Assembly: GCA_021647705.1 (NCBI GenBank)
Contig: JAKIUF010000002.1
Coordinates: forward strand, 137,295 to 201,294
Origin: Gammaproteobacteria bacterium
Lineage (GTDB): Bacteria; Pseudomonadota; Gammaproteobacteria; SZUA-152
Direction: 5' to 3'
DNA length: 64,000 bases
Shown: piece by piece, positions 1 through 64,000 of the stretch
How positions within the stretch are numbered: the first letter of the stretch is position 1
Layout: each line of letters begins with the position of its first letter
Notes under the pieces: model-generated
The model's input: only the letters and a program-made list of their open reading frames with translations
What the model was told of the DNA's origin: nothing
Database searches by the model: none
Translations under genes and position numbers: made by a program

Positions 1-80
1 GGCTCTCGGGCATTTTTCCACCATGATATGCAAGAATATAGTTCGGCATTTCAAATTTCCTTGTTGTTTATATTTCATAA

Positions 81-99
81 TACTTGCATTTTGCAAGTA
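81..99. promoter_or_regulatory. Perfect palindrome TACTTGCATTTTGCAAGTA upstream of the HxlR-family gene; likely operator
   Basis: 19-bp inverted repeat 50 bp upstream of the regulator ORF; HxlR/MarR-type regulators commonly autoregulate through such palindromes. Confidence 0.4.
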
Positions 100-149
100 G
101 GATAATATTAAGTTTTTTGCTTGCTTAATGCAAGTGCTATTATGGGGGT

Positions 150-572
150 ATGAAACGAAATACAAAAAAATATAGATCACACTGTCCGATAAACTTTGCT
201 CAGGAAACATTTGGAGATAAGTGGAGCTTGCTTATCATTCGGGACTTAATGTTTAAGGGCAAAAAATACTATGGTGAATTTTTAAATTCCGATGAAAAAA
301 TATCTACCAATATCCTGGCAGATCGGCTAGAAAAATTAGAGGTAGACGGGCTTTTAACGAAAGCAAGAGATAAAGAAAATAACTCAAAAAATATATACGC
401 CTTAACTCAAAAAGGCGTTGATCTATTGCCTATGCTATTGGAAATGATTGCTTGGTCAGCCAAATATGACAATAAAACAGGAACACCAGCAGAGTTCATA
501 AGGAGATTAACGGAGGATAAGGACTCCCTTATTCGTGAACTGATAGCAGGTCTTGGTAGCCTTAAAACATAA
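150..572 (+). CDS. HxlR-family winged-helix transcriptional regulator
   Basis: CPINFAQETFGDKWSLLIIRDL motif typical of the HxlR/DUF24 HTH family; 140 aa. Confidence 0.75.
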   Translation: MKRNTKKYRSHCPINFAQETFGDKWSLLIIRDLMFKGKKYYGEFLNSDEKISTNILADRLEKLEVDGLLTKARDKENNSKNIYALTQKGVDLLPMLLEMIAWSAKYDNKTGTPAEFIRRLTEDKDSLIRELIAGLGSLKT

Positions 573-578
573 CGCTCT

Positions 579-660
579 CATCAGGGGATTTTAAAGCTAG
601 CGTGGCTTTTGCGGTTTTTTTTGCAAAAGCCACGCTAGCTTTAAAAGTCCCTCTGGATGA
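579..660. repeat. 82-bp near-perfect hairpin (terminator-like or attC-like), preceded by ACATAAC and followed by a conserved 26-mer
   Basis: tcatcagggg / ttaaagctagcgtggcttttgc T8 gcaaaagccacgctagctttaa / ccctctggatga inverted repeats; CATAAC core matches the R'' cores of the right-hand integron attC sites. Confidence 0.5.
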
Positions 661-664
661 GTTT

Positions 665-890
665 GTGTACGCCCAGCATGGGCATGAACTAATGAGGTGA
701 AAGTCCTCTGTAGGAAGATCATCGCCGAACACCGTGTTGTTAGTAGGCGATAACTACTAGCGAATGGCAAGGGCCAGCCCGCGAGGGGCGGTCTGAAGGA
801 AGCCGGACGCACCAACAGTAGGCCCCATGAGGGGAATCTGCGAGCTGATGAACAAGAGCGTCATATGAGGCGTAGGCTGAAGGCGAAAAA
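665..890 (+). other. Possible truncated 5' fragment of a second group II intron (shares the first 26 nt GTGTACGCCCAGCATGGGCATGAACT with the complete intron at 2190)
   Basis: Same 26-mer placed 4 nt after hairpin 1 and 14 nt after hairpin 2; GC-rich, structured, non-coding; diverges after the 26-mer; ends at the MITE. Confidence 0.3.
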
Positions 891-894
891 AACC

Positions 895-943
895 GGGTCA
901 GAGAGCAATTGTTTCTAATATTAGTAAGTATCGCTCTCTGACC
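895..943. repeat. Palindromic MITE-like, bidirectional-terminator-like repeat, copy 1
   Basis: A-run + GGGTCAGAGAGCAATTGTTTCTAATATTAGTAAGTATCGCTCTCTGACC; the same element recurs at 6453 and 7324. Confidence 0.7.
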
Positions 944-993
944 TAACTGTGCAATATTTTTTAAAATCAATCGAGGTTGACCCCATTGATCTT

Positions 994-1410
994 TTAACGC
1001 AACAGATTTTTCAGTTCTTCTATTCTTGCAGTATTCAATCGAATGACACAACTGTTTACGGTGGTTACATAAGCAGGTGTTTCCTTCTCGATCTCGAAAG
1101 CCTCTATTTTGCAAGTTCTATCACGGAAGGTAATCCAAGCATCTTGAGCTTCGCTAACTACCGCAATTAATTCTTTGCCTAGTTTTAGGTCAGCCGCATA
1201 AACGCGCTTTGCGCGTTTCTCAAAATTCACAAATTCAGTCAATAGGAGGGCATTCGAATTCATCATCTCCTTATGTACGCAGTCGTCTAATTGAGGGCTC
1301 GTAGTGATATCTGTGCAATCGAGCTCGTCCGCCAGGAAAATGGTCTTCGTAGGCTGAGCCATGCAGGAGGTGGCAGAGAAAACCAGTAAAAAAATGTGCA
1401 ACAACCTCAT
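994..1410 (-). CDS. DUF1311/LprI-like lysozyme-inhibitor family protein (putative immunity protein), signal peptide
   Basis: N-terminal signal sequence; AQDAWITFRDRTC motif characteristic of DUF1311/LprI; overlaps the upstream lysozyme-like gene by 4 nt. Confidence 0.5.
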   Translation of the reverse strand: MRLLHIFLLVFSATSCMAQPTKTIFLADELDCTDITTSPQLDDCVHKEMMNSNALLLTEFVNFEKRAKRVYAADLKLGKELIAVVSEAQDAWITFRDRTCKIEAFEIEKETPAYVTTVNSCVIRLNTARIEELKNLLR

Positions 1411-2042
1411 TTGTTCGCTCCTGAATTCTTAACTGGCTTGCGACTCTTCAAATATTTGACACGATTGCGTCCAGGCTCATATTGCTTTATTGCCGCCGTC
1501 TCATTGATGTATTTAATTAGTTCGTCAAAGTCGTTATTCATGCCGGCCTTCATAGGGTTGGGTCCTTTGGTAAAGCCCTGATAGACAAAATCAACAAGTA
1601 CGTCTCGAATGGCTTGGTCTAGTTTGTTCCACTCAACTCGACTTTTCTCTGTAGCAGTCCATTTATCATAGTTCTGTTTCGCTCGACTTTCGTAATTAGG
1701 ATATATGTTGTCGAACAACTTGACCTGCTGTGCATGGGTTATCTTTCCTATCGTCTTCTTATGCTTCTCTGCGAACTCCTTTGCCTTGGCCCCCTTAAGT
1801 CCAGCTCCCTCGGATAGTGCCTTTGCGGTATTAGAGGGGATCCCAGCTTTAGTCATGTCTTGCTTAACTACAATTTTCGTGCGGTTACCCATGTCGTATC
1901 CTCGCCCGATTGTGACGCCGGAAAGAGCGTTTCCTGGCCAGTGGATGACTCGACTAAAATATTTCGATGTCTCTGCATCATTTCCTTCTGCATCGAATGT
2001 AATCTGCCCCTTTTTAACTTTAGTAGACATTTTTTCTCTCAA
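1407..2042 (-). CDS. Lysozyme-like (T4-lysozyme/GH24-like) protein, putative toxin
   Basis: FDAEGN...GVTIGRGYDMG resembles the T4 lysozyme catalytic DTEG..TIGIGH region; coupled to the LprI-like gene. Confidence 0.45.
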   Translation of the reverse strand: MREKMSTKVKKGQITFDAEGNDAETSKYFSRVIHWPGNALSGVTIGRGYDMGNRTKIVVKQDMTKAGIPSNTAKALSEGAGLKGAKAKEFAEKHKKTIGKITHAQQVKLFDNIYPNYESRAKQNYDKWTATEKSRVEWNKLDQAIRDVLVDFVYQGFTKGPNPMKAGMNNDFDELIKYINETAAIKQYEPGRNRVKYLKSRKPVKNSGANK

Positions 2043-2103
2043 ATCAATATTGGTTTGTAGATGTTATTGTTTAGTGCTCTGTGCTGCCCAACGTCGCCCA
2101 TAA

Positions 2104-2175
2104 CCGGAATTTTACCGCGTGGTTTGGCTGTGCTAAAAAAGCCTAGCACAGCCAAACCACGCGGTAAAATGTCCG
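2104..2175. repeat. 72-bp near-perfect hairpin (terminator or attC-like), preceded by CCATAAC, immediately upstream of the group II intron
   Basis: cggaatttt / accgcgtggtttggctgtgcta A6 gcctagcacagccaaaccacgcggt / aaaatgtccg; same architecture as hairpin 1. Confidence 0.5.
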
Positions 2176-2189
2176 AGTTGATGGGCCTT

Positions 2190-4198
2190 GTGTACGCCCA
2201 GCATGGGCATGAACTCAATATAGAAATAGAAAAGAAGACACCCAGTGCGCCGAGATAAATCGGTAGTTAATCAATTGGTGAAAGCCCAATACACAGTAAG
2301 AGCTAGCCACTCGCTGTGGCCCCGAGTCATGAGCTGTTATCGAAAGAGACACAGTTAAGCGTTGACAGGGGAACGTACAGGCTCAGTATTGAGCTCCGAA
2401 ATCACATTGAGAACGTTGACCTTGTTGGGTGAAGGGGAAGACCCTATTGATAACCTCGAAAATGGCAAGAGGTTGTCAAGCTCTCCGGAGTCATAGACCT
2501 GGTGCATGTACGAATGTTAACTACGCGGAACTCGGGAGCCCCTGTGTTTGATCAGCGCCAATCCAACCTCTAGTAGGAGGCAATGGTCGGGTTGAGGAAA
2601 TAAACCAAATAATCTCAACATCAACAAACACAGGGAGTCGGACAAAACCATAGTAGTGAAGAAGCAGGCGAACAAAGAGAGCAAGAGGAAAAAAAATGAC
2701 ATATTTCAATCCCCTTTGCCATCAGCGGAGTCAGTGGAGCGAAGGGTTTTGGCTAAGAGAAAGTTTGAGTAAACCCACCGAGACCTTGACGCAGAGCAAG
2801 GAAGAAACAGGCAGGGCACTGCACAGACTACATGAAGTCGCTAAACGAGATTCCCATCTCACATTCAACAACCTGCTACACCATCTGAGTATAGAAAAGC
2901 TCACACGAGCCTACTATGCGCTCAATCGAAAAGCAGCAAAAGGTGTTGATGAGCAAAGCTGGGACGACTATGGAGAAAACCTCCAGGAAAAGGTCAGCGC
3001 ATTACACACAAAACTGCATACCCAACGTTATCAACCACAACCCACAAAACGAGTCTGGATACCCAAAGCGAGCGGTCAACTAAGACCGATAGGCATCACT
3101 GCCATCGAGGATAAAGTGGTGCAGCAAGCCTTAGTCTGGGTGATGGAGTCGATATACGAAGCAGACTTTCTGGGTTTCAGCTACGGCTTCAGGCCAAATC
3201 GAAACCCACATCAGGCGCTGGACGTTGTCTACATTGCATTGACGGAAAAGAAAGTAAGCTGGGTGCTGGATGCCGACATACAAGGATTCTTCGATCACAT
3301 AGATCATGGCTGGATGATGAAATTCATTGAGCATCGGATCAGTGATAAAAGAATACTGGGACTACTGAAAAAGATACTAAAAGCAGGTGTGATAGAAGAA
3401 GGGAAATGGTCAAAGACGCGGATTGGAACCCCGCAAGGAGCTGTTATATCACCGCTACTAGCGAATATATACCTGCACTACGTCCTAGACCTATGGGCAC
3501 ATCAGTGGCGAAGAAAATACGCGCGAGGTGAAGTCTACATCGTACGATACGCCGACGATTTTGTACTGGGTTTCCAGTACAGAATAGACGGTGAACATTT
3601 TCACCAAGCCCTGATAGAAAGACTGAAATGCTTTGGACTGACATTGCACCCAGAGAAAACACGACTCATTGAATTTGGTCGGTTCGCTGAAAGCAATAGA
3701 AGAGAAAGAGGAGCGGGTAAGCCGGAAACATTTGATTTTCTAGGCTTCACGCACCTGTGCAGCAACAAGCGAAACAATAAAGGATTTAGCGTGCGCCGAC
3801 AGACCATCAGCAAAAGGCTGAGAGCCACGGTAAAAAGGATCAAAGAACAGCTGAAAAGAAACAACATGTTCAATGTTCACCGGCAGGGACGCTGGCTTCG
3901 CAAGGTGATGCAAGGTTTGATTAACTATTATGGCGTACCGGGAAACAGCACCGCGTTGGCAAGGCTGCGAACGGAAATGTGTTGTAACTGGCGAAAGTCA
4001 TTAAGGCGTCGAGGAAACAAAAGGCCGATAAACTGGCTGCAAATGACGAAGTTAATCAACCGCTGGATACCCAAAGTCAGCGTGGTTCACCCATACCCGA
4101 ATCAGCGGCGTTGTGTTTGACTCGAAGCAGGAGCCGGATGCGTTAGTAGCGCAAGTCCGGATCTGCGCCGGAGGCCTGACAAATGAGAACTGTAATGA
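2190..4198 (+). mobile_element. Group II intron (bacterial class C-like; reverse transcriptase without an En domain); boundaries approximate
   Basis: 5' GTGTACGCCCAGCATGGGCATG resembles the Ll.LtrB 5' end GTGCGCCCAGATAGGGTG (an alternative 5' end is GTGCG at 2245); ORF in domain IV; domain V-like GAGCCGGATGCG..CGCAAGTCCGGATC with AGC triad and 2-nt bulge at 4128-4165; sits right after a hairpin. Confidence 0.7.
2696..4120 (+). CDS. ltrA: Group II intron reverse transcriptase/maturase (intron-encoded protein)
   Basis: RT motifs (RPIGITAIEDKVVQQA, FDHIDH, YADDFVLG, TQGAVISPLLANIYL) and X/maturase domain; no C-terminal HNH/En domain. Confidence 0.9.
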   Translation: MTYFNPLCHQRSQWSEGFWLRESLSKPTETLTQSKEETGRALHRLHEVAKRDSHLTFNNLLHHLSIEKLTRAYYALNRKAAKGVDEQSWDDYGENLQEKVSALHTKLHTQRYQPQPTKRVWIPKASGQLRPIGITAIEDKVVQQALVWVMESIYEADFLGFSYGFRPNRNPHQALDVVYIALTEKKVSWVLDADIQGFFDHIDHGWMMKFIEHRISDKRILGLLKKILKAGVIEEGKWSKTRIGTPQGAVISPLLANIYLHYVLDLWAHQWRRKYARGEVYIVRYADDFVLGFQYRIDGEHFHQALIERLKCFGLTLHPEKTRLIEFGRFAESNRRERGAGKPETFDFLGFTHLCSNKRNNKGFSVRRQTISKRLRATVKRIKEQLKRNNMFNVHRQGRWLRKVMQGLINYYGVPGNSTALARLRTEMCCNWRKSLRRRGNKRPINWLQMTKLINRWIPKVSVVHPYPNQRRCV

Positions 4199-4399
4199 AA
4201 AAAAAAATTACAGAGCTTGTGAGTTGGGGCTTTACGGCAACTCAAATGAAAGCTTTGCATAAACCCCTTCCTCATTTACAACAACATGGTTAAAAATTGA
4301 TGCTTTTACCAGACACGGCAAAAAATCGAAAAATTTCCGGCAAACAAACTGGTTTTTTAGATCACAGGCAACAGGAGTCCCTCGCCATCCACCCAAGCG

Positions 4400-5551
4400 A
4401 CCTGAAAATAGAAAAATGAAGAAATGACTGGGTGCTATGTAGGTAAAGGTTGTCTTTGTTTATAAACACACTTTCCCACAGACTGACCTTTCAACCAGCA
4501 CTGACCTAATTGATCAGCAAACTGCCTGATTTTGTCCATTGCGCCCACCGCCCGAAAAAACCGCTGTTCGTAGTGGTTAATCATATCCAGCCAGCCCTGT
4601 TGCTCAATCCCCAGCCTGGACAAAATGGGAGGCAGGTTATCGGAAATAGCCCCGATTTTATCATCACGAACTGCCCGGCCGGTCCAGTCCACCAACTCCA
4701 GATAATCCGGGAATGAAAAAGCGATGCCTTCAGGCTGGTTGTTGCGTTCGTCACCGATGAAATCAACCAGTCTGACAGGTGTTTGAGCTATTTGTGATGG
4801 GGCTTGATCACGTTCAGGGGTTGAGGCTTGATGAGTTCGTATTCGCGCCTGAATCGATGTGTAATCGGATGCTTCCGGGCTGGGGTTGATGCCAGCCCGT
4901 ATAGGGTTAAGGTCCACATAGCTCATACAGGTGAGCAAGGCCTGTTCATCCAGCAAAGCCTGACTTTTGTAACGCCCTTCCCAGAATCGTCCCGTGCAGC
5001 GGTCTTCTGCATTGGCCTGTCGGGCGAGAGATTCATTTAAACAGCGCATGAACCAGCCCAGATCCATCAAACGGCTACGCCATTCCTGTACAAGCTCAGC
5101 AACCAGTTTCTTCTCTGCCTTACCCTGTCGCTCTCCTTTCTTCATTTGATCAATTAACAGCGGTGCCTTGAATAACGTGGTCCAGTGTTCAATCACTTCA
5201 TCATCAGACCATGCCACAGCTTGAGGCTGATTGATGTGCAGAACCAAATGGTAATGATTGCTCATGACAGCGTAGGCACAGACATCGATAGAAAAAACGT
5301 CGGCCAGTTCAGCGAGCTTATCCACTACCCATTGTTTGCGGTGTTCATAACTTTGTCCAGAGAACTCGTCTTTTCCGCAGAGAAAGGCGCGGCGAACACA
5401 GCGCGAGATGCAATGGTAATAAGGGGTTGAATCCAGGCAGACCTGGTTTTTGCGAGGTTTTGGCATCCGTGCCTCCTTCATGTGAATTGTACGCCTTGCA
5501 ATCTAACGAGGATCAGCCAGAGTGTCAATTAATTGATGGGTGTCTCTATTT
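4400..5551 (-). mobile_element. IS200/IS605-family-like insertion sequence (Y1 HUH transposase), copy 1; left boundary uncertain
   Basis: Right end defined by identity with the inverted second copy at 63644 onward (GATGGGTGTC terminus); carries one transposase ORF. Confidence 0.55.
4435..5481 (-). CDS. tnpA: HUH (Y1) transposase, IS200/IS605 or REP-associated tyrosine transposase-like
   Basis: HYHLVLH (HUH) motif, GRYKS catalytic tyrosine region, YHCISRCVRRAF N-terminal motif; 348 aa; second copy starts at 63729. Confidence 0.7.
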   Translation of the reverse strand: MKEARMPKPRKNQVCLDSTPYYHCISRCVRRAFLCGKDEFSGQSYEHRKQWVVDKLAELADVFSIDVCAYAVMSNHYHLVLHINQPQAVAWSDDEVIEHWTTLFKAPLLIDQMKKGERQGKAEKKLVAELVQEWRSRLMDLGWFMRCLNESLARQANAEDRCTGRFWEGRYKSQALLDEQALLTCMSYVDLNPIRAGINPSPEASDYTSIQARIRTHQASTPERDQAPSQIAQTPVRLVDFIGDERNNQPEGIAFSFPDYLELVDWTGRAVRDDKIGAISDNLPPILSRLGIEQQGWLDMINHYEQRFFRAVGAMDKIRQFADQLGQCWLKGQSVGKCVYKQRQPLPT

Positions 5552-5944
5552 TCTCTATTTTCAAGTTGTCCAATTGCCCATCTTCTGATCCAGAGCATAA
5601 AGTACCATAAAAACAATATGTTGTAAGTGTTATATTTATTCGAAAAAGTTAAATCTCTTCGGGTTTTATTCCCCGCCGCTTGCGGCGTAAGGTTGGAAAA
5701 AACCAAGGGTAGCTATATACGAAGCTTTATGAAAGCTATCAGCTGGCACCGTTTGTAAGAATACCCCGCTTTCGCGTAGCGAAAGTCGAGCTTAAGCGAG
5801 AGGGCTTGCCCCGGGGATTTTTATTCTCAACCTGTGGTTGATTTTTCGAAACTAGGGAATGCCCCATTTTGTCAAATATTATTGTGTTATGGTTTTGCTT
5901 TCATAGCTGGTTATTTAGCCAGTTTAATTTTACAGGAGGTGGCC

Positions 5945-6442
5945 ATGGATTCGGCAGTTTCTTCTTCTCCCTTTTTACGTTCTGTTGTTGAGGCTATTTG
6001 CGTGCGACATTACAGCATCCGTACGGAAAAGGCTTATATTAACTGGATCAAGCGATTTATTCTTTTTCATGACAAACGTCACCCCGCTAAAATGGGAGGC
6101 GTGGAGGTTGGGGATTTTTTGACCGATTTGGCGATGAATCGACAGGTGTCGCCCAGTACACAGAATCAGGGGTTAAATGCGCTGAATTTTTTGTACAAGG
6201 TGGTTTTGGAGCAACCATTGGGGGATGTGAAAAATTTGGTGCGGGCAAAGAACAAGCGTAAATTACCGGTGGTATTAACGGTTGATGAGGTGAGGGCGGC
6301 GGTGTTGCGTGAATTGAATGGGGTGCAGTGGCTGGCAGCTTGTTTAATGTATGGTTCTGGCTTGCGATTGATGGAGTGTTTACGTTTGCGGGTGATGAAT
6401 CTTGATTTTTTGCACCGCGCAGTTTATGTGCGCATATGGTAA
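5945..6442 (+). pseudogene. intI: Integron integrase intI, N-terminal about 165 aa fragment truncated by MITE copy 2
   Basis: [51 protein letters not shown] matches the N-terminal half of IntI and the right-hand intI; ends abruptly at the repeat at 6453. Confidence 0.65.
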
Positions 6443-6452
6443 AGAAAAAACC

Positions 6453-6499
6453 GGGTCAGAGTAATACTTACTAATATTAGAAACAATTGCTCTCTGACC
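6453..6499. repeat. Palindromic MITE-like repeat, copy 2 (inverted relative to copy 1), abutting the truncated intI
   Basis: GGGTCAGAGTAATACTTACTAATATTAGAAACAATTGCTCTCTGACC flanked by A-run and T-run. Confidence 0.7.
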
Positions 6500-6562
6500 T
6501 GGGTTTTTACGCCACAAAATGAAATCGATCGTGCCTGCTCCCCTTGGTCTTTATAGACGCTG

Positions 6563-6820
6563 CTATCTATTTTTGACCAATTTATTATGATACAGATCTT
6601 CAATGGGGAAAATCATTGTGTAATCATCCCAGTTTAAATTACCATCAATAATTTCAAACTTCAAAAACTCATCAATTGACTTATATTTTTCATAATCAGG
6701 ATGTCCACTTGAAAATATGAAAATAGAAAAATCTACATATGCATGATGACCATCAGAAAATTCAATATCTAATATATGACTAGTTTTATGTTTAGCTGAT
6801 TTTACCAATAATTCTGACAT
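6563..6820 (-). CDS. DUF2442-family small protein (partner of DUF4160)
   Basis: 85 aa; overlaps the upstream DUF4160 gene; typical two-gene DUF4160/DUF2442 module. Confidence 0.5.
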   Translation of the reverse strand: MSELLVKSAKHKTSHILDIEFSDGHHAYVDFSIFIFSSGHPDYEKYKSIDEFLKFEIIDGNLNWDDYTMIFPIEDLYHNKLVKNR

Positions 6821-7118
6821 TACGCACCTTTTGTGTTACATACGTCGGAGAAACATGCATTTTTTTAACAAAATAGTCTACCCATTTTTCTACAATATCT
6901 TCTGCATAGCAATTTACAAACCCTTCAAATTCTTTACGTTTTTTTGGCTCTAAGCCAGGACCTTTATCTTTTAGTACTATTTTATTAATTTTTCCATTTA
7001 AAAAATGAATCTCTGCTTTGGTTTCTTTGCCATTGTGTTTTCCATGAATATGTATAGGTTCGTGTTCATTGCTGTAAAAGAAAAAAACAATCCCAAAGTA
7101 TTCGTATATTTTCGGCAT
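6792..7118 (-). CDS. DUF4160-family small protein
   Basis: MPKIYEYFGIVFFFYSNEHEPIHIHGKH N-terminus is the DUF4160 signature. Confidence 0.55.
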   Translation of the reverse strand: MPKIYEYFGIVFFFYSNEHEPIHIHGKHNGKETKAEIHFLNGKINKIVLKDKGPGLEPKKRKEFEGFVNCYAEDIVEKWVDYFVKKMHVSPTYVTQKVRNVRIIGKIS

Positions 7119-7231
7119 AGATAACTCCTTTTTTGATTAAACTAAATTGCATTAGATAATGGAATCAGACTCGATTGATTTTCAATCTTGCGCCAATATT
7201 TCTTTTGAATTCTCGCCATTTCACTTACTTA

Positions 7232-7309
7232 ACTCCTCTACATTTTTGCCGCAGCAAAAAGCTCCGAGGGCTTAAGGTCTAGAACAAACGCAATACGGCG
7301 AATATTCAG
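7232..7309 (-). pseudogene. Remnant of the 3' end of an XRE-family regulator gene (paralogous to 8312..8542)
   Basis: About 78 bp, about 85% identical to 8312-8390; encodes ..[22 protein letters not shown]; no N-terminal part; bounded by MITE copy 3. Confidence 0.45.
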
Positions 7310-7323
7310 AAGATGAAAAACTC

Positions 7324-7377
7324 GGGTTAGAGAGCAATACTTATTAATATTAGAAACAATTGCTCTCTCTCTGACCC
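7324..7377. repeat. Palindromic MITE-like repeat, copy 3
   Basis: A-run + GGGTTAGAGAGCAATACTTATTAATATTAGAAACAATTGCTCTCTCTCTGACCC + T-run. Confidence 0.7.
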
Positions 7378-7480
7378 GGGTTTTTCTTTTAGAGACATAT
7401 TGAATTTCTAGTATTATTGCTAACGGCCAAGCTCAGCCTCGCCGTTTTTTGGCGTCGACTGGAGCGCATGGTTCGCTGCG

Positions 7481-7879
7481 TTATTCAAAGTAGCTCCGTA
7501 AACGCTGTGCCAATTTACTGGACTGTTTGTCGTATTGCTGTTGATGCGTGGTGATTGCTATTGGGCCGATGCGCGTCACCCCACGCGCTTTCAGGTGCTG
7601 CGCCAAGATATCTATAACTTTTTTCCCGTAGCCTCGACCCCGAAATGCTGAATCGATCCACCAGCCAGGTTGAACGTCATTTAGGCCGGATGCCTCAACT
7701 AGCGCAACCAACCGACCTGATGTTTCCTCGAATAAAGCGAAAAGTCCAGATTCATAAGCAGCCCAGACTTGCGGCGGCCCCAAATCATTTCGGTGCTCTG
7801 ACAAAGATAGCCGCTCTTGAATCAACTTTGACTGGGCTGGTGAAAGTACGGATTTCTCAATCATGACTAAGCATCTCAT
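7481..7879 (-). CDS. GNAT-family N-acetyltransferase
   Basis: IDSAFRGRGYGKKVIDILAQHL acetyl-CoA binding motif (R/Q-x-x-G-x-G/A). Confidence 0.75.
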   Translation of the reverse strand: MRCLVMIEKSVLSPAQSKLIQERLSLSEHRNDLGPPQVWAAYESGLFALFEETSGRLVALVEASGLNDVQPGWWIDSAFRGRGYGKKVIDILAQHLKARGVTRIGPIAITTHQQQYDKQSSKLAQRLRSYFE

Positions 7880-8311
7880 TCAAGCAGCTAACGTCTAAAT
7901 GTCTGTTGGACTATACCGCCTCTACCGGGTCAGCAGACTATGGGGATTGTATTGAAAGCGATAGGGCTTGTCGAAGGGCGATAATACCGTTTTGGTTGTG
8001 GTCATGTTTGACAAGGCCATTTTCTTAACCATTTTCAGGTTTGTCACTCATTCAGTCTGTTTGTTGTTTAACACGTTATCATCAGGTCACCGTCCATACA
8101 ACGGGGTTGCTGGGGTTTCAGAACACACCTGAAGTCGGCCCTTTTTACATTTTGGGCAGAGACAGGTGGCGGATGTTATTCCGTATCTGTTTTTGTTTCC
8201 GGTTCACGTGGCGGTGCTTGCAGGCACTGACGGATGATCGCCAGCTTTTGCTTTCGGCTGAGGTTGGATAAAAACTCGTAATGCCAATAGCTATCGTATT
8301 AATTAATTTCT

Positions 8312-8542
8312 CTACATTTTTGCCGCAGCAAAAAGTTCCGAGAGCTTAAGCTCCAAAACAGATGCAATACGGCGGATATTCAGAAGCGAAACGTTTCTTT
8401 CGCCTCGCTCGATAGCCCCCATGTAAGTACGGTGCATTCCACACAAGCTGGCAAAATTCTCTTGCGACAGCTCAAGAGCCTCCCGTTTTTTTCGGATCGT
8501 TGTCCCAAGCGACTTTTGGGCCTGTTTTTGAGTAATTTCCAT
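8312..8542 (-). CDS. XRE-family helix-turn-helix transcriptional regulator
   Basis: [37 protein letters not shown] motif; start assumed at MEITQKQ. Confidence 0.7.
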
Positions 8543-8650
8543 CAGGCCAGTATCTGGAATGAAGACTATAAATCTACACATTATAAGTAGCAATTTTTGT
8601 GATGCGGCATATAATGCTACTTATAGTCTTCAAAAAGGGAATTCAGGAAA

Positions 8651-9358
8651 ATGAAAATACTCATCGCCGAAAACAATTCAGCCGCTCGCATGCACCATCG
8701 GGAGCGGTTAGTCAGTTGGGGGTATGATTTTGATCTGGCTGCCAACGGCAAAGAGGCCATTGATTTTTTTCATAAAAATGGAGCACGTTACGATCTTTGT
8801 CTGATGACTGTGAACCTGCCAGCAATGGAGGGTATCAAGGCCATTCGGGCGATCAGGAAAGGGGCGGGTTATCTCCCGGTTATCGCCTGTAGTACAAATT
8901 CGAACTATAAGGCGTGTTGCCTGGAGGCGGGTGCCGATGATTTTTTGGTGAAGCCTTTTGTCTCTGAGAGTTTGAAGGAAAAGCTGGAGGAATTTTCGGT
9001 AAAGCAGGTTGTGCTTTATCTGGAGCGTGAGCGCTTGTCATTACATACGGTTGGCCCTGTCAACCGTGCAGAGCTGAATGAGTTGAGGGCGCTGGATCAA
9101 AAGGGGTTGACGAAATTTATGATTGCGGATGTTTCTTGCCATTTTGTTGCGCAGGGTGCGCGGCATAAGTTGTTTGATGATTTTAATAATGGTGATTCGG
9201 TGTTTACTGAAATACTGGACCGCACTCGGCACGAGCATAGTATTGTGCAGATTCATGCATCACAAATATCGGTGCGAAAAGTGGGGCTGACTCCTGAGCA
9301 TTTTCAGCAGTTGGTTGAGAAGGAGAATGAGATGTTGAAAAAGTATGAGGAGCCTTAA
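8651..9358 (+). CDS. Response-regulator receiver-domain protein with degenerate phospho-acceptor region and an unknown C-terminal domain
   Basis: CheY-like fold (MKILIAENN..); the conserved Asp position reads LCLMTVNLPAMEG, so it may be a pseudo-receiver; no recognisable DNA-binding output. Confidence 0.5.
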   Translation: MKILIAENNSAARMHHRERLVSWGYDFDLAANGKEAIDFFHKNGARYDLCLMTVNLPAMEGIKAIRAIRKGAGYLPVIACSTNSNYKACCLEAGADDFLVKPFVSESLKEKLEEFSVKQVVLYLERERLSLHTVGPVNRAELNELRALDQKGLTKFMIADVSCHFVAQGARHKLFDDFNNGDSVFTEILDRTRHEHSIVQIHASQISVRKVGLTPEHFQQLVEKENEMLKKYEEP

Positions 9359-9556
9359 AAATGAATCAAGCGTTGAGTCTGATCGGTGTTTTCCGCGTGG
9401 GCACTATAAAGGCGTGCCCACCCTACGGCTAAACTAAAGCCTGTAGGTTTAAATTTCTGGGTTCCGGCTAAGACCATACGGAATGACGGGTTTTTTTCAG
9501 GGGGTTGTGGAGGGTTTGGCCTTGGGCGTTGAAACAGCCTTTCTGAGTTTCACGGT

Positions 9557-12500
9557 TCAGGCTGTTTTCACTTCTCTGTTTTTTGCATCTTCACCAATGC
9601 GTAGCAGGCTTGGTAATAGTATCAGTGTAAACACGGTGCTTACACTCATGCCGCCGACGATGACGGCAGCAAGCCCGCGATAGAGTTCTGTGCCAGCACC
9701 GGGTATCAGCAGTAGTGGCAGCATGCCAAAGATACTGGTGAGTGTGCTCATGAGGATGGGGCGTAACCGCAAGTGTACGGCTTGATTCACTGCGTCACGA
9801 CGTTTTAATCCTTCACGTTCGGCGGTGCGTGTTTGGTACACGAGCAAAATGGCGTTGTTGACCACCAGCCCCAGCAAAATAATAAAGCCAATCATGGTGA
9901 GCAGGTCCATGTGCTGGGTGGTGAACAGGTTGACAATGTGCAAGGCCAGTACGCCGCCGACAGTGGCCAGCGGTATGGCCAGAATCACCAGCAGGCTGTC
10001 GCGGAAGGAGCGGAATAATGCGCTCATTAATAAATACAAAATAGCGATGGCCAGCAGGAAGCTTGCGCTCATGCTTTTCAGGGCGAGGTCCAGTTTTTCT
10101 GCGGTGCCGCTGTAGTGAATTTCGCCGTCTTCCGGTAACAGTGGTTCAATTTTTGGGTTCACCTCTTCTTTGAGCACCAGCATGGTTTGTTCCAGCGACA
10201 TGCCTTCCGGGGCTTTGACTTCCAGGGTGATGGTGCGCCGACGATTGAGGCGGCGGATTTCGTCAGGCCCGGCGGTGCGCACGACTTCTGTCAGTTCACT
10301 TAACGGGAGTACGCCACTGTTGGGGGTTGCCAAGGGTATGGCGGCCAGTTCTTCGGGGGTTTGCCAGTCTTGTCCACGCAGGATGATGTCCAGTCGTTGT
10401 TGGCCGTCAAAATAATCGCCCACAAACAGGCCGTCTCCTAATGCGCGAATAATTTGCGACACATCACTGCGTGCCCAGCCTGCTTCGCTGATACGGCGCT
10501 CATCCGGCAGTAGTCGCAATTCCGGTTCGGCAAGGCTGAGTCCGGGGCGCGGGCGTGGTGGACGTCCGGGAATGGTTTGCATCACGGCGGAAAAACCGGC
10601 CTGTGCCGAGTCGAGTAATGCGTCGATGTTTGAGCCCTGGATGTCGATGTCTACGGTACGACCACCACCAAAACCACCGAACAGCGAAGAGCGCTGGGCA
10701 AAGGCGATGGTGTCCGGGAAGCTGCCGATGAGCCGGTTGATTAGTGGCACCAGTTCGTCGGATTTGTCCGGGTCTATGGTGCGTGCGCCCATAAACACGC
10801 CCGAGCCGAAGGCGACGAAGAAGTAGTTGTCCACGGCGGGTTCGGCTGTGCCGTCAACGTAGGGTTGCATGCGTTGCGCGACGACCTGACCCAGTTCTTT
10901 TTCCAGTGTATCTACGCTGCTGCCGGGGGGTGGCAGGATAAATGCAAATACCAGATTGCGATTGCCGTTGGGCAGGAAATCCGCTTCAGGTTTGAGCCAT
11001 ACTGCGAGCATTAGGGGGAGGGTGATCAGGCCGAGAATCCATAATGCGCGCCGCCGGGGGGTGTCGGTGAGGCGCATGACAAAATTGCTGCCTGCATCCC
11101 ACCAGTGGGCATGCGGGTCGTGCATGTTGATGTTGCGTAACCAGGTGGACGCTGCTGCGGGCAATACGGTGACGGCCACTAGCAGCGATATGCTCACGGT
11201 GGCAGCAATGGTTAATGCCAGATCAGCAAACAGTTGTCCTGCTTCGTCTTTTAAAAAGACGATGGGTAAAAAGATGGCAACGGTGGTGGCGGTGGAGGCC
11301 AGTAACGCGCCCCATACTTTGCGGGTGCCTTCGTCGGCGGCCTCTGCGCTGGACATGCCGCGTTCACGCAGGCGCACGATGCTTTCCAGTACCACGATGG
11401 CAGCATCCAGCACCATGCCCACGGCAAAAGCTAGGCCCGCCAGCGAAATAACATTGAGGGTGCGGCCTGTCGCATCCAGCAACATGAAGGTGGACACCAC
11501 GCAGATGGGAATGGCAACGGCTACCATTAGCGTGGCGCGGAATTTGCGGAAGAACCACCACAGTACGCCCACGGCAAGCAATATGCCTAACAGCAGGTTG
11601 TTGGATACCATGTTAATGGAGCGGTCGATGTAACGGGTTTCATCGTAAACCTGTTCAAAGCTTAAACCGGCGCGCTTTAGCGAACCTTCGCGCAGTTCTT
11701 CGGCGGCCTGACGCAGGCCTGCCATCACTTCCAATACGTTGACACCGGTTTCGCGGTGCGCGTTAACCGCCATTGCTGCCTGGCCGTTTTGAATCACAAA
11801 GCCGGTACGGTCCACCATGCGTACGTCGATGTCAGCGACATCACGCAAATACACCGGTTGGCCTTCACGCCATTCCAGTACCATTTCGCCCAGGTCATCC
11901 ACGTTGTACTGTCCGGCAAAGCGCAGGGTGTAACGGCGTTTGCCCACGTCGGCAAAGCCGCCTGAGGTATTTTTTGCACCACCGGCCAGTTGCGCGACTC
12001 TGGGCAGTTCGATGCCCAGACTGGCTGCCTTGTACGGATCAAAGGTGATGCGCAGTTCACTTTCGCGCCCGCCGCGTACTTCGGACATGGCAACGCCGGG
12101 TATCCGTTCGAAGCGTGTTTGTACGACTTCTTCGACATAATTTTGATAGCTGGCGACATCACGGTCATTGCCTGCTACCGGTTTAAGAATAAACCAGGCT
12201 ATTGCACGGGAGCGGCCACCGATGGAATTGATGACAGGCTCGTTGGCATCAGCAGGGTAACGTTGCACACGATTGAGGCGCGATAACACTTCCAGCAGCG
12301 CACGACGCAGATCCGTACCCACCTGAAAGGTGAGGGTAATGCTGCCACGCCCGCGTTGCGCACGGGCAAGAATTTTGGTCATGCCCGGCAGACCGCGTAA
12401 TACGTCTTCCTGCGGTTCCACAATTTCCGATTCCACCTCTTCCGGTGCAGCGGCACGCCAGACGGTGGTGATGGTGATTTCGGGGAGTTCGACTTCGGGG

Positions 12501-12610
12501 GTCAGTTGAACCGGCAGGCGATCCAGACTGATCAGGCCGAACATGATGGCCAGTAATACGCCCACCACTACCGCGACGGGATTGCCAAGTCCAAGACGGG
12601 TGAGTTTCAT
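9557..12610 (-). CDS. RND-family efflux transporter permease (AcrB/HAE-like), 1017 aa
   Basis: 12 TM-type architecture; AcrB-like N-terminus MKLTRLGLGNPVAVVVGVLLAIMFGLISL; large periplasmic loops. Confidence 0.85.
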   Translation of the reverse strand: MKLTRLGLGNPVAVVVGVLLAIMFGLISLDRLPVQLTPEVELPEITITTVWRAAAPEEVESEIVEPQEDVLRGLPGMTKILARAQRGRGSITLTFQVGTDLRRALLEVLSRLNRVQRYPADANEPVINSIGGRSRAIAWFILKPVAGNDRDVASYQNYVEEVVQTRFERIPGVAMSEVRGGRESELRITFDPYKAASLGIELPRVAQLAGGAKNTSGGFADVGKRRYTLRFAGQYNVDDLGEMVLEWREGQPVYLRDVADIDVRMVDRTGFVIQNGQAAMAVNAHRETGVNVLEVMAGLRQAAEELREGSLKRAGLSFEQVYDETRYIDRSINMVSNNLLLGILLAVGVLWWFFRKFRATLMVAVAIPICVVSTFMLLDATGRTLNVISLAGLAFAVGMVLDAAIVVLESIVRLRERGMSSAEAADEGTRKVWGALLASTATTVAIFLPIVFLKDEAGQLFADLALTIAATVSISLLVAVTVLPAAASTWLRNINMHDPHAHWWDAGSNFVMRLTDTPRRRALWILGLITLPLMLAVWLKPEADFLPNGNRNLVFAFILPPPGSSVDTLEKELGQVVAQRMQPYVDGTAEPAVDNYFFVAFGSGVFMGARTIDPDKSDELVPLINRLIGSFPDTIAFAQRSSLFGGFGGGRTVDIDIQGSNIDALLDSAQAGFSAVMQTIPGRPPRPRPGLSLAEPELRLLPDERRISEAGWARSDVSQIIRALGDGLFVGDYFDGQQRLDIILRGQDWQTPEELAAIPLATPNSGVLPLSELTEVVRTAGPDEIRRLNRRRTITLEVKAPEGMSLEQTMLVLKEEVNPKIEPLLPEDGEIHYSGTAEKLDLALKSMSASFLLAIAILYLLMSALFRSFRDSLLVILAIPLATVGGVLALHIVNLFTTQHMDLLTMIGFIILLGLVVNNAILLVYQTRTAEREGLKRRDAVNQAVHLRLRPILMSTLTSIFGMLPLLLIPGAGTELYRGLAAVIVGGMSVSTVFTLILLPSLLRIGEDAKNREVKTA

Positions 12611-12718
12611 GGCTGCCTACTTTTTAAGAGTAGGGTGGGCAGGTTTTTCATGCCCACGCGGAATGAGACCACTGCAATCCGGTGCCACAAACGCGTGGGC
12701 ACACAAAACGTGCCCACC

Positions 12719-13795
12719 CTACGGAGTTTCATTCAGAATCTTCACTGTGCTGCCGGGGCGTAACCGTTCACCTCCACGCACCACTACCTTGTCTCCGACG
12801 TTCAGTTCGCCGGCCACGGCCACTAGCGGACCACTGGCAACACCTGGTTTTACCGCGATACGTTGTGCCTTGTTTTCTGCGGTAATACGAAATACAAAGG
12901 CACCGTCACGGCGCAATACCAATGCATCACGCGGCACAGCCAACACGGTTTTTGCTGTCGCCACGGGCAAGGCAACCCGTACTGTTTGTCCGGCTGTCCA
13001 GACATCGTCATCCAGGCTGATACGCAGATCAAGCAAACGTGAACGTGCATTACCGGCGGCGACCAGAGCACGTACCGGTGCATTGATTTCCTGGTCATTG
13101 ATTTTTAATGTAAGCGCATCACCCTCACGCACAAAATCCAGTGTTTCCAATGGTACCCATGCCTGTACTTCCAGCGCCCGGCTATCGATGACTCTTGCCA
13201 CATTGTCACCCACGGCCACACGTTCGCCACGGCGCATCAAACGTTCCACCACGACACCTGTAAATGGCGAACGAATCACATGCCGACGTAGTTCTTCCTG
13301 TGCTTGTTTAAGTCGTACCTGTGATATCTGCAATTCGCTACGGGCGACTTCCCTGTCAGCACGCAACTCGTCCAGACGGGTTTGTGCAGCATTATTTTGT
13401 GTGGCCAGACGTTCATTACGCCGCACTTCACTTTTGAGAAATGCCAGGCGCGCCCGGTCGGCTTCAACCCGTGCCTGAAGTTCTTCTATTTTCAATTTGA
13501 CAAAAGTCGGGTCGATCCGCGCCACGACATCGCCTTCTTTTACCCGGGTACCCACTTCTTTCACCAGCACCAGTCTACCTGCCACTTCTGCCGCCAGTCG
13601 TGCTTCATGGCGACTGATTACCGTACCGGCCACCCAGGTTTGTGGGGCCATTAACACTTGTTTTGCTTCGGCGACTTTAACGGGTGAGCTGCGACCACCT
13701 TCCGGTGCGGCCATACCTGAACTGGCGAACACAACAATGCCCACACATAGCGTGCCAATTAAAATACGCGAAATTTTGATATAAAAAGAGTGCAT
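12719..13795 (-). CDS. RND efflux periplasmic adaptor (membrane fusion protein)
   Basis: Signal/TM N-terminus, coiled-coil hairpin (RARLAFLKSEVRRNERLATQ..), beta-barrel C-terminus; immediately upstream of the RND pump. Confidence 0.8.
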   Translation of the reverse strand: MHSFYIKISRILIGTLCVGIVVFASSGMAAPEGGRSSPVKVAEAKQVLMAPQTWVAGTVISRHEARLAAEVAGRLVLVKEVGTRVKEGDVVARIDPTFVKLKIEELQARVEADRARLAFLKSEVRRNERLATQNNAAQTRLDELRADREVARSELQISQVRLKQAQEELRRHVIRSPFTGVVVERLMRRGERVAVGDNVARVIDSRALEVQAWVPLETLDFVREGDALTLKINDQEINAPVRALVAAGNARSRLLDLRISLDDDVWTAGQTVRVALPVATAKTVLAVPRDALVLRRDGAFVFRITAENKAQRIAVKPGVASGPLVAVAGELNVGDKVVVRGGERLRPGSTVKILNETP

Positions 13796-13823
13796 GATTT
13801 TTTATCGTTCGACTTATTATTAC

Positions 13824-14345
13824 TTAATTTGTTTGTTTTGGCTTCACGTTATCATCTTCAGTGACATCCGTTTCCCACGGCGTAATTTTGTGGCCATTGA
13901 GCTGAATGTCTCCACCTGTTACTGGCAGCAAAAAAGTCAGCACATGATGCAGGCGTTTATTACCGGTATGCACGGTCTCGTATTCAAGCATATAAAACTT
14001 GCCGGAAAAACGTGTGTCGGCCTGACTGCGTCGTAGATGGTGCGTTCGCATGGGGCCGCGTTCGGCCATCAGTGTTTTCAGGTTTTCCAACCATTGCTCC
14101 GGGGAGCGTTTGGCAAAAAAAGCGCTGTTGTATTGTTTGATGACAAGTTCATCGTCACCATTTTGTATGGCATCAAACAACTTGCCGGACAGTGCTTCTA
14201 TAGCAGGGTTGGTAGAAACATTGAGGGAGCGCTTTTCACCTTCGTCGCAGGCCGTCAACGTCAATAATAGCAGTAGAACCAAAGCCGGGCTCCACCGGAG
14301 CCCTTCATTTTTATGTAACAAAAACATGATATTTACTGTGCTCAT
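13824..14345 (-). CDS. Hypothetical lipoprotein (lipobox LTAC); start uncertain
   Basis: LLLLLTLTACDEG lipobox after a hydrophobic leader; no recognisable domain. Confidence 0.4.
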   Translation of the reverse strand: MSTVNIMFLLHKNEGLRWSPALVLLLLLTLTACDEGEKRSLNVSTNPAIEALSGKLFDAIQNGDDELVIKQYNSAFFAKRSPEQWLENLKTLMAERGPMRTHHLRRSQADTRFSGKFYMLEYETVHTGNKRLHHVLTFLLPVTGGDIQLNGHKITPWETDVTEDDNVKPKQTN

Positions 14346-14487
14346 TGCGATTGAAAAAAACGAGGTTAAGATTAACACATGAATCTGCGTAACAACGACG
14401 GTATTGATCGTCAATTTAAATGCGAATTAAGGGCTAAATTAAATCGTTCGGTTTTCGGCGTATGCAGCGGCGTTTGGGTAATGAAAA

Positions 14488-14679
14488 CCCACCGCAAAGG
14501 CGTGGAGACGCAGAGAGCGCAAAGGATAAGAGAATAATGGGTAAGGCGATATCGCTTTGCGTTCTCTGCGTCTCCGCGCCTTTGCGTTAGATTTTAGGGT
14601 TCTGTCACTTGTGACCCGGGAACGGCCTGTCTTGCTGAATGTAAACCAATGATTTTATTCGTTTGGGTGTTTTTCGCGC
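14488..14679. repeat. REP-like palindromic intergenic repeat, copy A (CGCAAAGGCGNGGAGACGCAGAG family); its end supplies the comM stop codon
   Basis: Inverted repeat ccgcaaaggcgtggagacgcagagagcgcaaagg .. ctttgcgttctctgcgtctccgcgcctttgcg; terminal ..TTTTTCGCGCTTAATTCAC shared with copies B and D. Confidence 0.6.
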
Positions 14680-16200
14680 TTAATTCACCGTTGACGGTGT
14701 GCGATCCAGTCGTCGATAGGCGATGGCTTCGGTGAGGTGGGCTGTAGCGATATCTTTTTCACCGGCAAGGTCGGCTGCTGTGCGAGCTACTTTGAGAATG
14801 CGATGATAGGCACGGGCAGACAGCCCCAGCCGGTCGATAGCCTGTTCCAGTAAATGGCTGTCTGCATCGTTAATGCGACAATATTGCTGTACGTCACGAT
14901 TCTTTAACAGAGCATTGGCTTTGCCGCTGCGCGCGATTTGTCGGCCTCGTGCCGCTTCGACACGCTGGCGTACTGTTGCAGAATTTTCACCGGTTTCTTC
15001 TGAAGGCGCGCGTAATATGGCTTGCGGTACATTGGGCACTTCCACATGCATATCAATGCGGTCCAGCAGGGGGCCGGAGATTTTGGCACGGTAACGCTGT
15101 ACCTGTTCGGCGGTGCAATGACAGCGACCATTGCTGTGGCCGAGGTAGCCACAGGGGCAAGGGTTCATTGCCGCCACCAGTTGAAAACGTGCAGGGAATT
15201 CCGCCTGCCGTGCTGCACGGGAGATGGTGATGCGGCCTGATTCCAAGGGTTCGCGCAGCACCTCCAACACTTTGCGGTCAAACTCTGGCAGTTCATCCAA
15301 AAATAAAATGCCATGATCCGCCAGAGAAATTTCTCCAGGTCGTGGATTGCTGCCGCCTCCCACTAAAGCCACGCCGGAAGCTGTGTGATGAGGTGTACGG
15401 AACGGTCGCTGCCGCCACTGCTCCACGCTAAACCCCCGCTCACTGATGGAAGCCACTGCCGCGGCTTCCAATGCTTCGTCTTCATTCATGATGGGCAGAA
15501 TACCGGGCAAACGACTGGCGAGCATGGTTTTGCCGGTGCCCGGTGGGCCTATCATCAGCAAACTGTGTCCTCCGGCGGCCGCCACTTCCAGAGCACGTTT
15601 GGCGTGGTGTTGGCCGCGCACCTCGTCGAGGTCGTCTAATGAAGAGTCGCTGTTTATCTGCGCCTGCCGTGGCACCGGACTCAGCTGCTTAATGTCATTG
15701 ATGTGAGCGCATACTTCCAGTAAATGTGCTGCTGCCAATACTTCTATCCCATCCACCAGGCTGGCTTCGGCGGCATTTTCCTGTGGCACAATTAAAATGC
15801 GCCCGGCATCGCGGGCGGCAATGGCGGCGGGCAACACGCCGCGCAAGGGACGCAATGCACCACTTAGCGCCAACTCGCCCACAAATTCGTAACGTGACAG
15901 GGTATCGGCAGACAGTTGGCGGCTCGCGGCAAGAATGCCCAGCGCAATGGGCAGATCAAAACGCCCGCCTTCTTTGGGCAGATCGGCAGGCGCGAGATTG
16001 ATAGTGATGCGTTGCCTCGGAAATTTGAACTGCGAATTAAGCACAGCGCCACGCACCCGGTCCTTACTTTCTTTTACCGCTGCCTCGGGCAGGCCAACGA
16101 TGGACAGGCTGGGCAAACCATTGGAAAGATGGACCTCGACGGTGACCAGAGGGGATTCAATGCCCGATTGGGCCCGGCTGTAAGCCGTTGCGAGTGACAT
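14680..16200 (-). CDS. comM: Mg-chelatase-like AAA+ ATPase ComM/YifB
   Basis: N-terminal Lon-protease-like domain, Walker A GPPGTGKT, ChlI/MCM-like core, C-terminal Mg-chelatase domain. Confidence 0.9.
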   Translation of the reverse strand: MSLATAYSRAQSGIESPLVTVEVHLSNGLPSLSIVGLPEAAVKESKDRVRGAVLNSQFKFPRQRITINLAPADLPKEGGRFDLPIALGILAASRQLSADTLSRYEFVGELALSGALRPLRGVLPAAIAARDAGRILIVPQENAAEASLVDGIEVLAAAHLLEVCAHINDIKQLSPVPRQAQINSDSSLDDLDEVRGQHHAKRALEVAAAGGHSLLMIGPPGTGKTMLASRLPGILPIMNEDEALEAAAVASISERGFSVEQWRQRPFRTPHHTASGVALVGGGSNPRPGEISLADHGILFLDELPEFDRKVLEVLREPLESGRITISRAARQAEFPARFQLVAAMNPCPCGYLGHSNGRCHCTAEQVQRYRAKISGPLLDRIDMHVEVPNVPQAILRAPSEETGENSATVRQRVEAARGRQIARSGKANALLKNRDVQQYCRINDADSHLLEQAIDRLGLSARAYHRILKVARTAADLAGEKDIATAHLTEAIAYRRLDRTPSTVN

Positions 16201-16374
16201 GGTGCTCCTTGCCTGTTGTTTTGTCCGAAATCCATTCGGAAGAGATTATATGCTGTTGATGTAAAGAATGTACGCTTCGTTGCCGCTGAAAACATGCTTG
16301 AGTGTTGTGAATGCAACAAAATTTGCTACTATTAAAACATGCTTCGTGATAATCATTACATTTGAGGTGCATGC

Positions 16375-16767
16375 ATGTCAGTCACTCAACCCTCTGAAAC
16401 ACACACAATAGACCGGGCAGAACTGGCAAAAATGGTCACGACTTTATTTGCTCACTGGCAGCTTTCTACCGAAGAGCAATTGGCCTTGTTAGGGCTTTCT
16501 ATTGCTAATCGTGCTGCCTTGGCTAGATACCGCAAAGGGCTGCCGCTTGCTCAGAGCCGTGATTTGCTGGATCGGGTGGGCATTCTGCTGGGTATCCATA
16601 AATCACTGCGTCTGCTGTTTCCACACAACCGGGAGCTTGCCTACGCCTGGATGACGCAGCACAACAAAGCCTTCGAGGGAATGACACCTGCTGAAACGAT
16701 TAAACAATGGGGATTCAATGGCCTGTTTATGGTGCGTGCCTATCTGGACAGAGCGCGAGGTCAGTAA
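16375..16767 (+). CDS. Xre-like DUF2384 antitoxin (ParS/MbcA-type) of the RES toxin
   Basis: 130 aa; stop overlaps the RES gene start (TAATG); typical partner architecture. Confidence 0.6.
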
Positions 16768-17492
16768 TGCAGGCATTGTTTGACGGCATCACGATAACGG
16801 ATTTTCATGATGACCTTCACCGCAATATCGTGTCTTTGCGGGAATCCGAAAACCTGTTTGATGACTTGACCGACTCTCCTGAAGGCTGGCAATCAGCTAT
16901 TGCGCTTGAAGTGAAAACAAAGCCACATACGCATGTATCGCAGCGGCCTGTTATTGACCGGCCTTTCGAGGAGGCCGTCTATAACGAAGCCATCGATTAT
17001 CCCTTTGAAAACTGGTTAAACACACGCTATTCCAATGGATCATTTGGTGTCTGGTACGGCACAGATTCACTGGAAACCAGTATTCATGAAACGGTGCATC
17101 ATTGGCGTCACGGTTTATTGCATGATGCAGGCTGGCAGAACCTGGAAGGTGTGAGTATCGAACGCAAGGTATATAACGTCCGCTGTGATGCCGCGTTGTT
17201 CAACTTTCTGCCTAAACTTGATGCTTTCCCCGCGCTTATTGACCCGACGGAATATGATTTCACTCATCAGGTTGGTGCGCGTATTTACCATGATGGACAT
17301 CCCGGTCTGGTGAGTCGTTCTGCGCGTTGCGACGGTGATGTTTATGCGATTTTCAATTCACAAGTGTTATCCAACCCTCGGCAAATGTGTTTTTTAACCT
17401 ACCGCATTACATCAGGCTCAGTTATTGTTGAGCGCCAGCCGGGTAAAATATTGTTTCAAATTGGAGCGGGCATGTCAGCCAGATACTATTAA
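16767..17492 (+). CDS. RES-domain toxin (NAD+-targeting ParT/MbcT family)
   Basis: Conserved R..E..S-type motif region RYSNGSFGVWYGTDSLETSIHE; gene pair with upstream Xre-like antitoxin. Confidence 0.6.
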   Translation: MQALFDGITITDFHDDLHRNIVSLRESENLFDDLTDSPEGWQSAIALEVKTKPHTHVSQRPVIDRPFEEAVYNEAIDYPFENWLNTRYSNGSFGVWYGTDSLETSIHETVHHWRHGLLHDAGWQNLEGVSIERKVYNVRCDAALFNFLPKLDAFPALIDPTEYDFTHQVGARIYHDGHPGLVSRSARCDGDVYAIFNSQVLSNPRQMCFLTYRITSGSVIVERQPGKILFQIGAGMSARYY

Positions 17493-17565
17493 CAGGCAGG
17501 GTGGAGGCCCTTCGTAGGGTTTGGATAGAAAGTTCTGATTAATAAATAGCCGCGACGGATAAAAA

Positions 17566-18102
17566 ATGAACAAAATCGTATTAATCTCTAGTGTCATTAT
17601 GCAATTAGTGCTGGTGTCTTGCACTACAGTTTCAAAAGATAGTTGTTCGCAGAAAAACTGGGAGGAAGTGGGTGAAGCTAATGCGAAAAATGGAAAAACA
17701 GACCTGTCAGTAAACTATTTTGCGAAAAAGTGTAAAAGTCTAGGTGTGCCTCCAAACATTGAAAGCTTTAATAAAGGCGTAAAAAAAGGTTTAATTTCTT
17801 ACTGTTCAAACGAAAAAGCATATGAATTCGGTGTTAGAAATTTAATTTATGATTTACAGTTATGTCAAAATGATAATTATAAGGCTTTATCTACAGAATA
17901 TTATCGTGGTTTGATCGAGTTTCGTGCGGAAATTAGGGGAGATATAAAAAATAATTTATTGCGCAATAATAATGAAATTAAAGAAACTTTAAGGGAGATT
18001 GAGCGCATGATCGGCCCTGAAGAATTGATTGTAAGAGAAAAAATAGAATCGATAAGGGATCTCATAAAGGAACAAGAGCGATATGTGAACGATAAGCTTT
18101 AG
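17566..18102 (+). CDS. Hypothetical lipoprotein (AT-rich, likely horizontally acquired)
   Basis: Signal peptide with LVSC lipobox; local GC far below the surrounding core. Confidence 0.5.
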   Translation: MNKIVLISSVIMQLVLVSCTTVSKDSCSQKNWEEVGEANAKNGKTDLSVNYFAKKCKSLGVPPNIESFNKGVKKGLISYCSNEKAYEFGVRNLIYDLQLCQNDNYKALSTEYYRGLIEFRAEIRGDIKNNLLRNNNEIKETLREIERMIGPEELIVREKIESIRDLIKEQERYVNDKL

Positions 18103-18153
18103 TCGTTCTAACAAAAAAACCAATCACCATTGACCTATGTGATCTGGGCAACC

Positions 18154-19347
18154 TCAAATGTGATGTTGTTTGGCAATGATGTTGATTAGTTGTCGTCCAA
18201 GCACAAATTTTGATGCCGTCGTTAATTGCTGTTTGTTTTCCGTAGTAAGAATCAGTAGCGCATTCTCATCCGCCTCAAAGGCAATGCCTTCTCCCACCCA
18301 ATTTGCGGCAATCATATCAACCCCTTTTCGTTCCAGTTTTTCCCGTGCGTGTTGTTCGAGATCTTCTGTTTCGGCGGCGAAACCAACAGTAAAGGGAGCA
18401 TTTTTTAATGCAGCGACAGTGGCAAGGATGTCGGGGTTACGTTGTAGTTCCAGAGTGAGAGTATCTCCGGTTTTTTTGATTTTTTGTTCGGCAATATTGA
18501 TCGGGCGATAATCGGCGACAGCAGCGGTACTGATAAAAATGTCACTGTTGGTGACGTGTTGCATAACGGCATCAAACATTTGTTGTGCGCTGCGCACGTC
18601 GATACGTTCAACGCGCGGTGGTGTGGCAAGTGCAGTGGGGCCGCTGATCAAAATGACTTTTGCGCCTGCTTCGGCGGCGGCCTGGGCGATGGCGTAGCCC
18701 ATTTTCCCGGAGCTGCGGTTGCTGAGGTAGCGCACGGGGTCGATAGCCTCTTGCGTGGGACCGGCAATAAGTAGTACTGTGCTTCCAGACAGCAATCCGG
18801 TTTCAAAAATGTCGGCGGTGTGTGTCGCAAGCTGGTTTGCTTCCAGCATGCGGCCAGGGCCGGTTTCGCCACAGGCCTGGTCGCCTTCGCCGGGGCCGAA
18901 TTGCAATATGCCACGCTGCCGAAGTTGTTGCAGGTTTTCCTGGGTGGCGGCATTGGCCCACATTTGCTGATTCATGGCCGGGGCGATGGCAATGGTGGAA
19001 TCTGTGGCCAGACAAATGGCTCCCAGCAGGTCGTCTGCACGACCTTGCGCGAGTCGGGCGATAAAATTGGCGCTGGCAGGCGCAACAAGAACAGCATCAG
19101 CCCAGCGCGCCAGTGCGATATGGCCCATGGCGGCTTCGGCTTCTGTGTCCAGCAGATTTGTATGTACGGGGTTTCCCGACAATGCCTGAAAGGTCAGCGG
19201 AGTGACGAATTCGGCTCCGCCTTTGGTGAGTACCACGCGCACGTCAGCTCCGGCATCTTTGAGGCGTCGTACCAGTTCGGCAGATTTGTAGGCGGCAATG
19301 GAGCCGCTGACACCGAGCAGGATATGTTTATTGTTAAGGCTGATCAT
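18154..19347 (-). CDS. coaBC: Bifunctional phosphopantothenoylcysteine decarboxylase/synthetase
   Basis: N-terminal flavoprotein domain (ILLGVSGSIAAYK) and C-terminal DFP/CoaB domain. Confidence 0.9.
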   Translation of the reverse strand: MISLNNKHILLGVSGSIAAYKSAELVRRLKDAGADVRVVLTKGGAEFVTPLTFQALSGNPVHTNLLDTEAEAAMGHIALARWADAVLVAPASANFIARLAQGRADDLLGAICLATDSTIAIAPAMNQQMWANAATQENLQQLRQRGILQFGPGEGDQACGETGPGRMLEANQLATHTADIFETGLLSGSTVLLIAGPTQEAIDPVRYLSNRSSGKMGYAIAQAAAEAGAKVILISGPTALATPPRVERIDVRSAQQMFDAVMQHVTNSDIFISTAAVADYRPINIAEQKIKKTGDTLTLELQRNPDILATVAALKNAPFTVGFAAETEDLEQHAREKLERKGVDMIAANWVGEGIAFEADENALLILTTENKQQLTTASKFVLGRQLINIIAKQHHI

Positions 19348-19482
19348 GGTTTGTCTGTGTGCATTTGGTGATACCGAGGTGAAGCCGTCACTCTAGGAGA
19401 ACGGTGCAGGTCAGCAGTTTAACTGAATTAAGCTGTTTTGGATAAAAACAGCAAGCAGGAGTGCAGGAATAAAGGGAGTTTG

Positions 19483-20160
19483 ATGATGAAAATTATGGAC
19501 TGGCCTGAGGAAGAGCGCCCACGGGAAAGATTGCTGGAGCATGGTGCCGCAGCTCTGTCAGATGCAGAATTACTGGCAATATTTTTGCGTACGGGTATTC
19601 CCGGTAAAACGGCGGTGGATCTGGCGCGTGATTTGTTGAATCGTTTTGGCAGTTTACGGGCGTTGTTAAATGCGAATCAGCAGCAGTTTTGTGAGGCTCC
19701 GGGGCTGGGCAAGGCAAAGTTTGCACATTTGCAGGCTTCGGTGGAAATGACACGCCGACATTTTTCCGAAACCTTGCAGCGTGGCAGTGTGTTGGAAAAC
19801 CCGCAGCAGACACAAAACTTTCTGACCGCGCGTTTGCGGGATTATTCGTTTGAAGTTTTTTCCTGTTTATATCTCGATAACCGTCACCGGGTGATTCAGT
19901 TTGAAGAACTGTTTCAGGGCACCATCAATGGTGCGAGTGTGCATCCACGGGAGGTGGTGAAAAAAGCGCTGGGGCATAATGCAGCAGCGGTGATTTTTGC
20001 GCATAATCATCCATCCGGTGTGGCGGAACCCAGCATGGCAGACAAGCAAGTGACCCGACAATTAACCGATGCACTGGCATTGGTGGATGTGCGGGTGCTG
20101 GATCATGTGGTGGTGGGGGATGGAACTACAGTATCGTTTGCCGAGCGGGGGTTGATCTGA
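19483..20160 (+). CDS. radC: RadC-family JAB-domain protein
   Basis: HhH N-terminus and JAMM-like HNHPSG motif; conserved position divergent from coaBC. Confidence 0.85.
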
Positions 20161-20278
20161 TGGGATTTTTGCATAAAAACTACGTTGAAGAGATGCAGTG
20201 TTATTAACACAGAGTGTGTAGAGCACACGCTCCCTTTTTTATGTGTATATGCTGGCTGGGTTTGAATAATGAAAATCC

Positions 20279-20413
20279 AACGCAAAGGCGCGAAGACGCA
20301 GAGGGCGCAAAGTTTTTAGTGTTTTTCTCTGCGCCCTTTGCGCCTCTGCGACCTCTGCGTTAAATACCCGGTGATGCTTAAAACAGATATTTTTAGCGCT
20401 TAATTCACATTTA
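20279..20413. repeat. REP-like palindromic repeat, copy B
   Basis: cgcaaaggcgcgaagacgcagagggcgcaaag .. ctttgcgcctctgcgacctctgcgtt .. TTTTTAGCGCTTAATTCACATTT. Confidence 0.6.
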
Positions 20414-20457
20414 ACTCCCTTCATGTGTCAGGGAGTTGTGTTTCTTAAAAATGAGTG

Positions 20458-21300
20458 CTACCAGGGGTTGAATTTACCCATGGCGCTATCGAGGGCAGTG
20501 ATAGTTTGTGTTAATTCATCCTGCACGTCTTCTTTTGGTGTTTCTTCAGTTTTGTCTATTTCATTGGAAATCCAGCGCAGGGTAATCACGCTGATGTTGT
20601 CCGCTTCCGGGTAGCTGCGAAATTCGGCCTGATAGGCAATGCGTTCAACGGCTTCGGCCAATGGATTCTGAGTTAATGTGTCTGCAATATTTTCTTTTGT
20701 GAGCGGCCCCCACAAGCCATCACTGCACAGCAATAACATGTCATATTTTTCTAACGGTATTTTGTCACTGATTGTGGGAATAGGCGGGTGTTTCTGGTAA
20801 CCCACGCAACGTGTAACCAGGTGTCGTTGCGGATGTTTATCCATTTCTTCTTTGCTGATTTTGCCTTTGCGATGCAGTTCTTCGATTTTTGAATGATCAA
20901 CTGTGCGCACAAATGGTTTGCCGCCACGGAAAAGATACAGGCGGCTGTCGCCCACATGAGCCCACCAGGCATTACCTTCCTGAATCAGACACACCACGCA
21001 AGTGGTACGTGGTTCAATGGGGGGGTACTGTTCACTACCTGCGCGCAGTACGGCGATATGAGCATCGACAATCAAATCTTTAAGAAAGGCAACGGGATCG
21101 GCGGTGGGCAATTTGCTGCGTTTAAATTGTCGCAGCATGCGATTGACCATGGCCTTGGAGGCAATCTGCCCACCACGGTAGCCTCCCATGCCATCTGCCA
21201 GAATCAGCAATACGGTATTATTGTGTTCCACAACGCCGATACGATCTTCGTTCACAACACGATTACCGAGGCGGGAGGTTTTGGCGAGTTGATATTTCAT
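20458..21300 (-). CDS. PP2C-family Ser/Thr protein phosphatase
   Basis: PP2C motifs (ADGMGG, metal-binding Asp residues); downstream of the kinase gene in one operon. Confidence 0.8.
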   Translation of the reverse strand: MKYQLAKTSRLGNRVVNEDRIGVVEHNNTVLLILADGMGGYRGGQIASKAMVNRMLRQFKRSKLPTADPVAFLKDLIVDAHIAVLRAGSEQYPPIEPRTTCVVCLIQEGNAWWAHVGDSRLYLFRGGKPFVRTVDHSKIEELHRKGKISKEEMDKHPQRHLVTRCVGYQKHPPIPTISDKIPLEKYDMLLLCSDGLWGPLTKENIADTLTQNPLAEAVERIAYQAEFRSYPEADNISVITLRWISNEIDKTEETPKEDVQDELTQTITALDSAMGKFNPW

Positions 21301-21315
21301 GTCAGAGTGGCCGGG

Positions 21316-22245
21316 TCAGAGCGGTCGGGTTAACGTATCGACAATTTTTCCCAGCAGGTTGTTACCTTTATTGTCCTGCTGATTTATTGCATCAAGAAAT
21401 TCGTCAACGGTTTGTGGGCGTAACAAAGGGTCCATTTCCATGGCCCAATCCATTGCCTGCAAAAGACTGGAGGAGTAACGCCGTTTAAAAGCATGGGCGG
21501 CAGGTTTCATTTTGTCTTTTTCGTTTCGGTCTTTGGCCGATATGGGTGCGCTCCCTTCGATGCAGGCGCGCATGGAGGCTCCAATAGCGTAGATATCGGT
21601 CCAGGGTCCGATGTAGCCGCCAAGGTTGTATTGTTCCATGGGAGAAAATCCGGGGGTAACGACTTGGGTGACTTGTAGTTTGCGGCTGCTATTGCGGGGA
21701 TGTACTGCCCCGAAATCCAAAAGCAGCGGAACGCCGCCGGAACACAAATGGATGTTGCCGGGCTTGATATCCAGATGCAAAAATCCTGTTTCGTGTACGA
21801 CCCGCAGCCCTTCCAGCAAAGGAGGAAAAATGGTGCGCAAAAAATGTTCACTGAGGTTGCCGCTACGGCTTTTGATATAACGTTGCAGATTTTTACCGGG
21901 ACGATATTCCATCACCATATAAACAGTGCCATTGGCGCGGAAAAAATTCAGCACGCGCACAATGTTGGGATGTTTGAGTTTGATCAGAGCGGCGGCTTCC
22001 TGCAAAAACAGACGCATGCCTTCGTTATGGTGTTCCTGTTGTTGTTCACCCTGTGGCATGACAAAACCATCAGACAGACGCTGAGCCAGCTTGTTGGGCA
22101 TGTATTCTTTGATGACAATTTGCAGATTGTTTTGCAAATCAGTGGCGAGGTACACAATGCCGAAGCCGCCAGCACTCAATGTATTATTGATGCGGTAGTG
22201 TTCCAGTTTTGTACCGGCAGGAAGGGCAGTGTCAGACTCAATCAT
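21316..22245 (-). CDS. Ser/Thr protein kinase (Hanks-type)
   Basis: Gly-rich loop GGFGIVYLA, VIK Lys, HLDIKPGNI catalytic loop, DFG. Confidence 0.85.
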   Translation of the reverse strand: MIESDTALPAGTKLEHYRINNTLSAGGFGIVYLATDLQNNLQIVIKEYMPNKLAQRLSDGFVMPQGEQQQEHHNEGMRLFLQEAAALIKLKHPNIVRVLNFFRANGTVYMVMEYRPGKNLQRYIKSRSGNLSEHFLRTIFPPLLEGLRVVHETGFLHLDIKPGNIHLCSGGVPLLLDFGAVHPRNSSRKLQVTQVVTPGFSPMEQYNLGGYIGPWTDIYAIGASMRACIEGSAPISAKDRNEKDKMKPAAHAFKRRYSSSLLQAMDWAMEMDPLLRPQTVDEFLDAINQQDNKGNNLLGKIVDTLTRPL

Positions 22246-22358
22246 AAATACATTACCGTTTTTTGTTCACGGTGCTTTGTTACAAAGGCCGGTTCTCCAT
22301 GTGTTGAATTGGCGTTACACTGCGCGTTGATTTACAGCACACAACCTTTCGGGAGCAA

Positions 22359-23243
22359 TTGGAGATGATTTACAGCATGACGGCGTTTTCCCGACAGGAA
22401 GGCGATACTGAAAATGGGCACCTCGTTTGGGAATTAAGATCGGTCAATCACCGGTTTTCTGAAGTCAGCCTGCGTTTGCCGGAGGAACTGCGTTTTCTGG
22501 AACCAAAAATCCGGGAGCAGGTGGCTAAATGCATCAAACGAGGGAAAATTGATGCCACTTTGCGTTTTCAAACCACAAATCAATCGGTAGACAATGAGTC
22601 GCCAGCGTTGGAAATTGATAAGGCGCTGGTGGAAAAGCTGGCCCATGTGACCCGCGAAATTGACCAGTTGTTATACAATGCGGCTCCGATCAATGCCCTG
22701 GAGATTTTGCAGTGGCCGGGTGTACTGAAGGCACCGGAAAAAAATACTCAGCAACTGGTTGCCGATGCCCAGGTTCTGTTGGAGGCCGCGCTGGTGGATT
22801 TACTGGATTCACGGGCGCGTGAGGGTGAAAAGCTCAAAGCGGTGATCGAGGCGCGTTGCGTCGCCATTGATGCGCAGGTGAAAATAGTGACGGAGCGTTT
22901 GCCAGAGATTTTACGGGCAACACGCGAGCGGTTGGAAAAACGTCTGGCGGAAATCCAGGGTGAGTTGGACCCTGCGCGATTGGAGCAGGAAGTTGTGTTA
23001 CTGCTCAATAAGGCGGATGTAGACGAGGAAATTGAACGCCTTAAAGCTCATGTTGACGAAGTACGGCGGGTATTGACTCAGGATGAGCCCGTGGGGCGAC
23101 GATTGGACTTTCTCATGCAGGAGCTGAACCGGGAGGCCAATACGCTGGGTTCAAAGTCGGTACATACTGACACCACGGCCGTTTCGGTGGAATTAAAGGT
23201 GCTGATTGAGCAGATGCGAGAGCAGATTCAGAATATCGAATAA
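22359..23243 (+). CDS. yicC: YicC-family stress-induced protein
   Basis: N-terminal YicC domain and C-terminal DUF1732; conserved position upstream of gmk. Confidence 0.85.
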   Translation: MEMIYSMTAFSRQEGDTENGHLVWELRSVNHRFSEVSLRLPEELRFLEPKIREQVAKCIKRGKIDATLRFQTTNQSVDNESPALEIDKALVEKLAHVTREIDQLLYNAAPINALEILQWPGVLKAPEKNTQQLVADAQVLLEAALVDLLDSRAREGEKLKAVIEARCVAIDAQVKIVTERLPEILRATRERLEKRLAEIQGELDPARLEQEVVLLLNKADVDEEIERLKAHVDEVRRVLTQDEPVGRRLDFLMQELNREANTLGSKSVHTDTTAVSVELKVLIEQMREQIQNIE

Positions 23244-23317
23244 TTGGGTAGATTGGTTACCGCTGTTGCTATTTCAGGCACGCGTTAACAATAGTTATGT
23301 TTTGGGAGAATATTTGC

Positions 23318-23953
23318 ATGACACAGCAGCAGGGTGCCAGCGGCACGCTTTATATTGTTTCGGCCCCTTCCGGTGCAGGTAAAACGAGCCTGTTAAAGGT
23401 ATTGCTTGAGGATGCAGAGGGTATCGGGGTGTCGGTATCTCATACCACGCGAGCCATGCGTCCTGGCGAGCAGGATGGTGTGCATTATCATTTTGTGGAT
23501 GAAAGTGTTTTCAAGCAAATGATTGAACAGGGAGATTTTTTGGAATATGCCCAGGTGTTTGATCATTATTACGGTACATCTCAGGCGGCAGTGACGGCGC
23601 AGCTGGCTTCGGGGCAGGATGTTATTCTGGAGATTGATTGGCAGGGCGCTCGTCAGATACGCACACGTTTTGCAGATGCGGTGGGCATTTTTATTTTGCC
23701 ACCCTCCAAAGTGGCACTGCGGGAGCGGCTTACCGGGCGGGGTCAGGACGATGACGCTATTATTGCCCGGCGCATGCAGGATGCAGAGGCTGAAATGTCG
23801 CACTATGATGAGTTTGATTATGTCGTGGTGAACGACAACTTTGATACCGCTGTGACAGATTTGCAGGCAGTCATCAGCAGCCAGCGACTAAAAATTGAAC
23901 GCCAGCGTGTCGGTTTGCAGCATTTATTGGTCGATTTATTGGACAATTTATAG
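23318..23953 (+). CDS. gmk: Guanylate kinase
   Basis: P-loop [10 protein letters not shown], guanylate kinase signature. Confidence 0.9.
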
Positions 23954-24148
23954 AGTAATGCGGCCTGTTTGTTTTTGTCCGGGGCCATCAGAGCTGTTTT
24001 AGAACTGGTAAAGCTGGGCCCGTTTTTGTACAATTTTCCGCCCTCATGGAAAATCACCGGTTTTACGGTGTGGTTTTGCGGTGTAGAGGGCCACATTCAC
24101 ATTATCAGGATTCGTTTTTTTACGGTCCACATTCAGGAGTTTTGTATC

Positions 24149-24436
24149 ATGGCACGAGTCACCGTTGAAGATTGTCTGGAAAACGTCAACAGTCGTTTTG
24201 AGTTGGTGTTATTGGCGAGCAAGCGTGCCCGGCAACTGGTTAATGGCAAGGAGGCAATGGTGGATTGGGAAAATGACAAAGCCACCGTTGTTGCCCTGCG
24301 CGAGATCGGTGAAGGTAAAATCAGTGACAAAATACTGGAAAAAATGGCCAGTGACGAGCGCCTGGCGCGCGAAGCTGCCGAAGCAGAAGCGGCTGCGGCG
24401 GAAGCGGCTGAGTTTGCCGAGCGACACGAGAATTAA
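24149..24436 (+). CDS. rpoZ: DNA-directed RNA polymerase omega subunit
   Basis: [30 protein letters not shown] is the RpoZ signature. Confidence 0.9.
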
Positions 24437-24571
24437 TAACGGTTATATTGTCACATGCCTTTTAGTTGAAGGCATGTGATTGGTAAAAATCCTGCTTGCC
24501 AGGATGTTTCCCGCCTAAAAATATGGAGCACTTGCTCCCCCATTAAAAGACGTTAAGACAAAGAGAGCCCG

Positions 24572-26743
24572 GTGTTTCTAATCCATGATCTGTGTACTCT
24601 GCTGGAAGGGTATCTTGAACCGGATCAGGTAAAGGAAGTTTATCGGGCATATCTGTTTGGTGCCGAAGCCCACGAAGGCCAGTACCGTCTTAGTGGTGAA
24701 CCCTACATTTATCATCCGCTTGCCGTGGCCAGAATCCTGGCTGAAATGCGCATGGACTACAACACGATCATCGCAGCATTGTTGCATGATGTGATTGAAG
24801 ATACCGACACCATCAGAGAAACCCTGGCGAGCAGCTTCAGCGAAGAAGTGGCTGCTTTGGTGGATGGTGTCACCAAATTGACCCAGGTTAAATTTGGTAG
24901 CAAGGCCGAAGCGCAGGCCGAAAATTTCCGTAAAATGATCCTCGCTATGGCGAAGGATATTCGTATCATCCTCATCAAATTAGCAGACCGCCTGCACAAT
25001 ATGCGCACTCTGGATGTAATGCGGCCCGATAAAAAACGGCGCATTGCGCGTGAAACGCTGGAAATTTATGCACCCATTGCCAATCGCCTGGGCATGAAAA
25101 ATATCTGTTTGGAACTAGAGGATTTGTGTTTTGGGGCAATCCATCCACTGCGTTATCGGGTGCTGGATAAAGCGGTAAAACAGGCCCGAGGGCATCGCAA
25201 GGAAATTGTCGATAAAATCCGCATTGCCATTGAAGAACGCCTGCGCAGCGAAGGATTAGATGTTCCGGTCATCGGCAGAGAAAAACATCTGTACAGCATT
25301 TATCAGAAAATGCGCAACAAAGTGTTAACGTTTAAAGAAATTGCCGATGTTTTTGCATTCAGGTTGGTTGTTGACAAGGTTGATACCTGTTATCGCGCAT
25401 TAGGTGTCGTACACAATTTGTATAAACCAATGCCGGGCCGGTTCAAGGATTATATTGCCATCCCTAAGGCCAATGGTTATCAGTCCCTGCATACGATTTT
25501 GTTTAGCCCCTACGGCATTCCCATTGAGGTTCAGATTCGCTCCGAAGACATGCAGCGTGTGGCGGAAGCCGGTATTGCCGCGCACTGGCTGTATAAAACC
25601 GGTGATGCTACGCCGGTGCATGCCACTGAGTGGCTCAAGCGATTGCTGGAAATGCAGCAAAATGCGGGCAATTCTGAAGAATTTCTCGAAAATGCAAAAA
25701 TCGATTTGTTTCCCGATGAAGTGTATGTATTTACGCCGGAAGGCGACATCATGAATATTTCACGGGGCGCAACAGCGCTGGATTTTGCCTACGCCGTCCA
25801 TACCGATGTGGGTAACACCTGTGTGTCGGTGATGATTGACCGACGCCTGTCACCATTGCGCAGTGTATTGCTCAACGGGCAAACGGTGGAAATTATTACT
25901 GCGCCTGGCGCAAAGCCAAATCCGGTTTGGCTGGATTTTGTGGCGACAGGCAAAGCCCGCGCCAACATACGCTATTTTTTGAAGCACATGCAGCAAGATG
26001 AGGCGATCAGTTTGGGGAAACGCTTGTTGGAAAAAGCGATGGCGGCTATTTCGGTTTCCTGGGAAAAAATTTCAGCAGAATCACAGCATGAAATTCTGAA
26101 CAACCTGAATGTAAAAAAATTGGACAATCTTTACGAAGATGTCAGTTTGGGAAAACGAGTGGCATCGGTAGTTGCCCGACAAATTGCAGATATGCAATCA
26201 GGCAAAAGTTTGCACAACCAGGAAAGTGCTGGTGTGAAAGGCATGTTTAATCGTTATGTGCCGGGCTGGATGAAAACATCAGCCAATCGTTCAGTCAATC
26301 AACCGCTGGCTATTCGTGGCACGGAAGGCTCTGTTGTCACTTATGCCAAATGTTGTCACCCGATTCCCGGTGATCCCATTCTGGGTTTCGTGAGTGCGGG
26401 CCGGGGTATTGTGATACATCTGCGCGGCTGTAAAAATGTGGGTGAATTCAAAAACAGCCCGGAACGCTGGGTGGACGTACAATGGCAAAAAGATGTTGAG
26501 GGTTTTTACCCGGTAGATATTCGTGTGGATACGGCAAACCGGCGTGGTATTTTGGCCACAGTGGCAGCGGCTATTTCAGATCTTGAGTCCAATATTGAAA
26601 ATGTATCTATTGCAGAACATGATGGCCGTTATTCTACAATGATATTTACCGTGTCTGTAAAGGATCGTGTGCATTTGGCACAGTTGATGCGGCGCATAAA
26701 AACGACCAATGGTGTAGTGAAAATTGCGCGATCAAAGTCATAA
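24572..26743 (+). CDS. spoT: Bifunctional (p)ppGpp synthetase/hydrolase (SpoT-type)
   Basis: HD domain (HDVIEDT), RelA/SpoT synthetase domain, TGS and ACT domains; gmk-rpoZ-spoT synteny. Confidence 0.9.
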
Positions 26744-26757
26744 TAAAACAGGAGAAG

Positions 26758-27171
26758 TTGATGAGTCAGGCGATTAACGTTGAAGCAAAAAAGCGTGAAG
26801 CAATACATACTGATGCCGCACCGAGTGCTATTGGTACTTATTCACAAGCGATAAAGATTGGCGATACTGTGTACCTTTCCGGGCAGATTCCATTAGTGCC
26901 GGAAACCATGGAAGTGCTTGATGCGGATATGGCTGCGCAAATTCGCTTGGTGTTTGATAACCTGCAAGCGGTCACTATGGCAGCAGGCGGCAGTCTGGCG
27001 GATATTGCCAAATTAAATATTTTTCTTACCGACCTTTCTCATTTTGCGCTGGTGAATGAAATAATGGCTGATTATTTTCAGCAGCCCTATCCAGCACGTG
27101 CTGCGGTAGGTGTTGCCAGCCTGCCCAAAGGTGTTCCGGTGGAGATGGACGCTATCATGGTGCTGACTTAA
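26758..27171 (+). CDS. ridA: RidA/YjgF-family reactive intermediate deaminase
   Basis: YjgF/chorismate-mutase-like fold; 137 aa. Confidence 0.85.
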
Positions 27172-27623
27172 TTGTTGCGTGCGCCCTGGTCAATCCACTG
27201 ACGCAATGTCCGGATTTGCTCATCGCTCAATGGTGGCTGATTGCCATGCGGCATATTAATGGAAGGGTTTGCACGTCCTTCAACCAAAATAATCAAGGTG
27301 CTGGAGAGGCTATCTCCGGGTTTGATGACCGGTCCGAACTTAGTGCCCTGTAACAACGCCTCATAGCCCGATAATTTCAAGCCGCTGGCGATGGTGCCTG
27401 CACCCTTTTCATCATGGCATTTCAGACAATGCTGGGTGAGAATGGGTTGTATTTGTTTGGAAAAACTGACTTCGGCAGCGGGAGGTGTGCTGTCACAACT
27501 GCTGAGCAGTAAGACGGCAGCGACAGCGAATAGAGTCAAAGATATCGGTCGATATTGGTACACAGAGTGTCTCCGGTGATTATCGATGAGAAAGTATAGT
27601 ATGCATTGTTGCATATAACGCAT
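27168..27623 (-). CDS. c-type cytochrome (single CxxCH), periplasmic
   Basis: Signal/TM N-terminus and CLKCHD heme-binding motif. Confidence 0.65.
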
Positions 27624-27798
27624 GATTATTAATGCATGGAGTTTAGTTGGTTTTCCTGAGGTTTACGGTAGTTCGAATAAAAAATTGAAAATATTGATTT
27701 ATACATGTATTTTAAATATAGTTTTATAAGATCAGTGGCAATATAGTGAAAAACGGTGATAATTACACGTAATGATAGCGCTCAAGAGGGATTTCTGA

Positions 27799-28560
27799 AT
27801 GTTGATAAAAGAGCACTGTAGCCATTTTTCCATGTTGCCCATCGGCATGCGAGTGATGTTTACTGGCACTCTGGTTGTGCTGGGAGTGGGTTACCTGTTT
27901 GCGATGATCTATATTTTTGCTTCGCATGCAGGCCGGGATGGAAATCCAAATTTGTCAGTGGATGACCTGATTATTGCCTACAGTGGTAGTAAATCAGATA
28001 CCCGCCTTGAAGGAGCCTTGAAGGGGCCGATGGCCAATATGCTGCCACAGAATGAGCGGGACGAAATCATTGCCTGGGTACGTCGAGGGGCGGAGCAGGA
28101 AGAATACACAACACGTATTGAGCCGATTATCGAAAAACGCTGCATGGTGTGTCATAACGGATCAAACCCTCACATAGCAAGTTTAAAAAAATATGAAGAC
28201 ATAATGTTAATGGCGGAATTGGATACGGGCATGGATATTTTTACCCTTGTGCGTGTATCGCACATCCACTTATTTGGCATTACCTTTATTTTTTATATCG
28301 TGGGTTCAATTTTTTGCCATGCTTACATTAAGCTTGTCTGGCTCAAATGCGCATTGATAGCGACGCCTTTTCTGGCAATTGTGCTGGATATTGGCTCCTG
28401 GTATCTCACTAAGGTTTATCCACCATTCGCGTGGGTAGTGATGGTGAGTGGCGTATTGATGGGTGTTTCATTTGCTGTGCAATGGGTAATTTCGATCTAT
28501 CAAATGTGGTTTTACACATTGCCGGAAGACGTACAGAAAAGTGGCGGACATGTATCTTGA
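27799..28560 (+). CDS. Integral membrane protein with periplasmic CxxCH heme motif
   Basis: Several TM helices plus CMVCHNGS motif. Confidence 0.5.
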   Translation: MLIKEHCSHFSMLPIGMRVMFTGTLVVLGVGYLFAMIYIFASHAGRDGNPNLSVDDLIIAYSGSKSDTRLEGALKGPMANMLPQNERDEIIAWVRRGAEQEEYTTRIEPIIEKRCMVCHNGSNPHIASLKKYEDIMLMAELDTGMDIFTLVRVSHIHLFGITFIFYIVGSIFCHAYIKLVWLKCALIATPFLAIVLDIGSWYLTKVYPPFAWVVMVSGVLMGVSFAVQWVISIYQMWFYTLPEDVQKSGGHVS

Positions 28561-28630
28561 AAAATGCGTTTTATGTAAATCGCAGAACTGAAGACAGTCA
28601 AAAACCAGAGAAAACCGAAGGAGAAATAAA

Positions 28631-28948
28631 ATGAAAGTATCCATTAAAAGACTTTTATTGAGTTCAGTAATGTTGGCAACAGGGTTAATGTTGGTTAATG
28701 CGCATGCAGGTGATGCTGTTGCAGGCAAGACAAAAAGTGCCACCTGTGCCGCTTGCCATGGTGCAAATGGCAAGAGCAGCATACCGACAAATCCGCACCT
28801 GGCGGGACAACAAGAATTGTATTTGGTTAAGGCTATCAAGGATTATCGTGACGGCAAGCGTAAAGATCCGATGATGAGTACGATGGCCGCCAAATTGAGT
28901 GATACTGATATTGCTGATCTGGCTGCATTTTTTGCCAGTATAAAATAG
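28631..28948 (+). CDS. Class I c-type cytochrome (c-551/c-552-like)
   Basis: Signal peptide, CAACHG heme site, distal Met region. Confidence 0.75.
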   Translation: MKVSIKRLLLSSVMLATGLMLVNAHAGDAVAGKTKSATCAACHGANGKSSIPTNPHLAGQQELYLVKAIKDYRDGKRKDPMMSTMAAKLSDTDIADLAAFFASIK

Positions 28949-29046
28949 GGCGCTCAGGAAAAACGATGAGCCAACGGCTCATCGTTTTTCATAAACCTCA
29001 AAGGCCGTGTACAATCGCAGCGAGTCCCTCCAGTGGATAAGCTGCC

Positions 29047-31167
29047 TTGAACCAACCCTCACCAATATCTGAAAACCCCCAGAGCCAATCATTGACCTGC
29101 TTGAAAGGAGTAGGTCCCAGTGTGCAACAAAAGCTGGCCAACCTGGGCATTCATTGCGTTGCCGATTTATTATTCCATTTGCCGCTGCGTTATCAAGACC
29201 GTACCCGGACCGCCGTGCTTGGCAGTTTGCGCAATGGGGATGAAATTACCGTGCGGGGTGAGGTGCAGCTCACTGAAATAAAATATGGCCGCCGTCGTAT
29301 GTTGTTGTCGCGGATTAGTGATGGGACTGGTTTTTTAACCTTACGATTTTTTCATTTTAGTGCGCAGCAACAGGCAAGCCTTGCGCGTGGAACTCAGGTG
29401 GAATGTTTTGGCGAGGTGCGCGCAGCAGGTGGCGCACTGGAAATGGTGCATCCGGAATATCGGGTACTGGAGGGCGATGCTGAACCGATTAAAAAAGAAG
29501 CTCGCTTGACTCCCGTGTATCCAACCACAGAAGGTTTGCGCCAATTAAAATTGCGCACTTTGATTAATACAGTATTGGCAGACCCAGCATTATTTGCCGC
29601 ACAATTAACCGAATTTCTGCCCGTAAAAATATTACAGCAGGAAAAAATGCCCACCCTACAAGCCGCCATTCATTATGTGCATTATCCATCTGTGGATGCA
29701 GATGTTCATGAATTACAGGCGGGTGAGCATCCCATGCAGCAGCGTCTCGCTTTTGAGGAATTGTTAGCGCATCAGGTTAGCTTGCGTCAGTTGCGTCATC
29801 AGCAACAAAAAAAAGCAGCGGCGGCAATGTGTGTCAGTGGACGTTTAAAAACTGCTTTAGAGAAAAACCTGCCATTCAAGTTAACCGCAGCTCAGCAACG
29901 AGTGATCAATGAAATAAAATTGGATCTGGATCAGCCGCACCCAATGCAACGTTTAGTGCAGGGTGATGTGGGCAGTGGTAAAACTATTGTCGCGGCGATG
30001 GCGGCCTTGCAAACGGTGGAAGCAGGTTTTCAGGTGGCGATAATGGCTCCTACAGAATTGCTTGCTGAGCAGCATCGCATCAATTTTACGCAGTGGTTAT
30101 CCGCATTGGATGTATCCGTATTTTGGCTTTCCGGTAAAACAAAAAGAGCGGCGCGCAAAGACACCCTGGCAGCGCTGAATGATGGCAGTGCGCAGGTGAT
30201 TGTGGGTACCCAGGCCTTGTTTCAGGAAGGCGTGGAATTCAGACAGCTCGGGCTGGTAATTATTGATGAGCAGCATCGTTTTGGTGTGCATCAGCGTTTG
30301 TCATTGCGCAACAAAGGTGCGAGTGACGGTGCGCATGGCGAAAGTTATCCACATCAGCTGGTGATGACCGCGACCCCGATTCCACGCACGCTGGCACAAA
30401 CGGCCTACGCGGATCTGGAAGTGTCAGTTATTGATGAATTGCCGCCAGGTCGTAGCCCGGTGGAAACTGTGGTGATTTCAGAGCAGCGCCGTGATGAAGT
30501 TGTGGCACGTACCCATAAGGCGTGCCAGGGGGGGCGACAGGCTTACTGGGTGTGTCCACTGGTGGAAGAGTCTGAAAAACTGCAATGTCAGGCCGCACAG
30601 GAAACAGCGGAAGCTTTACGCATGGCGTTGCCGGACTTGCGCATTGGTTTGGTGCATGGTCGGCTTAAAACGGCGGAAAAAGCCAAAGTGATGGCGGTAT
30701 TCAAAGCAGGTGAGATTGATTTGCTGGTGGCCACCACGGTGATTGAAGTGGGTGTCGATGTGCCCAATGCTACGTTGATGATTATCGATAATGCGGAGCG
30801 CCTGGGATTGTCACAATTACATCAGTTACGTGGTCGTGTGGGCCGGGGGACACAGCAAAGCAATTGTGTGTTGCTTTATGGCTCGGCGTTATCAAAAACG
30901 GCCCGAGCACGTTTAGCGATTTTACGGGAAAGTAATGATGGTTTTGTGGTGGCGCAACGGGATCTGGAAATTCGTGGTCCGGGTGAGTTGCTGGGTACCC
31001 GGCAAACGGGACTGGTTAATTTGCGTATTGCCGATTTTCAACGGGATCAAGCGTTGATTCCATGTATTGCCCGATGCGCTGAACTTTTGTTGAAAGAGCA
31101 CCCTGAAAGTGTGGCTCCGCTGATGCGACGCTGGTTGGGTGATGGTCTGCAATACGGCAAAGTGTGA
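29047..31167 (+). CDS. recG: ATP-dependent DNA helicase RecG
   Basis: Wedge domain, helicase motifs (GDVGSGKT, DEQHRFG), spoT-recG synteny. Confidence 0.9.
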   Translation: MNQPSPISENPQSQSLTCLKGVGPSVQQKLANLGIHCVADLLFHLPLRYQDRTRTAVLGSLRNGDEITVRGEVQLTEIKYGRRRMLLSRISDGTGFLTLRFFHFSAQQQASLARGTQVECFGEVRAAGGALEMVHPEYRVLEGDAEPIKKEARLTPVYPTTEGLRQLKLRTLINTVLADPALFAAQLTEFLPVKILQQEKMPTLQAAIHYVHYPSVDADVHELQAGEHPMQQRLAFEELLAHQVSLRQLRHQQQKKAAAAMCVSGRLKTALEKNLPFKLTAAQQRVINEIKLDLDQPHPMQRLVQGDVGSGKTIVAAMAALQTVEAGFQVAIMAPTELLAEQHRINFTQWLSALDVSVFWLSGKTKRAARKDTLAALNDGSAQVIVGTQALFQEGVEFRQLGLVIIDEQHRFGVHQRLSLRNKGASDGAHGESYPHQLVMTATPIPRTLAQTAYADLEVSVIDELPPGRSPVETVVISEQRRDEVVARTHKACQGGRQAYWVCPLVEESEKLQCQAAQETAEALRMALPDLRIGLVHGRLKTAEKAKVMAVFKAGEIDLLVATTVIEVGVDVPNATLMIIDNAERLGLSQLHQLRGRVGRGTQQSNCVLLYGSALSKTARARLAILRESNDGFVVAQRDLEIRGPGELLGTRQTGLVNLRIADFQRDQALIPCIARCAELLLKEHPESVAPLMRRWLGDGLQYGKV

Positions 31168-31293
31168 GCAAAAATACAGGTGGGCTCAAGGAAGAAAAAG
31201 TGAATAGTGGGGCTGTTTTCTTGACTATTTAAATATCTGCGTCTAAACACTCAGTTGAATCATCATTATCCTCTCAGGTGGTGATTTCGTTTA

Positions 31294-31322
31294 ACGGCCT
31301 TTCCCCAAGGCCGTCTTTTTGT
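31294..31322 (+). terminator. Rho-independent terminator downstream of recG
   Basis: ACGGCCTTTCCCCAAGGCCGT hairpin plus T-run. Confidence 0.6.
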
Positions 31323-31331
31323 TCATTGAAT

Positions 31332-31357
31332 AAAAAACCCACCTCGTGGGTGGGTTC
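31332..31357 (-). terminator. Rho-independent terminator of the minus-strand Lys/Ala-rich protein gene
   Basis: AAAAAACCCACCTCGTGGGTGGGTT hairpin (T-run on the minus strand). Confidence 0.6.
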
Positions 31358-31378
31358 TTGTGCATTGTTCCAGCAGGA

Positions 31379-31846
31379 TCAGGAACTGACTTTTGCTGCT
31401 CTTTTTTTCTTTCTCCGCTTTCTTTTTGGTTTGTTTAGCGCTTTGTCGGCAGAGGCCAAAGCTTTGGCGTAGACCGTTGCACGTTTAGATACGACCTTAA
31501 GTGCGGACAGCTCTGCAATAGCCACTGATTTTTCAGCGGTGATTTTGGCCGCTTCTTTTTTATTTACCGAAATGTCTTTCTCGATAGTTTTGAGGGCTTT
31601 TCGGTTGGTTGCACTGGAATCCTTATTCAAAGTTGCCTTGGCTGCTTTTTTCTTTTTCATCAGGGTTGCCAGCTTTTTCGCGAGGCGTTTGGATTCAGTC
31701 AGCAGTTTTTTCTTGTTTTTGGTTATATCGATAACAGCTTTCGATGTTGTCGCTGCTGCATTTGCCAAGGTGGCAATGGCATCATCTACAGATTGTAGCG
31801 ATTTGTTGCCTGATACGCTGGATCTGGTTTTCTTTTTTACGGCCAT
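31379..31846 (-). CDS. Lys/Ala-rich histone H1-like / phasin-like protein
   Basis: Low-complexity K/A-rich 155-aa protein with KKKxAAK repeats. Confidence 0.45.
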   Translation of the reverse strand: MAVKKKTRSSVSGNKSLQSVDDAIATLANAAATTSKAVIDITKNKKKLLTESKRLAKKLATLMKKKKAAKATLNKDSSATNRKALKTIEKDISVNKKEAAKITAEKSVAIAELSALKVVSKRATVYAKALASADKALNKPKRKRRKKKRAAKVSS

Positions 31847-32640
31847 GAGTAAAGTGCTCCTGTTTGATATAAAGCACGTATTTTGACATTTCTTATAATT
31901 TAATGAAAGGGAGTGTTTAATTTAATGAAAAAGAGTATTTTCGGAGGCTTACGGCGATGGTTTTTAGTTGTAAAAATTTCAAAAGAATTGGGAAAGCTTT
32001 CAACTGAAAAAATCGGTATTTAAGTGGGGCTGATCAATTTTCTATGCAGTTTTATATGATTTTTTTAGCTGACAGAGGCATTATTTTTATGATGTTGGCA
32101 AAATAGCGTAAAAAAATAAGGACTGATTTGTGATTTTGTTCATAATTTTTGTCCGTATGACTCATGCTTTGATGGGGGATGAGTTCGTTAATAGTGGATA
32201 ATTTAGGGGTTATAGAGGCGTTGGATAGGGATTATACGGATATAGAGCCGTTTTATAGAGCGCAACAGATGGATGCGATGTAAAGATAAGTTAATATCAT
32301 ATCCTTTTTTTAGGCGGGGTTATTTTTGCAATCAATTTGTAAGTTTTAGCCAGGTTAAAAATCAAAGTAGGTTTTCCGCAATAACGGGCTTTCGGTACGC
32401 TTTAGATGGACGTTATCAACTTGGCCTTTTTGTACGCTGGAAGTCATTTTTTCAAAAAAGTACCCATTAAAAATTTGGTGTATTCGTGCTACAGAACGAA
32501 TATTGATAGTGGCTCACATGCTGTATAGCCGGTATTGAATTCACAGAAAGCAGATATGACGACAGCAATAAATATTGCAAAATCAGATGGATTGAGCACC
32601 ATGGGCAGGTACTTTGTCAAAATGGCCTTGATGGTCTGTG

Positions 32641-33780
32641 CTAGGTTTCACTAAGAATGGTGATTGTCATGGTCTGATTATGCGATTCACGTTTTGTGTC
32701 GGGGGAAAATGGAGAAATTTCTCCATAGGAATAAAAGCCAGTGAGGGTGGGCTGTGCCCCGAGCATTTCCCGGATACCTTCGATTTCTTTCTTTGTTTTT
32801 TGTCTGAATGCCATTTTGCGCCTGACACAACTGATAAGAATAGCAAGTTCAGCAGAAGGTTTGTTGAGCGTTGGGGGGCTGGTTTTGGTTGCAGCTATTG
32901 TGTCATCCGCAGGCCGGTTAACATTTTCTTTTGTCAGGTGAGTATGGCTACCTTCGGGTATATTGTCAGTGAAGGTCATGCTTTGTTCATTTTCATCGGT
33001 GGTGAGGGAAGTTTTTGCCGGGCGGGCGGCTCTGTCCGCAAAGTGAATGTCCACTGGAGGTTGTGTGTTTGTAGTGGGTAGATAGGCGGCGTGCTCACCT
33101 AGGTGTGATTTATAGAGTTCCAGTGCAGATTTTCCATCCATTTCATAGCGGGTGTTACTGCTGGCGTGTGTGTCAGTATGTTCAGGCTCAAGGGAACCCC
33201 AGTTTCCCAATGAGCTAAAGCCAATTTTGAGTGCTTTGCCATATAGACCGATCAGTGTGACTACGTGGGGCTGTGCTTTGTCCTGCCACAACACCAGGGT
33301 TTCCTCAAAATGACCAGCATCTCCCGATAAACCGCCTGTAATAGTGACACCTGATGGAAGTTGTTCATTCAGTCCACTGATTAGCTCGTTGCTGTTGGTG
33401 TTAAGGCCGTCTGATAATACAAAAACATGTCGAAGTCCTTGGTGAGAAATAGTCTGAGCCAATTTTTTACCGCAGCGAAAACTGTCTTCTGGATTATTGA
33501 TTCTGGTGTGTGTTGTTTGTAGCTGGGTATGTTCAAAATGGATAGCAGTTACTGATAGTGAGCCATCCAACACGGTAGCATCAAAAATTTCACCCGCGGT
33601 AGAGCAGCCGCTGATAAGCGCATTCGGATAAGCTTTCCGAATATTAGTGATATGCCATTTGTTTTTTAGATGTTCTGTAGAGCCAAAAACCAATACCAAA
33701 TTGGCGTCAGTGGCTAAGGCCCCGGGAATTTCAGAGCTCCATCCAGTGGATTCTGTCCACTGCATTTGTTCAATTTTCAT
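32641..33780 (-). CDS. FIST-domain sensory protein
   Basis: FIST N and C domains (..AILISCVRRKMAFRQ..GFYSYGEISP) with a low-complexity insertion. Confidence 0.65.
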   Translation of the reverse strand: MKIEQMQWTESTGWSSEIPGALATDANLVLVFGSTEHLKNKWHITNIRKAYPNALISGCSTAGEIFDATVLDGSLSVTAIHFEHTQLQTTHTRINNPEDSFRCGKKLAQTISHQGLRHVFVLSDGLNTNSNELISGLNEQLPSGVTITGGLSGDAGHFEETLVLWQDKAQPHVVTLIGLYGKALKIGFSSLGNWGSLEPEHTDTHASSNTRYEMDGKSALELYKSHLGEHAAYLPTTNTQPPVDIHFADRAARPAKTSLTTDENEQSMTFTDNIPEGSHTHLTKENVNRPADDTIAATKTSPPTLNKPSAELAILISCVRRKMAFRQKTKKEIEGIREMLGAQPTLTGFYSYGEISPFSPDTKRESHNQTMTITILSET

Positions 33781-34703
33781 TCCTGGATTATTCCTTGCTA
33801 ACATAAAGTTGATAGGCTGATTCAGGTGTTGTTATTTACATGGGCGCGAAAGTTTGGGGCGTTAATATTTCTCGTTATTGTTTTTCGAAGCTTTTAGTGG
33901 GATGAATGCTCCCTGGGCTGGATTGGTAGTAGTTACTTTTTAATGGGTACGGTTACATTGCATACAGGCCGAGCCTAAGCCTAGTATTGCCAGTACATTT
34001 GCCGATTGATTCGGGTTAAATGACATATGCCATCAGAGGCACTGGCCAATATGATTCCGAGCTGACAATGCTGATGCCGCAAGTTTTCCAAAGAATAATA
34101 GTGCGTATTTGTTAGTGTTAAAGGTTTCTGCGTTTTGTGAATTCGTTAAACCGGTCAAATTATGACAATCGACCGTAAATTATTTTTTGGCGCTTAAGTA
34201 TAGCGGCAATCTACAGGTTTTTGATCGAAACTGATACTTTTCTTTTTGGTTGATCAATTGTAGCTATCAGATAAGCACACTTATTTAAAAGTGCAAGGCT
34301 CAGTCGTTCTTTTAGAGCTTGTGCGTAAAGAATATTTCACGGGGCAGGCTGTAGGCTGGGTAGTATCGTTTTGTTAAGCTGCGGGTTCCTATCGCTCGTG
34401 GGTATCTGATTGCGGAATCTGTAAATATTGCTGGAAAAGGTGACGTATTACCGCAGTATTTTGGTAGGGAGAGCCTTTATAATGTATTGAAAAAACACAA
34501 GAATTGTGGAAACATGGGGCTGTTAAATGCAATGTTTTATTTACACGCTGTGTGTCTAAATAGTAAATAGTAAATGTTTACTGTTTATTGATGCACAATA
34601 GTAGCTTGCTGGATATGCTTGGTCATATGGAAATGTCTTGTCATTAAAGGAGAGTGAAAGAACCTGATACCTACATTAACTGGAAATTTTTACACTATTT
34701 TTT

Positions 34704-36467
34704 ATGGATAAAGATACATTACCATCGAGCAAAACGAGTTTCACTGGCGCAGACCTGATTCTATATTTTCTTGAACAAATAGGTGTTGAATATATATTTG
34801 GAATACCCGGTGGTGCGATTGAACCACTGTATGACTCGCTTGCCCGAAGCTCCCGAAATAATGGCATTCGGCCGATTGTTACCCGCCATGAGGCAAGTTC
34901 TGTTTTTGCTGCTGATGGTTACACAAGGCAAACCGGAAAGCTTGGCGTCTGTTGCGCAACAACGGGCCCGGGAGCGACCAATTTAATTACGGGGGTTGCC
35001 AATGCCTATGCGAATCATGTTCCTTTATTGGTGATAACCGCACAAACAGCCCTGCCAACGTTTGGGCGGGGTGCTTTTCAAGAATCATCTGATGCGGGTA
35101 TAGATGTGGTGGGCATGTTTCAATATTGCACACGTTACAGTAGCCTCGTTTCCCATGCTGACCAGATTGAACAGAAGCTTGTCACTGCCATAATGACGGC
35201 AATGCACTCTCCAAAAGGTCCAGTACATCTCAGCATCCCAATTGATGTCTTGCGTGTAATGGCACGCCCGCCTCATGAGCATGTTGACCTCAACAAGCTG
35301 CTCAGAGCAAATGCCACTTGCGACCAAATCGCATTGCGCGAACTTTATTCAAATATTGTTAAAAATAATAAATTTGTATTGGTGTTGGGCGGAGAGTGCG
35401 GAGAAGCCATTGGTCTTATTCTGGAGCTGGCCGGATTGCTGGATGCCAGTATTGTTACCACTCCGCATGGTAAGGGACTGGTGGGTTCAAATCTTAGCTG
35501 TTACAAAGGTGTTATCGGTTTTGCAGGGCACGATAGCGCGCGAAGAGCGCTGAGCGAAGAGAATGCAGATATTGTCATTGCGATTGAAACCAATCTGAGT
35601 GAGTGGGCGAGCAGCGGTTGGAGTGAGGATTATCTCCTTAACAAGCGTTTAATACACATAGACTCGACAGAAGAGAATATGACCCGATCTCCGATGGCAA
35701 AACTACATGTTCGGGGAAATATTCTGGCCATCTTTGAGCAATTGCTAGAGCTGATCAGAAGCAACAAGCCTACATTAAATGTGCCTAAAAATATTAGTAC
35801 GCCTTCTGGTCTGCACGCAACACTGACGCCTGAAGAGCAGGAGCTTATGCGTTCTGATGCGGTACCTATTAAGCCTCAACGCTTAATGTACGAGTTAAAT
35901 CAATTGTTCCCATCGAATACCCGCTTCTTCGCGGATACGGGAAACAGTGTTGCGTGGGCGATACACTATCTTCAGCCGACAGACCGACGGAGTGTCAGGC
36001 GGCGAGGCATTAATGCCGGATTGTTTCGGAGTAGTATCGAGTTTTCATCAATGGGCTGGGCAATCGGTTCATCCGTAGGAGCTGCATTAGGGTATCAGGA
36101 TGGCCCCGTCGTCTGTATTACCGGTGATGGCAGCTTTATGATGCATGGACAGGAATTAAGTGTTGCTGTTGGTGAAAAACTTTCCATTATTTTTGTCATC
36201 CTGAATGATGAAGCTTTAGGTATGGTCAAGCATGGGCAGCGACTGAACAACGCTGAGTCAATCGCCTTCGAGCTTCCGCCGACAGATTTTTGTGCGATAG
36301 CCAAGGCGATGGGCGCGCGAGGATATATTGTCAGGTCTTCAGATGATCTGCAAAAGCTGGATTTTGACCGTTTGATTTCAGGTGGCCCTGTCGTACTTGA
36401 TGTGAGAATCGATGGAGAAGAAATACCGCCAATGGGTGTGCGGATTCAGGGGTTGGCAGTGGAATAA
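34704..36467 (+). CDS. Thiamine-pyrophosphate enzyme of the acetolactate synthase large-subunit family
   Basis: N-terminal TPP Pyr domain (GIPGGAIEPLYD), central domain, C-terminal TPP-binding GDGSFMM motif. Confidence 0.75.
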   Translation: MDKDTLPSSKTSFTGADLILYFLEQIGVEYIFGIPGGAIEPLYDSLARSSRNNGIRPIVTRHEASSVFAADGYTRQTGKLGVCCATTGPGATNLITGVANAYANHVPLLVITAQTALPTFGRGAFQESSDAGIDVVGMFQYCTRYSSLVSHADQIEQKLVTAIMTAMHSPKGPVHLSIPIDVLRVMARPPHEHVDLNKLLRANATCDQIALRELYSNIVKNNKFVLVLGGECGEAIGLILELAGLLDASIVTTPHGKGLVGSNLSCYKGVIGFAGHDSARRALSEENADIVIAIETNLSEWASSGWSEDYLLNKRLIHIDSTEENMTRSPMAKLHVRGNILAIFEQLLELIRSNKPTLNVPKNISTPSGLHATLTPEEQELMRSDAVPIKPQRLMYELNQLFPSNTRFFADTGNSVAWAIHYLQPTDRRSVRRRGINAGLFRSSIEFSSMGWAIGSSVGAALGYQDGPVVCITGDGSFMMHGQELSVAVGEKLSIIFVILNDEALGMVKHGQRLNNAESIAFELPPTDFCAIAKAMGARGYIVRSSDDLQKLDFDRLISGGPVVLDVRIDGEEIPPMGVRIQGLAVE

Positions 36468-36600
36468 TGGATGACCACCGATGGCATTAAGAAATGGATG
36501 CGTATTTTTATCGGTTAAGTAAGCATTGGACAGCCAGCGCCCGTGGCGAGTCGAATGAGGTTTAGACATTCAGTTTGTAGCGCAGATGTGAAAATAAAAA

Positions 36601-36690
36601 AACAGAGTGTCTGTTACACAGAGTTCGCCGCGGCACAGCACTTTTTGTGTTTTTCTCTGTGTCTCTTTGGCCTCTGCGTTCACAAGTAGC
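36601..36690. repeat. REP-like palindromic repeat, partial copy C
   Basis: tttttgtgtttttctctgtgtctctttggcctctgcgtt resembles the 3' half of copies B and D. Confidence 0.4.
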
Positions 36691-36725
36691 AGCCTACTAC
36701 TTGACCAAGTAGGCTTAACTTATCT

Positions 36726-37322
36726 TTAATGACGGCTGTTCCGTGTCAGTACATCCATTGCCGCATTAATGGCTTGTAAGCGTTGTTTGTTGCCGCCACG
36801 ATCGGGGTGATGCTCTATGACCAGTCGTCGATGTCGGGTTTTAATGGTCGTCCAATCAACGGGGTCGTTTAACCCCAATTCTTCCAGTGCATTGTGTCGC
36901 TCATCATTGCGTACAAAGCGCTGCCAGAATTTTCCCAACAATAACTCAACATCATTGGCATCGGTGTTATTCAGGTTATCAATGTTCAGATAATAGTCAC
37001 GTAGTGGGTTGTGTGCGGATACTGTGGGGTAGGACGCGGTGTTGCCAGATAGCAGCTGTATACGCAATGGGCCGATTTCAAGGTAAATGTCGTCGTTGCG
37101 CCACAGTTGGTCGTGCAATTGGTAGAGGTTGTGAAAAAGAAAAAAATGCGTTTGAAATAATGACAGACTGTCTCGCAGGCAGTTAGCATCAAAATGAGGT
37201 TCGCCAACAGAGTCTAATGTGCGAATCAGTTCGTACTCACTGATCCCGGCAGGGTGAGCACGCAACACCTCCAGCAGCCGTTGTAAAAATAACTGCTGCG
37301 TTGAGGAGGTGTTAGCGTTCAT
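36726..37322 (-). CDS. C-terminal J-domain (DnaJ-like) protein
   Basis: HPD motif in ..VIEHHPDRGGNKQRLQAINAAMDVL at the C-terminus. Confidence 0.6.
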   Translation of the reverse strand: MNANTSSTQQLFLQRLLEVLRAHPAGISEYELIRTLDSVGEPHFDANCLRDSLSLFQTHFFLFHNLYQLHDQLWRNDDIYLEIGPLRIQLLSGNTASYPTVSAHNPLRDYYLNIDNLNNTDANDVELLLGKFWQRFVRNDERHNALEELGLNDPVDWTTIKTRHRRLVIEHHPDRGGNKQRLQAINAAMDVLTRNSRH

Positions 37323-37383
37323 GCTGGTGGCATATAACGTTTTAGCCCTGGCAATGTGCTCGATATTTCACGAATGGTTCAGG

Positions 37384-38061
37384 CTAGTTGACCTTGATCA
37401 GTTCGATTTCAAAAATTAATGCTTCGTTGGGGCCGATGACGCCGCCAGAGCCGCGTTCGCCATAGGCTAGCTCGGCAGGAATAAACACCTGCCATTTATC
37501 ACCTTCATGCATCAGTGGCAGTACTTCTTTCCAGCCAGGGATAACTTGACCAACGTTAAATGTGGCTGGTTGGTTCCGACTATAAGAGCTGTCGAATTCA
37601 GTGCCATCAATCAGGGTACCTTTATAGTGGGCAGTAATCGATGAATCGACGGTGGGTTGCTTGCCTTTACCCATGCTGATGACTTTGTATTGCAGCCCGC
37701 TGTCGCGCGTAATGATATCTTTTTTCTTTTTGTTGGCGGCAAGATAGGCCTCGCCAGCAGTCTTGGCTTTTTCGCCACTGGCGGCGCGTGCAGCCAGCAT
37801 TTTTTGCTGCGCTAATTCCATGGTGGCGCGCATTTCGTCGGCGCTTAGTTGTGGTGTTTTATCAGCCAATACGTCGTTGATAGCTTGTGACATAGCGTTG
37901 GTATCAATTTCCAGGCTGTCACGTTTAAATCCCTGGCCTATCTGGAAGCCAATGGCATAGCTGAATTTTTCTTTGTCGGTGTCAAGTTTTGCTGCACTGA
38001 TGGCAGTGCTGTGCAAAGCAATGATGGCGGCGAGGCCGCTGAGTAATAATGGGTTTTTCAC
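37384..38061 (-). CDS. fkpA: FKBP-type peptidyl-prolyl cis-trans isomerase, periplasmic (FkpA/FklB-like)
   Basis: Signal peptide, dimerisation domain, FKBP C-terminal domain (..ALIFEIELIKVN). Confidence 0.85.
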   Translation of the reverse strand: MKNPLLLSGLAAIIALHSTAISAAKLDTDKEKFSYAIGFQIGQGFKRDSLEIDTNAMSQAINDVLADKTPQLSADEMRATMELAQQKMLAARAASGEKAKTAGEAYLAANKKKKDIITRDSGLQYKVISMGKGKQPTVDSSITAHYKGTLIDGTEFDSSYSRNQPATFNVGQVIPGWKEVLPLMHEGDKWQVFIPAELAYGERGSGGVIGPNEALIFEIELIKVN

Positions 38062-38115
38062 ATTGTTTCCTTGTTTGTTAAGGTTTCAGAGTAGGTAGAT
38101 AATAATGCAATATTG

Positions 38116-38922
38116 TTACAGATATTGAGCCCAGTCAAAATCAGGGTCGCCAATCACCAGAAAATAAGGGTTCAATAGCTCATCCTTAGTATTGTACCGC
38201 AGAGGTTGCATATCGGTCTTGGTAATACGTCCACCCGCTTCTTCCACGATGCATTGTGCGGCAGCGGTGTCCCATTCCGAAGTAGGCCCCAGGCGCGGAT
38301 AGATGTCGGCGTGACCTTCAGCCACCAGGCAGGATTTCAGTGAACTACCCATGCTGATTACTTCGTGATTGCCGACTTTTTGCAGAAAAGCTTCCAGCGA
38401 ACTGCCTCGGTGTGAACGACTGCCAGTAATAACAGTGTTGTTGGCTGTTTTGCGCCGAGTGTGAATGGCGATGGTTTTGTTTCCGTTATTACTCATGCCT
38501 CTCCGGGTTTTCTTGAAAGCGCCCATGCCGCGTGCAGCATAATAGGTAGCGCCGGTAACAGGAGCATAAACAACACCGAGCACTGATTCGTGATTATCGA
38601 TCAGTGCGATGTTAACGGTAAATTCGCCGTTACGTTTAACAAATTCACGAGTGCCATCCAGAGGATCCACTAGCCAGTAGCGTTGCCATTGGGAGCGTTT
38701 TTCAAAGGGAATAGTGGCAGATTCTTCCGAAAGAACAGGGATGTCCGGGGTAAGCTGGCCAAGGCCCTCGATAATAATATGGTGGGCGGCCATGTCAGCG
38801 GCAGTGAGGGGGGTGTTGTCGGATTTTTGTTCGACACCAAAATCAGTATTATAAATTTCCAGGATGCGGTGTCCCGCTACAATAGCCAGCTCGATAATGT
38901 CGTCGATTAATTCACTGCTCAC
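38116..38922 (-). CDS. cysQ: 3'(2'),5'-bisphosphate nucleotidase
   Basis: Inositol-monophosphatase-family motifs (WLVDPLDGT, metal-binding residues). Confidence 0.85.
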   Translation of the reverse strand: MSSELIDDIIELAIVAGHRILEIYNTDFGVEQKSDNTPLTAADMAAHHIIIEGLGQLTPDIPVLSEESATIPFEKRSQWQRYWLVDPLDGTREFVKRNGEFTVNIALIDNHESVLGVVYAPVTGATYYAARGMGAFKKTRRGMSNNGNKTIAIHTRRKTANNTVITGSRSHRGSSLEAFLQKVGNHEVISMGSSLKSCLVAEGHADIYPRLGPTSEWDTAAAQCIVEEAGGRITKTDMQPLRYNTKDELLNPYFLVIGDPDFDWAQYL

Positions 38923-38964
38923 AATATGCTCCCTTGCCGCTACGGAAATAAGAGTGGAGTCATG

Positions 38965-39546
38965 TTACGCGGTTCGCGCTGCCAAGTGTGCTTGCACCAT
39001 AAATAAAGCAGCAATACTGCGTGCTTCTGTGCATTCTTTTTGGTTTAACAGTTCGGGCAGAGCATCCATTCGCCAGGGTACTACGTCTATTTTTTCAGGT
39101 TCGTCCCCATCATGCCGCTCTTCGTAAAGGTCTTCTGCCAGCACGATATGTGTTTCATGGCTGAGGTATCCCGGTGCAACCGTCAGGCTGGTGAAGTGCT
39201 GAAGTTTACGGGCACCGTAGCCGATTTCCTCCATGATTTCACGATTTGCAGCATTAAGAAGGGGTTCGTTGGCCTCGATGCGTCCTTTGGGCAGAGCGAG
39301 TTCGTAGCGATGAACGCCCGTGGCGTATTCGCGAATCAGTAATACCGTATTTTTATCGAGCATGGGAACAATCAGTACAGCACCATGCTCAGAGCCAATC
39401 AATCGTTCATGGCTGACTTCAGTGCCATTGGAAAAACGCAGATCGCGTCGTTCAATCCGAAAGATGTTGGTGCGCGCAATAATTTCTGAGTGCAGCACTT
39501 CCGGTTTGGTGCGTAGCGGTTTCTTTTGAAGGGGTTTTTCACTCAT
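38965..39546 (-). CDS. NUDIX hydrolase (ADP-ribose/ADP-sugar pyrophosphatase-like)
   Basis: Nudix box GRIEANEPLLNAANREIMEEIGY. Confidence 0.75.
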   Translation of the reverse strand: MSEKPLQKKPLRTKPEVLHSEIIARTNIFRIERRDLRFSNGTEVSHERLIGSEHGAVLIVPMLDKNTVLLIREYATGVHRYELALPKGRIEANEPLLNAANREIMEEIGYGARKLQHFTSLTVAPGYLSHETHIVLAEDLYEERHDGDEPEKIDVVPWRMDALPELLNQKECTEARSIAALFMVQAHLAARTA

Positions 39547-40024
39547 GGTGAGCCCTTTCCCATTTTTGAGGTGCGTGTTGGCTGATATACCTGTAGCGAC
39601 TGATTGTACGCTCTCTACCATTCTATAGCGATGTAGAATTTCTTGCGGAAAGCAGGCTATTGCACATCATTCTGCTTGACTAAGGGTGCTGGTTTTCACC
39701 TAAAAACACCTACTTTTGGTGGTGCTGTGGAGTGAATGTGATACACACTTAATGCTTGAATTTCAGTTGCTATAGGTATAGGTGCATGCTAAATGAGCAT
39801 CAATTTATTTCATGTTGGTGCCATAGTAGCTGTTGAATAGTGTGATAGCACGAAAAAAAACTGAAAAATGTTTTTGTGACGTTGCTTAAAATGCCAAAAG
39901 AGTCTATAAAACAGGGCAAATCGATGAAGGTCGGTTTGTTAACAGTATTGCTCGGCCGTAAACCGGATTCTGTTCATCAAAAAATTAATCATACTCAAGT
40001 AATTACCCAACCGGGAGAGTGAAA

Positions 40025-40417
40025 ATGGTAAAGAAGAAAGCAGTAAAGAAAAAAGCGACGAAAAAGAAAGCCGCAAAAAAAGCAGCACCAGCAAAGCGCG
40101 TGGCTGCGATTAAAGAGCCGATGACAAAAACAGCATTGTTCGCCAATATTGCGGATACCACCGAACTTTCCAAAAAAGATGTCGTAAAGGTGTTTGAGGC
40201 TTTGTCAGATATCATCAATGGCCACATCAAAAAGAATGCCGTTGGTACATTTACTCTACCCGGTCTCCTTAAGATAAAAACTGTGCGCAAGCCTGCGACC
40301 AAAAAACGCAAAGGTGTTAATCCATTCACTGGTGAAGATACTATCTTCAAAGCCAAGCCAGCACGTACCGTGGTTAAGGTTTTGCCGTTGAAAAAGATGA
40401 AAGATATGACCAGCTAA
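40025..40417 (+). CDS. HU/IHF-family DNA-binding protein with Lys/Ala-rich histone-H1-like N-terminal tail
   Basis: KKKAVKKKATKKKAAKKAAPAKR tail fused to an HU fold (..FTLPGLLKIKTVRKPA..NPFTGE); possible GTG start at 40019. Confidence 0.7.
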   Translation: MVKKKAVKKKATKKKAAKKAAPAKRVAAIKEPMTKTALFANIADTTELSKKDVVKVFEALSDIINGHIKKNAVGTFTLPGLLKIKTVRKPATKKRKGVNPFTGEDTIFKAKPARTVVKVLPLKKMKDMTS

Positions 40418-40451
40418 ACGTATTTTTCATTCTTGTTGGAAGAATGCTAAA

Positions 40452-40487
40452 AGTGGGGGCCATCGGCCCCCACTTTTTTTGCCTAGC
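40452..40487 (+). terminator. Rho-independent terminator after the HU-like gene
   Basis: AAGTGGGGGCCATCGGCCCCCACTT plus T7. Confidence 0.7.
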
Positions 40488-40672
40488 AATTGGCCGGTGG
40501 TTTTTAGAAACATGCGCAAAATAGCCTCCCTGTTTGGCGCTCGAATTTAGCGTGCATTCACTCGCTCTGATTGAACAAAAGTGCAGAAATAGCCGTTCTA
40601 TTTCGAACTTTTGTGATTGAGTAATGGACGAAGATGAGACACCAAACAGAGAAGTTATTTCATGCGTATTCC

Positions 40673-41713
40673 TTAGGCAGGGGTTAACGTATCAATGGGC
40701 CAGCGGGGTTGTGCGCCAAAGTGTTTACCTTGCTTCTGTCCTGTTGCCAGCCGCAATGAGCCGGCGAAGGCGATCATCGCACCGTTATCAGTACAGAACG
40801 CAGGGCGGGGATAAAAAGTTTCAAAGCCTTCTTTTTCCGCAAGCTGGGAAAGTCGTTCCCGCAAGGTGTGATTGGCACTGACACCGCCGGCGATAACTAG
40901 CCGTTTGAATCCTGTCTGTTGCAGCGCACGTTTGCATTTGATGGCAAAGGTATCTGCTACGGCATCTTCAAAGGCGCGAGCGATGTCGGCGCGAGTTTGC
41001 TGCGGGCTTATGTTGTCCGCAGTGTTGTCGCGTAATGTGGTGATGGCAAAGGTCTTGAGTCCACTGAAGCTGAAGTCGAGTCCGGGGCGGTTGGTCATGG
41101 GTCGTGGAAAATGGAAGCGCTTCGGGTTGCCTTGTTTTGCCAGCTTCGCTAGTGCAGGGCCGCCAGGGTAATCCAGTCCCAGCAGTTTGGCCGTCTTGTC
41201 GAAGGCTTCCCCGGCAGCATCGTCGAGGGTTTCTCCGAGAATGGTGTACTGTCCCACGCCGTTTACTTCTACCAGTAAAGTGTGTCCACCGGAAACTAAT
41301 AAGGCGACAAAGGGAAATGTTGGTGGATTTTCTTCTAGTAGTGGAGCCAGCAGGTGCCCCTCCATGTGATGCACTGCCACCGCTGGTATGTCCCAGGCCC
41401 AAGCTAGGCTGCGACCAATGCTAGTGCCGACTAATAGTGCGCCCACGAGCCCTGGTCCAGCGGTATAAGCGACACCCGTGATGTCTTGTTTGGTGCAGCT
41501 CGCGTCGTTGAGCACCTGTTGAATTAATGGCAGGGTCTTACGCACATGGTCGCGAGAGGCCAGCTCCGGCACCACGCCGCCGTAATCCGCATGCAGCTCG
41601 ACCTGGCTATAAAGCGCATCGGCGAGCAGCCCATGTTCGTTATGGTAAAGCGCGATGCCGGTTTCGTCACAGGAAGTTTCGATGCCTAAAGTCAGGGATG
41701 GGGTTCGATAAGA
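40673..41713 (-). CDS. tsaD: tRNA N6-adenosine threonylcarbamoyltransferase
   Basis: Kae1/TsaD motifs ([16 protein letters not shown]); the listed ORF extends spuriously upstream; true start probably non-ATG near 41713. Confidence 0.85.
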
Positions 41714-41886
41714 CACTTTTCTGTACTCTATGGGGAGTTTTTGGGCGGATACTTTGCAATTGTGTGTGTAAATGACTAGAATTCCCGGCTCGCTGCGTTG
41801 GCTGGGTCTTCGTGTCCTGTGGCATCGCAAAGTTAAAGAGAGAATGTATCGCAAAGTATGTTTACTGTAAAAGGATTGGAAAACCA

Positions 41887-42102
41887 ATGCCGAATGTTCG
41901 TGTAAGAGAAAATGAGCCCTTTGATATCGCGCTGCGTCGTTTCAAGCGCTCTTGTGAAAAAGCCGGGGTGCTCACTGAAGTGCGTCGTCGTGAATTTTAC
42001 GAAAAGCCCACCCAGGCTCGTCAACGTAAAATGGCTGCTGCGGTTAAGCGCCAACTGAAAAAGACTTCCCGGGATATCACGCGCCGCAAGCGTCTCTACT
42101 GA
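41887..42102 (+). CDS. rpsU: 30S ribosomal protein S21
   Basis: [28 protein letters not shown].. S21 signature. Confidence 0.95.
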
Positions 42103-42183
42103 TTTCCGATGTTGACTCTCTGCTGATTACAGCAGAGGGTGAAGATTTCCTTATCTGTTTTTTTCCACTGCTCAGGTGATCTC

Positions 42184-42639
42184 ATGACTGATTCAGCACT
42201 CAAGCAAAGATTGACTGAAGACATGAAAGCCGCGATGCGCAGCAAAGACAAACCGCGCTTGGGCGTGGTGCGCTTGGTGCTGGCTGCGATTAAGCAACGC
42301 GAAGTTGATGAGCGTATCGACCTGGATGATGCGCAGGTGCTGGCAGTGCTGGATAAAATGGTTAAACAGCGTCGTGACTCGGTAAAGCAGTTTGAAGATG
42401 CCGGGCGTCAGGAGCTGGCTGACCAGGAAAGCTATGAGATCAACGTCTTGCAGGAATATCTGCCCGCTGCGCTGAGCGAAGCCGAACTTGACGTGTTGAT
42501 TGCTGCTGCTATCGACAATGCCGGTGCAGGATCCATGAAAGACATGGGTAAGGTAATGGCAGTGTTGAAGCCCCAGGTACAGGGGCGAGCGGATATGGGT
42601 GCGGTTAGCCAGAAAATTAAACAGCGATTGGCCGACTAG
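42184..42639 (+). CDS. yqeY: GatB/YqeY-domain protein
   Basis: YqeY fold; conserved rpsU-yqeY-dnaG-rpoD arrangement. Confidence 0.8.
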   Translation: MTDSALKQRLTEDMKAAMRSKDKPRLGVVRLVLAAIKQREVDERIDLDDAQVLAVLDKMVKQRRDSVKQFEDAGRQELADQESYEINVLQEYLPAALSEAELDVLIAAAIDNAGAGSMKDMGKVMAVLKPQVQGRADMGAVSQKIKQRLAD

Positions 42640-42794
42640 CACAAAGCAATAGAGAGTAGTCTTCGGGTGCAAAGACCCAATGGCTAAAAAAATCCGGATT
42701 CTGGATGCTCACTCCCGATTACCTCCGTCTGTTCACACAAAGTTTTCGGACTTATCATGCTGTCCCGAAAGTCCGGGCGTTATAGAATCCTCCC

Positions 42795-44552
42795 ATGTCC
42801 GGCCGCATCCCCACATCTTTTATTGACGAGCTGCTAGTGCGCGTGGACATTGTTGATGTCATCGACAGTCGTGTGCAGTTGAAAAAGACGGGTCGCGAAT
42901 ACCAAGCCTGTTGTCCTTTTCACAACGAAAAAACCCCCTCATTTACCGTTAGTCCCGATAAACAGTTTTATCACTGCTTCGGCTGCGGTGCGCATGGCTC
43001 AGCGCTGGGTTTTCTCATGGAGTACGAGCATTCGAGTTTTGTGGAGGCTGTGGAGGAGCTGGCCTCCGGAGCAAGCATGGAAGTGCCGCGAGAGGCGGGC
43101 CAGGTTTTCAGCGGGCAAAGCCATCATGGTCTTTATGACGTAATGGAAAAGGCCACGCAATTTTATCGTCAGCAGCTGAAACAGCATGAGCAGGCGTCGC
43201 GCGCCACGGAATATCTTAAAGGCCGCGGTCTTACTGGTGAAGTGGCCGCTGCGTTTGAGCTGGGTTTTGCGCCATCGGGCTGGAATAATCTTGGTGCCAG
43301 CTTGCTCGCGCAGGACATCAGTGAAACGCAGCTGGTGCAGGCCGGGTTGATTGTGAAAAAAGACAGTGGTGGTTATTACGACCGGTTTCGTGAGCGCATT
43401 ATGTTTCCAATCCGTGATCGCCGTGGCCGGGTGGTGGCTTTTGGTGGGCGACAGCTGGGTGGTGATGACGGCCCCAAATATCTTAACTCTGCAGAAACGG
43501 CGATTTTTCACAAAGGTCGCGAGCTTTATGGCCTGTTTCAAGCTCGCAAGGCGGAGCGCAAACTCGAACGACTGCTGGTGGTGGAAGGTTACATGGATGT
43601 GGTGGCATTGGCGCAATTCGACGTGCGTAATGCAGTGGCCACTCTGGGTACGGCCACTACGCATGACCACCTGGAGCGCCTGTTCCGGGTGGTGCCGCAG
43701 ATCGTATTTTGTTTTGACGGTGACCGCGCCGGACGACAGGCGGCATGGCGTGCGCTGGAAAATGCCCTGCCAGTCTTGAGCGAAGGGCGACAGATTCTGT
43801 TTATGTTTCTGCCCGATGGCGAAGACCCGGACACTTTGGTGCGTAAAGAGGGCAAGGACGGTTTCGAAGCGCGGGTCACAGACGCCACCTCATTTTCCGA
43901 CTATTTTTTTGGCGAGCTTAGTGCCGCCGTTGATATGGCGAGCATTGATGGTCGGGCCCGATTGGTGGAGCAGGCGCGACCATTGCTGGAAAAGCTGCCG
44001 AAAGGCGTATTTAGGCATATGATGGCCGCACGTTTGGCAGAAATCGCTAAAGTTGATGTTTCGGCCCTTGGTGGGCTGATGACGACGAGACGGTCGCCAT
44101 CACGGGCTTCGTTTCGAACAGCGCCGATTAAAGGAGCGCCATCTCTCGTGCGCACAGTTATTCAGCTGTTATTGCATCGGCCAGCATTGATTGCATGCAT
44201 TGATGACTGGTCAGTATTGCAGGGATTGGAGCAGCCGGGGCTTTCTTTATTGCGGGGATTGGTTGAATTGTTGCAACAGAACCCACAACTTAGTTGCGGA
44301 GCCATTGTCGAACATTGGCGTGCCCAAGGGCAGAATGAAGAGGCAGGACACCTTGCCCGGTTGGCTGGACAGTCATTAATGCTGCCAGAAAATGGGCTGG
44401 AAACAGAGTTTATCGCAGCGGTCGAAAAGCTGGCCATGCTGGGGGATGAACAGCGCTGGGAATATCTGGAATCGAAGGTGCAGCTGGGTTCGGCCAGTGA
44501 TGCTGAAAAAAGCGAATATTTTGCGCTAAGCTCCAGAGGTCGTCAGCGATAA
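42795..44552 (+). CDS. dnaG: DNA primase
   Basis: Zn-ribbon CPFHNEKTPSF, TOPRIM domain, C-terminal DnaB-interaction domain. Confidence 0.95.
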   Translation: MSGRIPTSFIDELLVRVDIVDVIDSRVQLKKTGREYQACCPFHNEKTPSFTVSPDKQFYHCFGCGAHGSALGFLMEYEHSSFVEAVEELASGASMEVPREAGQVFSGQSHHGLYDVMEKATQFYRQQLKQHEQASRATEYLKGRGLTGEVAAAFELGFAPSGWNNLGASLLAQDISETQLVQAGLIVKKDSGGYYDRFRERIMFPIRDRRGRVVAFGGRQLGGDDGPKYLNSAETAIFHKGRELYGLFQARKAERKLERLLVVEGYMDVVALAQFDVRNAVATLGTATTHDHLERLFRVVPQIVFCFDGDRAGRQAAWRALENALPVLSEGRQILFMFLPDGEDPDTLVRKEGKDGFEARVTDATSFSDYFFGELSAAVDMASIDGRARLVEQARPLLEKLPKGVFRHMMAARLAEIAKVDVSALGGLMTTRRSPSRASFRTAPIKGAPSLVRTVIQLLLHRPALIACIDDWSVLQGLEQPGLSLLRGLVELLQQNPQLSCGAIVEHWRAQGQNEEAGHLARLAGQSLMLPENGLETEFIAAVEKLAMLGDEQRWEYLESKVQLGSASDAEKSEYFALSSRGRQR

Positions 44553-44666
44553 ATTGTATATTAAACATACATTATCACTATGCGGTCGAAACTGGTCGCC
44601 AAAGTTCGGAAAAGTCGGTTATAATGGTCGGCTATTTTGGGTCGGTGTTGAGGGCTGGTCAATTAC

Positions 44667-46529
44667 ATGTCTATGAATGCAGAGCAACAATCGCAATTAA
44701 AACTGTTGATCGCGAAGGGTAAGGAACAGGGCTACCTGACGTATCGGGAGGTCAATGACCACCTGCCCAGCGGTATTGTCGAAGCGGATCAGATTGAAGA
44801 TATCGTTCGCATGATCAACGATATGGGCATCGTCGTGCATGAAGTGGCTCCAGATAAAGACAGTATCGTGTTGTCTGAAGATGGTGTGTCCACTGACGAA
44901 GATGCGGCCGAAGAGGCCGCCGCTGCACTGGCTAAAATTGACAGCGATTTTGGTCGTACCACCGACCCCGTACGCATGTACATGCGTGAAATGGGTACGG
45001 TGGAATTATTGACCCGCGAGGGTGAAATTGTCATTGCCAAACGCATCGAAGATGGCATTAATCAGGTAATGAATGCCCTGTCACATTATCCTGGCACTAT
45101 TTGCAAGGTATTGGACATTTCTGAAAAAGTGGAAGCGGGCGAAACCCGTCTTACCGATTTGCTTTCCGGTTTTGTGTCGGAAGACGATGAGATCCCCGTG
45201 CCTGCCCCCGCGCCAGCGGCAAATAAAAATGACAAAACATCGGAAGGCGGCAAGTCTGATGATGACGAGGAAGAGGCTGTAGATACCGGGCCTGATCCTG
45301 AAGAAGCAAAAGAGCGATTTGCCTCCATTAGAAAACTGTTTGGCAAACACGCCAAGGCAGCGGAAAAATATGGCCGTGCAGATAAACGCTGCGAAAAAAT
45401 ATACACTCAGATGGTCGATGAACTGGCGGAAATCAAGCTGGTGGCCAAAGTATCGGAAATGCTGGTGTCCAATGTGCGCGGAATCGTGAACAGTGTGCGC
45501 TCCCATGAACGGGTGATCATGGATATTTGTGTCAGCAAAGCCCGTATGCCACGCAAGGATTTCATCACCTCTTTTCCTGATAACGAAACAGACCTGAATT
45601 GGCTGCAACGACAGATTGATGCCAAAGAAAATTATTCTGCGGTGCTTGCGGATTATGCGGATGAAATTCGTCGTGCCCAAAATAAATTGGTAGCTTTGCA
45701 GGAAGAAGCGGGTATCTCCATTGGCGAAATCAAAGAAATTAATCGCAAGATGTCCATTGGTGAAGCCAAGGCCAGACGCGCCAAAAAGGAAATGGTGGAA
45801 GCCAACCTGCGTCTGGTGATTTCCATTGCCAAAAAATACACCAATCGCGGGTTGCAGTTTCTCGATCTGATCCAGGAAGGCAACATTGGCTTGATGAAAG
45901 CTGTGGACAAGTTTGAATACCGTCGTGGTTATAAGTTTTCGACCTATGCCACTTGGTGGATTCGTCAGGCCATCACCCGTTCCATCGCGGATCAGGCGCG
46001 CACCATTCGTATCCCCGTGCATATGATTGAAACCATTAACAAACTCAATCGTATTGCGCGACAAATGTTGCAGGAAATGGGACGTGAGCCCACGCCGGAA
46101 GAATTGTCAGAACGCATGGAAATGCCGGAAGACAAAGTGCGTAAAGTACTGAAAATTGCCAAAGAGCCTATCTCCATGGAAACGCCTATTGGTGATGACG
46201 AAGACTCGCGCCTAGGTGACTTTATTGAAGATGCCAACCTGCTGTCGCCAGTGAACTCAGCCACTTTCGAGGGTTTGCGTGAAGCTACGCTGGATGTGCT
46301 GGACGGCCTGACCGCCCGTGAAGCCAAAGTGCTGCGCATGCGTTTTGGTATTGACATGAATACCGATCACACGCTGGAAGAAGTCGGCAAACAGTTTGAT
46401 GTGACGCGTGAGCGTATTCGTCAAATCGAAGCCAAGGCCCTGCGCAAACTGCGCCACCCCAGCCGTTCGGATAACCTGCGCAGCTTTATCGACGCAGAAA
46501 AAACCGAACAGTCTTCATCGGGGTCTTAG
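44667..46529 (+). CDS. rpoD: RNA polymerase sigma-70
   Basis: Regions 1.1-4.2 including the acidic non-conserved region. Confidence 0.95.
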
Positions 46530-46596
46530 TCAGCGGTCTTTATTGGTCCCGCAATTTTCCTGATTGCGGGCAAGATGTTAGAATTTCCCACGTTTG

Positions 46597-46672
<76 letters not shown>

Positions 46673-46755
46673 TATAAACAATGAATTTCTTTGAGTACAT
46701 GAGGGCGCGCCAAACCAGCTTCTCGTCACGTACATTTTGAATTTCTGCGTAATTA

Positions 46756-46784
46756 TTGACAGCTAAAAACATTGGGCGTAAAGT
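46756..46784 (+). promoter_or_regulatory. Sigma-70-like promoter (TTGACA-17-TAAAGT) upstream of leader peptide and rtcB
   Basis: Near-consensus -35 with 17-bp spacer and TAAAGT -10 just downstream of tRNA-Ile2. Confidence 0.45.
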
Positions 46785-46826
46785 CCCGCCCACTATTTTC
46801 AATTCTAACTAAACAGGAGGTCATTA

Positions 46827-46877
46827 ATGTTAAAAACCCCAACATTCAAGAGCCTCGTGCCCTTTACCGCCCGGTAA
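46827..46877 (+). CDS. Putative 16-aa leader peptide MLKTPTFKSLVPFTAR with strong SD, followed by a hairpin
   Basis: AGGAGG 7 nt upstream of ATG; hairpin CCGGCCAGTACAGGCCGG at 46885-46902 then T-rich run. Confidence 0.3.
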   Translation: MLKTPTFKSLVPFTAR

Positions 46878-47006
46878 ATTTATCCGGCCAGTACAGGCCG
46901 GGCTCCTACAAAATAACAGTTTTTTAATTTTGTCGGCACTTGTCGATGCGTTGGATTATTACGTCCAGCGTAATTGTTCAACTGTGTCGCGCTGTAGGAG
47001 AAATGC

Positions 47007-47369
47007 GTGAAAATTAATAACAAATGGCTGGATGAGGTGGCATGTCTGTGTGCTGAACCGGGTCCAGAGGATGGTATAGATCCCCGTTACTTGAGTAGTG
47101 TTCAAGGGCGAATAGTGGATCACCAAAAATCATCAAGGTTATGCAATGAAATTGTAAAGGTGTTGTCGTTGGTGTTGGCAGGAGAAATGAGTAACCCGGT
47201 GTTACAAGCGCTGCTGGTTGTTGATGTTACTACAGAAGGTAATGGACAGTATTTACGTGTCAGCCTGGGGTGTCTGGAAGAAGGCGTGGAGATTGATGAA
47301 ATCCCAGGTATTAGCCGCGCTGATACAAGTTCAGGGTTATCTACGCTCAGTCATCGCACAACATATTAA
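47007..47369 (+). CDS. Hypothetical protein upstream of rtcB
   Basis: 120 aa, no recognisable motif; co-directional and adjacent to rtcB. Confidence 0.4.
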   Translation: MKINNKWLDEVACLCAEPGPEDGIDPRYLSSVQGRIVDHQKSSRLCNEIVKVLSLVLAGEMSNPVLQALLVVDVTTEGNGQYLRVSLGCLEEGVEIDEIPGISRADTSSGLSTLSHRTTY

Positions 47370-47433
47370 TCGTAAACATGTTCCGGCATTAAGGTTTCAT
47401 TATGTCGGATTAATTGAGCTAGGATGAATCGTT

Positions 47434-48631
47434 ATGCCTATTCAAAAAATAATCAGCAAGGGCAAAGTGCCGGTGAAGATCTATACCGATGAGGTGGAGG
47501 TAGCGGCGATGCAACAGCTCTATAACATGGCACAGTTACCCTTTATTCATAGTCATTTGGCGGTGATGCCAGATGTACATATGGGGAAAGGGGCGACTGT
47601 CGGATCAGTAATTCCGACTAAAGGCGCGATTATTCCGGCCGCTGTAGGCGTGGATATTGGTTGTGGTATGAATGCTGTTCGCTTGTCTATCAAAGCAAAT
47701 GATTTGCCGGATAATTTGCGTGCAATTCGTTCGACGATTGAAGAGGCGATACCCGTTGGTTATAACATGCATAAACATGATCGTGCCAGGGAATCGACGA
47801 TCCGTGCATTGTCCAGCGGATTGGACAGTATTTTAAGAAAGCATAAAAAAATCTATTCGATGCAGAAAAAACCCTATCAAACATGGATAAGGCAAATAGG
47901 AACATTGGGAGGAGGCAACCATTTTATTGAATTATGTCTGGATGAAAATCAGGATGTTTGGATTATGTTGCATTCGGGGAGTCGAGGTATCGGTAATGTC
48001 ATTGGTCAGTATTTCATTGCTTTGGCGAAAAAAGATATGGGTCAATATATTGTGAATTTGCCGGATAAAGATTTGGCTTATTTTACCCAGGGAGCCAGGC
48101 ATTTTGCTGATTATGTGGAAGCGGTTGAGTGGGGACAGGACTATGGCCATGGCCAATCGTCGTGAAATGATGCATTTCATTATCGAAGCTTTGCGGAAAA
48201 AACTGCGCAAGTTTGGTGTTACCAAAGAAGCGATTAATTGCCATCATAATTACGTGTCAAGAGAGTTTCATTTTGGTGAAGATATTTTTGTGACACGTAA
48301 AGGAGCGATTAGCGCAAGGGAAGGTGAGTTGGGAATTATCCCAGGAAGCATGGGCGCCAAATCATTTATTGTGAAGGGTAAGGGTAATCCGCAGTCATTT
48401 TGTTCTTGCGCACATGGTGCGGGGAGAAAAATGAGCCGTGCAGCGGCAAAGCGTCAATTCAGTGAGAGTGATGTGAACTTGCAAACAGAGGGCGTTGAAT
48501 GTCGGAAAGATAAAGGAATTATTGATGAGATTCCGGCTGCCTATAAAGACATCGATCAAGTGATGAAGCATCAAAGTGATCTGGTGGATATTGTGCATAC
48601 CCTTAAACAAATTGTCTGTGTGAAGGGTTAA
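47434..48631 (+). pseudogene. rtcB: RNA-splicing ligase RtcB, interrupted by a frameshift near 48104-48165
   Basis: N-terminal ORF (GVDIGCGM, GGGNHFIE, HSGSRGIGN) and C-terminal ORF (HNY, IPGSMG, SCAHGAGR) overlap out of frame at GGCCATGGCC. Confidence 0.6.
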
Positions 48632-48660
48632 AAAATATTTATAAAACAAAGGAGGAAATA

Positions 48661-48864
48661 ATGACAAGGCCAAGAGACTGGGTTGCCCGTTCGCCGTTGA
48701 TGCGTAAAGGCGGAGCCCATGTTAAATCGAAAACCGGGAAGCGTATGCGTGCTAGGCTTGATTTGGATGATGCTCTTTGTGAATGGTATGAAGAGGACAA
48801 ATTAGATATAAACGAAAAGGGGAGCCATCGGCTCCCCGTAGTTTATACGCTAGCCTCATTGTAG
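48661..48864 (+). CDS. Hypothetical small basic protein
   Basis: 67 aa, SD-like aaaggaggaaataATG. Confidence 0.35.
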   Translation: MTRPRDWVARSPLMRKGGAHVKSKTGKRMRARLDLDDALCEWYEEDKLDINEKGSHRLPVVYTLASL

Positions 48865-49289
48865 AATGTGAGATTATATTTCATTGATGGATGTTGATGA
48901 TTAAAAAAACAAAAAAATATCATTCTAATAAAAGTTTAATGTAAAGAAATATAAAGTTACAAAATAGGATGAATCACCTAAATTTATAGGTATTGTTATT
49001 TTTTAGATTAATGTGCAGAAATAATAATTGATATTTAATGTAAATATTTTATTGCAATTAAAAGTTTGTTAACTATAATGTCGCCAACATGAAAACTTTA
49101 GCCACAAATCAATCACCCTCCATCATCGCCCACAGGGCTATGCTGTTTTGTGGGTTGGGTAATAATTTGCAAATGAGCGGTATGATTTTAGATATAAACG
49201 GTAATTATAAAGAAACAATACTGATAAATAATACATTGACGTAATTAGTCTGCCACTTAGTGGAAGGCTAAAGCCTTCCCGGAAAAGAT

Positions 49290-49325
49290 AATTAAACCCT
49301 GGAAGGAAACGACCAGGGTTTTTTA
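49290..49325 (+). terminator. Rho-independent terminator-like hairpin
   Basis: CCCTGGAAGGAAACGACCAGGG plus T6. Confidence 0.55.
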
Positions 49326-49562
49326 TTGGGTACGATTTGAGAAAGTTGAAATAAATGAAACAGATAAAACAAATATTTAATACTGAGTCACGACTTATGA
49401 GACTTGCTCCATTTGACGAGATTCATTTTCCATCACGATTGGTAGAACCCATGAATGTACATTTATGTGCTTATTTTTTGGGTGACGCCATGAACTGACC
49501 TTCTGCCTATTAATTGCTTGCGGAAGGAGATAAAGAAAGCCTTCCGCGGGCAAGGTGTAAAA

Positions 49563-49610
49563 GCCCCGGAAGCCATCGAAAGATGTTGTTTACCGGGGTT
49601 TTTTTATGCC
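49563..49610 (+). terminator. Rho-independent terminator-like hairpin
   Basis: CCCCGGAAGCCATCGAAAGATGTTGTTTACCGGGG plus T7. Confidence 0.5.
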
Positions 49611-49848
49611 TCCAGCAACCCACAACGCGGTTAGCTGTGATCTTTAACAATTTGGGAATGTAACTGATTGCTGGATTTATCCAGTGTAAGGGTGAGCTTT
49701 GTCTGAAGGTTTTTGTTGTCAGGAAAGTTGTGCGGCGGATAGTTAACCCGCTGTATTGCTGGCTCGTTCAGCCACCCGTTTTTGTTAGGGGTATCGCTCA
49801 ATCAATGTAATGGTTGAGTGTTATTGATTTATCGGTAAAAAAATATAT

Positions 49849-49924
49849 TGGCAAGTGCGCTACCCGGTAGGCGGTCTCACTGTTAATGAGGTGTATGCCG
49901 GTTCGAGTCCGGCCTTGCCAGCCA
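49849..49924 (+). tRNA. tRNA-Asn(GUU)
   Basis: Hand-folded cloverleaf: acceptor TGGCAAG/CTTGCCA, anticodon arm TCTCA-CTGTTAA-TGAGG, T arm GCCGG-TTCGAGT-CCGGC, ends GCCA. Confidence 0.65.
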
Positions 49925-49953
49925 ATTAACTGTCTGAAAAGGAGGTATAGAAA

Positions 49954-50142
49954 ATGAAGGTGATGAAGCTAGAGAGACGATTTGAATCATTAATCGCGAC
50001 GATGAATGTACCTCAAACCCGAAAGAAAGGAACTGCAATTAATGCATTGTGGTTTTTAAGGGATGGGGCAATTGCTAACAGAACACATAAAAATGTTCAT
50101 GAAGCCAGTGAGATTGCGGTGAAATTAGCTAACGCTCATTAA
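49954..50142 (+). CDS. Hypothetical 62-aa protein inside the tRNA array (strong SD)
   Basis: AAAGGAGG 8 nt upstream of ATG. Confidence 0.4.
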   Translation: MKVMKLERRFESLIATMNVPQTRKKGTAINALWFLRDGAIANRTHKNVHEASEIAVKLANAH

Positions 50143-50169
50143 CGAAGAATGAATTTATTAAGCAGTATA

Positions 50170-50242
50170 TGCACCTGTAGCTGAGTCGGAATAGCGCGAC
50201 ACTGAAAATGTCGAAACGGTCGTTCAATTTGTCCCAGGTGCA
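50170..50242 (+). tRNA. tRNA-Phe(GAA)-like, probably degenerate (imperfect T-stem, no encoded CCA)
   Basis: Perfect acceptor GCACCTG/CAGGTGC, D arm, anticodon arm CGACA-CTGAAAA-TGTCG; T-arm pairs poorly. Confidence 0.4.
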
Positions 50243-50250
50243 TCAGATAT

Positions 50251-50327
50251 GGCCCGTTAGCATAGTGGTTGGATGCAAACGATTGTCAGGCGTGAGATCG
50301 CGGATTTAAATTCCGCACGGGCCGCCA
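50251..50327 (+). tRNA. tRNA-Asp(GUC)-like, degenerate (weak anticodon stem, T-loop TTTAAAT)
   Basis: Perfect acceptor GGCCCGT/ACGGGCC plus GCCA, D arm GCAT/ATGC, loop TTGTCAG gives anticodon GTC. Confidence 0.35.
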
Positions 50328-50586
50328 GTAGCGCCGCAGGTAATGACAGTAAACAACTTGTGAGCACGGCTGAAATATAGCCAAGGTGTGAACCAGAGGA
50401 CTTGGCCATTTGTTAATCCTCAGTTGGTTGTTTAACCAAAAAGTAGGTATGGCGCAGTTATTGATGAAATGGGGCGACCATTACTTGCGGTTTTTTTTAA
50501 AGTCACATTCGCTAAGCTGGCAGGGTTCTCAATCAATAATCGAGGGATCCCTGGTTGAGGCTTAGGATGTGGCACCAATGATTAAT

Positions 50587-50663
50587 GGTGAAAGTAGCTT
50601 AATGGGTAAAGCTTCTGATTGTGAATCAGATAGATGCCGGATCATCCCCGGTCTTTCACCCCA
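50587..50663 (+). tRNA. tRNA-His(GUG) with G-1, C73 and encoded CCA
   Basis: G-1 + GTGAAAG/CTTTCAC acceptor, anticodon arm TCTGA-TTGTGAA-TCAGA, C73, CCA; T-loop ATCATCC is non-canonical. Confidence 0.6.
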
Positions 50664-50696
50664 TTATTATTTAAATAATAAAAGGGAAAAGAAATT

Positions 50697-50772
50697 GGGT
50701 TGCTAGCTCAACTGGCAGAGCAATCGCCTTTTAAGCGATAGGTTCGGGGATCGTTCTCCCGGCAGCCCACCA
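50697..50772 (+). tRNA. tRNA-Lys(UUU)
   Basis: Acceptor GGGTTGC/GCAGCCC, D arm GCTC-AACTGGCA-GAGC, anticodon arm ATCGC-CTTTTAA-GCGAT, ACCA end; T-loop ATCGTTC unusual. Confidence 0.6.
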
Positions 50773-50927
50773 AACATCACATGTTACATCATTGTAATGT
50801 GATAACAGCGTTGAAACAGCACTGCATTGTTCAGCGGTTCAGGTTCTGTATGCCTGGCCTGCGCACCAACACTTAGCGAAAGCAATCGTACGGTGTGTAC
50901 AGATCAATTGTGGTGATTTCGACATCC

Positions 50928-51001
50928 ACCAGGATAGCTCAGTTGGGTAGAGCAACTGATTTTTAATCAGTTTGTCGCAGGTTCGATTCCTGCTCCAGGC
51001 A
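50928..51001 (+). tRNA. tRNA-Lys(UUU)-like with two acceptor-stem mismatches (possible pseudogene or att remnant)
   Basis: D arm GCTC-AGTTGGGTA-GAGC, anticodon arm ACTGA-TTTTTAA-TCAGT, canonical T arm GCAGG-TTCGATT-CCTGC; acceptor ACCAGGA/TCCAGGC mismatched; no CCA. Confidence 0.35.
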
Positions 51002-51423
51002 TCAGCTCAAAAAGCTGACGGGTAAAGGCGAAAGCCTGTGGTTCGAGTCCACATTAGGATATTTACATCCACAACAGGGTGATGCTTCGGTATATGTCAG
51101 CATAGATATTATATCTGTCTGACATTGACGACGCACCTGATGTCTTGTGAGATTTACTGCATTCTCATTAATGTATCTGGCAACGATATTGTTGTATTCA
51201 CAGGATTGTGAATAGCGTTATTGCCCCCGGATACATTTAGTCTGAATTGCGTATATCCCCCGCAGCTTGAGCGTGGGGCATCACCCGCCAAATTCAATAA
51301 AATTTTAAAATAAATAAGGAGAAAGGGTCATGAAAATTTGATTGTGTCGGTATGACAACCTGGTAACAGGTGCCGAGTAAGAGAATCGTCACGTAAATGT
51401 CACAAGTTGTAGGAGGTAACACA

Positions 51424-52575
51424 ATGTTTGCATATAAGCGTATTGTCGTTGCACAGCATGAGCGTGGTTTGTATCTGAAGGACCGTACGATTCAGGAGAT
51501 TCTCTCGCCAGGTGTGTACCGTATATTTGATCCGATGGGTCGAATTTCAATTGAAATATTTGATCTGACGACTCCGGAGTTTTCTCATCCTTATGAGGAT
51601 GTATTGATCAGGGAACAAAAGCCACTTTGTGACACATTTTTCCAGAGTGTTGAGCTGACTGAGACTGAGGTCGGACTGGTCTACAAAAACAACAAGCTGA
51701 AGGATGTTTTGCCACCGGGTACGCGCCAGTTGTACTGGAAAGGATTAATTGATGTGCAGGTAGAAATATTGAACATTGAAAATGACTTTGAAGTGCCACG
51801 GCAGAAAGTGAACCTGATCGCGCATGCACGATCGAATTCGCTGCCTGCCAGCGTTGTTAACTACGTGTACCTTGCTGAGGTAGCAGATAACCATATGGGT
51901 TTGTTGATTGTCGATGGTGAGATGGTGAAAGTGTTGACGCCGAGTTTGTACGTTTATTGGAAATTCAATCGCAAGGTCATTGTTGAGCAGGTTGACCTGC
52001 GTTTGCAGTCAATGGAAGTCACAGGTCAGGAGATTCTTACCAAAGACAAGGTGACTCTGCGTGTCAATTTGTCTGCCCAGTATGTTGTTGCTGATGCGGT
52101 GAAAGCACGCAATGGTCTTTCTGATTTTTCTGGCTACCTGTATCGTGAGTTGCAGTTTGCTTTGCGTCAGGTGGTGAGTTCGCGCACCTTGGATATCCTG
52201 TTGGTTAACAAGGGTGAGCTGGATCAGGCGATCTATAGCGTGATTCGTCCAAAGGCAAATGAGCACGGTATTGATGTGCGTAGTGTAGGTGTGAAGGATG
52301 TCATCCTGCCAGGTGATATGAAGGACATTCTTAACAAGGTTGTGCAGACTGAAAAGCTTGCGCAGGCAAACGTCATCAAGCGTCGTGAAGAAACAGCGGC
52401 GACGCGTTCGCTGTTGAACACGGCGAAGCTGATGCAGGATAACCCAACCTTGATGCGTTTAAAGGAGCTGGAAGTTCTGGAGAAAGTATCGGGCAAGGTT
52501 GATAAGTTGACCGTCTTCGGTGGTTTTGATGGTGTGCTGAATGACACAGTGCGGATCAATGTCCGTCCGGATTGA
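51424..52575 (+). CDS. SPFH/band-7 (stomatin/prohibitin-like) domain protein
   Basis: SPFH domain across the central region plus coiled-coil C-terminus; possible earlier start at 51397. Confidence 0.7.
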   Translation: MFAYKRIVVAQHERGLYLKDRTIQEILSPGVYRIFDPMGRISIEIFDLTTPEFSHPYEDVLIREQKPLCDTFFQSVELTETEVGLVYKNNKLKDVLPPGTRQLYWKGLIDVQVEILNIENDFEVPRQKVNLIAHARSNSLPASVVNYVYLAEVADNHMGLLIVDGEMVKVLTPSLYVYWKFNRKVIVEQVDLRLQSMEVTGQEILTKDKVTLRVNLSAQYVVADAVKARNGLSDFSGYLYRELQFALRQVVSSRTLDILLVNKGELDQAIYSVIRPKANEHGIDVRSVGVKDVILPGDMKDILNKVVQTEKLAQANVIKRREETAATRSLLNTAKLMQDNPTLMRLKELEVLEKVSGKVDKLTVFGGFDGVLNDTVRINVRPD

Positions 52576-52753
52576 TGTGAATGAGCACAGGCAGGGTCGG
52601 TAATTTGGCCGACCCTGCTATTTATTTTTCCAGCTGCTTTTCAGGCAGCGGGTATGTCAGAAAAACCAGGTCAGTATATTCCCGAATTGTGAAGTGTTGA
52701 ATATCATAAGTGATTGGTTGTGATAGTGTAATATAATAGACAGGGGTACTGAT

Positions 52754-53329
52754 ATGAACGTTTATCCACTCATTCTCAAGCTGGATAAGGCAGGCAATCC
52801 ATTGAAGTGGATTGACTATGAGGCGGCTATTAATCTCTATGCCAAAGACCTGGTTATCACTTCTTTGGGTGATAAAAGTATGGTCTTTCATGGTGGTGTG
52901 AATGCGATTTCGCACAGGCGCTCAAAGATCGAGGTTGGCTCAATCCTGTTAACGACAGCACGGGTGAATAATCGCAAATGGGTAGCCGGCGCTGTACATC
53001 CACTGACCAACCGTACACTGTTTCGGCGTGACGGTATGCTGTGTCTATATTGTGGTGATTCTTTCGCAGAGCGAAATTTAACGCGCGACCATGTTGTGCC
53101 CACCAGTCGGGGTGGCAGTGATTCATGGACGAATGTTGTTACGGCCTGTGTACGCTGTAATAATCGTAAAGGTAATTCCCTGCTGGAGGACATTGACATG
53201 AAACTGCAAGCTGTACCGTTTGCGCCCAACTATGCGGAATGGATGGTGTTGTCTAATCGCCGCATCATGGGGGACCAGATGCAGTTTTTGAAGGCTCGCT
53301 GCCCAAAGGGCAGTCGGTTGTGGAGTTGA
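52754..53329 (+). CDS. HNH endonuclease
   Basis: CLYCGDSF..TRDHVVPTSRGGSDSWTNVVTACVRCNNRKGN HNH motif with Zn-ligand cysteines. Confidence 0.8.
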   Translation: MNVYPLILKLDKAGNPLKWIDYEAAINLYAKDLVITSLGDKSMVFHGGVNAISHRRSKIEVGSILLTTARVNNRKWVAGAVHPLTNRTLFRRDGMLCLYCGDSFAERNLTRDHVVPTSRGGSDSWTNVVTACVRCNNRKGNSLLEDIDMKLQAVPFAPNYAEWMVLSNRRIMGDQMQFLKARCPKGSRLWS

Positions 53330-53394
53330 CGATGTTGCCGGGGTCTGTTTGCTGACAGACCCCGGATTTCTTGGAAGGTATTTTTAAAAACGGG

Positions 53395-54027
53395 TTATTT
53401 TATGGTTCCATGCACACGTTTGTTGCGTAGCCATTTGAGCAGGGGCTGCCATTGCTCGATGTCCTGAGCGACCAAAGACGGTGTCAGTTCAAAAATTCCT
53501 AACCCCTGTTCTTCGGCATGAATGTAATTTTGTGTGTCACGCAGGGTAGCAATGAAAGGGATTTTCAAGCTCTTCAGGAATCTTTCCAGTTTGTGATAAA
53601 CCAGTGTATTTTCCCGTACGCGGTTGGCGATAACAGCCAGCTTGGTCTGTTTTCGCGAGACTTTGCCGACTAACAATAAATCACGGATGAAATGTGATGC
53701 GGCACGAATGTCGATGGGGGAAGGTAATACCGGAATGAGAATAGTGTCGGCGCGTTTCACCATGGCGGTGAGGTCTTTGCCACTGATGCCTGCGGGGACA
53801 TCATAAATGGCCACATCAATGTTGCGGGGAATACGCATGCCTTGTTCGGTGCCGTCGATACCGAGAATTTCCCAATCATCTTCTGAGCGAACGGCCAGCC
53901 ATTCCAGGCCGGATTTTTGCGGATCAAAGTCCACCAGAGCGACAGCTTTGCCCTCAGTGGCGTAGTGGCTGGCAAGATTACTGGCCAGTGTGCTTTTACC
54001 GCAACCTCCCTTGGCGTTCAATAACAT
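53395..54027 (-). CDS. ParA/MinD-family P-loop ATPase (orphan, no adjacent parB)
   Basis: Deviant Walker A NAKGGCGKST. Confidence 0.75.
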   Translation of the reverse strand: MLLNAKGGCGKSTLASNLASHYATEGKAVALVDFDPQKSGLEWLAVRSEDDWEILGIDGTEQGMRIPRNIDVAIYDVPAGISGKDLTAMVKRADTILIPVLPSPIDIRAASHFIRDLLLVGKVSRKQTKLAVIANRVRENTLVYHKLERFLKSLKIPFIATLRDTQNYIHAEEQGLGIFELTPSLVAQDIEQWQPLLKWLRNKRVHGTIK

Positions 54028-54129
54028 AATGCTGCGCATGATCGCGTCCTTTTTATCGGTCTGAATTTATCGGGCTGCCATTAGCCGCTGGTCGATTATA
54101 GTGGCAGACCGGTAAAAAAGTCGCGGGTA

Positions 54130-55623
54130 TTATGGCGTGTTGTCATCATTGGGTAGATTGTCAATTTCCAGTGATTTCCATATGTTATCGACTTTTTCTT
54201 TCACTTCTTCAGTCATTTGAATGGGCTCCCCCCATTCGCGGTTAGTTTCGCCGGGCCATTTGTTGGTGGCATCAAAACCCATTTTTGAGCCCAGCCCACT
54301 CACCGGGGAGGCAAAGTCCAGATAGTCGATAGGTGTGTTTTCGATGATGGTGGTATCGCGCGCGGGGTCCATGCGCGTGGTCATCGCCCAGATTACATCC
54401 TCCCAATTGCGGATATCCACATCGTCATCGCAGACCACCACGAACTTGGTGTACATAAACTGGCGTAAAAATGACCACACTCCCAGCATCACGCGCTTGG
54501 CATGGCCGGGGTACTGTTTTTTCATGCTCACGCAGGCCCAGCGATAGGAGCAGCCCTCGGGCGGTAGATAAAAATCCACGATTTCCGGGAATTGTTTTTG
54601 CAGAATGGGTACAAAAACCTCGTTCAATGCCACGCCCAATACGGCGGGCTCATCGGGCGGGCGGCCCGTGTAGGTGCTGTGATAAATAGGCTCGCGGCGA
54701 TGGGTGATACGCTCAATGGTAAATACCGGGAATTTATCCACTTCATTGTAATAGCCGGTGTGGTCGCCAAAGGGACCCTCGTCAGCGACAACGCCTTCTT
54801 CCAGATAACCCTCCAGCACAAACTCAGCAGAGGCAGGCACCTGCAACCCGGAATTACCGCATTGCACCACCTCGGTTTTGGAGCCACGCAGCAGACCCGC
54901 GAAGCCGTATTCGGAGAGAGCATCCGGCACCGGGGTCACCGCCGCGAGGATGGTTGCCGGGTCTGCGCCCAGAGCCACAGCAATGGGGAAGCGCTCGCCA
55001 GGGTGTGTCGCACACCAGTCGCGAAAATCCAGAGCACCGCCACGGTGGGCCAGCCAGCGCATGATCACCTGATTTTTGCCGATGACCTGCTGACGGTAAA
55101 TACCTAAATTTTGTCTGTCTTTGTCCGGGCCTTTGGTGACCACCAGCCCCCAGGTAATCAATGGTCCCGCGTCCCCGGGCCAGCAAGTCTGGATGGGCAG
55201 CTTGCCTAAATCGACATCATCACCTTCGATAACAATATCCTGACAGGGGGCTTTTTTCACCACTTTGGGGGCCATGTTTAGCACCTGTTTAAACACAGGC
55301 AGCTTGTCCCACGCATCCTTCATGCCCTTGGGCGGATCAGGCTCTTTCAGAAAAGCCAGCAGTTTGCCCACTTCACGCAATGCCTCCACGGATTCCTCGC
55401 CCATGCCCAGAGCCACACGCTCCGGGGTGCCAAACAGATTGCCCAATACAGGAAAGTCTGAGCCCACGACATTTTCAAACAACAGTGCCGGGCCACGCGC
55501 ACGCAGAGTGCGGTCGCAGATTTCGGTCATCTCCAGATTGGGGTCCACCACCTGGCTGATGCGTTTCAGCAGGCCACGTTTTTCCAGCTGGGTAATAAAG
55601 TCGCGCAGATCCTGATATTTCAT
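54130..55623 (-). CDS. ubiD: 4-hydroxy-3-polyprenylbenzoate decarboxylase
   Basis: UbiD-family signature across the full length (497 aa). Confidence 0.9.
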
Positions 55624-56086
55624 CGTTTTTTATTTTTAACAGGAGAATTACAATCCCCCGTCCTCAAGCCACATTGTTGTTTTCACCCCTTTTCCTCTTG
55701 AAGGCTAAGCCGGGTAGGGTGGAACAAGCGTAGCGGTTCCACCAAACGGGAAAAGGGACATGTTCAAAGTTCGATCAGCTATTGTCGTTTGCCAGTGAGT
55801 TGTTGTTGCATGAGGGCTTTTTTCTCCTGTTTCAGGCAGTCCGGTTTTTGTTGTAGAGTTCTTTTGTCAGCGGTCGTGGGCACAGAGGCAATTTGTTGTT
55901 TTTTATAGCCTATTTGGTGGAACCGCTGCGCTTGTTCCACCCTACAGTTTTATGCTGTATTGGATGAGGGTGAATGGCATCGAAGTTAATTTTTGACCCT
56001 CATCCTGGTTTTTAGCCATAACCCGAAGCCACTGGTTTTAGCCACTGGAGTCTTCACAGAGATGATCAGCATACCAGAAAGCAGGA

Positions 56087-57703
56087 TTATGACGCCTTGA
56101 CCGAACCTGTGTCAGGTACATCATTGAACAAAGCCGCAGTCTCCTGCCAAACATCGTCAGCAAAGCCACTGCCCGCCTCGGCGTAAAGGTTAACAGCATA
56201 ATCCACACCAGCCTGTTTCAGGCGCTCGACTTCGTCATCGTACTTGGCAATGGCCGCAATGCGGCCCGGATAGTCCAGCTTGCGAATTTGCTGTACAGCA
56301 GCAAGATTCTCATGGTGACTGGGCATGGCCAGCAGAATCAGTTTCAGCATATTTTTATCCAGCTCCATGCGCTCCCAAAATTCCGGATCAGTGGCACTGC
56401 CCGCGATGACACGGCGACCGGCGGCAAGATGATCCTGTGCGGTCTGGTCATCCTGATCAATACCCAGTACAACATTGCCAAGACGGCTATGCATGCATTC
56501 GTAGGCACCACTACCCACCCGGCCCATACCAAGAATCATCACCGAAGTATCGCCGGGCTTGATATCAGCCTCCTCGGGGATACGGGCCTGGGTTTCAGTG
56601 CGCAGCAATTTTGCGCGATAACGGCTGTAGAGCCGGTTCGACGCCATATTCAGTGGCGCAGCAATAATGAACGAAACAGCCAGGGCGATAGCAATGATGG
56701 CCAGCCAGTCACCACCGAGCCAGCCGCTGGATACCGCAATAGCCGCGACAATAAGGCCAAACTCACTGTAATTAGCCAGACTGAGACTGCCGAGAAAGGC
56801 TGTGCGGGCGCGTAGCCGGAAGCGTGAAAACAGCCAGAAAAACAGACCGGTCTTCAGCGGCAACAGCAAAGCCAGCAGCAGAGCGATACCCACGGTTTGT
56901 GTTGTGAGGCCGCCAGCAAGGCCGATGGTGAGGAAAAAGCCCACCAGAAAAAGATCCTTGAAACTCAATAGATGGCGAGCCAGTTCCTCGGACTTGGGAT
57001 GCGTTGCCAGCAACAGACCAAGAATAAGCGCGCCGAGATCACCCTTTATGCCCACCATCTCAAATATCGTTGCACCGCCCAAAGCCAGACTGAGCCCAAA
57101 CAAAACCAGCAGCTCACCATGACCGGCCTTTTCCATGGCCAGCGTGAGCAAAGGGCGTAGCGGGATCAGCCCCAACAGCAGCAGAGCCCAGGGTGTGGGG
57201 ATCTTGCCAACGGAAAGCGCAAGAAACACCACCGCAATAATGTCCTGCACAATCAGCACGCCAATAGCGATACGACTATACAAGGCAGACATATCACCAG
57301 AGTCTTCCAGCACCTTGACCGCAAAGACAGTGCTGGAAAAACTCAAGGCGAAAGCAGCCAGTAGAATGCTAGTAAATTCGAGCTGGCTGAAAAACATTAG
57401 CCCGGCAAGGCCCAGGGCATAAAAACCGATGGAAGTGAACAGCACAATAGCGACCATGTGCAGCGAAGCCACAGCCCAGACTTGAGGCATCAGCAAATTG
57501 CGCAGGCGCAGCTTGAGACCAATGATAAACAGCAGCAGGGTAATACCCAACTGCGCAAACAGATCAAGGCCGGGCGTACTGCGTATACCCAGCGCAAACA
57601 GCAAAAAACCAGCGATGAGATAACCCACCATTGGCGGTAGGCCCGCCTGTCTGGCCCCCAGACCGAGCAAAAAAGCAGCAGCAATGGCGAGAATTTCGGT
57701 CAT
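56087..57703 (-). CDS. CPA2-family monovalent cation:proton antiporter with C-terminal TrkA-N (KTN/RCK) domain (YbaL/KefB-like)
   Basis: Na+/H+ exchanger TM domain followed by Rossmann GxGxxG (ILGMGRVGSGAYE). Confidence 0.85.
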   Translation of the reverse strand: MTEILAIAAAFLLGLGARQAGLPPMVGYLIAGFLLFALGIRSTPGLDLFAQLGITLLLFIIGLKLRLRNLLMPQVWAVASLHMVAIVLFTSIGFYALGLAGLMFFSQLEFTSILLAAFALSFSSTVFAVKVLEDSGDMSALYSRIAIGVLIVQDIIAVVFLALSVGKIPTPWALLLLGLIPLRPLLTLAMEKAGHGELLVLFGLSLALGGATIFEMVGIKGDLGALILGLLLATHPKSEELARHLLSFKDLFLVGFFLTIGLAGGLTTQTVGIALLLALLLPLKTGLFFWLFSRFRLRARTAFLGSLSLANYSEFGLIVAAIAVSSGWLGGDWLAIIAIALAVSFIIAAPLNMASNRLYSRYRAKLLRTETQARIPEEADIKPGDTSVMILGMGRVGSGAYECMHSRLGNVVLGIDQDDQTAQDHLAAGRRVIAGSATDPEFWERMELDKNMLKLILLAMPSHHENLAAVQQIRKLDYPGRIAAIAKYDDEVERLKQAGVDYAVNLYAEAGSGFADDVWQETAALFNDVPDTGSVKAS

Positions 57704-57710
57704 GGAACCT

Positions 57711-58493
57711 TCAGTCCTCGGAAAATTCGGCGACCACCGGGGCGTGATCCGAAGGTCGTTCCAGCTTGCGAGGTTCCTTGTCCACATAACTGGCCGTGCA
57801 GCGCTTGCTCATGGCCGGACTGGAAAGCAGCAAATCGATACGCATACCGTGGTTGCGACGGAAACCGGCCGCACGATAATCCCACCAGCTATAGGTTTTT
57901 TCATCCTGCTCAAACAGGCGGAAAGTGTCGGTTAATCCCATATCGATGAGCCGCTGAAAGGCGGCACGTTCCGGCGGACTGACGAGAATTTTATCTTTCC
58001 AGCCCTCGGGGTCCCATAAATCACGGTCATCGGGTGCGATATTAAAATCGCCCACCACCACAAATTTTTCATGTGCCGCCAACTGGCTTTCAATATATTT
58101 TTCCAGCGCCGCCAGCCAGCCCAGCTTGTACTCGTATTTTTCCGAGCCCACCTCAGAACCGTTGGGCACATACAAATTCAAAAAACGTACATCACCGCTG
58201 TCAGTGTGTACCGTTGCGCCCAGCACACGCCGTTGCGGATCATCCAGCCCCGGCAGATCAGTAACAACGTCGGAAGCTTCCGCCTTGCTCAGCAGCGCCA
58301 CCCCGTTATAGGTTTTTTGTCCCGCAAAAGCGACGTGATAACCCGCTGCCTGAATATCCTCCAGCGGAAAATTATCATCAATGGTTTTGGTTTCTTGCAA
58401 CCCGAGTATGTCGGGCTGATGTTCAGCCAGCCAGTCCAGCACATGAGGCAGGCGGACTTTCAGAGAATTAACGTTCCAGGAAGCGAGTTTCAT
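57711..58493 (-). CDS. xthA: Exodeoxyribonuclease III
   Basis: MKLASWNVNSLKVRL.. EEP nuclease signature; C-terminal SDHAPV. Confidence 0.9.
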   Translation of the reverse strand: MKLASWNVNSLKVRLPHVLDWLAEHQPDILGLQETKTIDDNFPLEDIQAAGYHVAFAGQKTYNGVALLSKAEASDVVTDLPGLDDPQRRVLGATVHTDSGDVRFLNLYVPNGSEVGSEKYEYKLGWLAALEKYIESQLAAHEKFVVVGDFNIAPDDRDLWDPEGWKDKILVSPPERAAFQRLIDMGLTDTFRLFEQDEKTYSWWDYRAAGFRRNHGMRIDLLLSSPAMSKRCTASYVDKEPRKLERPSDHAPVVAEFSED

Positions 58494-58767
58494 TGTGTAT
58501 TCCAGAGGGTGTCTTGAAGGGTTCGCCAACGCAAAGCGGCGCAACACGGTGTTCAATAAACGTGTAATGATAACGTAGGTAACCTTTAACGGTTGAAAAT
58601 ATTTAACCTGGGTGTTGCAAGTAACGGGTTTGTGGGCACATCCTGTGGGTTATCATTTTCCCCGTCATTTTGGCGCAGGCCGGAATCCAGAGGTTTACTC
58701 TCTCGGGCGAGCATTCCGGTACATTGGGAGCTTATGTTGTCGTGGCACTGACAAGTGGTGTGTTATA

Positions 58768-58888
58768 AACGCAGAGACGCAAAGAAAAACATTAAAAACT
58801 CTGCGTTCTTTGCGACCTCTGCGTTAAATGCCCGGTAGCCTTTTAAAAGTAGCGTGTTTTTAGCGCTTAATTCACATTTTAACATCAG
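58768..58888. repeat. REP-like palindromic repeat, copy D (between xthA and intI)
   Basis: aaacgcagagacgcaaag..ctctgcgttctttgcgacctctgcgttaaatgcccgg..TTTTTAGCGCTTAATTCACATTTT. Confidence 0.6.
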
Positions 58889-58915
58889 GCAAGAGTTTGA
58901 GATCCATAGCTGCGG

Positions 58916-59849
58916 CTATCCGGACAAAACCGCACCCAATGGACTCACCACCGCATTTCCGCCCCGGTTCAGTACATGGGTATAGATTTGAGTGGTACGC
59001 ACATCTTTATGCCCCAACTGTTCCTGCACCGTTCGGATATCCATGCCCCGCTCCAGCAAATGCGTGGCAAAAGAATGACGCAACGTATGACAACTGGCGG
59101 GCTTGTGAATCCCCGCCTTGCGAATCGCCTTCTCATCAAAATGATGCCGCCGTTCCACGCCCGAACGAGGATCAATACTGCCACGCCCATTCCGTTGGCG
59201 CATTGGGATATTTTCGTGCCAGAGCATGGGGAAGGTAAACACTGCCAAAACCATCTGCCAAATCTTTATCGTGCGTTTGTCGTCGATTTTCCAGGTGTCG
59301 TTGCAAAGGCACAATCAACTCATCTGACAGCGTCACTACCCGGTCTTTCCCTCCTTTAGCGTTATGCACATAAATCGCACAGCGCAAAAAATCAAGATTC
59401 ATCACCCGCAAGCGTAAACATTCCATCAATCGCAAACCGGAACCGTACATCAAACAGGCCGCAAGCCAATAAAGACCATCCAGCCCTTGTAGAACCGCTT
59501 GTACCTCTTCACGCGTCAACACCACCGGAATCTTTTGCCGTGTTTTGGCGCGCGCCACCCCTTTCAAGCCCTCAATGGGCTGGTCCAACACCACGCGATA
59601 AAGAAACATCAAGGCATTAAAAGCCTGATTCTGTGTACTGGGGGCAACATTTCGATCTACCGCCAAATGCGTCAAAAATGCTGTTACTTCCCGTGCCCCC
59701 ATTTCACGAGGATGCTGTTTGTTATGGAAATAGATAAACCGCTTCACCCAGCCGCTATCAGCTTTTTCGGTTTTCCGGCTGTAATGACGCACACGAATTG
59801 CATCCGAAATCGAACACAGGAAAGGCGAAGAATAATTTGTCGAATCCAT
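58916..59849 (-). pseudogene. intI: Integron integrase intI with apparent frameshift near 59175-59200
   Basis: N-terminal 225-aa ORF (..[17 protein letters not shown]) and overlapping C-terminal ORF (..[50 protein letters not shown]) in different frames; IntI-specific extra domain present. Confidence 0.8.
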
Positions 59850-60305
59850 GACAGTGCTTCCTTAAATGATGCTGATGTTTTGTACAGTAATTTTTATAAT
59901 CCACAAATGCAAGTGGAATATTTTCCCACTTTGGGGTATTTCTACATTCAATATCCTGGCTACACCCCAATATTCCGCAGGGTAAAATGTCCTGAAAATT
60001 CCGACTATCTTATTGAGTTTAATAATTTTTTCAAAAAAATGAAAAAACAGAGCGAACAAAAAACAAACAAATTCACACTAAAAAATACCCCGTGTGATAT
60101 CCCCAAAATGTCTTATTTGCCCGTTTCAATATCCAGCAGGCTCAGGTCATTTTATACTCACCATGAAAATTACCCCGGTAATAAGTCATTGATTATTTAG
60201 TGGGTTTATTAGAGTATTGAGCGGAGCCGGGAATCATCGGCAAATAAATTATTGGATTTTGGGGCGGGGTTATCCCCCCACTCTGGGGTCCATTAAGCGT
60301 TAGAT
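59850..60305 (+). promoter_or_regulatory. attI/Pc region of the right-hand integron, ending in the GTTAGAT recombination core (60299-60305)
   Basis: Upstream of and divergent from intI; GTTAGAT fits GTTRRRY and is the reverse complement of the R'' core (ATCTAAC) of the first attC. Confidence 0.6.
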
Positions 60306-60320
60306 TTAAAAGAGAAATAT

Positions 60321-60826
60321 ATGATAGGAAGCTGGGAGATGTCATCGCTATCAGAACCCAAGCGATACTTTGAGTACTCAAAGGCATATATCCAAGCGAG
60401 CCTCGATATATGTAACAGCATGATAAGTGACAAAAATCGAGAAACATGGCCTAATGCTAATGTTGCATTAATGCTGGCAGCACATTCCGTCGAGCTATTT
60501 CTTAAAGGAGCAATACTCTTAAAGTCAAATAAAGCATGGGGGCACACACTTGAAAATTTAAATTCAACATATCATGATATTTATACTGAAAAAAACTTCA
60601 GTTTAACTGCCCTTTTAGAACCGAATATATAGAAATATCAGAAGAAGAGCAAAGGACTTTAAGAAAGAAAGAGCCTCAACAAAGCATACTTTTCCGCTAT
60701 CCTGTAAAAAAACCGGGAGTTGAATGGAATGGAGTATTTGGGTTTGAACCAAATGATTTTATCGATATTCTCAATGATTTAAATGCTAATTATAATAAGT
60801 TGATTTATAAACATGAAAATAATTAA
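60321..60826 (+). CDS. Hypothetical cassette protein; apparent frameshift near 60615-60632 splits it into two frames
   Basis: ORF 60321..60632 continues in another frame to 60826; 3' end overlaps the protease gene start. Confidence 0.4.
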
Positions 60827-61757
60827 AAATATATTACTAGTCATATTGCCCTTAATACAATCACATGTATATGCACTAGACTCAGGAGAAATATATAAGA
60901 AAAGCATTGAATCTGTGGTTACAGTAGTATCCTTAGATAAAGACAACAAAATATTAATGACAGGAACGGGCTTCTTTGCAAAACATAAAAACCTAATCGC
61001 AACAAATTACCATGTCATTAAAAACACGCACCATCTAAAAATAATAACCTCAGATGATAAGGAGCATAATATTTTTGATATATGCGTTGAAAACGCATCA
61101 AATGACATCGCAATATTACGATCAATTCCTGAAAGACAGCCTTTATCTTTAAATAAAAACACACCAAGTATTGGTGATAAAATTATTTCCATTGGTAGCC
61201 CAATGGGATTATCAGGCAGCTTATCAACTGGCGTTATTGGTGCCATTAGAAAGAATGAAGGGCATAAATATTATCAAATAACATCACCGATATCGCCAGG
61301 CAGTAGTGGTGGCCCTGTTATTGATGAGAACGGACTCGTTCTTGGTATGACAACATTTTATATTAAAGGCGCTCAAAATTTAAATTTTGCAATACCATCC
61401 CCACGAATTTCAACTTATCTAAATACAAGCATGGAATGTTTAAAGAAAAGCAATACGCAGCCTGACACTGCATTGATAAATAAATATTCAGAATCTCTCT
61501 ACGAAAATTACTTAAAAAATAAAGACAGCTACCCTTCAGAAAGGCAAAATATAAAACCTGACGCATACCAATGTATCGCGCAACTCATCAGTGATTTTGG
61601 TACCAAAGAAGAAATTATCGCTCTAAACAATATGTTTATTAATAAGAGTAAATCATTAGATGTCCAGCTATCTCCATATAGAAAAAACATACTCAAATCA
61701 TTAATTAATAACTCAAGTAATAATGAGTGTCTTGCAACAAAAAAATCTAACAATTAG
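60813..61757 (+). CDS. Secreted trypsin-like (S1/DegP-core) serine protease with about 120-aa C-terminal extension of unknown function
   Basis: Signal peptide; catalytic His (TNYHVI), Asp (NDIAIL), Ser (SPGSSGGPV); no PDZ domain. Confidence 0.7.
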   Translation: MKIIKNILLVILPLIQSHVYALDSGEIYKKSIESVVTVVSLDKDNKILMTGTGFFAKHKNLIATNYHVIKNTHHLKIITSDDKEHNIFDICVENASNDIAILRSIPERQPLSLNKNTPSIGDKIISIGSPMGLSGSLSTGVIGAIRKNEGHKYYQITSPISPGSSGGPVIDENGLVLGMTTFYIKGAQNLNFAIPSPRISTYLNTSMECLKKSNTQPDTALINKYSESLYENYLKNKDSYPSERQNIKPDAYQCIAQLISDFGTKEEIIALNNMFINKSKSLDVQLSPYRKNILKSLINNSSNNECLATKKSNN

Positions 61758-61801
61758 CTCAAGCGGACGTAAAAAACACGCCGCTTAGCAAGGCGTTAGG
61801 G
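61745..61801 (+). other. Integron attC site 1 (57 bp): R'' ATCTAAC ... R' GTTAGGG
   Basis: Imperfect inverted repeat gctcAAGCGGacgt / cacgCCGCTTagc between the cores; R'' is the exact reverse complement of the attI core. Confidence 0.65.
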
Positions 61802-61808
61802 GTTAAAA

Positions 61809-62321
61809 ATGTCATTCAATCTTCCAGGCGTTAAACAAGATAGTGATATAGAATCGCTTTTCAAATCTGTCGGTTTTATTGTCGTGCAGTGGGGACACTG
61901 TGAACAGTCTCTGGAGTTGCTAGTTAATACATTGCACCGACAGTTTAGCGGCAGCAAATTACCAAAAAGGAAAAAGATGCCAAGGCAGCTATCTTCAAAA
62001 CTAGATTTTGTTAAAGAATGTGCATTAGGCATACCCGAATTATCTCCGTTTCAAGATGAACTTGAGAGATTGGTTCATGATTTCGAGGACATTAAGCAAA
62101 CTCGCCATGATTTAATACATGGAGCAATAACAGATGATCCAGTTATGGACGGCGTGTTTACCTTCATAAGGCTTCAGGCTGATTCAGATATTCATGAAGT
62201 AAAGCATTTTCAGTACGACTTGCATGATTTTCCAAGAATTTCAAAAATTCTCTTGCGTCTGGGAGCTGATTCACCAAAAGTGGCTCGTCGTATTTTTGAA
62301 GCAAGTCAAAAGATGCCATGA
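61809..62321 (+). CDS. Hypothetical cassette protein (170 aa)
   Basis: Between attC1 and attC2, co-oriented with the cassette array; no recognisable motif. Confidence 0.5.
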   Translation: MSFNLPGVKQDSDIESLFKSVGFIVVQWGHCEQSLELLVNTLHRQFSGSKLPKRKKMPRQLSSKLDFVKECALGIPELSPFQDELERLVHDFEDIKQTRHDLIHGAITDDPVMDGVFTFIRLQADSDIHEVKHFQYDLHDFPRISKILLRLGADSPKVARRIFEASQKMP

Positions 62322-62427
62322 TTTCAATTGAAATAGCATCTGCTGAAAGTGGAGTGTCGCCGTCCCAATGCCAAAGAAGGCTGCCAATCCAGTCTGTTAA
62401 TAGTTCTCTGTTGGTCATAAAATTCAC

Positions 62428-62502
62428 CCCTAACAAACGCCTAGAGACCGACATATTTTGTCACTGCGTTCCAAAATATTCGGCTCAGGCTTAACGTTAT
62501 GC
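62428..62502 (+). other. Integron attC site 2 (75 bp): R'' CCCTAAC ... R' GTTATGC
   Basis: R'' is the exact reverse complement of attC1 R'; internal imperfect palindrome AACGCCTAGAGACCG / CGGCTCAGGCTTAACGTT. Confidence 0.65.
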
Positions 62503-62515
62503 CAAAAGGAAATGA

Positions 62516-62724
62516 ATATGATAAATAAATATCGTGTGCATCTTGAAACAATAGACCCAGATAATGAAGAGCAGGATATTCATTATTCAACATTGGTTGA
62601 AGCCACAAACGAAAACGAGGCCATTGAAATAGCAAAAGATAGACAAGGAGAAGAAAGTCCAGAATTGCCTCGTAGTAAAACATGGGCTTGGCATGCTTAC
62701 AAAACAAATGAAGCCATTGATTAG
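62516..62724 (+). CDS. Hypothetical small acidic cassette protein (69 aa)
   Basis: SD aaaggaaATGaatATG; the longer listed ORF from 62458 begins inside attC2, so the downstream ATG is preferred. Confidence 0.45.
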
Positions 62725-62741
62725 TTATATAAATAAAAGCA

Positions 62742-62775
62742 GGCATCGAATGATTGATGCCTGCTTTTAAAAAGT
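62742..62775. terminator. Bidirectional hairpin terminator between the convergent small ORF and the symE-like gene
   Basis: AAAAGCAGGCATC gaatgatt GATGCCTGCTTTT perfect 13-bp stem with A and T runs. Confidence 0.65.
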
Positions 62776-62778
62776 AAG

Positions 62779-63039
62779 TTATTGTGGAGTGATGATTAAT
62801 CGATTTTGAGTAACTTGTACACAAATAGGAAGCCCAATAACAAAGCCAGATTCTTCAAGCCATGTTCCTTTGAGTAAAATAAAAGGAGTTTTAGGGTTGC
62901 CTTTATGAGGCGCGGATTTTAAGCAATAGTCACGATGCCCTTCTCGAACTATAATATGACGTTTATTCATGATTATTTCCTTGTGCAAATGGTTAAAAAC
63001 CACCACCGCCAAGGTACGAATCTTAGGGTGGTGGGCCAT
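62779..63039 (-). CDS. symE: SymE-family type I toxin-like protein (SOS-induced toxin family)
   Basis: ..RDYCLKSAPHKGNPKTPFILLKGTWLEESGFVIGLPICVQVTQNRLIITPQ resembles the E. coli SymE core [42 protein letters not shown]. Confidence 0.55.
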   Translation of the reverse strand: MAHHPKIRTLAVVVFNHLHKEIIMNKRHIIVREGHRDYCLKSAPHKGNPKTPFILLKGTWLEESGFVIGLPICVQVTQNRLIITPQ

Positions 63040-63260
63040 ATGAGGTTCGTACTACCGCGCACAAGGAACGGCCACCCGAAGGTGCCCCATACAGCCCACC
63101 GTAAAAGGGGGCAAGCCACAAAAAAAGACGCTGGCTACAATGTAGGCGTCTTTCAGGTGGCACCTTGTGTCTTGCGGGGTACGAATCCCGGCCTGATTTA
63201 CATCAAGCAAATCAACTGTAATTTAATGAGTTGGCTCTGTCAACATCGTGCCAAAATATG

Positions 63261-63351
63261 GCATAACACGGCGCTCCACCTGACTGCCAAAAGCTGCGCT
63301 GCTCGTACCTCGCTCTGCAACTTTTGGCAGCCAGTGAGCTAGGAGTTATGC
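63261..63351 (+). other. Integron attC site 3 (91 bp): R'' GCATAAC ... R' GTTATGC
   Basis: R'' is the exact reverse complement of attC2 R'; internal inverted repeat CTGACTGCCAAAAGCTGCG / CTGCAACTTTTGGCAGCCAG. Confidence 0.65.
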
Positions 63352-63375
63352 AACAAAACGAAAGGAGGAAACACA

Positions 63376-63645
63376 ATGGTTAATTTTGTAAAATTATGGA
63401 ATAGCCACCCAACCGTAGAATCATTTATAGATGATTTCCCATGTAAGAAAAATGGCAAGAAGGCATTTGACAATCAGTGTGCAATTCGCATTGGAGTGGC
63501 ATTCGAAAAAACTGGTGTCAACCTTAAGTCATTCAAAGGTGCCAAATGTTGGCATAGTCATAAGCCAGCACATATTTTGCGCGCAGAAGAAATAGAAAAT
63601 TGGCTAAAAGGTCCATTTTCGCCTTTTAAAAACATAACAGAATAA
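63376..63645 (+). CDS. Tae4-like amidase effector N-terminal fragment, truncated by IS insertion
   Basis: NQCAIRIGVAFEKTG resembles the Tae4 catalytic-Cys region NACPIRMSYVLNATG; 89 aa against about 160 for full Tae4; the stop codon is supplied by the IS terminus. Confidence 0.4.
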   Translation: MVNFVKLWNSHPTVESFIDDFPCKKNGKKAFDNQCAIRIGVAFEKTGVNLKSFKGAKCWHSHKPAHILRAEEIENWLKGPFSPFKNITE

Positions 63646-64000
63646 AATAGGACACCCATCAATTAATTGACACTCTGGTCGATCCTCGTTAGATTGCAAG
63701 GCGTACAATTCACATGAAGGAGGCACGGATGCCAAAACCCCGCAAAAATCAGGTCTGCCTGGATTCAACCCCTTATTACCATTGCATCTCGCGCTGTGTA
63801 CGTCGTGCCTTTCTCTGTGGCAAAGACGAGTTCTCCGGCCAAAACTACGAACACCGGAAACAATGGGTTGTCGATAAACTCGCTGAATTAACCCGTGTTT
63901 TTTCTATCGACGTTTGTGCCTACGCTGTCATGAGTAATCATTACCATTTAGTCCTGCACATCAATCAGCCTCAAGCTTTGGCATGGTCTGATGATGAAGT
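63644..64000 (+). mobile_element. Second copy of the IS200/IS605-like element, inverted relative to copy 1, continuing beyond the window
   Basis: 63652-63728 is the reverse complement of 5481-5549; transposase ORF from 63729 almost identical to 4435..5481. Confidence 0.7.
63729..64000 (+). CDS. tnpA: HUH (Y1) transposase, partial (runs off the window)
   Basis: MPKPRKNQVCLDSTPYYHCISRCVRRAFLCGKDEFSGQNYEHRKQWVVDKLAEL.. near-identical to the copy-1 transposase. Confidence 0.7.
   Translation, partial: MPKPRKNQVCLDSTPYYHCISRCVRRAFLCGKDEFSGQNYEHRKQWVVDKLAELTRVFSIDVCAYAVMSNHYHLVLHINQPQALAWSDDE

Follow-up and report, generated by a model that had tools for sequence, protein, structure and literature searches.

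A decayed chromosomal integron with toxin- and conflict-type cargo families in an uncultured gammaproteobacterium

The right-hand end of a 64 kb stretch of a metagenome-assembled genome (the whole stretch analysed, here called the window) had been read in an initial annotation as a defective intI, an attI and a four-cassette array, which raises the questions of whether this is an integron, of what kind, and whether it could still work. We conclude, with a probability of about 0.9, that the 58.9–63.7 kb region is a chromosomal integron, in a decayed state, of an uncultured gammaproteobacterium. The element is an ordinary instance of a well-known kind and of modest interest. Its features are given in Table 1.

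Table 1. Positions of integron features in the window
Feature	Position	Strand	Description
intI pseudogene (integron integrase)	58916–59849	-	Frames 59172–59849 (225 aa) and 58916–59179 (C-terminal part)
LexA-box-like palindrome CTGATGTTTTGTACAG	59872–59887		23 nt upstream of intI start codon
attI	60250–60305	+	Core GTTAGAT 60299–60305; crossover between G60299 and T60300
Cassette 1	60300–61795	+	Two genes; 33.5% G+C; opens TTAGAT, closes with attC1
Gene A, HEPN-fold	60321–60826	+	Frameshifted near 60605–60632
Gene B, predicted trypsin-like serine protease	60813–61757	+	314 aa; N-terminal signal-peptide-like segment
attC1	61745–61801	+	57 nt; R'' ATCTAAC, R' GTTAGGG
Cassette 2	61796–62496	+	40% G+C; one ORF, 61809–62321 (170 aa)
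attC2	62428–62502	+	75 nt; R'' CCCTAAC, R' GTTATGC
Cassette 3 (composite)	62497–63345	+	Forward 70-aa ORF (62512–62724) and inverted RNA-toxin module
Terminator-like hairpin, bidirectional	62734–62769		14-bp stem, then T run; between forward ORF and SymE gene
SymE-family toxin gene	62779–62970	-	63 aa; Pfam SymE_toxin (PF08845), 45.9 bits, cut-off 29
C4-type antisense RNA	63024–63106	-	53 nt upstream of SymE start codon, same strand
isrK-like RNA (a1b1-like decoy element)	63121–63208	-	Ends in intrinsic terminator
Promoter-like site, inverted module	63215–63243	-	TTGACA-17-TACAGT, 10/12 matches
attC3	63261–63351	+	91 nt; R'' GCATAAC, R' GTTATGC
Cassette 4 remnant	63346–63636	+	First 87 codons of Tae4-family amidase gene; ORF 63376–63645
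1.31-kb repeat	63644–64000, on to about 64954 beyond the window	+	341-aa Y1/RAYT-like transposase; end of array

Recombination cores and attC folds

All six 7-mers of the core chain were found where the initial annotation had placed them, and each pair is an exact (7/7) reverse complement: the attI core GTTAGAT (60299) with the attC1 R'' (61745), the attC1 R' (61795) with the attC2 R'' (62428), and the attC2 R' (62496) with the attC3 R'' (63261). In other words, the R'' that closes a cassette is always the exact reverse complement of its opening core. Taking TAAC/GTTA as given, such agreement has a chance of about 1/64 per junction, or about 4e-6 for three. Each of the six 7-mers occurs one to five times on the + strand of the window; CCCTAAC (62428) is unique within the 64 kb, and GTTATGC is found at both 62496 and 63345. 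The same rule is obeyed in relatives with other cassettes (GTTAGGC/GCCTAAC in L008, GTTAGCT/AGCTAAC in L007).

IntI joins the folded bottom-strand attC of a circular cassette to attI, cleaving between G and TT. Therefore, the final six bases of a cassette's own R' stand at its start once it is inserted, and the complementary R'' at its end, and the observed chain of cores follows from this rule. Capture of the cassettes one at a time, as initially proposed, is what the chain rule is customarily taken to imply; the sequence itself does not display it.

The initial annotation had also suggested folding the bottom strands and searching with an attC covariance model, and both approaches bore out the three sites. 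Folding with DNA parameters against 200 shuffles gave z-scores of -4.53, -4.15 and -4.22 for attC1, attC2 and attC3, respectively, with 0/200 shuffles equally stable. Each fold has an R-box stem, an unpaired spacer of 4–5 nt, an L-box stem and single-base bulges, all on the 3' (R''/L'') arm (T35 and G42 in attC1; G51, T56 and T60 in attC2; G72 and G75 in attC3). A covariance model (R1) trained solely on 32 attC sites of other genomes returned exactly the attC1, attC3 and attC2 intervals as its three best matches in the window, all on the + strand, at 41.9 bits (E 2.5e-6), 32.1 bits (E 2.5e-4) and 20.8 bits (E 0.053), respectively. In 84.5 kb of related loci, the same model gave only four matches, all on the array side of intI.

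The bulge pattern of attC2 is non-standard; together with the 20.8-bit score of this site (E 0.053), it was counted against the best reading.

The integrase gene and its attachment site

The fused intI translation matches the integron integrase model TIGR02249 at 424.8 bits (cut-off 265), and an intact orthologue gives an end-to-end alignment of 315 residues with VchIntIA (PDB 2A3V) at 354 bits. Comparison with intact orthologues of 327–328 aa (L005–L009) confirmed that this subfamily member is defective through two deletions. One, of 26 nt, shifts the frame and removes VFPSSRR, conserved codons between a Trp and the integron-integrase-specific DPRSG..RRHH segment; the other, of 24 nt, is in frame and removes AIQRAVKQ. 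The product is thus predicted to be non-functional ("dead"), and the deletions are unlikely to be assembly errors. Relatives have lost intI independently, by a stop codon in L004 and frameshifts in L014 and L016, which indicates that such decay is common in the lineage.

The palindrome upstream of intI has one mismatch to CTGT-N8-ACAG, and at the aligned position L008 has CTGTTATTACATACAG and L004 has CTGATTATTTATACAG. Because the window has no more LexA-box-like matches than expected by chance, it is position and conservation that speak for this site. A search of the + strand from intI to attI revealed no cassette promoter (Pc), which was counted against the best reading.

The placement of attI was upheld by the comparison with related genomes: homology with seven of them runs from intI through attI and ends at 60302–60304, inside the core (BLAST), and the cassettes beyond differ. 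The intI–attI block is 72–89% conserved across these genomes, consistent with vertical conservation, and the attI block GGGGTTATCCC..CACT..GG.G.CCATTAAGC followed by GTTAG is kept in L004, L008, L014 and others. The genes flanking intI, xthA and kef, are the same in the window and in L014, the closest relative; the vicinity is syntenic only with this relative, and the remaining relatives place intI in other contexts.

Cassette contents and the end of the array

Three cassettes are complete, each with an attC, and a fourth survives as a 5' remnant, so that only three of the four cassettes initially described stand as such. As had been claimed, the cassettes are AT-rich (33–43% G+C; core 49%, intI 50%), and domain and family searches found no standard resistance gene among their proteins. 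Judged by gene family, the cargo is of a toxin, defence or conflict type and not of an antibiotic resistance type.

Gene A of cassette 1 has no recognisable Rx4-6H motif, and its single-base frameshift could be an assembly error. Gene B, which overlaps gene A by 14 nt, matches Pfam Trypsin_2 (76 bits), is similar at the domain level to the protease part of PADLOC RT-Protease_XI, and is predicted to encode a secreted trypsin-like protease. The same gene pair, overlap included, lies in one attC-bounded cassette of an unrelated array on a metagenome contig (L090). The cassette 2 product is probably a HEPN-like protein; neither HEPN family had a sequence-level match among PDB chains, 3jrt included.

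The covariance model found no attC between the two parts of cassette 3, and this composite layout recurs in L092, L093 and L095. NCBI names homologues of its toxin "SymE family type I toxin". The C4 RNA scores 59.1 bits with Rfam RF01695 (gathering score 45), and its first stem starts with GGU at the 5' end, fitting the GGW RNase P-site motif. Its loop UUCCUUGUGC is complementary over 10 nt, with no mismatch, to GCACAAGGAA, the Shine-Dalgarno region of SymE. Across five loci, covariation links the C4 triplet (ACG/UCC/CUC) to CGU/GGA/GAG at both targets; the covarying triplet of the downstream target also occurs in the isrK-like element. This element scores 38.3 bits with Rfam RF01394 (E 6.6e-6), under the gathering score of 50, and is found at the same place in 4/4 homologous loci (35–51 bits). 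TTGACAG and the -10 hexamer of the promoter-like site are kept in 5/5 loci, and the isrK-like/C4/SymE module adjoins an attC in 4/4 homologous loci. A tblastn search with the SymE protein found no P1-like phage.

The cassette 4 ORF matches Pfam Tae4 over profile positions 1–54 of 125, and its residues 1–87 align with residues 1–83 of a 151-aa homologue; full-length relatives are mostly 141–170 aa, and the complete gene here would be about 150 aa. Fold test and covariance model found no attC in this remnant. The initial annotation had set the array end at 63651, slightly too far: the fourth cassette is cut at 63636–63644, and the repeat begins at 63638–63644. Two other samples, L002 and L003, have the same junction. 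The repeat is 87–91% identical to an inverted copy at 4244–5552; its transposase scores 40.5 bits as an NCBIfam REP-associated tyrosine transposase, below the cut-off of 80, and is sub-threshold for Pfam Y1_Tnp. Downstream are the core genes MscS, OmpA and ThiC.

Alternative explanations, proposed history and known systems

A self-sufficient integron, in which programmed frameshifting bypasses the intI lesion or an assembly error created it, would account for the well-conserved catalytic-domain residues past the frameshift, for C-terminal motifs including IYTHV at 100% coverage and for the retained LexA-box-like site. However, the lesion is no one-base slip but costs seven conserved codons, eight further codons are gone in the second deletion, and decay recurs among the relatives, which makes this explanation highly improbable. 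No better founded is a mobile integron of the class 1–5 type that landed in the contig on a transposon or plasmid: two transposase-bearing repeat copies and other mobile elements lie within the window, and intI contexts differ in more distant relatives, but the class 1 IntI1 equivalog model stays below its cut-off of 435 at 273 bits, searches of the window found no tni/Tn402, resistance, qacE or sul genes, a collection of 72,556 plasmids gave no match, and both the xthA/kef flanks and the vertically conserved intI–attI block argue for a chromosomal element.

The array might also continue beyond the remnant, if 63632–63694 were a fourth, degenerate attC and the transposase gene a fifth cassette. 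ACATAAC (63632) matches the R'' expected for cassette 4 (GCATAAC) at 6/7 positions, and a canonical core, GTTAGAT (63688), lies 56 nt downstream. This continuation is nevertheless very unlikely: the stretch does not fold (z -0.5, 57/200 shuffles as good), the covariance model matches it at no E <= 10 and finds no attC downstream of the transposase gene, ACATAAC falls within the last Tae4-homologous codons and the junction, and from 63644, GTTAGAT included, the sequence is the repeat shared with the 4244–5552 copy, whose other flank is unrelated. As for a low-complexity coincidence with no integron at all, the AT-rich region does make TAAC/GTTA words commoner, and otherwise no support was found; the three exact core matches, the hairpin z-scores, the independent covariance model, the adjoining integrase gene and the comparative attI boundary refute it.

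For the decayed chromosomal integron we infer the following history. Three cassettes would have been inserted by attC x attI recombination and are still intact. The fourth, which is distal and therefore probably the oldest, would have been cut short at its junction with the repeat, losing the 3' half and the attC and leaving the Tae4 amidase fragment as presumably dead cargo. Afterwards or in the meantime, the two deletions would have inactivated intI, so that the array would now be frozen unless integrase is supplied in trans. The inverted SymE gene may be expressed from its own promoter and held down by the phage-P1-type C4 RNA pairing with its ribosome-binding site. The HEPN-fold gene, now frameshifted, would have been paired with the predicted secreted protease, with a second, probable HEPN-like protein in cassette 2.

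The module shares with Escherichia coli SymE/SymR (PMC1891008) a SymE-family toxin and a small RNA at the translation-initiation region, repression being predicted here. SymR is encoded antisense to symE and overlaps its 5' end (PMC1891008), whereas here the RNA lies in tandem on the same strand and would pair by short loop complementarity. In phage P1/P7 immI, the order is a1b1 - c4 - a2b2 - icd - ant (PMC5320573). Shared with immI are a C4 RNA upstream of its target, predicted co-transcription, a loop over the ribosome-binding site, a second segment giving specificity, and target copies both upstream (here in the isrK-like element) and downstream; immI, however, controls icd/ant in a prophage, not a SymE-family toxin gene in an integron cassette.

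Many Xanthomonas strains have intI deleted or with early stop codons in their chromosomal integrons, and their most widespread cassette carries symE with the small RNA sRNA-Xcc1 upstream, inverted relative to the array and outside Pc control (bioRxiv 10.1101/2025.06.18.660453). The layout is that of cassette 3, so this kind of module has already been reported. The differences are that Xanthomonas is another bacterial lineage, that the RNA there is annotated as sRNA-Xcc1 whereas here it scores as Rfam C4 and isrK-like, and that the cassette described here holds a forward ORF besides the module. Unlike the integron-cassette HEPN proteins described previously (Anantharaman et al. 2013, PMC3710099; PDB 3jrt), with which there is no sequence-level match, gene A lacks a recognisable Rx4-6H motif and is paired with a predicted secreted protease.

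VchIntIA-type chromosomal integrons, such as the Vibrio cholerae superintegron, share with this locus the integrase family, the layout (divergent intI, attI, and cassettes on the opposite strand), bottom-strand attC hairpins with extrahelical bases, and own promoters in toxin–antitoxin-type cassettes. They hold tens to hundreds of cassettes with a uniform VCR-like repeat, whereas here there are three and a remnant, the attC sites are heterogeneous and intI is a pseudogene. The tiny array and differing attC lengths (57, 75 and 91 nt), unlike classical large sedentary arrays, were counted against the best reading.

CALINs, in IntegronFinder terminology, are clusters of attC sites without an integron integrase. 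The term reportedly comes from Cury et al. in 2016. The array described here likewise has no working integrase of its own, but it retains an intact attI and an intI pseudogene that is still recognisable, which places it between a complete integron and a CALIN.

The integrase gene and the attI crossover point

The integrase gene of the right-hand integron could be read only by using two reading frames. The frame-corrected protein scored 424.8 bits against the integron integrase model TIGR02249 (cut-off 265) and 273 bits against the class 1 equivalog NF011946, below the cut-off of 435. By these sequence models, the gene beside the array belongs to the integron integrase subfamily of tyrosine recombinases and lies outside class 1 (IntI1), and no plasmid match for the right-hand integron was found in the plasmid collection searched.

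Intact orthologues of 327-328 aa were found in five related loci (L005-L009), and an intact orthologue aligned end to end with VchIntIA (PDB 2A3V). Relative to these five, the intI of the window has a 26-nt deletion, flanked by short AGTA repeats, that removed VFPSSRR and shifted the frame, and a second lesion in which 24 nt are gone in frame with the loss of AIQRAVKQ. The 26-nt deletion presumably falls in the interval from the Trp to the DP..RRHH residues, which in the 2A3V work make up the pocket that receives an extrahelical attC base. With the two deletions, the gene is not the intact, translatable intI of a complete, self-sufficient integron. It was also observed that the orthologous gene was broken independently in three relatives, by a stop codon in locus L004 and by frameshifts in L014, the closest relative, and in locus L016.

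A LexA-box-like palindrome is located 23 nt 5' of the intI start codon and is kept in the related loci L008 and L004; the number of LexA-box-like matches across the window was no higher than expected by chance. A crude scan for Pc on the + strand from 59850 to 60299 yielded no sigma-70-like site of at least 9/12.

As for the position of cassette insertion, the BLAST identity from intI through the 450-nt spacer was 89% with L014 and 72-78% with the other six related genomes, and in all seven the homology stopped at 60302-60304, within the GTTAGAT core. The left half of attI, GGGGTTATCCC...CCATTAAGC|GTTAG, was kept among the relatives, and the sequence 3' of it was different in every genome. The stop inside the attI core together with the divergence beyond it is the strongest evidence for cassette exchange at exactly that point. 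The site is an attI with a GTTRRRY core at which the cassette content switches between relatives, and the cassettes of these relatives also obeyed the rule that each R'' complements the core opening its own cassette. The closest relatives of the integrase came from metagenome-assembled genomes that carry the labels Gammaproteobacteria, Chromatiales or Ectothiorhodospiraceae, and several derive from hydrothermal or deep-sea samples; the xthA-kef context was common only to L014, and three other context groups were found among the relatives.

Features of the two integron regions and of the stretch between them (window coordinates)
Feature	Position	Strand	Description
Truncated intron 5' end	666-880		second intron, after a hairpin at 567-672
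MITE-like repeat	882-943; 6446-6513; 7314-7376		palindromic, ~60 nt, three copies
Apparent toxin-immunity pair in left-hand array	994-2042	-	pesticin-like lysozyme toxin (211 aa), then LprI-type lysozyme inhibitor (138 aa)
Long attC-like hairpin	2095-2185		R'' CCATCAAC
Group II intron	2190 to ~4250	+	Rfam group-II-D1D4-6, 164 bits
Intron RT/maturase	2696-4120		TIGR04416, 364 bits
1.31-kb repeat, left copy	4244-5552	-	Y1/RAYT-like transposase
LexA-box-like site	5920-5935		just upstream of left intI fragment
Left intI fragment	5945-6442	+	residues 1-161, ~65% identical to right-hand IntI; cut at ~6445
Toxin-antitoxin pair	6563-7118	-	DUF4160/DUF2442 (DhiT/DhiA-like)
Lineage-type attC	7418-7486	-	19.3 bits
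GNAT acetyltransferase gene	7481-7879	-	
tRNA-Met	46596		
Six tRNA genes	49849-51001		Asn, Phe, Asp, His, Lys, Lys; 40-45% G+C
intI pseudogene	58916-59849	-	
attI core	60299		GTTAGAT
Cassette 1	60300-61795		two overlapping genes
attC1	61745-61801		57 nt; R'' ATCTAAC 61745, R' GTTAGGG 61795; fold z -4.53
Cassette 2	61796-62496		170-aa protein, unnamed family
attC2	62428-62502		75 nt; R'' CCCTAAC 62428, R' GTTATGC 62496; fold z -4.15
Cassette 3	62497-63345		composite: forward 70-aa ORF, bidirectional terminator, minus-strand RNA-toxin module
attC3	63261-63351		91 nt; R'' GCATAAC 63261, another GTTATGC core 63345; fold z -4.22
ORF of cassette 4 remnant	63376-63645		Tae4-like ORF
1.31-kb repeat, right copy	63644 to ~64954	+	Y1/RAYT-like transposase

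Three attC sites

The initial annotation had read this region as a defective intI, an attI and attC sites whose cores chain as reverse complements. This reading was real and correctly interpreted: the cores were found at the positions claimed, and in cassettes 1-3 each R'' is an exact 7/7 reverse complement of the core with which its cassette starts. All three sites folded on the bottom strand with strongly negative z scores relative to shuffles, and the extrahelical bases that were sought were present in all three hairpins as single-base bulges, exclusively on the 3' arm. The three hairpins follow one plan, with a terminal R-box stem, an unpaired spacer of 4-5 nt, an L-box stem and a variable top. 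In attC1 the order along the arm is T, 6 paired, G, 3 paired, a 5-nt spacer and GTTAGAT, which would match the classical aadA7 attC in layout.

A covariance model, R1, was trained without the window sequence on attC candidates from other genomes. For 80 integron loci, a crude TAAC...GTTA hairpin search of the DNA upstream of intI gave 96 array-side candidates, of which 32 short ones formed the training alignment. RNAalifold returned no consensus structure for this alignment, and the R-box/L-box structure was drawn by hand. Pair counts supported this drawing: 81% of the cells were paired, versus 21-48% with slid partners, and 6 of the 8 L-box pairs had changed on both sides within the training set. 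When the window was searched on both strands with filters off, the three claimed sites were the top three matches, with exact ends (41.9, 32.1 and 20.8 bits), and the runners-up (19.3 and 12.4 bits) were both in the left-hand integron region. Across 84.5 kb of related loci, R1 gave four matches at E <= 0.1, and it is considered specific because all four were on the array side of intI. The three sites thus have the R''-L''...L'-R' architecture, their bottom strands form hairpins with extrahelical bases, and all three are recognised by the covariance model.

The end of the array and the left-hand integron

The array had been described as holding four cassettes. Three are complete and have an attC; the fourth is truncated and has none. 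Its ORF scored 35.6 bits against Tae4 (PF14113; threshold 27) over profile positions 1-54 of 125 alone, and its residues 1-87 aligned with residues 1-83 of a protein of 151 aa, so that a complete catalytic domain of a Tae4 amidase is not encoded. The end of the ORF is a repeat junction: from 63638-63644 onward follows a 1.31-kb unit that shares 87-91% identity with the inverted copy at 4244-5552 and encodes a 341-aa Y1/RAYT-like transposase (sub-threshold matches), and core genes lie beyond the unit. Locus L001 (contig JAKITR010000020.1 of the metagenome-assembled GCA_021647965.1) reaches ~10 kb beyond the window end, and no attC was found within 10 kb downstream of the array. A candidate fourth attC at 63632-63694 was rejected, as it had no fold and no R1 match and belongs to the repeat. 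The junction between cassette 4 and the repeat was present in two other samples and is therefore fixed in the population. The transposase was absent from the other 80 integron loci.

The 3' half of cassette 4 would have been lost either by insertion of the unit followed by deletion or by recombination between the two inverted copies. The copies (341/348-aa transposases) are too divergent for a recent transposition, and the 58 kb that separate them could be inverted if the two recombined. A possible inversion between the copies, by which cassette 4 would formerly have been joined to the left-hand array, was not supported: the R'' of the long hairpin at the left differs from GCATAAC, the sequence expected in that case, and GC skew was uninformative on the inversion. 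Each copy adjoins an integron and has GTTAGAT 40 nt before the start codon. Homology of the proximal end of the repeat with the right-hand attI was rejected, only CGTTAGATT and CACTCTGG being in common, and the left intI-to-repeat spacer was not homologous to the right intI-attI spacer.

The left intI fragment faces away from the right-hand integron, and the two integrons bracket ~54 kb. The fragment is interrupted by the toxin-antitoxin pair, which is bracketed by two of the MITE-like copies. A rearrangement of the left-hand array is suggested by the lineage-type attC, which directly follows the acetyltransferase gene and lies on the 'wrong' side of the intI fragment. In the left-hand array, the lysozyme toxin and the inhibitor are an apparent toxin-immunity pair. 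The group II intron is directly 3' of the long attC-like hairpin, in the orientation opposite to the minus-strand cassettes, and this placement resembles that of the attC-targeting class C introns. Between the integrons, the AT-rich stretch with six clustered tRNA genes may be an island or a prophage remnant.

Cassette contents and likeness to known systems

The second gene of cassette 1 encodes a trypsin-like protease with a signal-peptide-like N-terminus. On the metagenome contig L090, this gene pair occurs at 83% identity as one attC-bounded cassette, followed by a second such pair. The two consecutive pairs of HEPN-fold and trypsin-like protease genes (2942-5947 of L090) are in one metagenomic integron array, with attC matches on both sides of the first pair (2809-2925 and 4367-4462) and no match found after the second. 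The model of the cassette 2 protein had a pLDDT of 92 and a weak HEPN resemblance. The four-helix fold of the HEPN superfamily was found; the cassette proteins were below threshold for Pfam HEPN, no PDB structure matched the cassette 2 model significantly in a Foldseek search, and no PDB sequence was matched by profiles of the two HEPN-like families. With regard to the catalytic motif Rx4-6H of the superfamily, R99, H100 and H104 are invariant in the cassette 2 family, R99-H104 forming R-x4-H, and R126 is invariant in the family of the first gene of cassette 1, with no His within 4-6 residues. Elsewhere the cassette 2 gene is found 3' of a small ORF amid toxin-antitoxin genes, and its homologues are mostly without flanking attC sites. 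A PADLOC search returned nothing beyond domain-level protease matches. The cargo of the right-hand integron is of the toxin and defence type.

On its minus strand, cassette 3 has a conserved promoter and three further elements: an isrK-like RNA with a sub-threshold score of 38 bits, a C4 antisense RNA (RF01695, 59.1 bits; gathering threshold 45) and a SymE-family toxin gene (PF08845, 45.9 bits; gathering threshold 29). The order isrK-like, C4, SymE recurred in each of the four homologous SymE loci compared, which come from Candidatus Thiodiazotropha MAGs and from metagenomes and encode proteins 68-81% identical; C4 scored 62-67 bits in them. An opposite-strand attC match was located just upstream of the module in each of the four (two of 37-39 bits, one of 26.5 and one weak, 12.6 bits at E 0.77). 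The C4 loop UUCCUUGUGC is a perfect 10-nt complement of the SymE Shine-Dalgarno region. Over the five loci, the C4 triplet ACG, UCC or CUC covaries with CGU, GGA or GAG in the leader, giving three variants, and the matching triplet within the isrK-like element changes in step. The C4 loops thus have complementary targets both at the SymE ribosome-binding site and upstream of it. The only visible sign of RNase P processing from a longer transcript is the GGU with which the first C4 stem begins.

The module was in every case the inverted, attC-proximal half of a cassette in the loci L092 (2140-3600), L093 (2150-3573) and L095 (56-1520), as in cassette 3. The forward partner gene varies (AbiJ_NTD4, DUF4145, a 235-aa unknown and, in the window, the 70-aa ORF), and the L092 cassette adjoins an intI fragment.

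In Xanthomonas integrons, symE with the upstream sRNA-Xcc1 is reported as the most widespread cassette, inverted and Pc-independent (bioRxiv 10.1101/2025.06.18.660453), and tandem isrK and C4 annotations were reported in Xylella. The SymE module is therefore already known as a type; in the literature library searched, no paper naming C4 antisense RNA together with SymE was found. As a tentative proposal, which we consider rather less probable than its negation, isrK-like/C4/SymE might be a portable, self-regulated toxin module that is attC-proximal in composite cassettes and always inverted beside a variable forward gene, and whose RNAs fall into at least three specificity types (ACG, UCC, CUC) that exclude one another. 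Such a module would serve for addiction or exclusion and so stabilise certain cassettes or arrays, and its action might in addition be coupled to that of the defence-like forward gene; this would go beyond the bare co-occurrence of symE and sRNA-Xcc1 noted in Xanthomonas. For that cassette 'divergent regulation' has so far only been suggested, and C4 control would offer a mechanism.

Taken together, the right-hand element is a degraded chromosomal integron whose state falls between that of a complete integron and that of a CALIN. It adds a well-documented case of integron decay from an uncultured marine or vent-type gammaproteobacterial lineage, in which the integrase is dead, attI is intact and the distal cassette is truncated. 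Cassettes have turned over at an attI crossover point that was defined by comparison, and the cargo agrees with how chromosomal integrons are now seen, as reservoirs of genes for toxins, immunity and defence. For the specialist the degraded integron itself is ordinary and the C4-SymE covariation modestly interesting; covarying P1-type C4 control of SymE cassettes would be the most useful by-product, as a concrete and testable mechanism.

A classical sedentary chromosomal integron has a long array, homogeneous attC sites and a fixed chromosomal site within its clade. In contrast, there are here only three attC sites, which differ in length. The isrK-like/C4/SymE unit follows the a1b1 - c4 - a2b2 scheme known from the immI region of phage P1 (PMC5320573). 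When SymE was searched against phage genomes, no P1-like match was found. The ACG, UCC and CUC RNA types of the module would parallel the immunity specificity of P1 and P7.

What the first reader, a model, noticed from the sequence alone, without database searches (positions are those of the whole stretch)
60321..61757. Cassette 1: unknown cytoplasmic protein (frameshifted?) translationally coupled to a secreted trypsin-like protease with a novel C-terminal domain
The two genes overlap (60813 versus 60826) inside a single integron cassette. The protease has a signal peptide and an intact His/Asp/Ser triad, plus about 120 C-terminal residues of unknown function. The upstream protein has no signal peptide and carries a possible -1/+2 frameshift near 60615-60632. 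Functional coupling of a secreted protease with a cytoplasmic partner in a mobile cassette suggests a toxin/immunity or defence-type module. I cannot place it in any described system.
Basis: partly seen in the sequence, partly recalled or inferred. Interest (0 to 1): 0.55.

Follow-up and report, generated by a model that had tools for sequence, protein, structure and literature searches.

The report
Decaying HEPN–secreted protease integron cassette
The first cassette of a degraded integron carries a conserved gene pair, a HEPN-fold protein (broken here by a one-base deletion) overlapping an exported trypsin-like protease, but the protease survives without its partner, so this is not a toxin/immunity pair, and whether the two genes work together at all remains unproven.

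Summary
Cassette 1 (60300-61795) lies between an attI-side GTTAGAT core and a 57-nt attC. It holds two genes that overlap by 14 nt.

**Downstream gene.** It encodes an S1C (HtrA-like) protease without a PDZ domain. It has a signal peptide, an H67/D98/S165 triad and an orphan all-helical C-terminal domain with conserved cysteines.

**The pair.** The overlapping pair recurs in four other metagenomic contigs (L001, L059, L060, L061), and in a fifth (L067) with the HEPN gene decayed; all start at the same cassette boundary. Both genes are under purifying selection.

**Against an obligate link.**
- The HEPN family is mostly solo, and is often a single-gene cassette.
- The protease also pairs with an unrelated 2-TM protein.
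- The HEPN gene has decayed twice independently while the protease stayed intact.

This excludes a protease-toxin/HEPN-immunity model. A looser functional link remains possible, because a sister HEPN clade sits beside Trypsin_2-TPR proteases. Interest is moderate to low.

The parts
58916..59849 (-). Integron integrase gene intI. It is a pseudogene, split into 225-aa and 132-aa ORFs by an out-of-frame internal deletion after ...EWAWQY.
   Evidence: TIGR02249 integrase_gron matches at 2.3e-85 (model positions 1-216) and 3e-39 (positions 222-313) on the two ORFs. The junction was read.
60299..60305 (+). attI-side recombination core GTTAGAT. Cassette 1 starts at T60300.
   Evidence: All six homologous cassettes start to align at G|TTAGATTTA and have unrelated DNA upstream.
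60321..60826 (+). HEPN-fold protein gene. It would be 168 aa if repaired, but here it is a pseudogene. The 0-frame ORF 60321-60632 gives 103 aa (authentic up to about residue 91). The rest is read in the -1 frame up to the TAA at 60824-60826.
60589..60595 (+). Frameshift site. It is an A7 run created by loss of the G found in GAAAAAGAA of the intact homologues; the deletion lies between 60593 and 60594. As a side effect it forms the heptamer A_AAA_AAC in the 0 frame.
   Evidence: DNA alignment A2. The site is identical in L064 and L066. No significant downstream RNA structure was found (z = -1.0).
60813..61757 (+). Exported S1C (HtrA-like, PDZ-less) serine protease, 314 aa. The signal peptide is aa 1-21 (60813-60875). 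The catalytic domain is about aa 26-205, with H67 (61011-61013), D98 (61104-61106) and S165 (61305-61307).
   Evidence: Pfam Trypsin_2 5.5e-21. NCBIfam HtrA-type models match only the catalytic domain and fall far below their cut-offs. The best PDB matches are RsgI9 and HtrA1 catalytic domains. The triad is invariant in alignment A3.
61428..61754 (+). C-terminal domain of the protease (about aa 206-314). It is an orphan, all-alpha domain with three invariant cysteines.
61745..61801 (+). attC of cassette 1 (57 nt). R'' is ATCTAAC and R' is GTTAGGG. Cassette 1 ends at G61795. The protease stop codon lies inside the attC.
   Evidence: It folds at -19.2 kcal/mol with R''/R' and L''/L' stems and bulged bases.

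Best explanation
This is a 1,496-bp two-gene integron cassette at the attI-proximal position of a decaying chromosomal integron in a gammaproteobacterial MAG.

**Gene 1.** It encodes, or used to encode, a cytoplasmic 168-aa protein with a HEPN fold from an uncharacterised family that often travels alone as an integron cassette. In this genome it is a recent pseudogene: one G was lost, which shifts the frame after codon 91.

**Gene 2.** It encodes a Sec-exported S1C serine protease. It has a catalytic H-D-S domain, no PDZ domain, and an orphan helical C-terminal domain that is probably disulfide-bonded. It most likely works in the periplasm or outside the cell.

**How the intact cassette works (inferred).** Both genes are transcribed from the integron promoter region. 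The protease has no Shine-Dalgarno sequence, so it is translated by termination-reinitiation at the ATGAAAATAATTAA overlap.

**Relationship between the two genes.** The protease does not need the HEPN protein. The pairing is a lineage-specific co-packaging of two separable genes, possibly with a shared role, and not an obligate toxin/antidote pair.

**Consequence here.** Only the protease can now be made in full length. Its translation is probably reduced, because the upstream ORF now stops 181 nt before its start codon.

**Shown:** cassette boundaries, fold and family assignments, the lesion, conservation of the pair, and independent decay of gene 1.
**Inferred:** export, translational coupling, autonomy of function, and what the protease cleaves (unknown).
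For: **Cassette anatomy and intI:**

**Pair conservation.** The same 14-nt overlap and the same cassette start occur in L001, L059, L060 and L061. dS between copies is 0.5-1.6, and dN/dS is about 0.07-0.23 for both genes.

**Separability.**
- Among the 58 HEPN-family loci scanned at that stage (several of them duplicates of one another), a protease neighbour turned up only in L001 and the L009-L011 group; the later context look-ups added L059-L061 and L069/L070.
- HEPN homologues occur as solo cassettes with an attC directly after the stop codon, or in arrays with an intI: L003, L006, L017, L023, L033 and the Tenderia plasmid L074.
- The protease clade pairs with an 82-aa 2-TM protein in L068.
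- A related secreted protease sits in its own cassette in L001.

**Autonomy of the protease.** In L067 the HEPN gene carries 34-, 17- and 5-nt deletions and further indels. The 316-aa protease there is intact, with dN/dS 0.19 against the window. The window lesion is an independent event.

**The lesion is real.** The sequence is identical in L064 and L066.

**No Shine-Dalgarno sequence before 60813:** read from the sequence.
Against: - Conservation of a tight overlap over large synonymous divergence is what a functionally linked pair would show.
- Two-gene integron cassettes are usually functional modules (my own knowledge; not measured here).
- In an NJ tree, all HEPN homologues with a secreted Trypsin_2 or TPR neighbour fall in one clade. 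This includes a sister group (P0007, P0008) where a Trypsin_2-TPR protease lies convergently 17-36 nt away. That hints at an older association than simple co-packaging.
- Export was judged by eye only.
- The purifying selection seen on the L067 and window proteases may partly pre-date the loss of the HEPN gene.
Confidence: 0.5

Rival explanations
1. The pair is a genuine two-component conflict module, for example anti-phage or abortive infection. The exported protease and the cytoplasmic HEPN-fold protein would act in one pathway: the protease senses or processes something in the envelope, and the HEPN protein is the cytoplasmic effector or regulator. The copy in the window would be a recently disabled version.
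For: - The 14-nt overlap is conserved in the window and four further contigs (L001, L059-L061) with both genes under purifying selection, and the overlap sequence also survives in L067, where the HEPN gene has decayed.
- The protease- or TPR-adjacent HEPN homologues (P0001-P0004, P0007-P0009, P0015) all fall in one clade of the NJ tree, and they show two different gene arrangements.
- The HEPN fold is typical of abortive-infection and toxin-antitoxin effectors (PMC3710099). A single-gene HEPN-like cassette, 'Esos', protects Vibrio cholerae from phage (10.1101/2024.07.02.601686).
- Family members are fused to HicB-like antitoxin or wHTH domains.
- Losing the effector first is a common decay route for toxic modules (my own knowledge).
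Against: - The two products are predicted to be in different compartments, and no transmembrane relay is present in the cassette.
- No PADLOC system matches.
- The HEPN protein lacks the Rx4-6H catalytic motif.
- Most family members are solo, and P0010 inside the same clade has no called neighbour.
- The protease pairs with a different partner in L068.
- The proteases in the two arrangements are only about 30% identical. With about 40 loci inspected, one extra chance adjacency is not very improbable (my rough estimate is about 0.1).
Confidence: 0.3
2. The frameshift is a recoding device. The A7 run (A_AAA_AAC in the 0 frame) would allow -1 ribosomal frameshifting or transcriptional slippage. 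The cell would then make both a truncated 103-aa product and some full-length HEPN protein, and would keep the protease translationally coupled.
For: - The heptamer fits the X_XXY_YYZ pattern in the correct frame.
- A -1 shift there restores a product of exactly the homologous length.
- The lesion is fixed in at least two independent assemblies.
Against: - All four intact homologues read GAAAAAGAA, so the site is not conserved and is best explained as a simple deletion.
- The downstream RNA folds no better than shuffled sequence (z = -1.0, 34 of 200 shuffles fold at least as well).
- The neighbouring intI is also a pseudogene, and L067 shows outright decay of the same gene.
Confidence: 0.05
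3. The protease is a toxin and the upstream protein is its cytoplasmic immunity or antitoxin. This is the strict form of the first reader's idea.
For: Only the overlapping two-gene layout inside a mobile cassette supports it.
Against: - The upstream gene has been inactivated twice independently while the protease ORF stays intact and constrained.
- The protease clade exists with a different partner, and relatives occur alone.
- The protease is predicted to be exported, away from a cytoplasmic partner.
Confidence: 0.03
4. The frameshift is a sequencing or assembly artefact at a homopolymer, and the gene is intact in the organism.
For: The lesion sits in a run of seven A, which is a classic error site.
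Against: The same 1,570-nt sequence, including the A7 run, was recovered from a separate run (Logan SRR32233993). It is also present in NCBI assembly GCA_021647965.1. The second broken gene nearby (intI) is broken by a multi-codon deletion and not at a homopolymer.
Confidence: 0.03

Closest known systems
HEPN domain proteins of the PF05168 / MNT-associated type (for example AF0298 2hsb, the sacsin HEPN domain 3o10, and the HEPN toxins 7ae2 and 5yep)
   Different: The score is below the Pfam cut-off. A profile search finds no PDB relative. There is no Rx4-6H motif; the invariant residues are H55, E58, K62, H75 and Y127, with R126 nearly invariant. A 55-residue, poorly predicted insert lies between helices 3 and 4. 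No MNT nucleotidyltransferase partner is present.
'Integron cassette HEPN' family (PDB 3jrt) of Anantharaman et al. 2013, and the single-gene HEPN-like anti-phage cassette 'Esos' of the Vibrio cholerae chromosomal integron
   Same: They occupy the same niche: small HEPN-fold proteins carried as integron cassettes (PMC3710099; 10.1101/2024.07.02.601686). Relatives of the window protein are likewise solo cassettes.
HtrA/DegP/DegQ/DegS (S1C) periplasmic serine proteases
   Same: It has the same catalytic domain and the same H-D-S triad with a GxSGG motif. It is exported by a signal peptide. The PDB and NCBIfam matches cover residues of about 45-205.
   Different: It has no PDZ domain. It scores 88 bits against a cut-off of 416 for TIGR02037, and is likewise far below the DegS and DegQ models. 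It has an orphan helical, cysteine-bearing C-terminal domain. It is cassette-borne and AT-rich, so it is not a housekeeping gene.
Secreted Trypsin_2-TPR fusion proteases
   Same: They are among the next-closest sequence relatives of the catalytic domain (32-47% identity, about 480 aa). They also have signal peptides. One such protease lies next to HEPN homologues of the sister clade.
   Different: The window protein's C-terminal domain shows no TPR signal. It is about 110 aa long, compared with about 230 aa of repeats.
Retron type XI RT-protease (PADLOC RT-Protease_XI)
   Same: It is the best PADLOC hit (E 3.7e-20), covering the trypsin-like domain.
   Different: The similarity is at domain level only. 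There is no reverse transcriptase and no ncRNA. The retron protease is cytoplasmic and fused, whereas this one is exported.

Membership tests
Integron gene cassette | Bounded by recombination sites with GTTRRRY-type cores: attI or an upstream attC on one side, and a folded attC with R''/L''/L'/R' on the other. | tested here: met
   GTTAGAT lies at 60299-60305. The attC at 61745-61801 has paired R''/R' and L''/L' stems with bulges.
Integron gene cassette | Located next to an integron integrase gene. | tested here: met
   intI lies at 58916-59849 and matches TIGR02249 at 2.3e-85 and 3e-39. It is inactivated by an internal deletion.
Integron gene cassette | The same unit is found with identical boundaries in different arrays, which is evidence of mobility. 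| tested here: met
   Six contexts share the G|TTAGATTTA start and have unrelated upstream DNA. In L001 the pair is followed by an attC and then other cassettes.
HEPN superfamily | Four-helix up-down bundle fold. | tested here: met
HEPN superfamily | Rx4-6H catalytic RNase motif between helices 3 and 4. | tested here: not met
   The conserved R126-Y127-P128 is followed by VKKPGVEW, with no histidine 4-6 residues downstream. This was read from a 58-sequence alignment.
HEPN superfamily | Pfam PF05168 gathering score of 22 bits. | tested here: not met
   The window protein scores 14.4 bits, E 0.043. Other family members reach 17-19 bits.
HEPN-MNT toxin-antitoxin system | An adjacent minimal nucleotidyltransferase (MNT) gene. 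| tested here: not met
   The only partner in the cassette is the protease. No recurrent neighbour of that kind was found across the neighbour ORFs clustered from all HEPN-family loci held at that point.
HtrA/DegP family (S1C) | Trypsin-fold catalytic domain with a His-Asp-Ser triad. | tested here: met
   Trypsin_2 matches at 5.5e-21. H67, D98 and S165 are invariant. HtrA1 and DegP catalytic domains match at E 1e-11 to 1e-16.
HtrA/DegP family (S1C) | One or two C-terminal PDZ domains. | tested here: not met
   No PDZ hit was found, either in the whole protein at E<=1 or in the C-terminal domain alone at E<=10.
HtrA/DegP family (S1C) | NCBIfam equivalog or subfamily cut-offs (DegP, DegQ, DegS, HhoA). 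| tested here: not met
   The best score is 88 bits against a cut-off of 416. All 12 matching models are far below threshold.
Type II toxin-antitoxin pair | Both products are cytoplasmic, and the antidote is indispensable while the toxin is intact. | tested here: not met
   The protease carries a signal peptide. The upstream gene was lost twice with the protease intact.
Type II toxin-antitoxin pair | One product is toxic and the other neutralises it. | not testable with these tools
   This needs expression experiments.
Known anti-phage defence systems (PADLOC-DB 2.0) | Significant match of the proteins to the components of one described system. | tested here: not met
   Only a domain-level hit of the protease to RT-Protease_XI was found. 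The HEPN protein's best hit has E 0.014.
Programmed -1 frameshift site | Slippery X_XXY_YYZ heptamer in the 0 frame. | tested here: met
   A_AAA_AAC lies at 60590-60596 in the 0 frame.
Programmed -1 frameshift site | The site and the two-frame layout are conserved in homologues. | tested here: not met
   All four intact homologues have GAAAAAGAA and a single ORF.
Programmed -1 frameshift site | A stimulatory RNA structure downstream. | tested here: not met
   The MFE is -12.6 kcal/mol and the z-score is -1.0 against shuffles.

The most novel reading that the evidence does not exclude
A subclade of a non-canonical HEPN-fold family (no Rx4-6H motif) may be ancestrally linked to exported trypsin-like proteases. 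The link would appear either as an overlapping operon in integron cassettes or as a convergent Trypsin_2-TPR neighbour. Together they would form an undescribed two-compartment conflict or stress module, in which an envelope protease and a cytoplasmic HEPN protein act in one pathway. The window would hold a recently disabled copy.
Probability: 0.25. Interest if true: 0.6.

Novelty: new member of a known kind. Interest (0 to 1): 0.35.

Why it matters
Most integron cassettes have no known function, and some have recently been shown to be compact anti-phage systems.

This cassette adds three things:
- a well-defined, uncharacterised HEPN-fold family (545 clusters) that recurs as an integron cassette;
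- an exported S1C protease with an orphan C-terminal domain;
- a conserved overlapping pairing of the two.

If the pairing is functional, it would be an unusual module spanning the cytoplasm and the envelope.

If it is not, the locus is still a clean natural experiment. It shows that the protease is kept by selection after its partner decays, and it shows how a one-base deletion can uncouple a translationally coupled cassette gene.

For annotation, it corrects two things:
- an uncalled pseudogene: the public gene table for this locus lists no gene upstream of the protease;
- a protease that could be mistaken for a housekeeping HtrA.

Tried and rejected
- **PDB profile search with the HEPN family.** Only chance hits were found, E >= 0.35.
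- **Viral contigs.** They hold no relative of the HEPN family.
- **Search with the protease C-terminal domain alone.** It returned nothing, not even the known clade members, so it is uninformative beyond 'no distant relatives found'. Pfam at E<=10 gave only scattered single-member noise.
- **The afdb50 fold library.** It was not available.
- **The second 164-aa + 299-aa protease pair in L001.** I considered it a second example of the architecture. I rejected this because a GTTAGAT core with a short attC-like remnant separates the two genes, and the 164-aa protein is unrelated.
- **A universal conserved partner for the HEPN family.** Neighbour clustering found none. The TPR association is confined to a few loci.
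- **Promoter scan.** Counts of promoter-like sites are not above shuffled expectation (14 against 9.7 +/- 3.1), so the site at 60768-60796 upstream of the protease is not evidence.
- **Literature.** Searches for a cassette-borne HEPN-protease pair found nothing relevant. The supplementary file of the Vibrio integron paper held no Esos sequence.
- **PHROGs.** There is no hit for the HEPN protein and only generic protease families for the protease.
Full report
**1. What is in the sequence**

The region lies at the right-hand end of the window, immediately after a divergently oriented integron integrase gene.
- intI (58916-59849, minus strand) is split into 225-aa and 132-aa ORFs. They match the integron-integrase model TIGR02249 over positions 1-216 and 222-313.
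- The junction reads ...EWAWQY* followed out of frame by [13 protein letters not shown]. This is an internal out-of-frame deletion, not a homopolymer slip.
- A GTTAGAT core at 60299-60305 marks the attI-side crossover point.
- A 57-nt attC at 61745-61801 has R'' ATCTAAC and R' GTTAGGG. It has L''/L' stems with bulged bases and folds at -19.2 kcal/mol. It closes the first cassette.
- A further attC-like site around 62428-62503 (read by eye) and other small ORFs follow.
- Cassette 1 is therefore 60300-61795 (1,496 bp). Its GC content is 33.5%, against 47% for the window.

**2. The upstream gene and its frameshift**

- The 0-frame ORF 60321-60632 gives 103 aa. A second frame continues to the TAA at 60824-60826.
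- A joined 168-aa sequence finds 69 homologues. The best are 73-83% identical and intact at 168-178 aa.
- DNA alignment with four intact relatives shows the exact lesion. They read ACnGAAAAAGAA, and the window reads ACTGAAAAA-AA. One G was lost between 60593 and 60594, which creates the A7 run 60589-60595.
That is only the tail of the out-of-frame ORF.
- The same sequence, including the A7 run, is present at 100% identity in NCBI assembly GCA_021647965.1 (L064) and in a Logan assembly of run SRR32233993 (L066). A one-off assembly error is therefore unlikely.
- The run happens to form A_AAA_AAC in the 0 frame, and a -1 slip there would restore a product of homologous length. However, the site is absent from all intact homologues, and the downstream RNA folds no better than shuffles (z = -1.0). 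I treat recoding as a low-probability rival.

**3. What the upstream protein is**

- Pfam gives only a sub-threshold HEPN match (PF05168, E 0.043, 14.4 bits against a cut-off of 22). NCBIfam gives nothing, and PADLOC and PHROGs give nothing meaningful.
- A profile built from 58 family members finds 545 clusters (at 50% identity) among 1.84 billion representatives. Nearly all are single-domain proteins of about 170-190 aa.
- AlphaFold2 with that alignment gives a confident helical bundle (pLDDT 84.7, pTM 0.81). A poorly predicted stretch at about residues 101-140 lies between the third and last long helices.
- The catalytic signature is not present. The invariant residues are Y23, V48, L52, H55, E58, L59, F60, L61, K62, H75, F99 and Y127, and R126 is nearly invariant. 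No histidine lies 4-6 residues after R126.
- A few members are fused to a LexA/MarR-type wHTH domain (P0056), a HicB-like antitoxin domain (P0337) or DUF7662 (P0330). This places the family in the toxin-antitoxin/regulator gene pool without defining its activity.

**4. The protease**

- ORF 60813-61757 (314 aa) matches Trypsin_2 at 5.5e-21.
- It matches HtrA-type NCBIfam models only over the catalytic domain and far below their cut-offs (88 bits against 416 for TIGR02037). The best PDB matches are S1C catalytic domains (RsgI9, HtrA1, DegP). No PDZ domain is present.
- H67, D98 and S165 are invariant in the clade.
- The N-terminus (MKIIK / NILLVILPLI / QSHVYA|LD) has the form of a Sec signal peptide. 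Every complete homologue keeps a small residue at -3 and -1 (VYA, AHA, VHA, SFA, SYA). This was judged from the sequence, because no predictor was available.
- Four cysteines are conserved across the eight clade members, three of them in the C-terminal domain. This fits an oxidising compartment.
- The C-terminal ~110 residues have no Pfam match. Full-length matches that include this domain are limited to eight proteins of 50-100% identity.
- The 'novel C-terminal domain' claim therefore stands, in the sense of an orphan domain confined to a small clade.

**5. Is the pair a unit?**

Yes, within a clade.
- In L001, L059, L060 and L061 a HEPN homologue (76-86% identical to the repaired window protein) is followed by the protease homologue with the same 14-nt overlap.
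- All copies begin at the same cassette boundary and have unrelated DNA upstream. In L001 an attC follows the protease.
- Synonymous divergence between copies is large (dS 0.5-1.6), while dN/dS is about 0.07-0.23 for both genes.
- The two genes give incongruent distances. L001 is the nearest HEPN gene to the window but the most distant protease of the four full-length copies compared (L067, L061, L059, L001). This suggests recombination between cassette variants.
- No Shine-Dalgarno sequence precedes the protease ATG in the window, as read from the sequence. Translational coupling is therefore a reasonable inference. The frameshift, which moves the upstream stop codon to 181 nt before the protease start, should weaken protease translation.

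**6. Is the pairing obligate?**

No.
- Among 58 HEPN-family loci from genomes and metagenomes, the protease was found next to the gene only in L001 and in the L009-L011 group. Neighbour clustering finds no universal partner.
- Several homologues are single-gene cassettes with an attC directly after the stop codon, or sit in arrays with an intI: L003, L006, L017, L023, L033 and a Candidatus Tenderia plasmid.
- The protease clade member in L068 (51% identical, same C-terminal domain) is coupled by a 4-nt overlap to an unrelated 82-aa protein with two hydrophobic segments. That pair sits in its own cassette after a HigA-type cassette.
- A more distant secreted protease in L001 sits in a separate cassette.
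- Most telling is L067, the closest relative of the window cassette (85% nucleotide identity). Its HEPN gene carries 34-, 17- and 5-nt deletions and further indels, yet its 316-aa protease is intact, with dN/dS 0.19 against the window.
- The window lesion is a different, independent event. Two independent losses of the upstream gene with the protease retained exclude the model in which the upstream protein is an essential antidote to the protease. They also show that the protease is useful on its own.
- In L015 the reverse may have happened. The HEPN gene is intact, and only the first six protease codons remain before unrelated DNA. The contig is too short to judge.

**7. Evidence that keeps a functional link alive**

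- L069 and L070 (HEPN 55% identical) have a 432-aa signal-peptide-bearing Trypsin_2-TPR protease lying convergently, 17 nt after the HEPN stop codon.
- L009-L011 (HEPN about 52-55% identical to the window) have the orthologous protease, interrupted by an IS3-family element.
- L014 and L002 have TPR proteins adjacent.
- In a neighbour-joining tree of the family, all of these fall with the window clade in one branch (P0001-P0010 and P0015).
- This could reflect an old association that has been rearranged. The caveats are as follows:
  - L009 and L069 are related loci and count as one extra event.
  - Their protease is only about 30% identical to the window's.
  - P0010 in the same branch has no called neighbour.
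  - With roughly 40 independent loci inspected, I estimate the chance of one coincidental adjacency at around 0.1.

**8. Verdict**

- The most likely reading (about 0.5) is a lineage-specific two-gene cassette. It co-packages two separable genes: a HEPN-fold protein of unknown activity and an autonomous exported S1C protease. It is expressed by coupling, and in this genome it is half-decayed inside an integron whose integrase is also dead.
- A true two-component conflict module is the main rival (about 0.3).
- Strict toxin/immunity, programmed recoding and artefact are each unlikely (0.05 or less).
- Neither gene belongs to a curated family, and I found no published description of the pair. 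However, the parts belong to known superfamilies and no joint mechanism is shown. I therefore rate it a new member of a known kind, with moderate to low interest.

Noticed in passing
window 62779-63106 (-): A C4 antisense RNA (Rfam RF01695, 59 bits against a gathering score of 45) lies at 63024-63106. It overlaps the 5' end of a SymE_toxin-like ORF at 62779-63039 on the same strand (Pfam 1.2e-11). The arrangement looks like an RNA-regulated type I toxin module lodged in the cassette array.
   Followed up: no
window 61809-62321 (+), cassette 2: A 170-aa ORF with no Pfam, NCBIfam or PDB match contains the sequence TRHDLIHG, which fits an Rx4H motif. It could be a second, canonical HEPN-type cassette protein next to the non-canonical one. 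Its only weak hit is PADLOC PDC-M10A at E 0.047.
   Followed up: partly
window 63376-63645 (+): An 89-aa ORF matches only the first 54 of 125 positions of the Tae4 T6SS amidase effector model (1.1e-8). It is probably a truncated effector gene within the array.
   Followed up: no
window 58916-59849 (-): The integron integrase is a pseudogene, broken by an out-of-frame internal deletion and not by a homopolymer error. The array can no longer be rearranged by its own integrase.
   Followed up: yes
window 63730-64000 (+): An ORF starting MPKPRKNQVCLDSTPYYHCISRC...MSNHYHLVLH runs off the window end. By eye it resembles a REP-associated/IS200-type tyrosine transposase. It follows a GTTAGAT core at 63689-63695.
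   Followed up: no
window 2281-4120 (+): Group II intron domains D1-D4 (Rfam RF02005, 164 bits) lie at 2281-2500. A 474-aa ORF follows at 2696-4120 and is presumably the intron-encoded protein.
   Followed up: no
window 49849-51001 (+): A cluster of six tRNA genes lies within about 1.2 kb. One further tRNA gene lies at 46596-46669.
   Followed up: no
L015 1511-1621: In this 84%-identical relative, the HEPN gene is intact. The protease is cut off after six codons (MKIIKS*) and replaced by unrelated DNA that carries the end of a convergent ORF. This may be the reciprocal loss, in which the protease is deleted and the HEPN gene is kept.
   Followed up: partly
L062 586-1356 and P0087: A Zn_ribbon_4 + DUF3426 gene lies about 0.6 kb upstream of a HEPN homologue in L062. 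The same DUF3426 domain is fused to a Trypsin_2 protease in P0087. This is another faint thread between this HEPN clade and envelope trypsin-like proteases.
   Followed up: no
L068 393-1579: The protease clade member in L068 is translationally coupled (ATGA overlap) to an 82-aa protein with two hydrophobic segments. The pair is a separate cassette after a HigA-like cassette. It may be an envelope-located protease/partner pair worth testing on its own.
   Followed up: partly

Follow-up and report, generated by a model that had tools for sequence, protein, structure and literature searches.

The window, which is the whole stretch of 64,000 nt analysed, carries on its minus strand a short symE-like gene within an integron cassette array. 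The gene and its surroundings consist of the following elements.

58916-59849, minus strand: intI, frameshifted (TIGR02249, 286.7 bits)
62431-62502: attC-like site, after which the cassette of an acidic ORF begins
62518-62724, plus strand: the acidic ORF, 68 aa, convergent with symE
62724-62730, plus strand: R'-like core GTTATAT without an attC stem, probable left boundary of the symE cassette
62735-62768, no strand assigned: terminator hairpin at the symE 3' end, with a perfect stem of 13-14 bp and an 8-nt loop, common to the convergent acidic ORF
62779-62970, minus strand: symE-like coding sequence, 63 aa, stop codon included, matching PF08845
63261-63351, plus strand: attC of 91 nt with R'' GCATAAC and R' GTTATGC, folding at -38.8 / -47.6 kcal/mol and closing the symE cassette

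The symE unit qualifies as an integron gene cassette by the intI, the attC and the attC-like site listed above. The cassette array is oriented along the plus strand and intI lies on the minus strand, so symE is inverted relative to the array. The first-pass annotation had placed symE in this way, and intI (58916-59849) and the attC (63261-63351) bear it out. Seen in the module orientation, the promoter of the symE module follows directly on this attC, and the same GTTATGC-promoter junction recurs in L004, L018 and L020.

The left boundary of the cassette is probably at 62724-62730, judging from the other loci, where GGCATAAC or GCCTAAC comes after the symE terminator. Here, the GTTATAT core is overlapped by the stop of the acidic ORF, and the symE cassette and the acidic-ORF cassette appear to be fused. 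Between these limits, the 621-bp symE cassette (62725-63345) is, as a whole, best explained as a toxin module of the minus strand that is complete in itself, and we consider this quite likely. A stabilising effect on large arrays is attributed to toxin cassettes that have promoters of their own.

The acidic ORF has no family match in the profile searches and, by tblastn, no homologue in any other fetched locus except a single chance-level match of 16 residues (E 3.6, L034). On these grounds, it was rejected as a protein antitoxin or a conserved partner of symE. The perfect hairpin across which it converges with symE had been taken for a bidirectional terminator; the convergent arrangement and the hairpin stand, but the scan finds a terminator on the minus strand only, with just four U following on the plus strand.

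A similar hairpin is 3' of symE in most of 13 other loci inspected, and in about half of them an attC R' core, as its reverse complement, comes directly after it. The 62735-62768 hairpin itself was rejected as an attC upon inspection, since its stem is perfect and both R''/R' cores and extrahelical bases are missing.

The 63-aa product matches PF08845 (SymE_toxin) with 45 bits against a gathering score of 29 (E 1.2e-11), over profile positions 9-54 of 54, and the proposed membership in the SymE family is thereby confirmed at the domain level. All homologues found have PF08845, and an identical protein in an NCBI MAG is annotated there as SymE family toxin. The cut-off of the NCBIfam SymE equivalog NF010128 (endoribonuclease SymE) is missed with 24.6 versus 132 bits, the alignment being limited to residues 27-63 and model positions 36-72 of 113. 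Going by its sequence, the short SymE is a putative toxin.

Its AF2 monomer has a pLDDT of 74.4. As regards a swapped-hairpin fold of the AbrB/MazE type, the best Foldseek matches in the PDB are MazE (1mvf_D, 2mru) and the AbrB N-domain (1yfb), at non-significant E values of 0.5-1 and TM scores of 0.43-0.58, and a PDB sequence search with the 63-aa protein gave no match. Searched by tblastn, the short SymE finds only the distant long-type SymE on Pantoea and Lonsdalea plasmids and weak matches in Lachnospiraceae phages.

The start codon is the ATG at 62970, with the Shine-Dalgarno (SD) sequence AAGGAA located 6 nt upstream. An 86-aa ORF from the ATG at 63039 was rejected as symE because its extension of 23 codons is not conserved. 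In 9 of 17 other loci, the extension is closed by in-frame stops within 1-12 codons; in the remainder, it shows no sequence conservation.

The region upstream of symE holds the following elements, listed in the direction of symE transcription, and one site on the opposite strand.

63215-63243, minus strand: sigma-70-like promoter, TTGACA (63243-63238), 17 nt and TACAGT (63220-63215), 10/12 matches
63121-63208, minus strand: isrK-like / a1b1 element (Rfam RF01394, 38.3 bits, E 6e-6)
63185-63179, minus strand: site a1, UUCGUAC, within a hairpin loop
63169-63163, minus strand: site b1, CACAAGG, single-stranded
63152-63146 / 63131-63125, minus strand: stem of the intrinsic terminator of the isrK-like element, with U7 at 63126-63120
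63024-63106, minus strand: C4-class antisense RNA (Rfam RF01695, clan CL00128; 59.1 bits, gathering score 45, E 4.5e-10, full length 1-87)
63068-63059, minus strand: site b', UUCCUUGUGC, in the loop of C4 hairpin 2
63052-63046, minus strand: site a', GUACGAA, in the 3' junction of C4
63000-63034, minus strand: post-C4 hairpin, CCACCACC (63034-63027) paired with GGUGGUGG (63007-63000)
63020-63014, minus strand: target site a2, UUCGUAC, in the loop of the post-C4 hairpin
62977-62986, minus strand: target site b2, GCACAAGGAA, containing the symE SD AAGGAA and ending 6 nt before the ATG
62927-62955, plus strand: promoter-like site TAGTCA-17-TATAAT, 10/12 matches, found in 1 of 18 loci

Transcription of the minus strand is predicted to start at about 63208, where the isrK-like element has its 5' end. 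The promoter pattern TTGACA-N17-TAnAGT is kept in all 12 leaders of the C4 type. The leaders that have sRNA-Xcc1 instead of C4, where their upstream part is intact, have a -35 element of TTGAC plus A or T and a variable -10 element, TATGCT in L024, L025, L027 and L031 and TACACT in L034. No LexA box was found near the symE promoter by a search for the consensus core (CTGT-N8-ACAG), whose sole match in the window is at 18777.

The 5' flank at 63040-63160 has a GC content of 56% versus 38% in the cassette array. The first-pass annotation rightly described it as GC-rich with a hairpin (stem 63125-63131 / 63146-63152, A7 on the plus strand), but this hairpin does not hold as a plus-strand element, since the U7 is on the minus strand and makes it the intrinsic terminator of the minus-strand isrK-like RNA. 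The RF01394 match in the window is under the Rfam gathering score, and the a1b1 region of phage P1 scores 35.1 bits with the same model. The c4-a1b1 model RF03163 has no match in the window. As a control, P1 itself gives 68.8 bits for C4, 51 for c4-a1b1 and 35.1 for isrK.

In the C4-class RNA, a closing stem of 16 bp encloses two hairpins, hairpin 1 being capped by UUCG. According to the Weinberg 2010 supplement, a UUCG tetraloop is in hairpin 1 of most C4 RNAs. The C4 segment folds with a z of -2.6, and its structure is 99.7% paired over 12 leaders. Taking the annotated ends in P1 as a guide, we predict the mature RNA at about 63096-63027, and these ends are kept across the C4-type leaders as UAUGG (5') and GCCACC (3'). 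The C4 segment contains no conserved ORF, and sRNA-Xcc1 (RF02221) has no match in the window.

The closing stem of C4 and the 5' strand of the post-C4 hairpin overlap at the base of that stem. Across the loci, this hairpin is 95.8% paired with 3 compensatory pairs; the same arrangement is in P1, and a hairpin at this place is noted for C4 RNAs generally in the Weinberg 2010 supplement. Sites b2 and b' form 10 contiguous Watson-Crick pairs and sites a2 and a' form 7 contiguous pairs. The leader resembles P1 immI, with two copies of the targets, a1/b1 upstream and a2/b2 downstream.

All 23 distinct short-SymE loci examined have such an RNA upstream on the same strand, C4 plus isrK in 12 and sRNA-Xcc1 in 11. 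In the latter, sRNA-Xcc1 (RF02221, 49-72 bits) takes the place of C4 with the same logic of a1b1, b'a' and a2b2-SD. The Xanthomonas symE locus is not among the loci compared.

Sites a1/a'/a2 and b1/b'/b2 covary three ways with 96.6-98.8% of the positions paired. Between a'/b' and a2/b2, pairing is 96.6%, both-sided changes are present in 6 of 17 pairs, and slid controls reach 29-48%. Their covariation score was attained by none of 500 shuffles, which partly control for the relatedness among the loci. In the b'-b2 helix, 94% of positions pair and 3 of the pairs are compensatory, and 98.8% of cells are paired between a1/b1 and a'/b' with 5 compensatory pairs. Independent events number approximately the five allele combinations for the C4 type plus six or more for the Xcc1 type.

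The C4-type alleles comprise three of site a (CGU, GGA and GAG) and three of site b in five combinations, and one MAG has three cassettes, each with another allele combination. Site-a duplexes have energies from -8.4 to -9.1 kcal/mol in the cognate classes and from +0.3 to -4.9 in the non-cognate ones. In the Xcc1 type, the duplex means are -20.4 kcal/mol for cognate and -12.7 for non-cognate pairs, and 1 of 100000 permutations is as good. For the C4 type, pairing was measured by in-register pair counts and site-restricted duplexes; RNAduplex with wide windows was uninformative there because the windows took in the C4 stem strands.

Sites a and b change in a matched fashion between cassettes, which argues for cassette-specific pairing. 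Each cassette would have its own specificity, as in the heteroimmunity of P1 and P7.

The symE module is common in marine sulfur-oxidising symbionts. Cultured carriers include Alcanivorax sp. ALC70 (L034), Alloalcanivorax gelatiniphagus (L036), Alkalilimnicola ehrlichii (L046) and Xanthomonas campestris 8004. By blastn, it matches nothing in phages and only with its RNA part in plasmids, where that part is ahead of other ORFs. Likewise, C4 plus isrK is ahead of unrelated plasmid ORFs, such as a KilA-N-like ORF in L002, recognised by inspection of its translated sequence. The host organism of the window is known only as a MAG.

Together, these features are best explained by a co-transcribed C4 module that represents toxin control through the symE SD, and we hold this explanation as a whole with good confidence. 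A single promoter would drive the isrK-like leader with a1, b1 and the terminator, the C4-class RNA with b' and a', the target sites a2 and b2 and finally the 63-aa SymE-domain protein. The C4-class RNA would pair through a'-a2 and b'-b2. Since b2 is the symE SD, the b'-b2 pairing would keep ribosomes off and symE translation low, so the most likely effect of the C4-class RNA is to prevent symE translation through its pairing with the SD. The c4 RNA is described to block translation of its target at the ribosome-binding site in PMC12197685 and the Weinberg 2010 supplement.

The C4-class RNA probably acts once it is cut from the readthrough transcript, as in phage P1, while it could also act uncut. 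Because a single promoter serves both the RNA and its target, repression would need a difference in stability or stoichiometry. The sRNA-Xcc1 is a discrete RNA of 88 nt on Northern blots in Xanthomonas (PMC2996969), and a stable processed RNA is downstream of IsrK, whose short form activates the readthrough mRNA in trans (PMC4825925).

The a1b1 element would be an alternative partner of a'b', made in excess as a short terminated RNA. Most likely, it serves as a decoy or anti-antisense able to free the SD. In the minimum free energy fold of the full leader, a1b1 pairs in cis with a'b'. The SD would then be unpaired, and the default could be ON instead of OFF.

Control might instead be transcriptional, as with the phage P4 CI RNA, if C4 pairing with a1b1 and a2 set termination or readthrough at the isrK terminator and the post-C4 hairpin. 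Two terminator-like hairpins do lie between the promoter and symE, and the post-C4 hairpin of the window has a2 in its loop and U5 after it. The P4 CI RNA, cited as structurally related, causes premature termination via seqA and seqC (PMC4825925), and a possible role as a cis-regulatory terminator is raised in the Weinberg 2010 supplement. However, conservation does not extend to the U-run behind the post-C4 hairpin, which L005, L010, L013 and L028 lack. Moreover, b2 is always over the SD and b'-b2 covaries, neither of which a purely transcriptional mechanism would need. We regard this route as unlikely while giving it the most weight among the alternatives.

E. coli SymE is controlled by the opposite-strand SymR RNA, and a SymR-like cis-antisense RNA from the plus strand had been suggested for this locus on the first pass. 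That the structured upstream region encodes a regulatory RNA is supported, but Rfam puts C4 and isrK-like RNAs on the symE strand instead. A plus-strand SymR-like RNA would begin just inside symE, cover the SD and the start codon and repress as a cis-antisense RNA. The promoter-like TAGTCA-17-TATAAT fits this geometry, as its transcript would start about 8 nt inside symE, and SymR-like matches are at that position in longer relatives: the symR model RF01809 matches four longer SymE loci (L038, L043, L044 and L047) antisense across the start codon with 31-52 bits.

In the window, by contrast, RF01809 has no match even at E<=10. The promoter-like site is the one SymR-positioned site from the plus-strand promoter prediction and recurs in none of the 17 other loci, while the scan found 2 sites against 2.3 expected in shuffled sequence. 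Besides, the plus-strand hairpins have no U-run after them, and the minus-strand pairings account for all the covariation. A SymR-like RNA is therefore quite improbable here. Control of symE is probably exerted by an antisense RNA, but one of another family, another strand and another type, pairing from its own upstream site without overlap with the gene.

That C4 and isrK are a leftover of prophage immunity, functionally unlinked to the adjacent symE, would agree with the assumption, in the Weinberg 2010 supplement, that C4 RNAs of bacterial genomes derive from phage integration and with the plasmid C4 plus isrK ahead of unrelated ORFs, e.g. in L002, but is hardly credible given the synteny at 23 of 23 short-SymE loci, the absence of phage genes nearby, the attC sites on both sides and the target sites that fit the symE SD and covary with the RNA.

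Beyond this locus, C4-class RNAs, sRNA-Xcc1 among them, may be the RNA antitoxins for short SymE toxins, a widespread family carried on cassettes. A phage immunity circuit of the a1b1 decoy, the processed antisense RNA and the SD target might have been taken over as a three-part RNA switch, whose two-site code lets orthogonal copies coexist in one integron. We propose this generalization tentatively and give it slightly less than an even chance. If it is true, one toxin family has evolved two unrelated antisense solutions.

A phage-type RNA module co-transcribed with its target can evidently serve as a toxin control element in integron cassettes, which ties together two separate paradigms, each well studied by itself: the c4 immunity RNA of phage P1 and the SymE type I toxin. 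The matched a/b alleles constitute a natural set of orthogonal RNA-RNA pairs. In published work, sRNA-Xcc1 is treated as a trans-acting virulence sRNA, and the search for its function has so far turned to virulence genes and even to plant transcripts. It now gains a concrete candidate target, the SD of the downstream symE. The sRNA-Xcc1 plus symE cassettes are among the most widespread ones in Xanthomonas (bioRxiv 10.1101/2025.06.18.660453).

Among the known systems, E. coli SymE/SymR shares with the window the Pfam SymE domain and an antisense RNA aimed at the translation start region. They differ in that the RNA of the window belongs to another family and is on the same strand as the toxin, upstream and non-overlapping. 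Furthermore, the window promoter has no LexA box nearby, and the protein has 63 aa versus the 113 positions of the NCBIfam model.

In the Xanthomonas cassettes, symE likewise has a small RNA upstream, and the two are in inverted orientation with respect to Pc; symE next to sRNA-Xcc1 is described there without a mechanism, the arrangement suggesting 'a divergent regulatory mechanism' (bioRxiv 10.1101/2025.06.18.660453). The RNA of the window, however, matches C4 and not sRNA-Xcc1, which is not included in the C4 clan of Rfam.

At the IsrK-STnc1160/orf45-anrP locus of Salmonella Gifsy-1, there is also an isrK-like short RNA with its own terminator, and readthrough gives the mRNA (PMC4825925). 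Complementarity links its short RNA to a structured segment downstream, and leader and segment are predicted to pair over a long range in Gifsy-1 (PMC4825925) as well as here. In Gifsy-1, however, the target is orf45's ribosome-binding site inside the structured segment, and control proceeds via an antirepressor to the AntQ antiterminator, whereas here the toxin's own SD is the target. The phage P4 CI RNA (seqA/seqC), likened by description, is a processed leader RNA that pairs with one site upstream and one downstream (PMC4825925), but its output is premature transcription termination of the replication genes.

The immI of P1/P7 (c4-icd-ant1/2) is compared on the basis of an annotated GenBank record and secondary sources. 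The P1 record has the promoters, a1 (7 nt), b1 (8 nt), C4 (77 nt), a2 and b2 in this order, b2 being 11-18 nt before icd. The window shares the element order, the spacing and comparable site sizes as well as the sigma-70 promoter and a1-b1 in a two-hairpin leader. In both, C4 also has b' within the loop of a hairpin and a' at its 3' junction, its processing being predicted here. Site a2 sits in a hairpin loop, with one strand of this hairpin also belonging to the C4 stem, and b2 covers the ribosome-binding site of a small ORF, which is growth-inhibiting in P1 and predicted so here. The specificity alleles shift in matched sets in both, as in P1/P7 heteroimmunity.

Distinct from immI, the window has no C1 operator and places an intrinsic terminator with U7 between a1b1 and C4. 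Icd and SymE show no homology (hhalign probability 0.9%). The payload here is a SymE-domain protein in place of Icd/Ant, and its setting is an integron cassette rather than a prophage, with cassette genes and attC as the neighbours.

Read from its sequence, the symE-like locus of the window is an integron cassette in which a c4 control module of the P1 type carries a SymE payload. The gene encodes 63 aa on the minus strand, preceded at 6 nt from its ATG by the Shine-Dalgarno (SD) sequence AAGGAA. The SymE-family toxin proposed in the first-pass annotation is borne out by a Pfam SymE_toxin match of 45 bits (cut-off, 29), and in a gammaproteobacterial MAG at NCBI the same protein (P0001, 100% identical) bears the annotation SymE-family toxin. 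It falls short of the full-length SymE equivalog model, and its predicted fold bears only a weak resemblance to MazE and AbrB; by family membership alone, it would be toxic. An 86-aa reading from the ATG at 63039 is an artefact, the extension meeting stops within 1–12 codons in nine of the 17 other loci and its protein not being conserved in the remaining ones. The initial observation stands, with its start and strand assignments corrected.

The 5′ flank is GC-rich and structured as first described, with 56% GC versus the array average of 38%, and the hairpin quoted from it is real. Its strand had to be changed, because seven U come after it on the minus strand, which makes it a minus-strand terminator. 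The structured flank consists of two RNAs on the symE strand, a C4 antisense RNA and an isrK/a1b1 leader. The features are as follows, a1/b1 and a2/b2 being target sites and a′/b′ the complementary sites inside the C4 RNA.

58916–59849, minus: integron integrase, frameshifted (TIGR02249, 286.7 bits)
62518–62730, plus: 68-aa acidic ORF with R′-like core
62724–62730: bare R′-like core GTTATAT without attC stem, reduced left boundary of the symE unit
62779–62970, minus: symE-like CDS, 63 aa (ORF and Pfam SymE_toxin match)
62986–62977, minus: b2 GCACAAGGAA, including the symE SD
63020–63014, minus: a2 UUCGUAC, 3′ of C4
63052–63046, minus: a′ GUACGAA, C4 3′ junction
63068–63059, minus: b′ UUCCUUGUGC, loop of C4 hairpin 2
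63106–63024, minus: C4 antisense RNA (RF01695; Rfam, 59.1 bits, gathering score 45, full model length)
between b1 and C4, minus: terminator with U7
63169–63163, minus: b1 CACAAGG, 3′ of a1 and 5′ of the U7 terminator
63185–63179, minus: a1 UUCGUAC, in a hairpin loop
63208–63121, minus: isrK (RF01394; Rfam, 38.3 bits, E 6e-6, sub-threshold)
63243–63215, minus: predicted sigma-70-like promoter TTGACA-17-TACAGT, whose start would be the isrK-like 5′ end
63261–63351: attC closing the symE unit

As a control, the annotated immunity (immI) region of phage P1 was run against the same Rfam models and scored 68.8 bits for C4, 51 for c4-a1b1 and 35.1 for isrK. Therefore, a sub-threshold isrK score like that of the window is to be expected of a genuine a1b1 leader.

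The pairing of the sites was examined in alignment A2 of the 12 C4-type leaders. Between a′/b′ and a2/b2, 96.6% of the cells are paired and both partners have changed in 6 of the 17 pairs; the covariation score was not reached in any of 500 shuffles, and sliding the partner by 1–3 columns reduced the pairing to 29–48%. Between a1/b1 and a′/b′, 98.8% are paired with 5 compensatory pairs. The core of site a has three alleles (CGU/ACG, GGA/UCC and GAG/CUC) with the matched change in all three places, and site b varies as CACAAGG, ACACAAGG and UACGAGG with b′ matching each. Five different combinations of these alleles are present; a and b have therefore been reassorted.

Random assignment of targets to RNAs matched the observed fit in none of 100000 permutations. 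Site a sharply discriminates cognate from non-cognate classes, their duplexes being of −8.4 to −9.1 and +0.3 to −4.9 kcal/mol, respectively. A single MAG, JBNKMF01, carries three C4-symE cassettes (L020, L010, which equals L022, and L026) with the site a/site b combinations GGA/CACAAGG, CGU/CACAAGG and GGA/UACGAGG. No two of them agree at both sites, which is consistent with selection for copies without cross-reaction.

The leaders of a second type, containing sRNA-Xcc1, differ in sequence but share the site logic, as in locus L024 (a1 CUUAGAAAC, b1 CCAAAAGG, b′ CCUUUUGC, a′ GUUUCUAA, a2 CUUAGAAAU and b2 GCAAAAGGAG). Their duplexes average −20.4 kcal/mol when cognate and −12.7 when non-cognate, and an equal fit arose in 1 of 100000 permutations. 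Three copies (L032 and L040, Xcc1-type, and L036 copy a) have no recognisable a1b1 segment or promoter 5′ of sRNA-Xcc1, and the RNAs of L032 and L036 copy a fit their own SD more poorly than that of a sister copy; these three may be decaying or trans-dependent.

From homology with P1 c4, which represses by binding around the target RBS (passages of PMC12197685 and of the Weinberg et al. 2010 supplement), we propose pairing of the C4-class RNA with both a2 and the SD in b2, which would block initiation of symE translation. Control of symE by SD pairing of this RNA is quite likely. The RNA is probably released from a read-through transcript, given the 77-nt C4 of P1, a stable processed RNA downstream of IsrK in Salmonella (PMC4825925) and the 88-nt sRNA-Xcc1 seen on Northern blots with its ends mapped (PMC2996969). 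A control of termination in the manner of P4 CI is weakened as a rival, since conservation does not extend to the U-run after the post-C4 hairpin and the SD is covered by b2 in every case.

Within the SD-pairing model, the least secure part is what a1b1 does. The P1 a1b1 has been proposed to compete with a2b2, thereby freeing the RBS (a passage of the Weinberg et al. 2010 supplement), and the short IsrK RNA of Gifsy-1 activates an otherwise silent read-through mRNA in trans (PMC4825925). Because the a1b1 element of the window ends in a strong terminator of its own, its short RNA would outnumber the read-through product. In the whole-leader MFE structure, a1b1 is paired with a′b′ in cis. On these grounds we favour a1b1 as a decoy or anti-antisense that would set the threshold for toxin release.

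The comparison set comprised every relative reachable by protein identity look-up and genome scan. Short SymE proteins of 63–66 aa have C4 and isrK upstream on the symE strand at 12 distinct loci including the window, and sRNA-Xcc1 (RF02221, 49–72 bits) so placed at 11 distinct loci, among them those of Alcanivorax sp. ALC70, Alloalcanivorax gelatiniphagus (two copies) and Alkalilimnicola ehrlichii. The SymR-like plus-strand antisense RNA of the first-pass annotation was not recovered: no symR match was found in the window at E ≤ 10, in the other C4-type loci at E cut-offs of 0.01–0.1 or in the 11 sRNA-Xcc1-type loci. SymR-like antisense matches do lie over the start codon in four loci of longer SymE (L038, L043, L044 and L047, including plasmids of Pantoea dispersa, L043, and Lonsdalea populi, L044), at 31–52 bits, below the family gathering score of 61, and these four have no upstream C4/isrK or sRNA-Xcc1 on the symE strand. 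Hence, the toxin family splits cleanly by RNA partner. Of the earlier interpretation, the toxin family and the cassette context hold, but the RNA is not of the SymR type.

A plus-strand antisense transcript private to the window's cassette may exist, but it has no conserved support: the one plus-strand promoter-like site in a SymR-like position (62927–62955) is missing from all 17 other loci and such sites are equally numerous in shuffled sequence by the same scan.

Weak isrA (RF01385) matches of 30–36 bits, below threshold, lie antisense inside the long-type symE coding regions of L043 (11–121) and L044 (1195–1298, minus), with SymR-like matches at the starts too. Modules of isrK and C4 (and c4-a1b1) resembling the window's occur on plasmids of Microbulbifer (L001, 2483–2665), Vibrio lentus (L002, 2361–2580) and V. 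tubiashii (L003, 2362–2582), 5′ of ORFs other than symE, that of L002 being of 148 aa and KilA-N/antirepressor-like by eye on the translated sequence. Thus, the same RNA module goes with different payloads.

The location inside a cassette, inverted relative to the array, agrees with the first reading: besides the integrase gene and the closing attC, there is an array of plus-strand cassettes beginning at ~60.3 kb, relative to which the minus-strand symE is inverted. The integrase gene is split by the frameshift into overlapping ORFs at 59172–59849 (TIGR02249 positions 1–216) and 58916–59314 (positions 222–313), hence a pseudogene or an assembly error. In about half of the 13 other loci inspected, the reverse complement of an attC R′ core (GGCATAAC or GCCTAAC) comes directly after the symE terminator, and several of the loci whose upstream end bears an attC core have a further attC 5′ of the promoter. 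In loci bounded so, the promoter, the two RNAs, the toxin and the terminator (~0.6 kb) are a complete cassette alone. In the window, the bare GTTATAT overlaps the stop of the acidic ORF, for which neither a family match nor, in the other fetched loci, a homologue turned up. The simplest reading is a fusion of two cassettes rather than a functional pair, in which the acidic-ORF cassette, its attC apparently lost, is now joined to the symE cassette.

Several neighbours were also recorded. An 89-aa cassette ORF (63376–63645, plus) matches the Tae4 T6SS amidase effector family (PF14113, 35.6 bits) over only the first 54 of 125 positions, and represents a truncated effector or, alternatively, a small domain protein. 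Directly 3′ of the array, an ORF running past the window end (63720–64000, plus) weakly matches an IS200-like Y1 transposase (PF01797, 16.9 bits, below cut-off). The product of the cassette at 60813–61757 (plus) is a trypsin-like peptidase of 314 aa (PF13365, 76 bits) whose N-terminus is hydrophobic, and seven tRNA genes (Met, Asn, Phe, Asp, His, Lys, Lys) cluster at 46596–51001 (plus), ~8 kb from intI. A group II intron domain lies at 2281–2500 (plus; RF02005, 163.8 bits), and such domains recur 1–2.5 kb or less from symE cassettes in several other loci (L013 433–702, L020 312–560, L029 2426–2590, L030 1–182 and L033 964–1033); these introns may target attC sites in the arrays.

C4 RNAs occur in many proteobacterial genomes and are assumed to mark integrated phages (a passage of the Weinberg et al. 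2010 supplement), and sRNA-Xcc1, outside the C4 clan in Rfam, was described as an integron-encoded trans-acting sRNA controlled by HrpG/HrpX (PMC2996969). The most widespread cassette of Xanthomonas integrons combines symE with an sRNA-Xcc1 lying upstream, both in the opposite orientation to the cassette promoter Pc, a layout on which the sole remark is that it suggests 'a divergent regulatory mechanism' (bioRxiv 10.1101/2025.06.18.660453). No paper in the searched literature has SymE together with a C4 antisense RNA, and C4 is apparently not treated as an antitoxin in the titles and abstract openings of three of the four papers there that name both C4 antisense RNA and antitoxins. New here, and all from computational analysis, are C4 with isrK as a putative SymE partner, the a1b1, b′a′ and a2b2-SD architecture apparent in both RNA types, the three-way covariation, and a predicted clean division of the SymE family into members under SymR-type control and members under control of the C4/Xcc1 type.

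The P1 GenBank record gives the elements as the P2c4 and P1c4 promoters, a1 (TTGACAG), b1 (GTTAGTGC), the 77-nt C4 RNA, a2 (TTGACAG), b2 (GTTAGTGA), icd (inhibitor of cell division) and ant1/2, b2 being 11–18 nt 5′ of icd. This order is the same as that on the minus strand of the window. In both, the 3′ end of the C4 closing stem doubles as the 5′ strand of a hairpin that holds a2 in its loop, a general C4 RNA feature according to a passage of the Weinberg et al. 2010 supplement. The payloads differ, however, Icd being unrelated to the SymE-like protein, so that only the control module is common to both.
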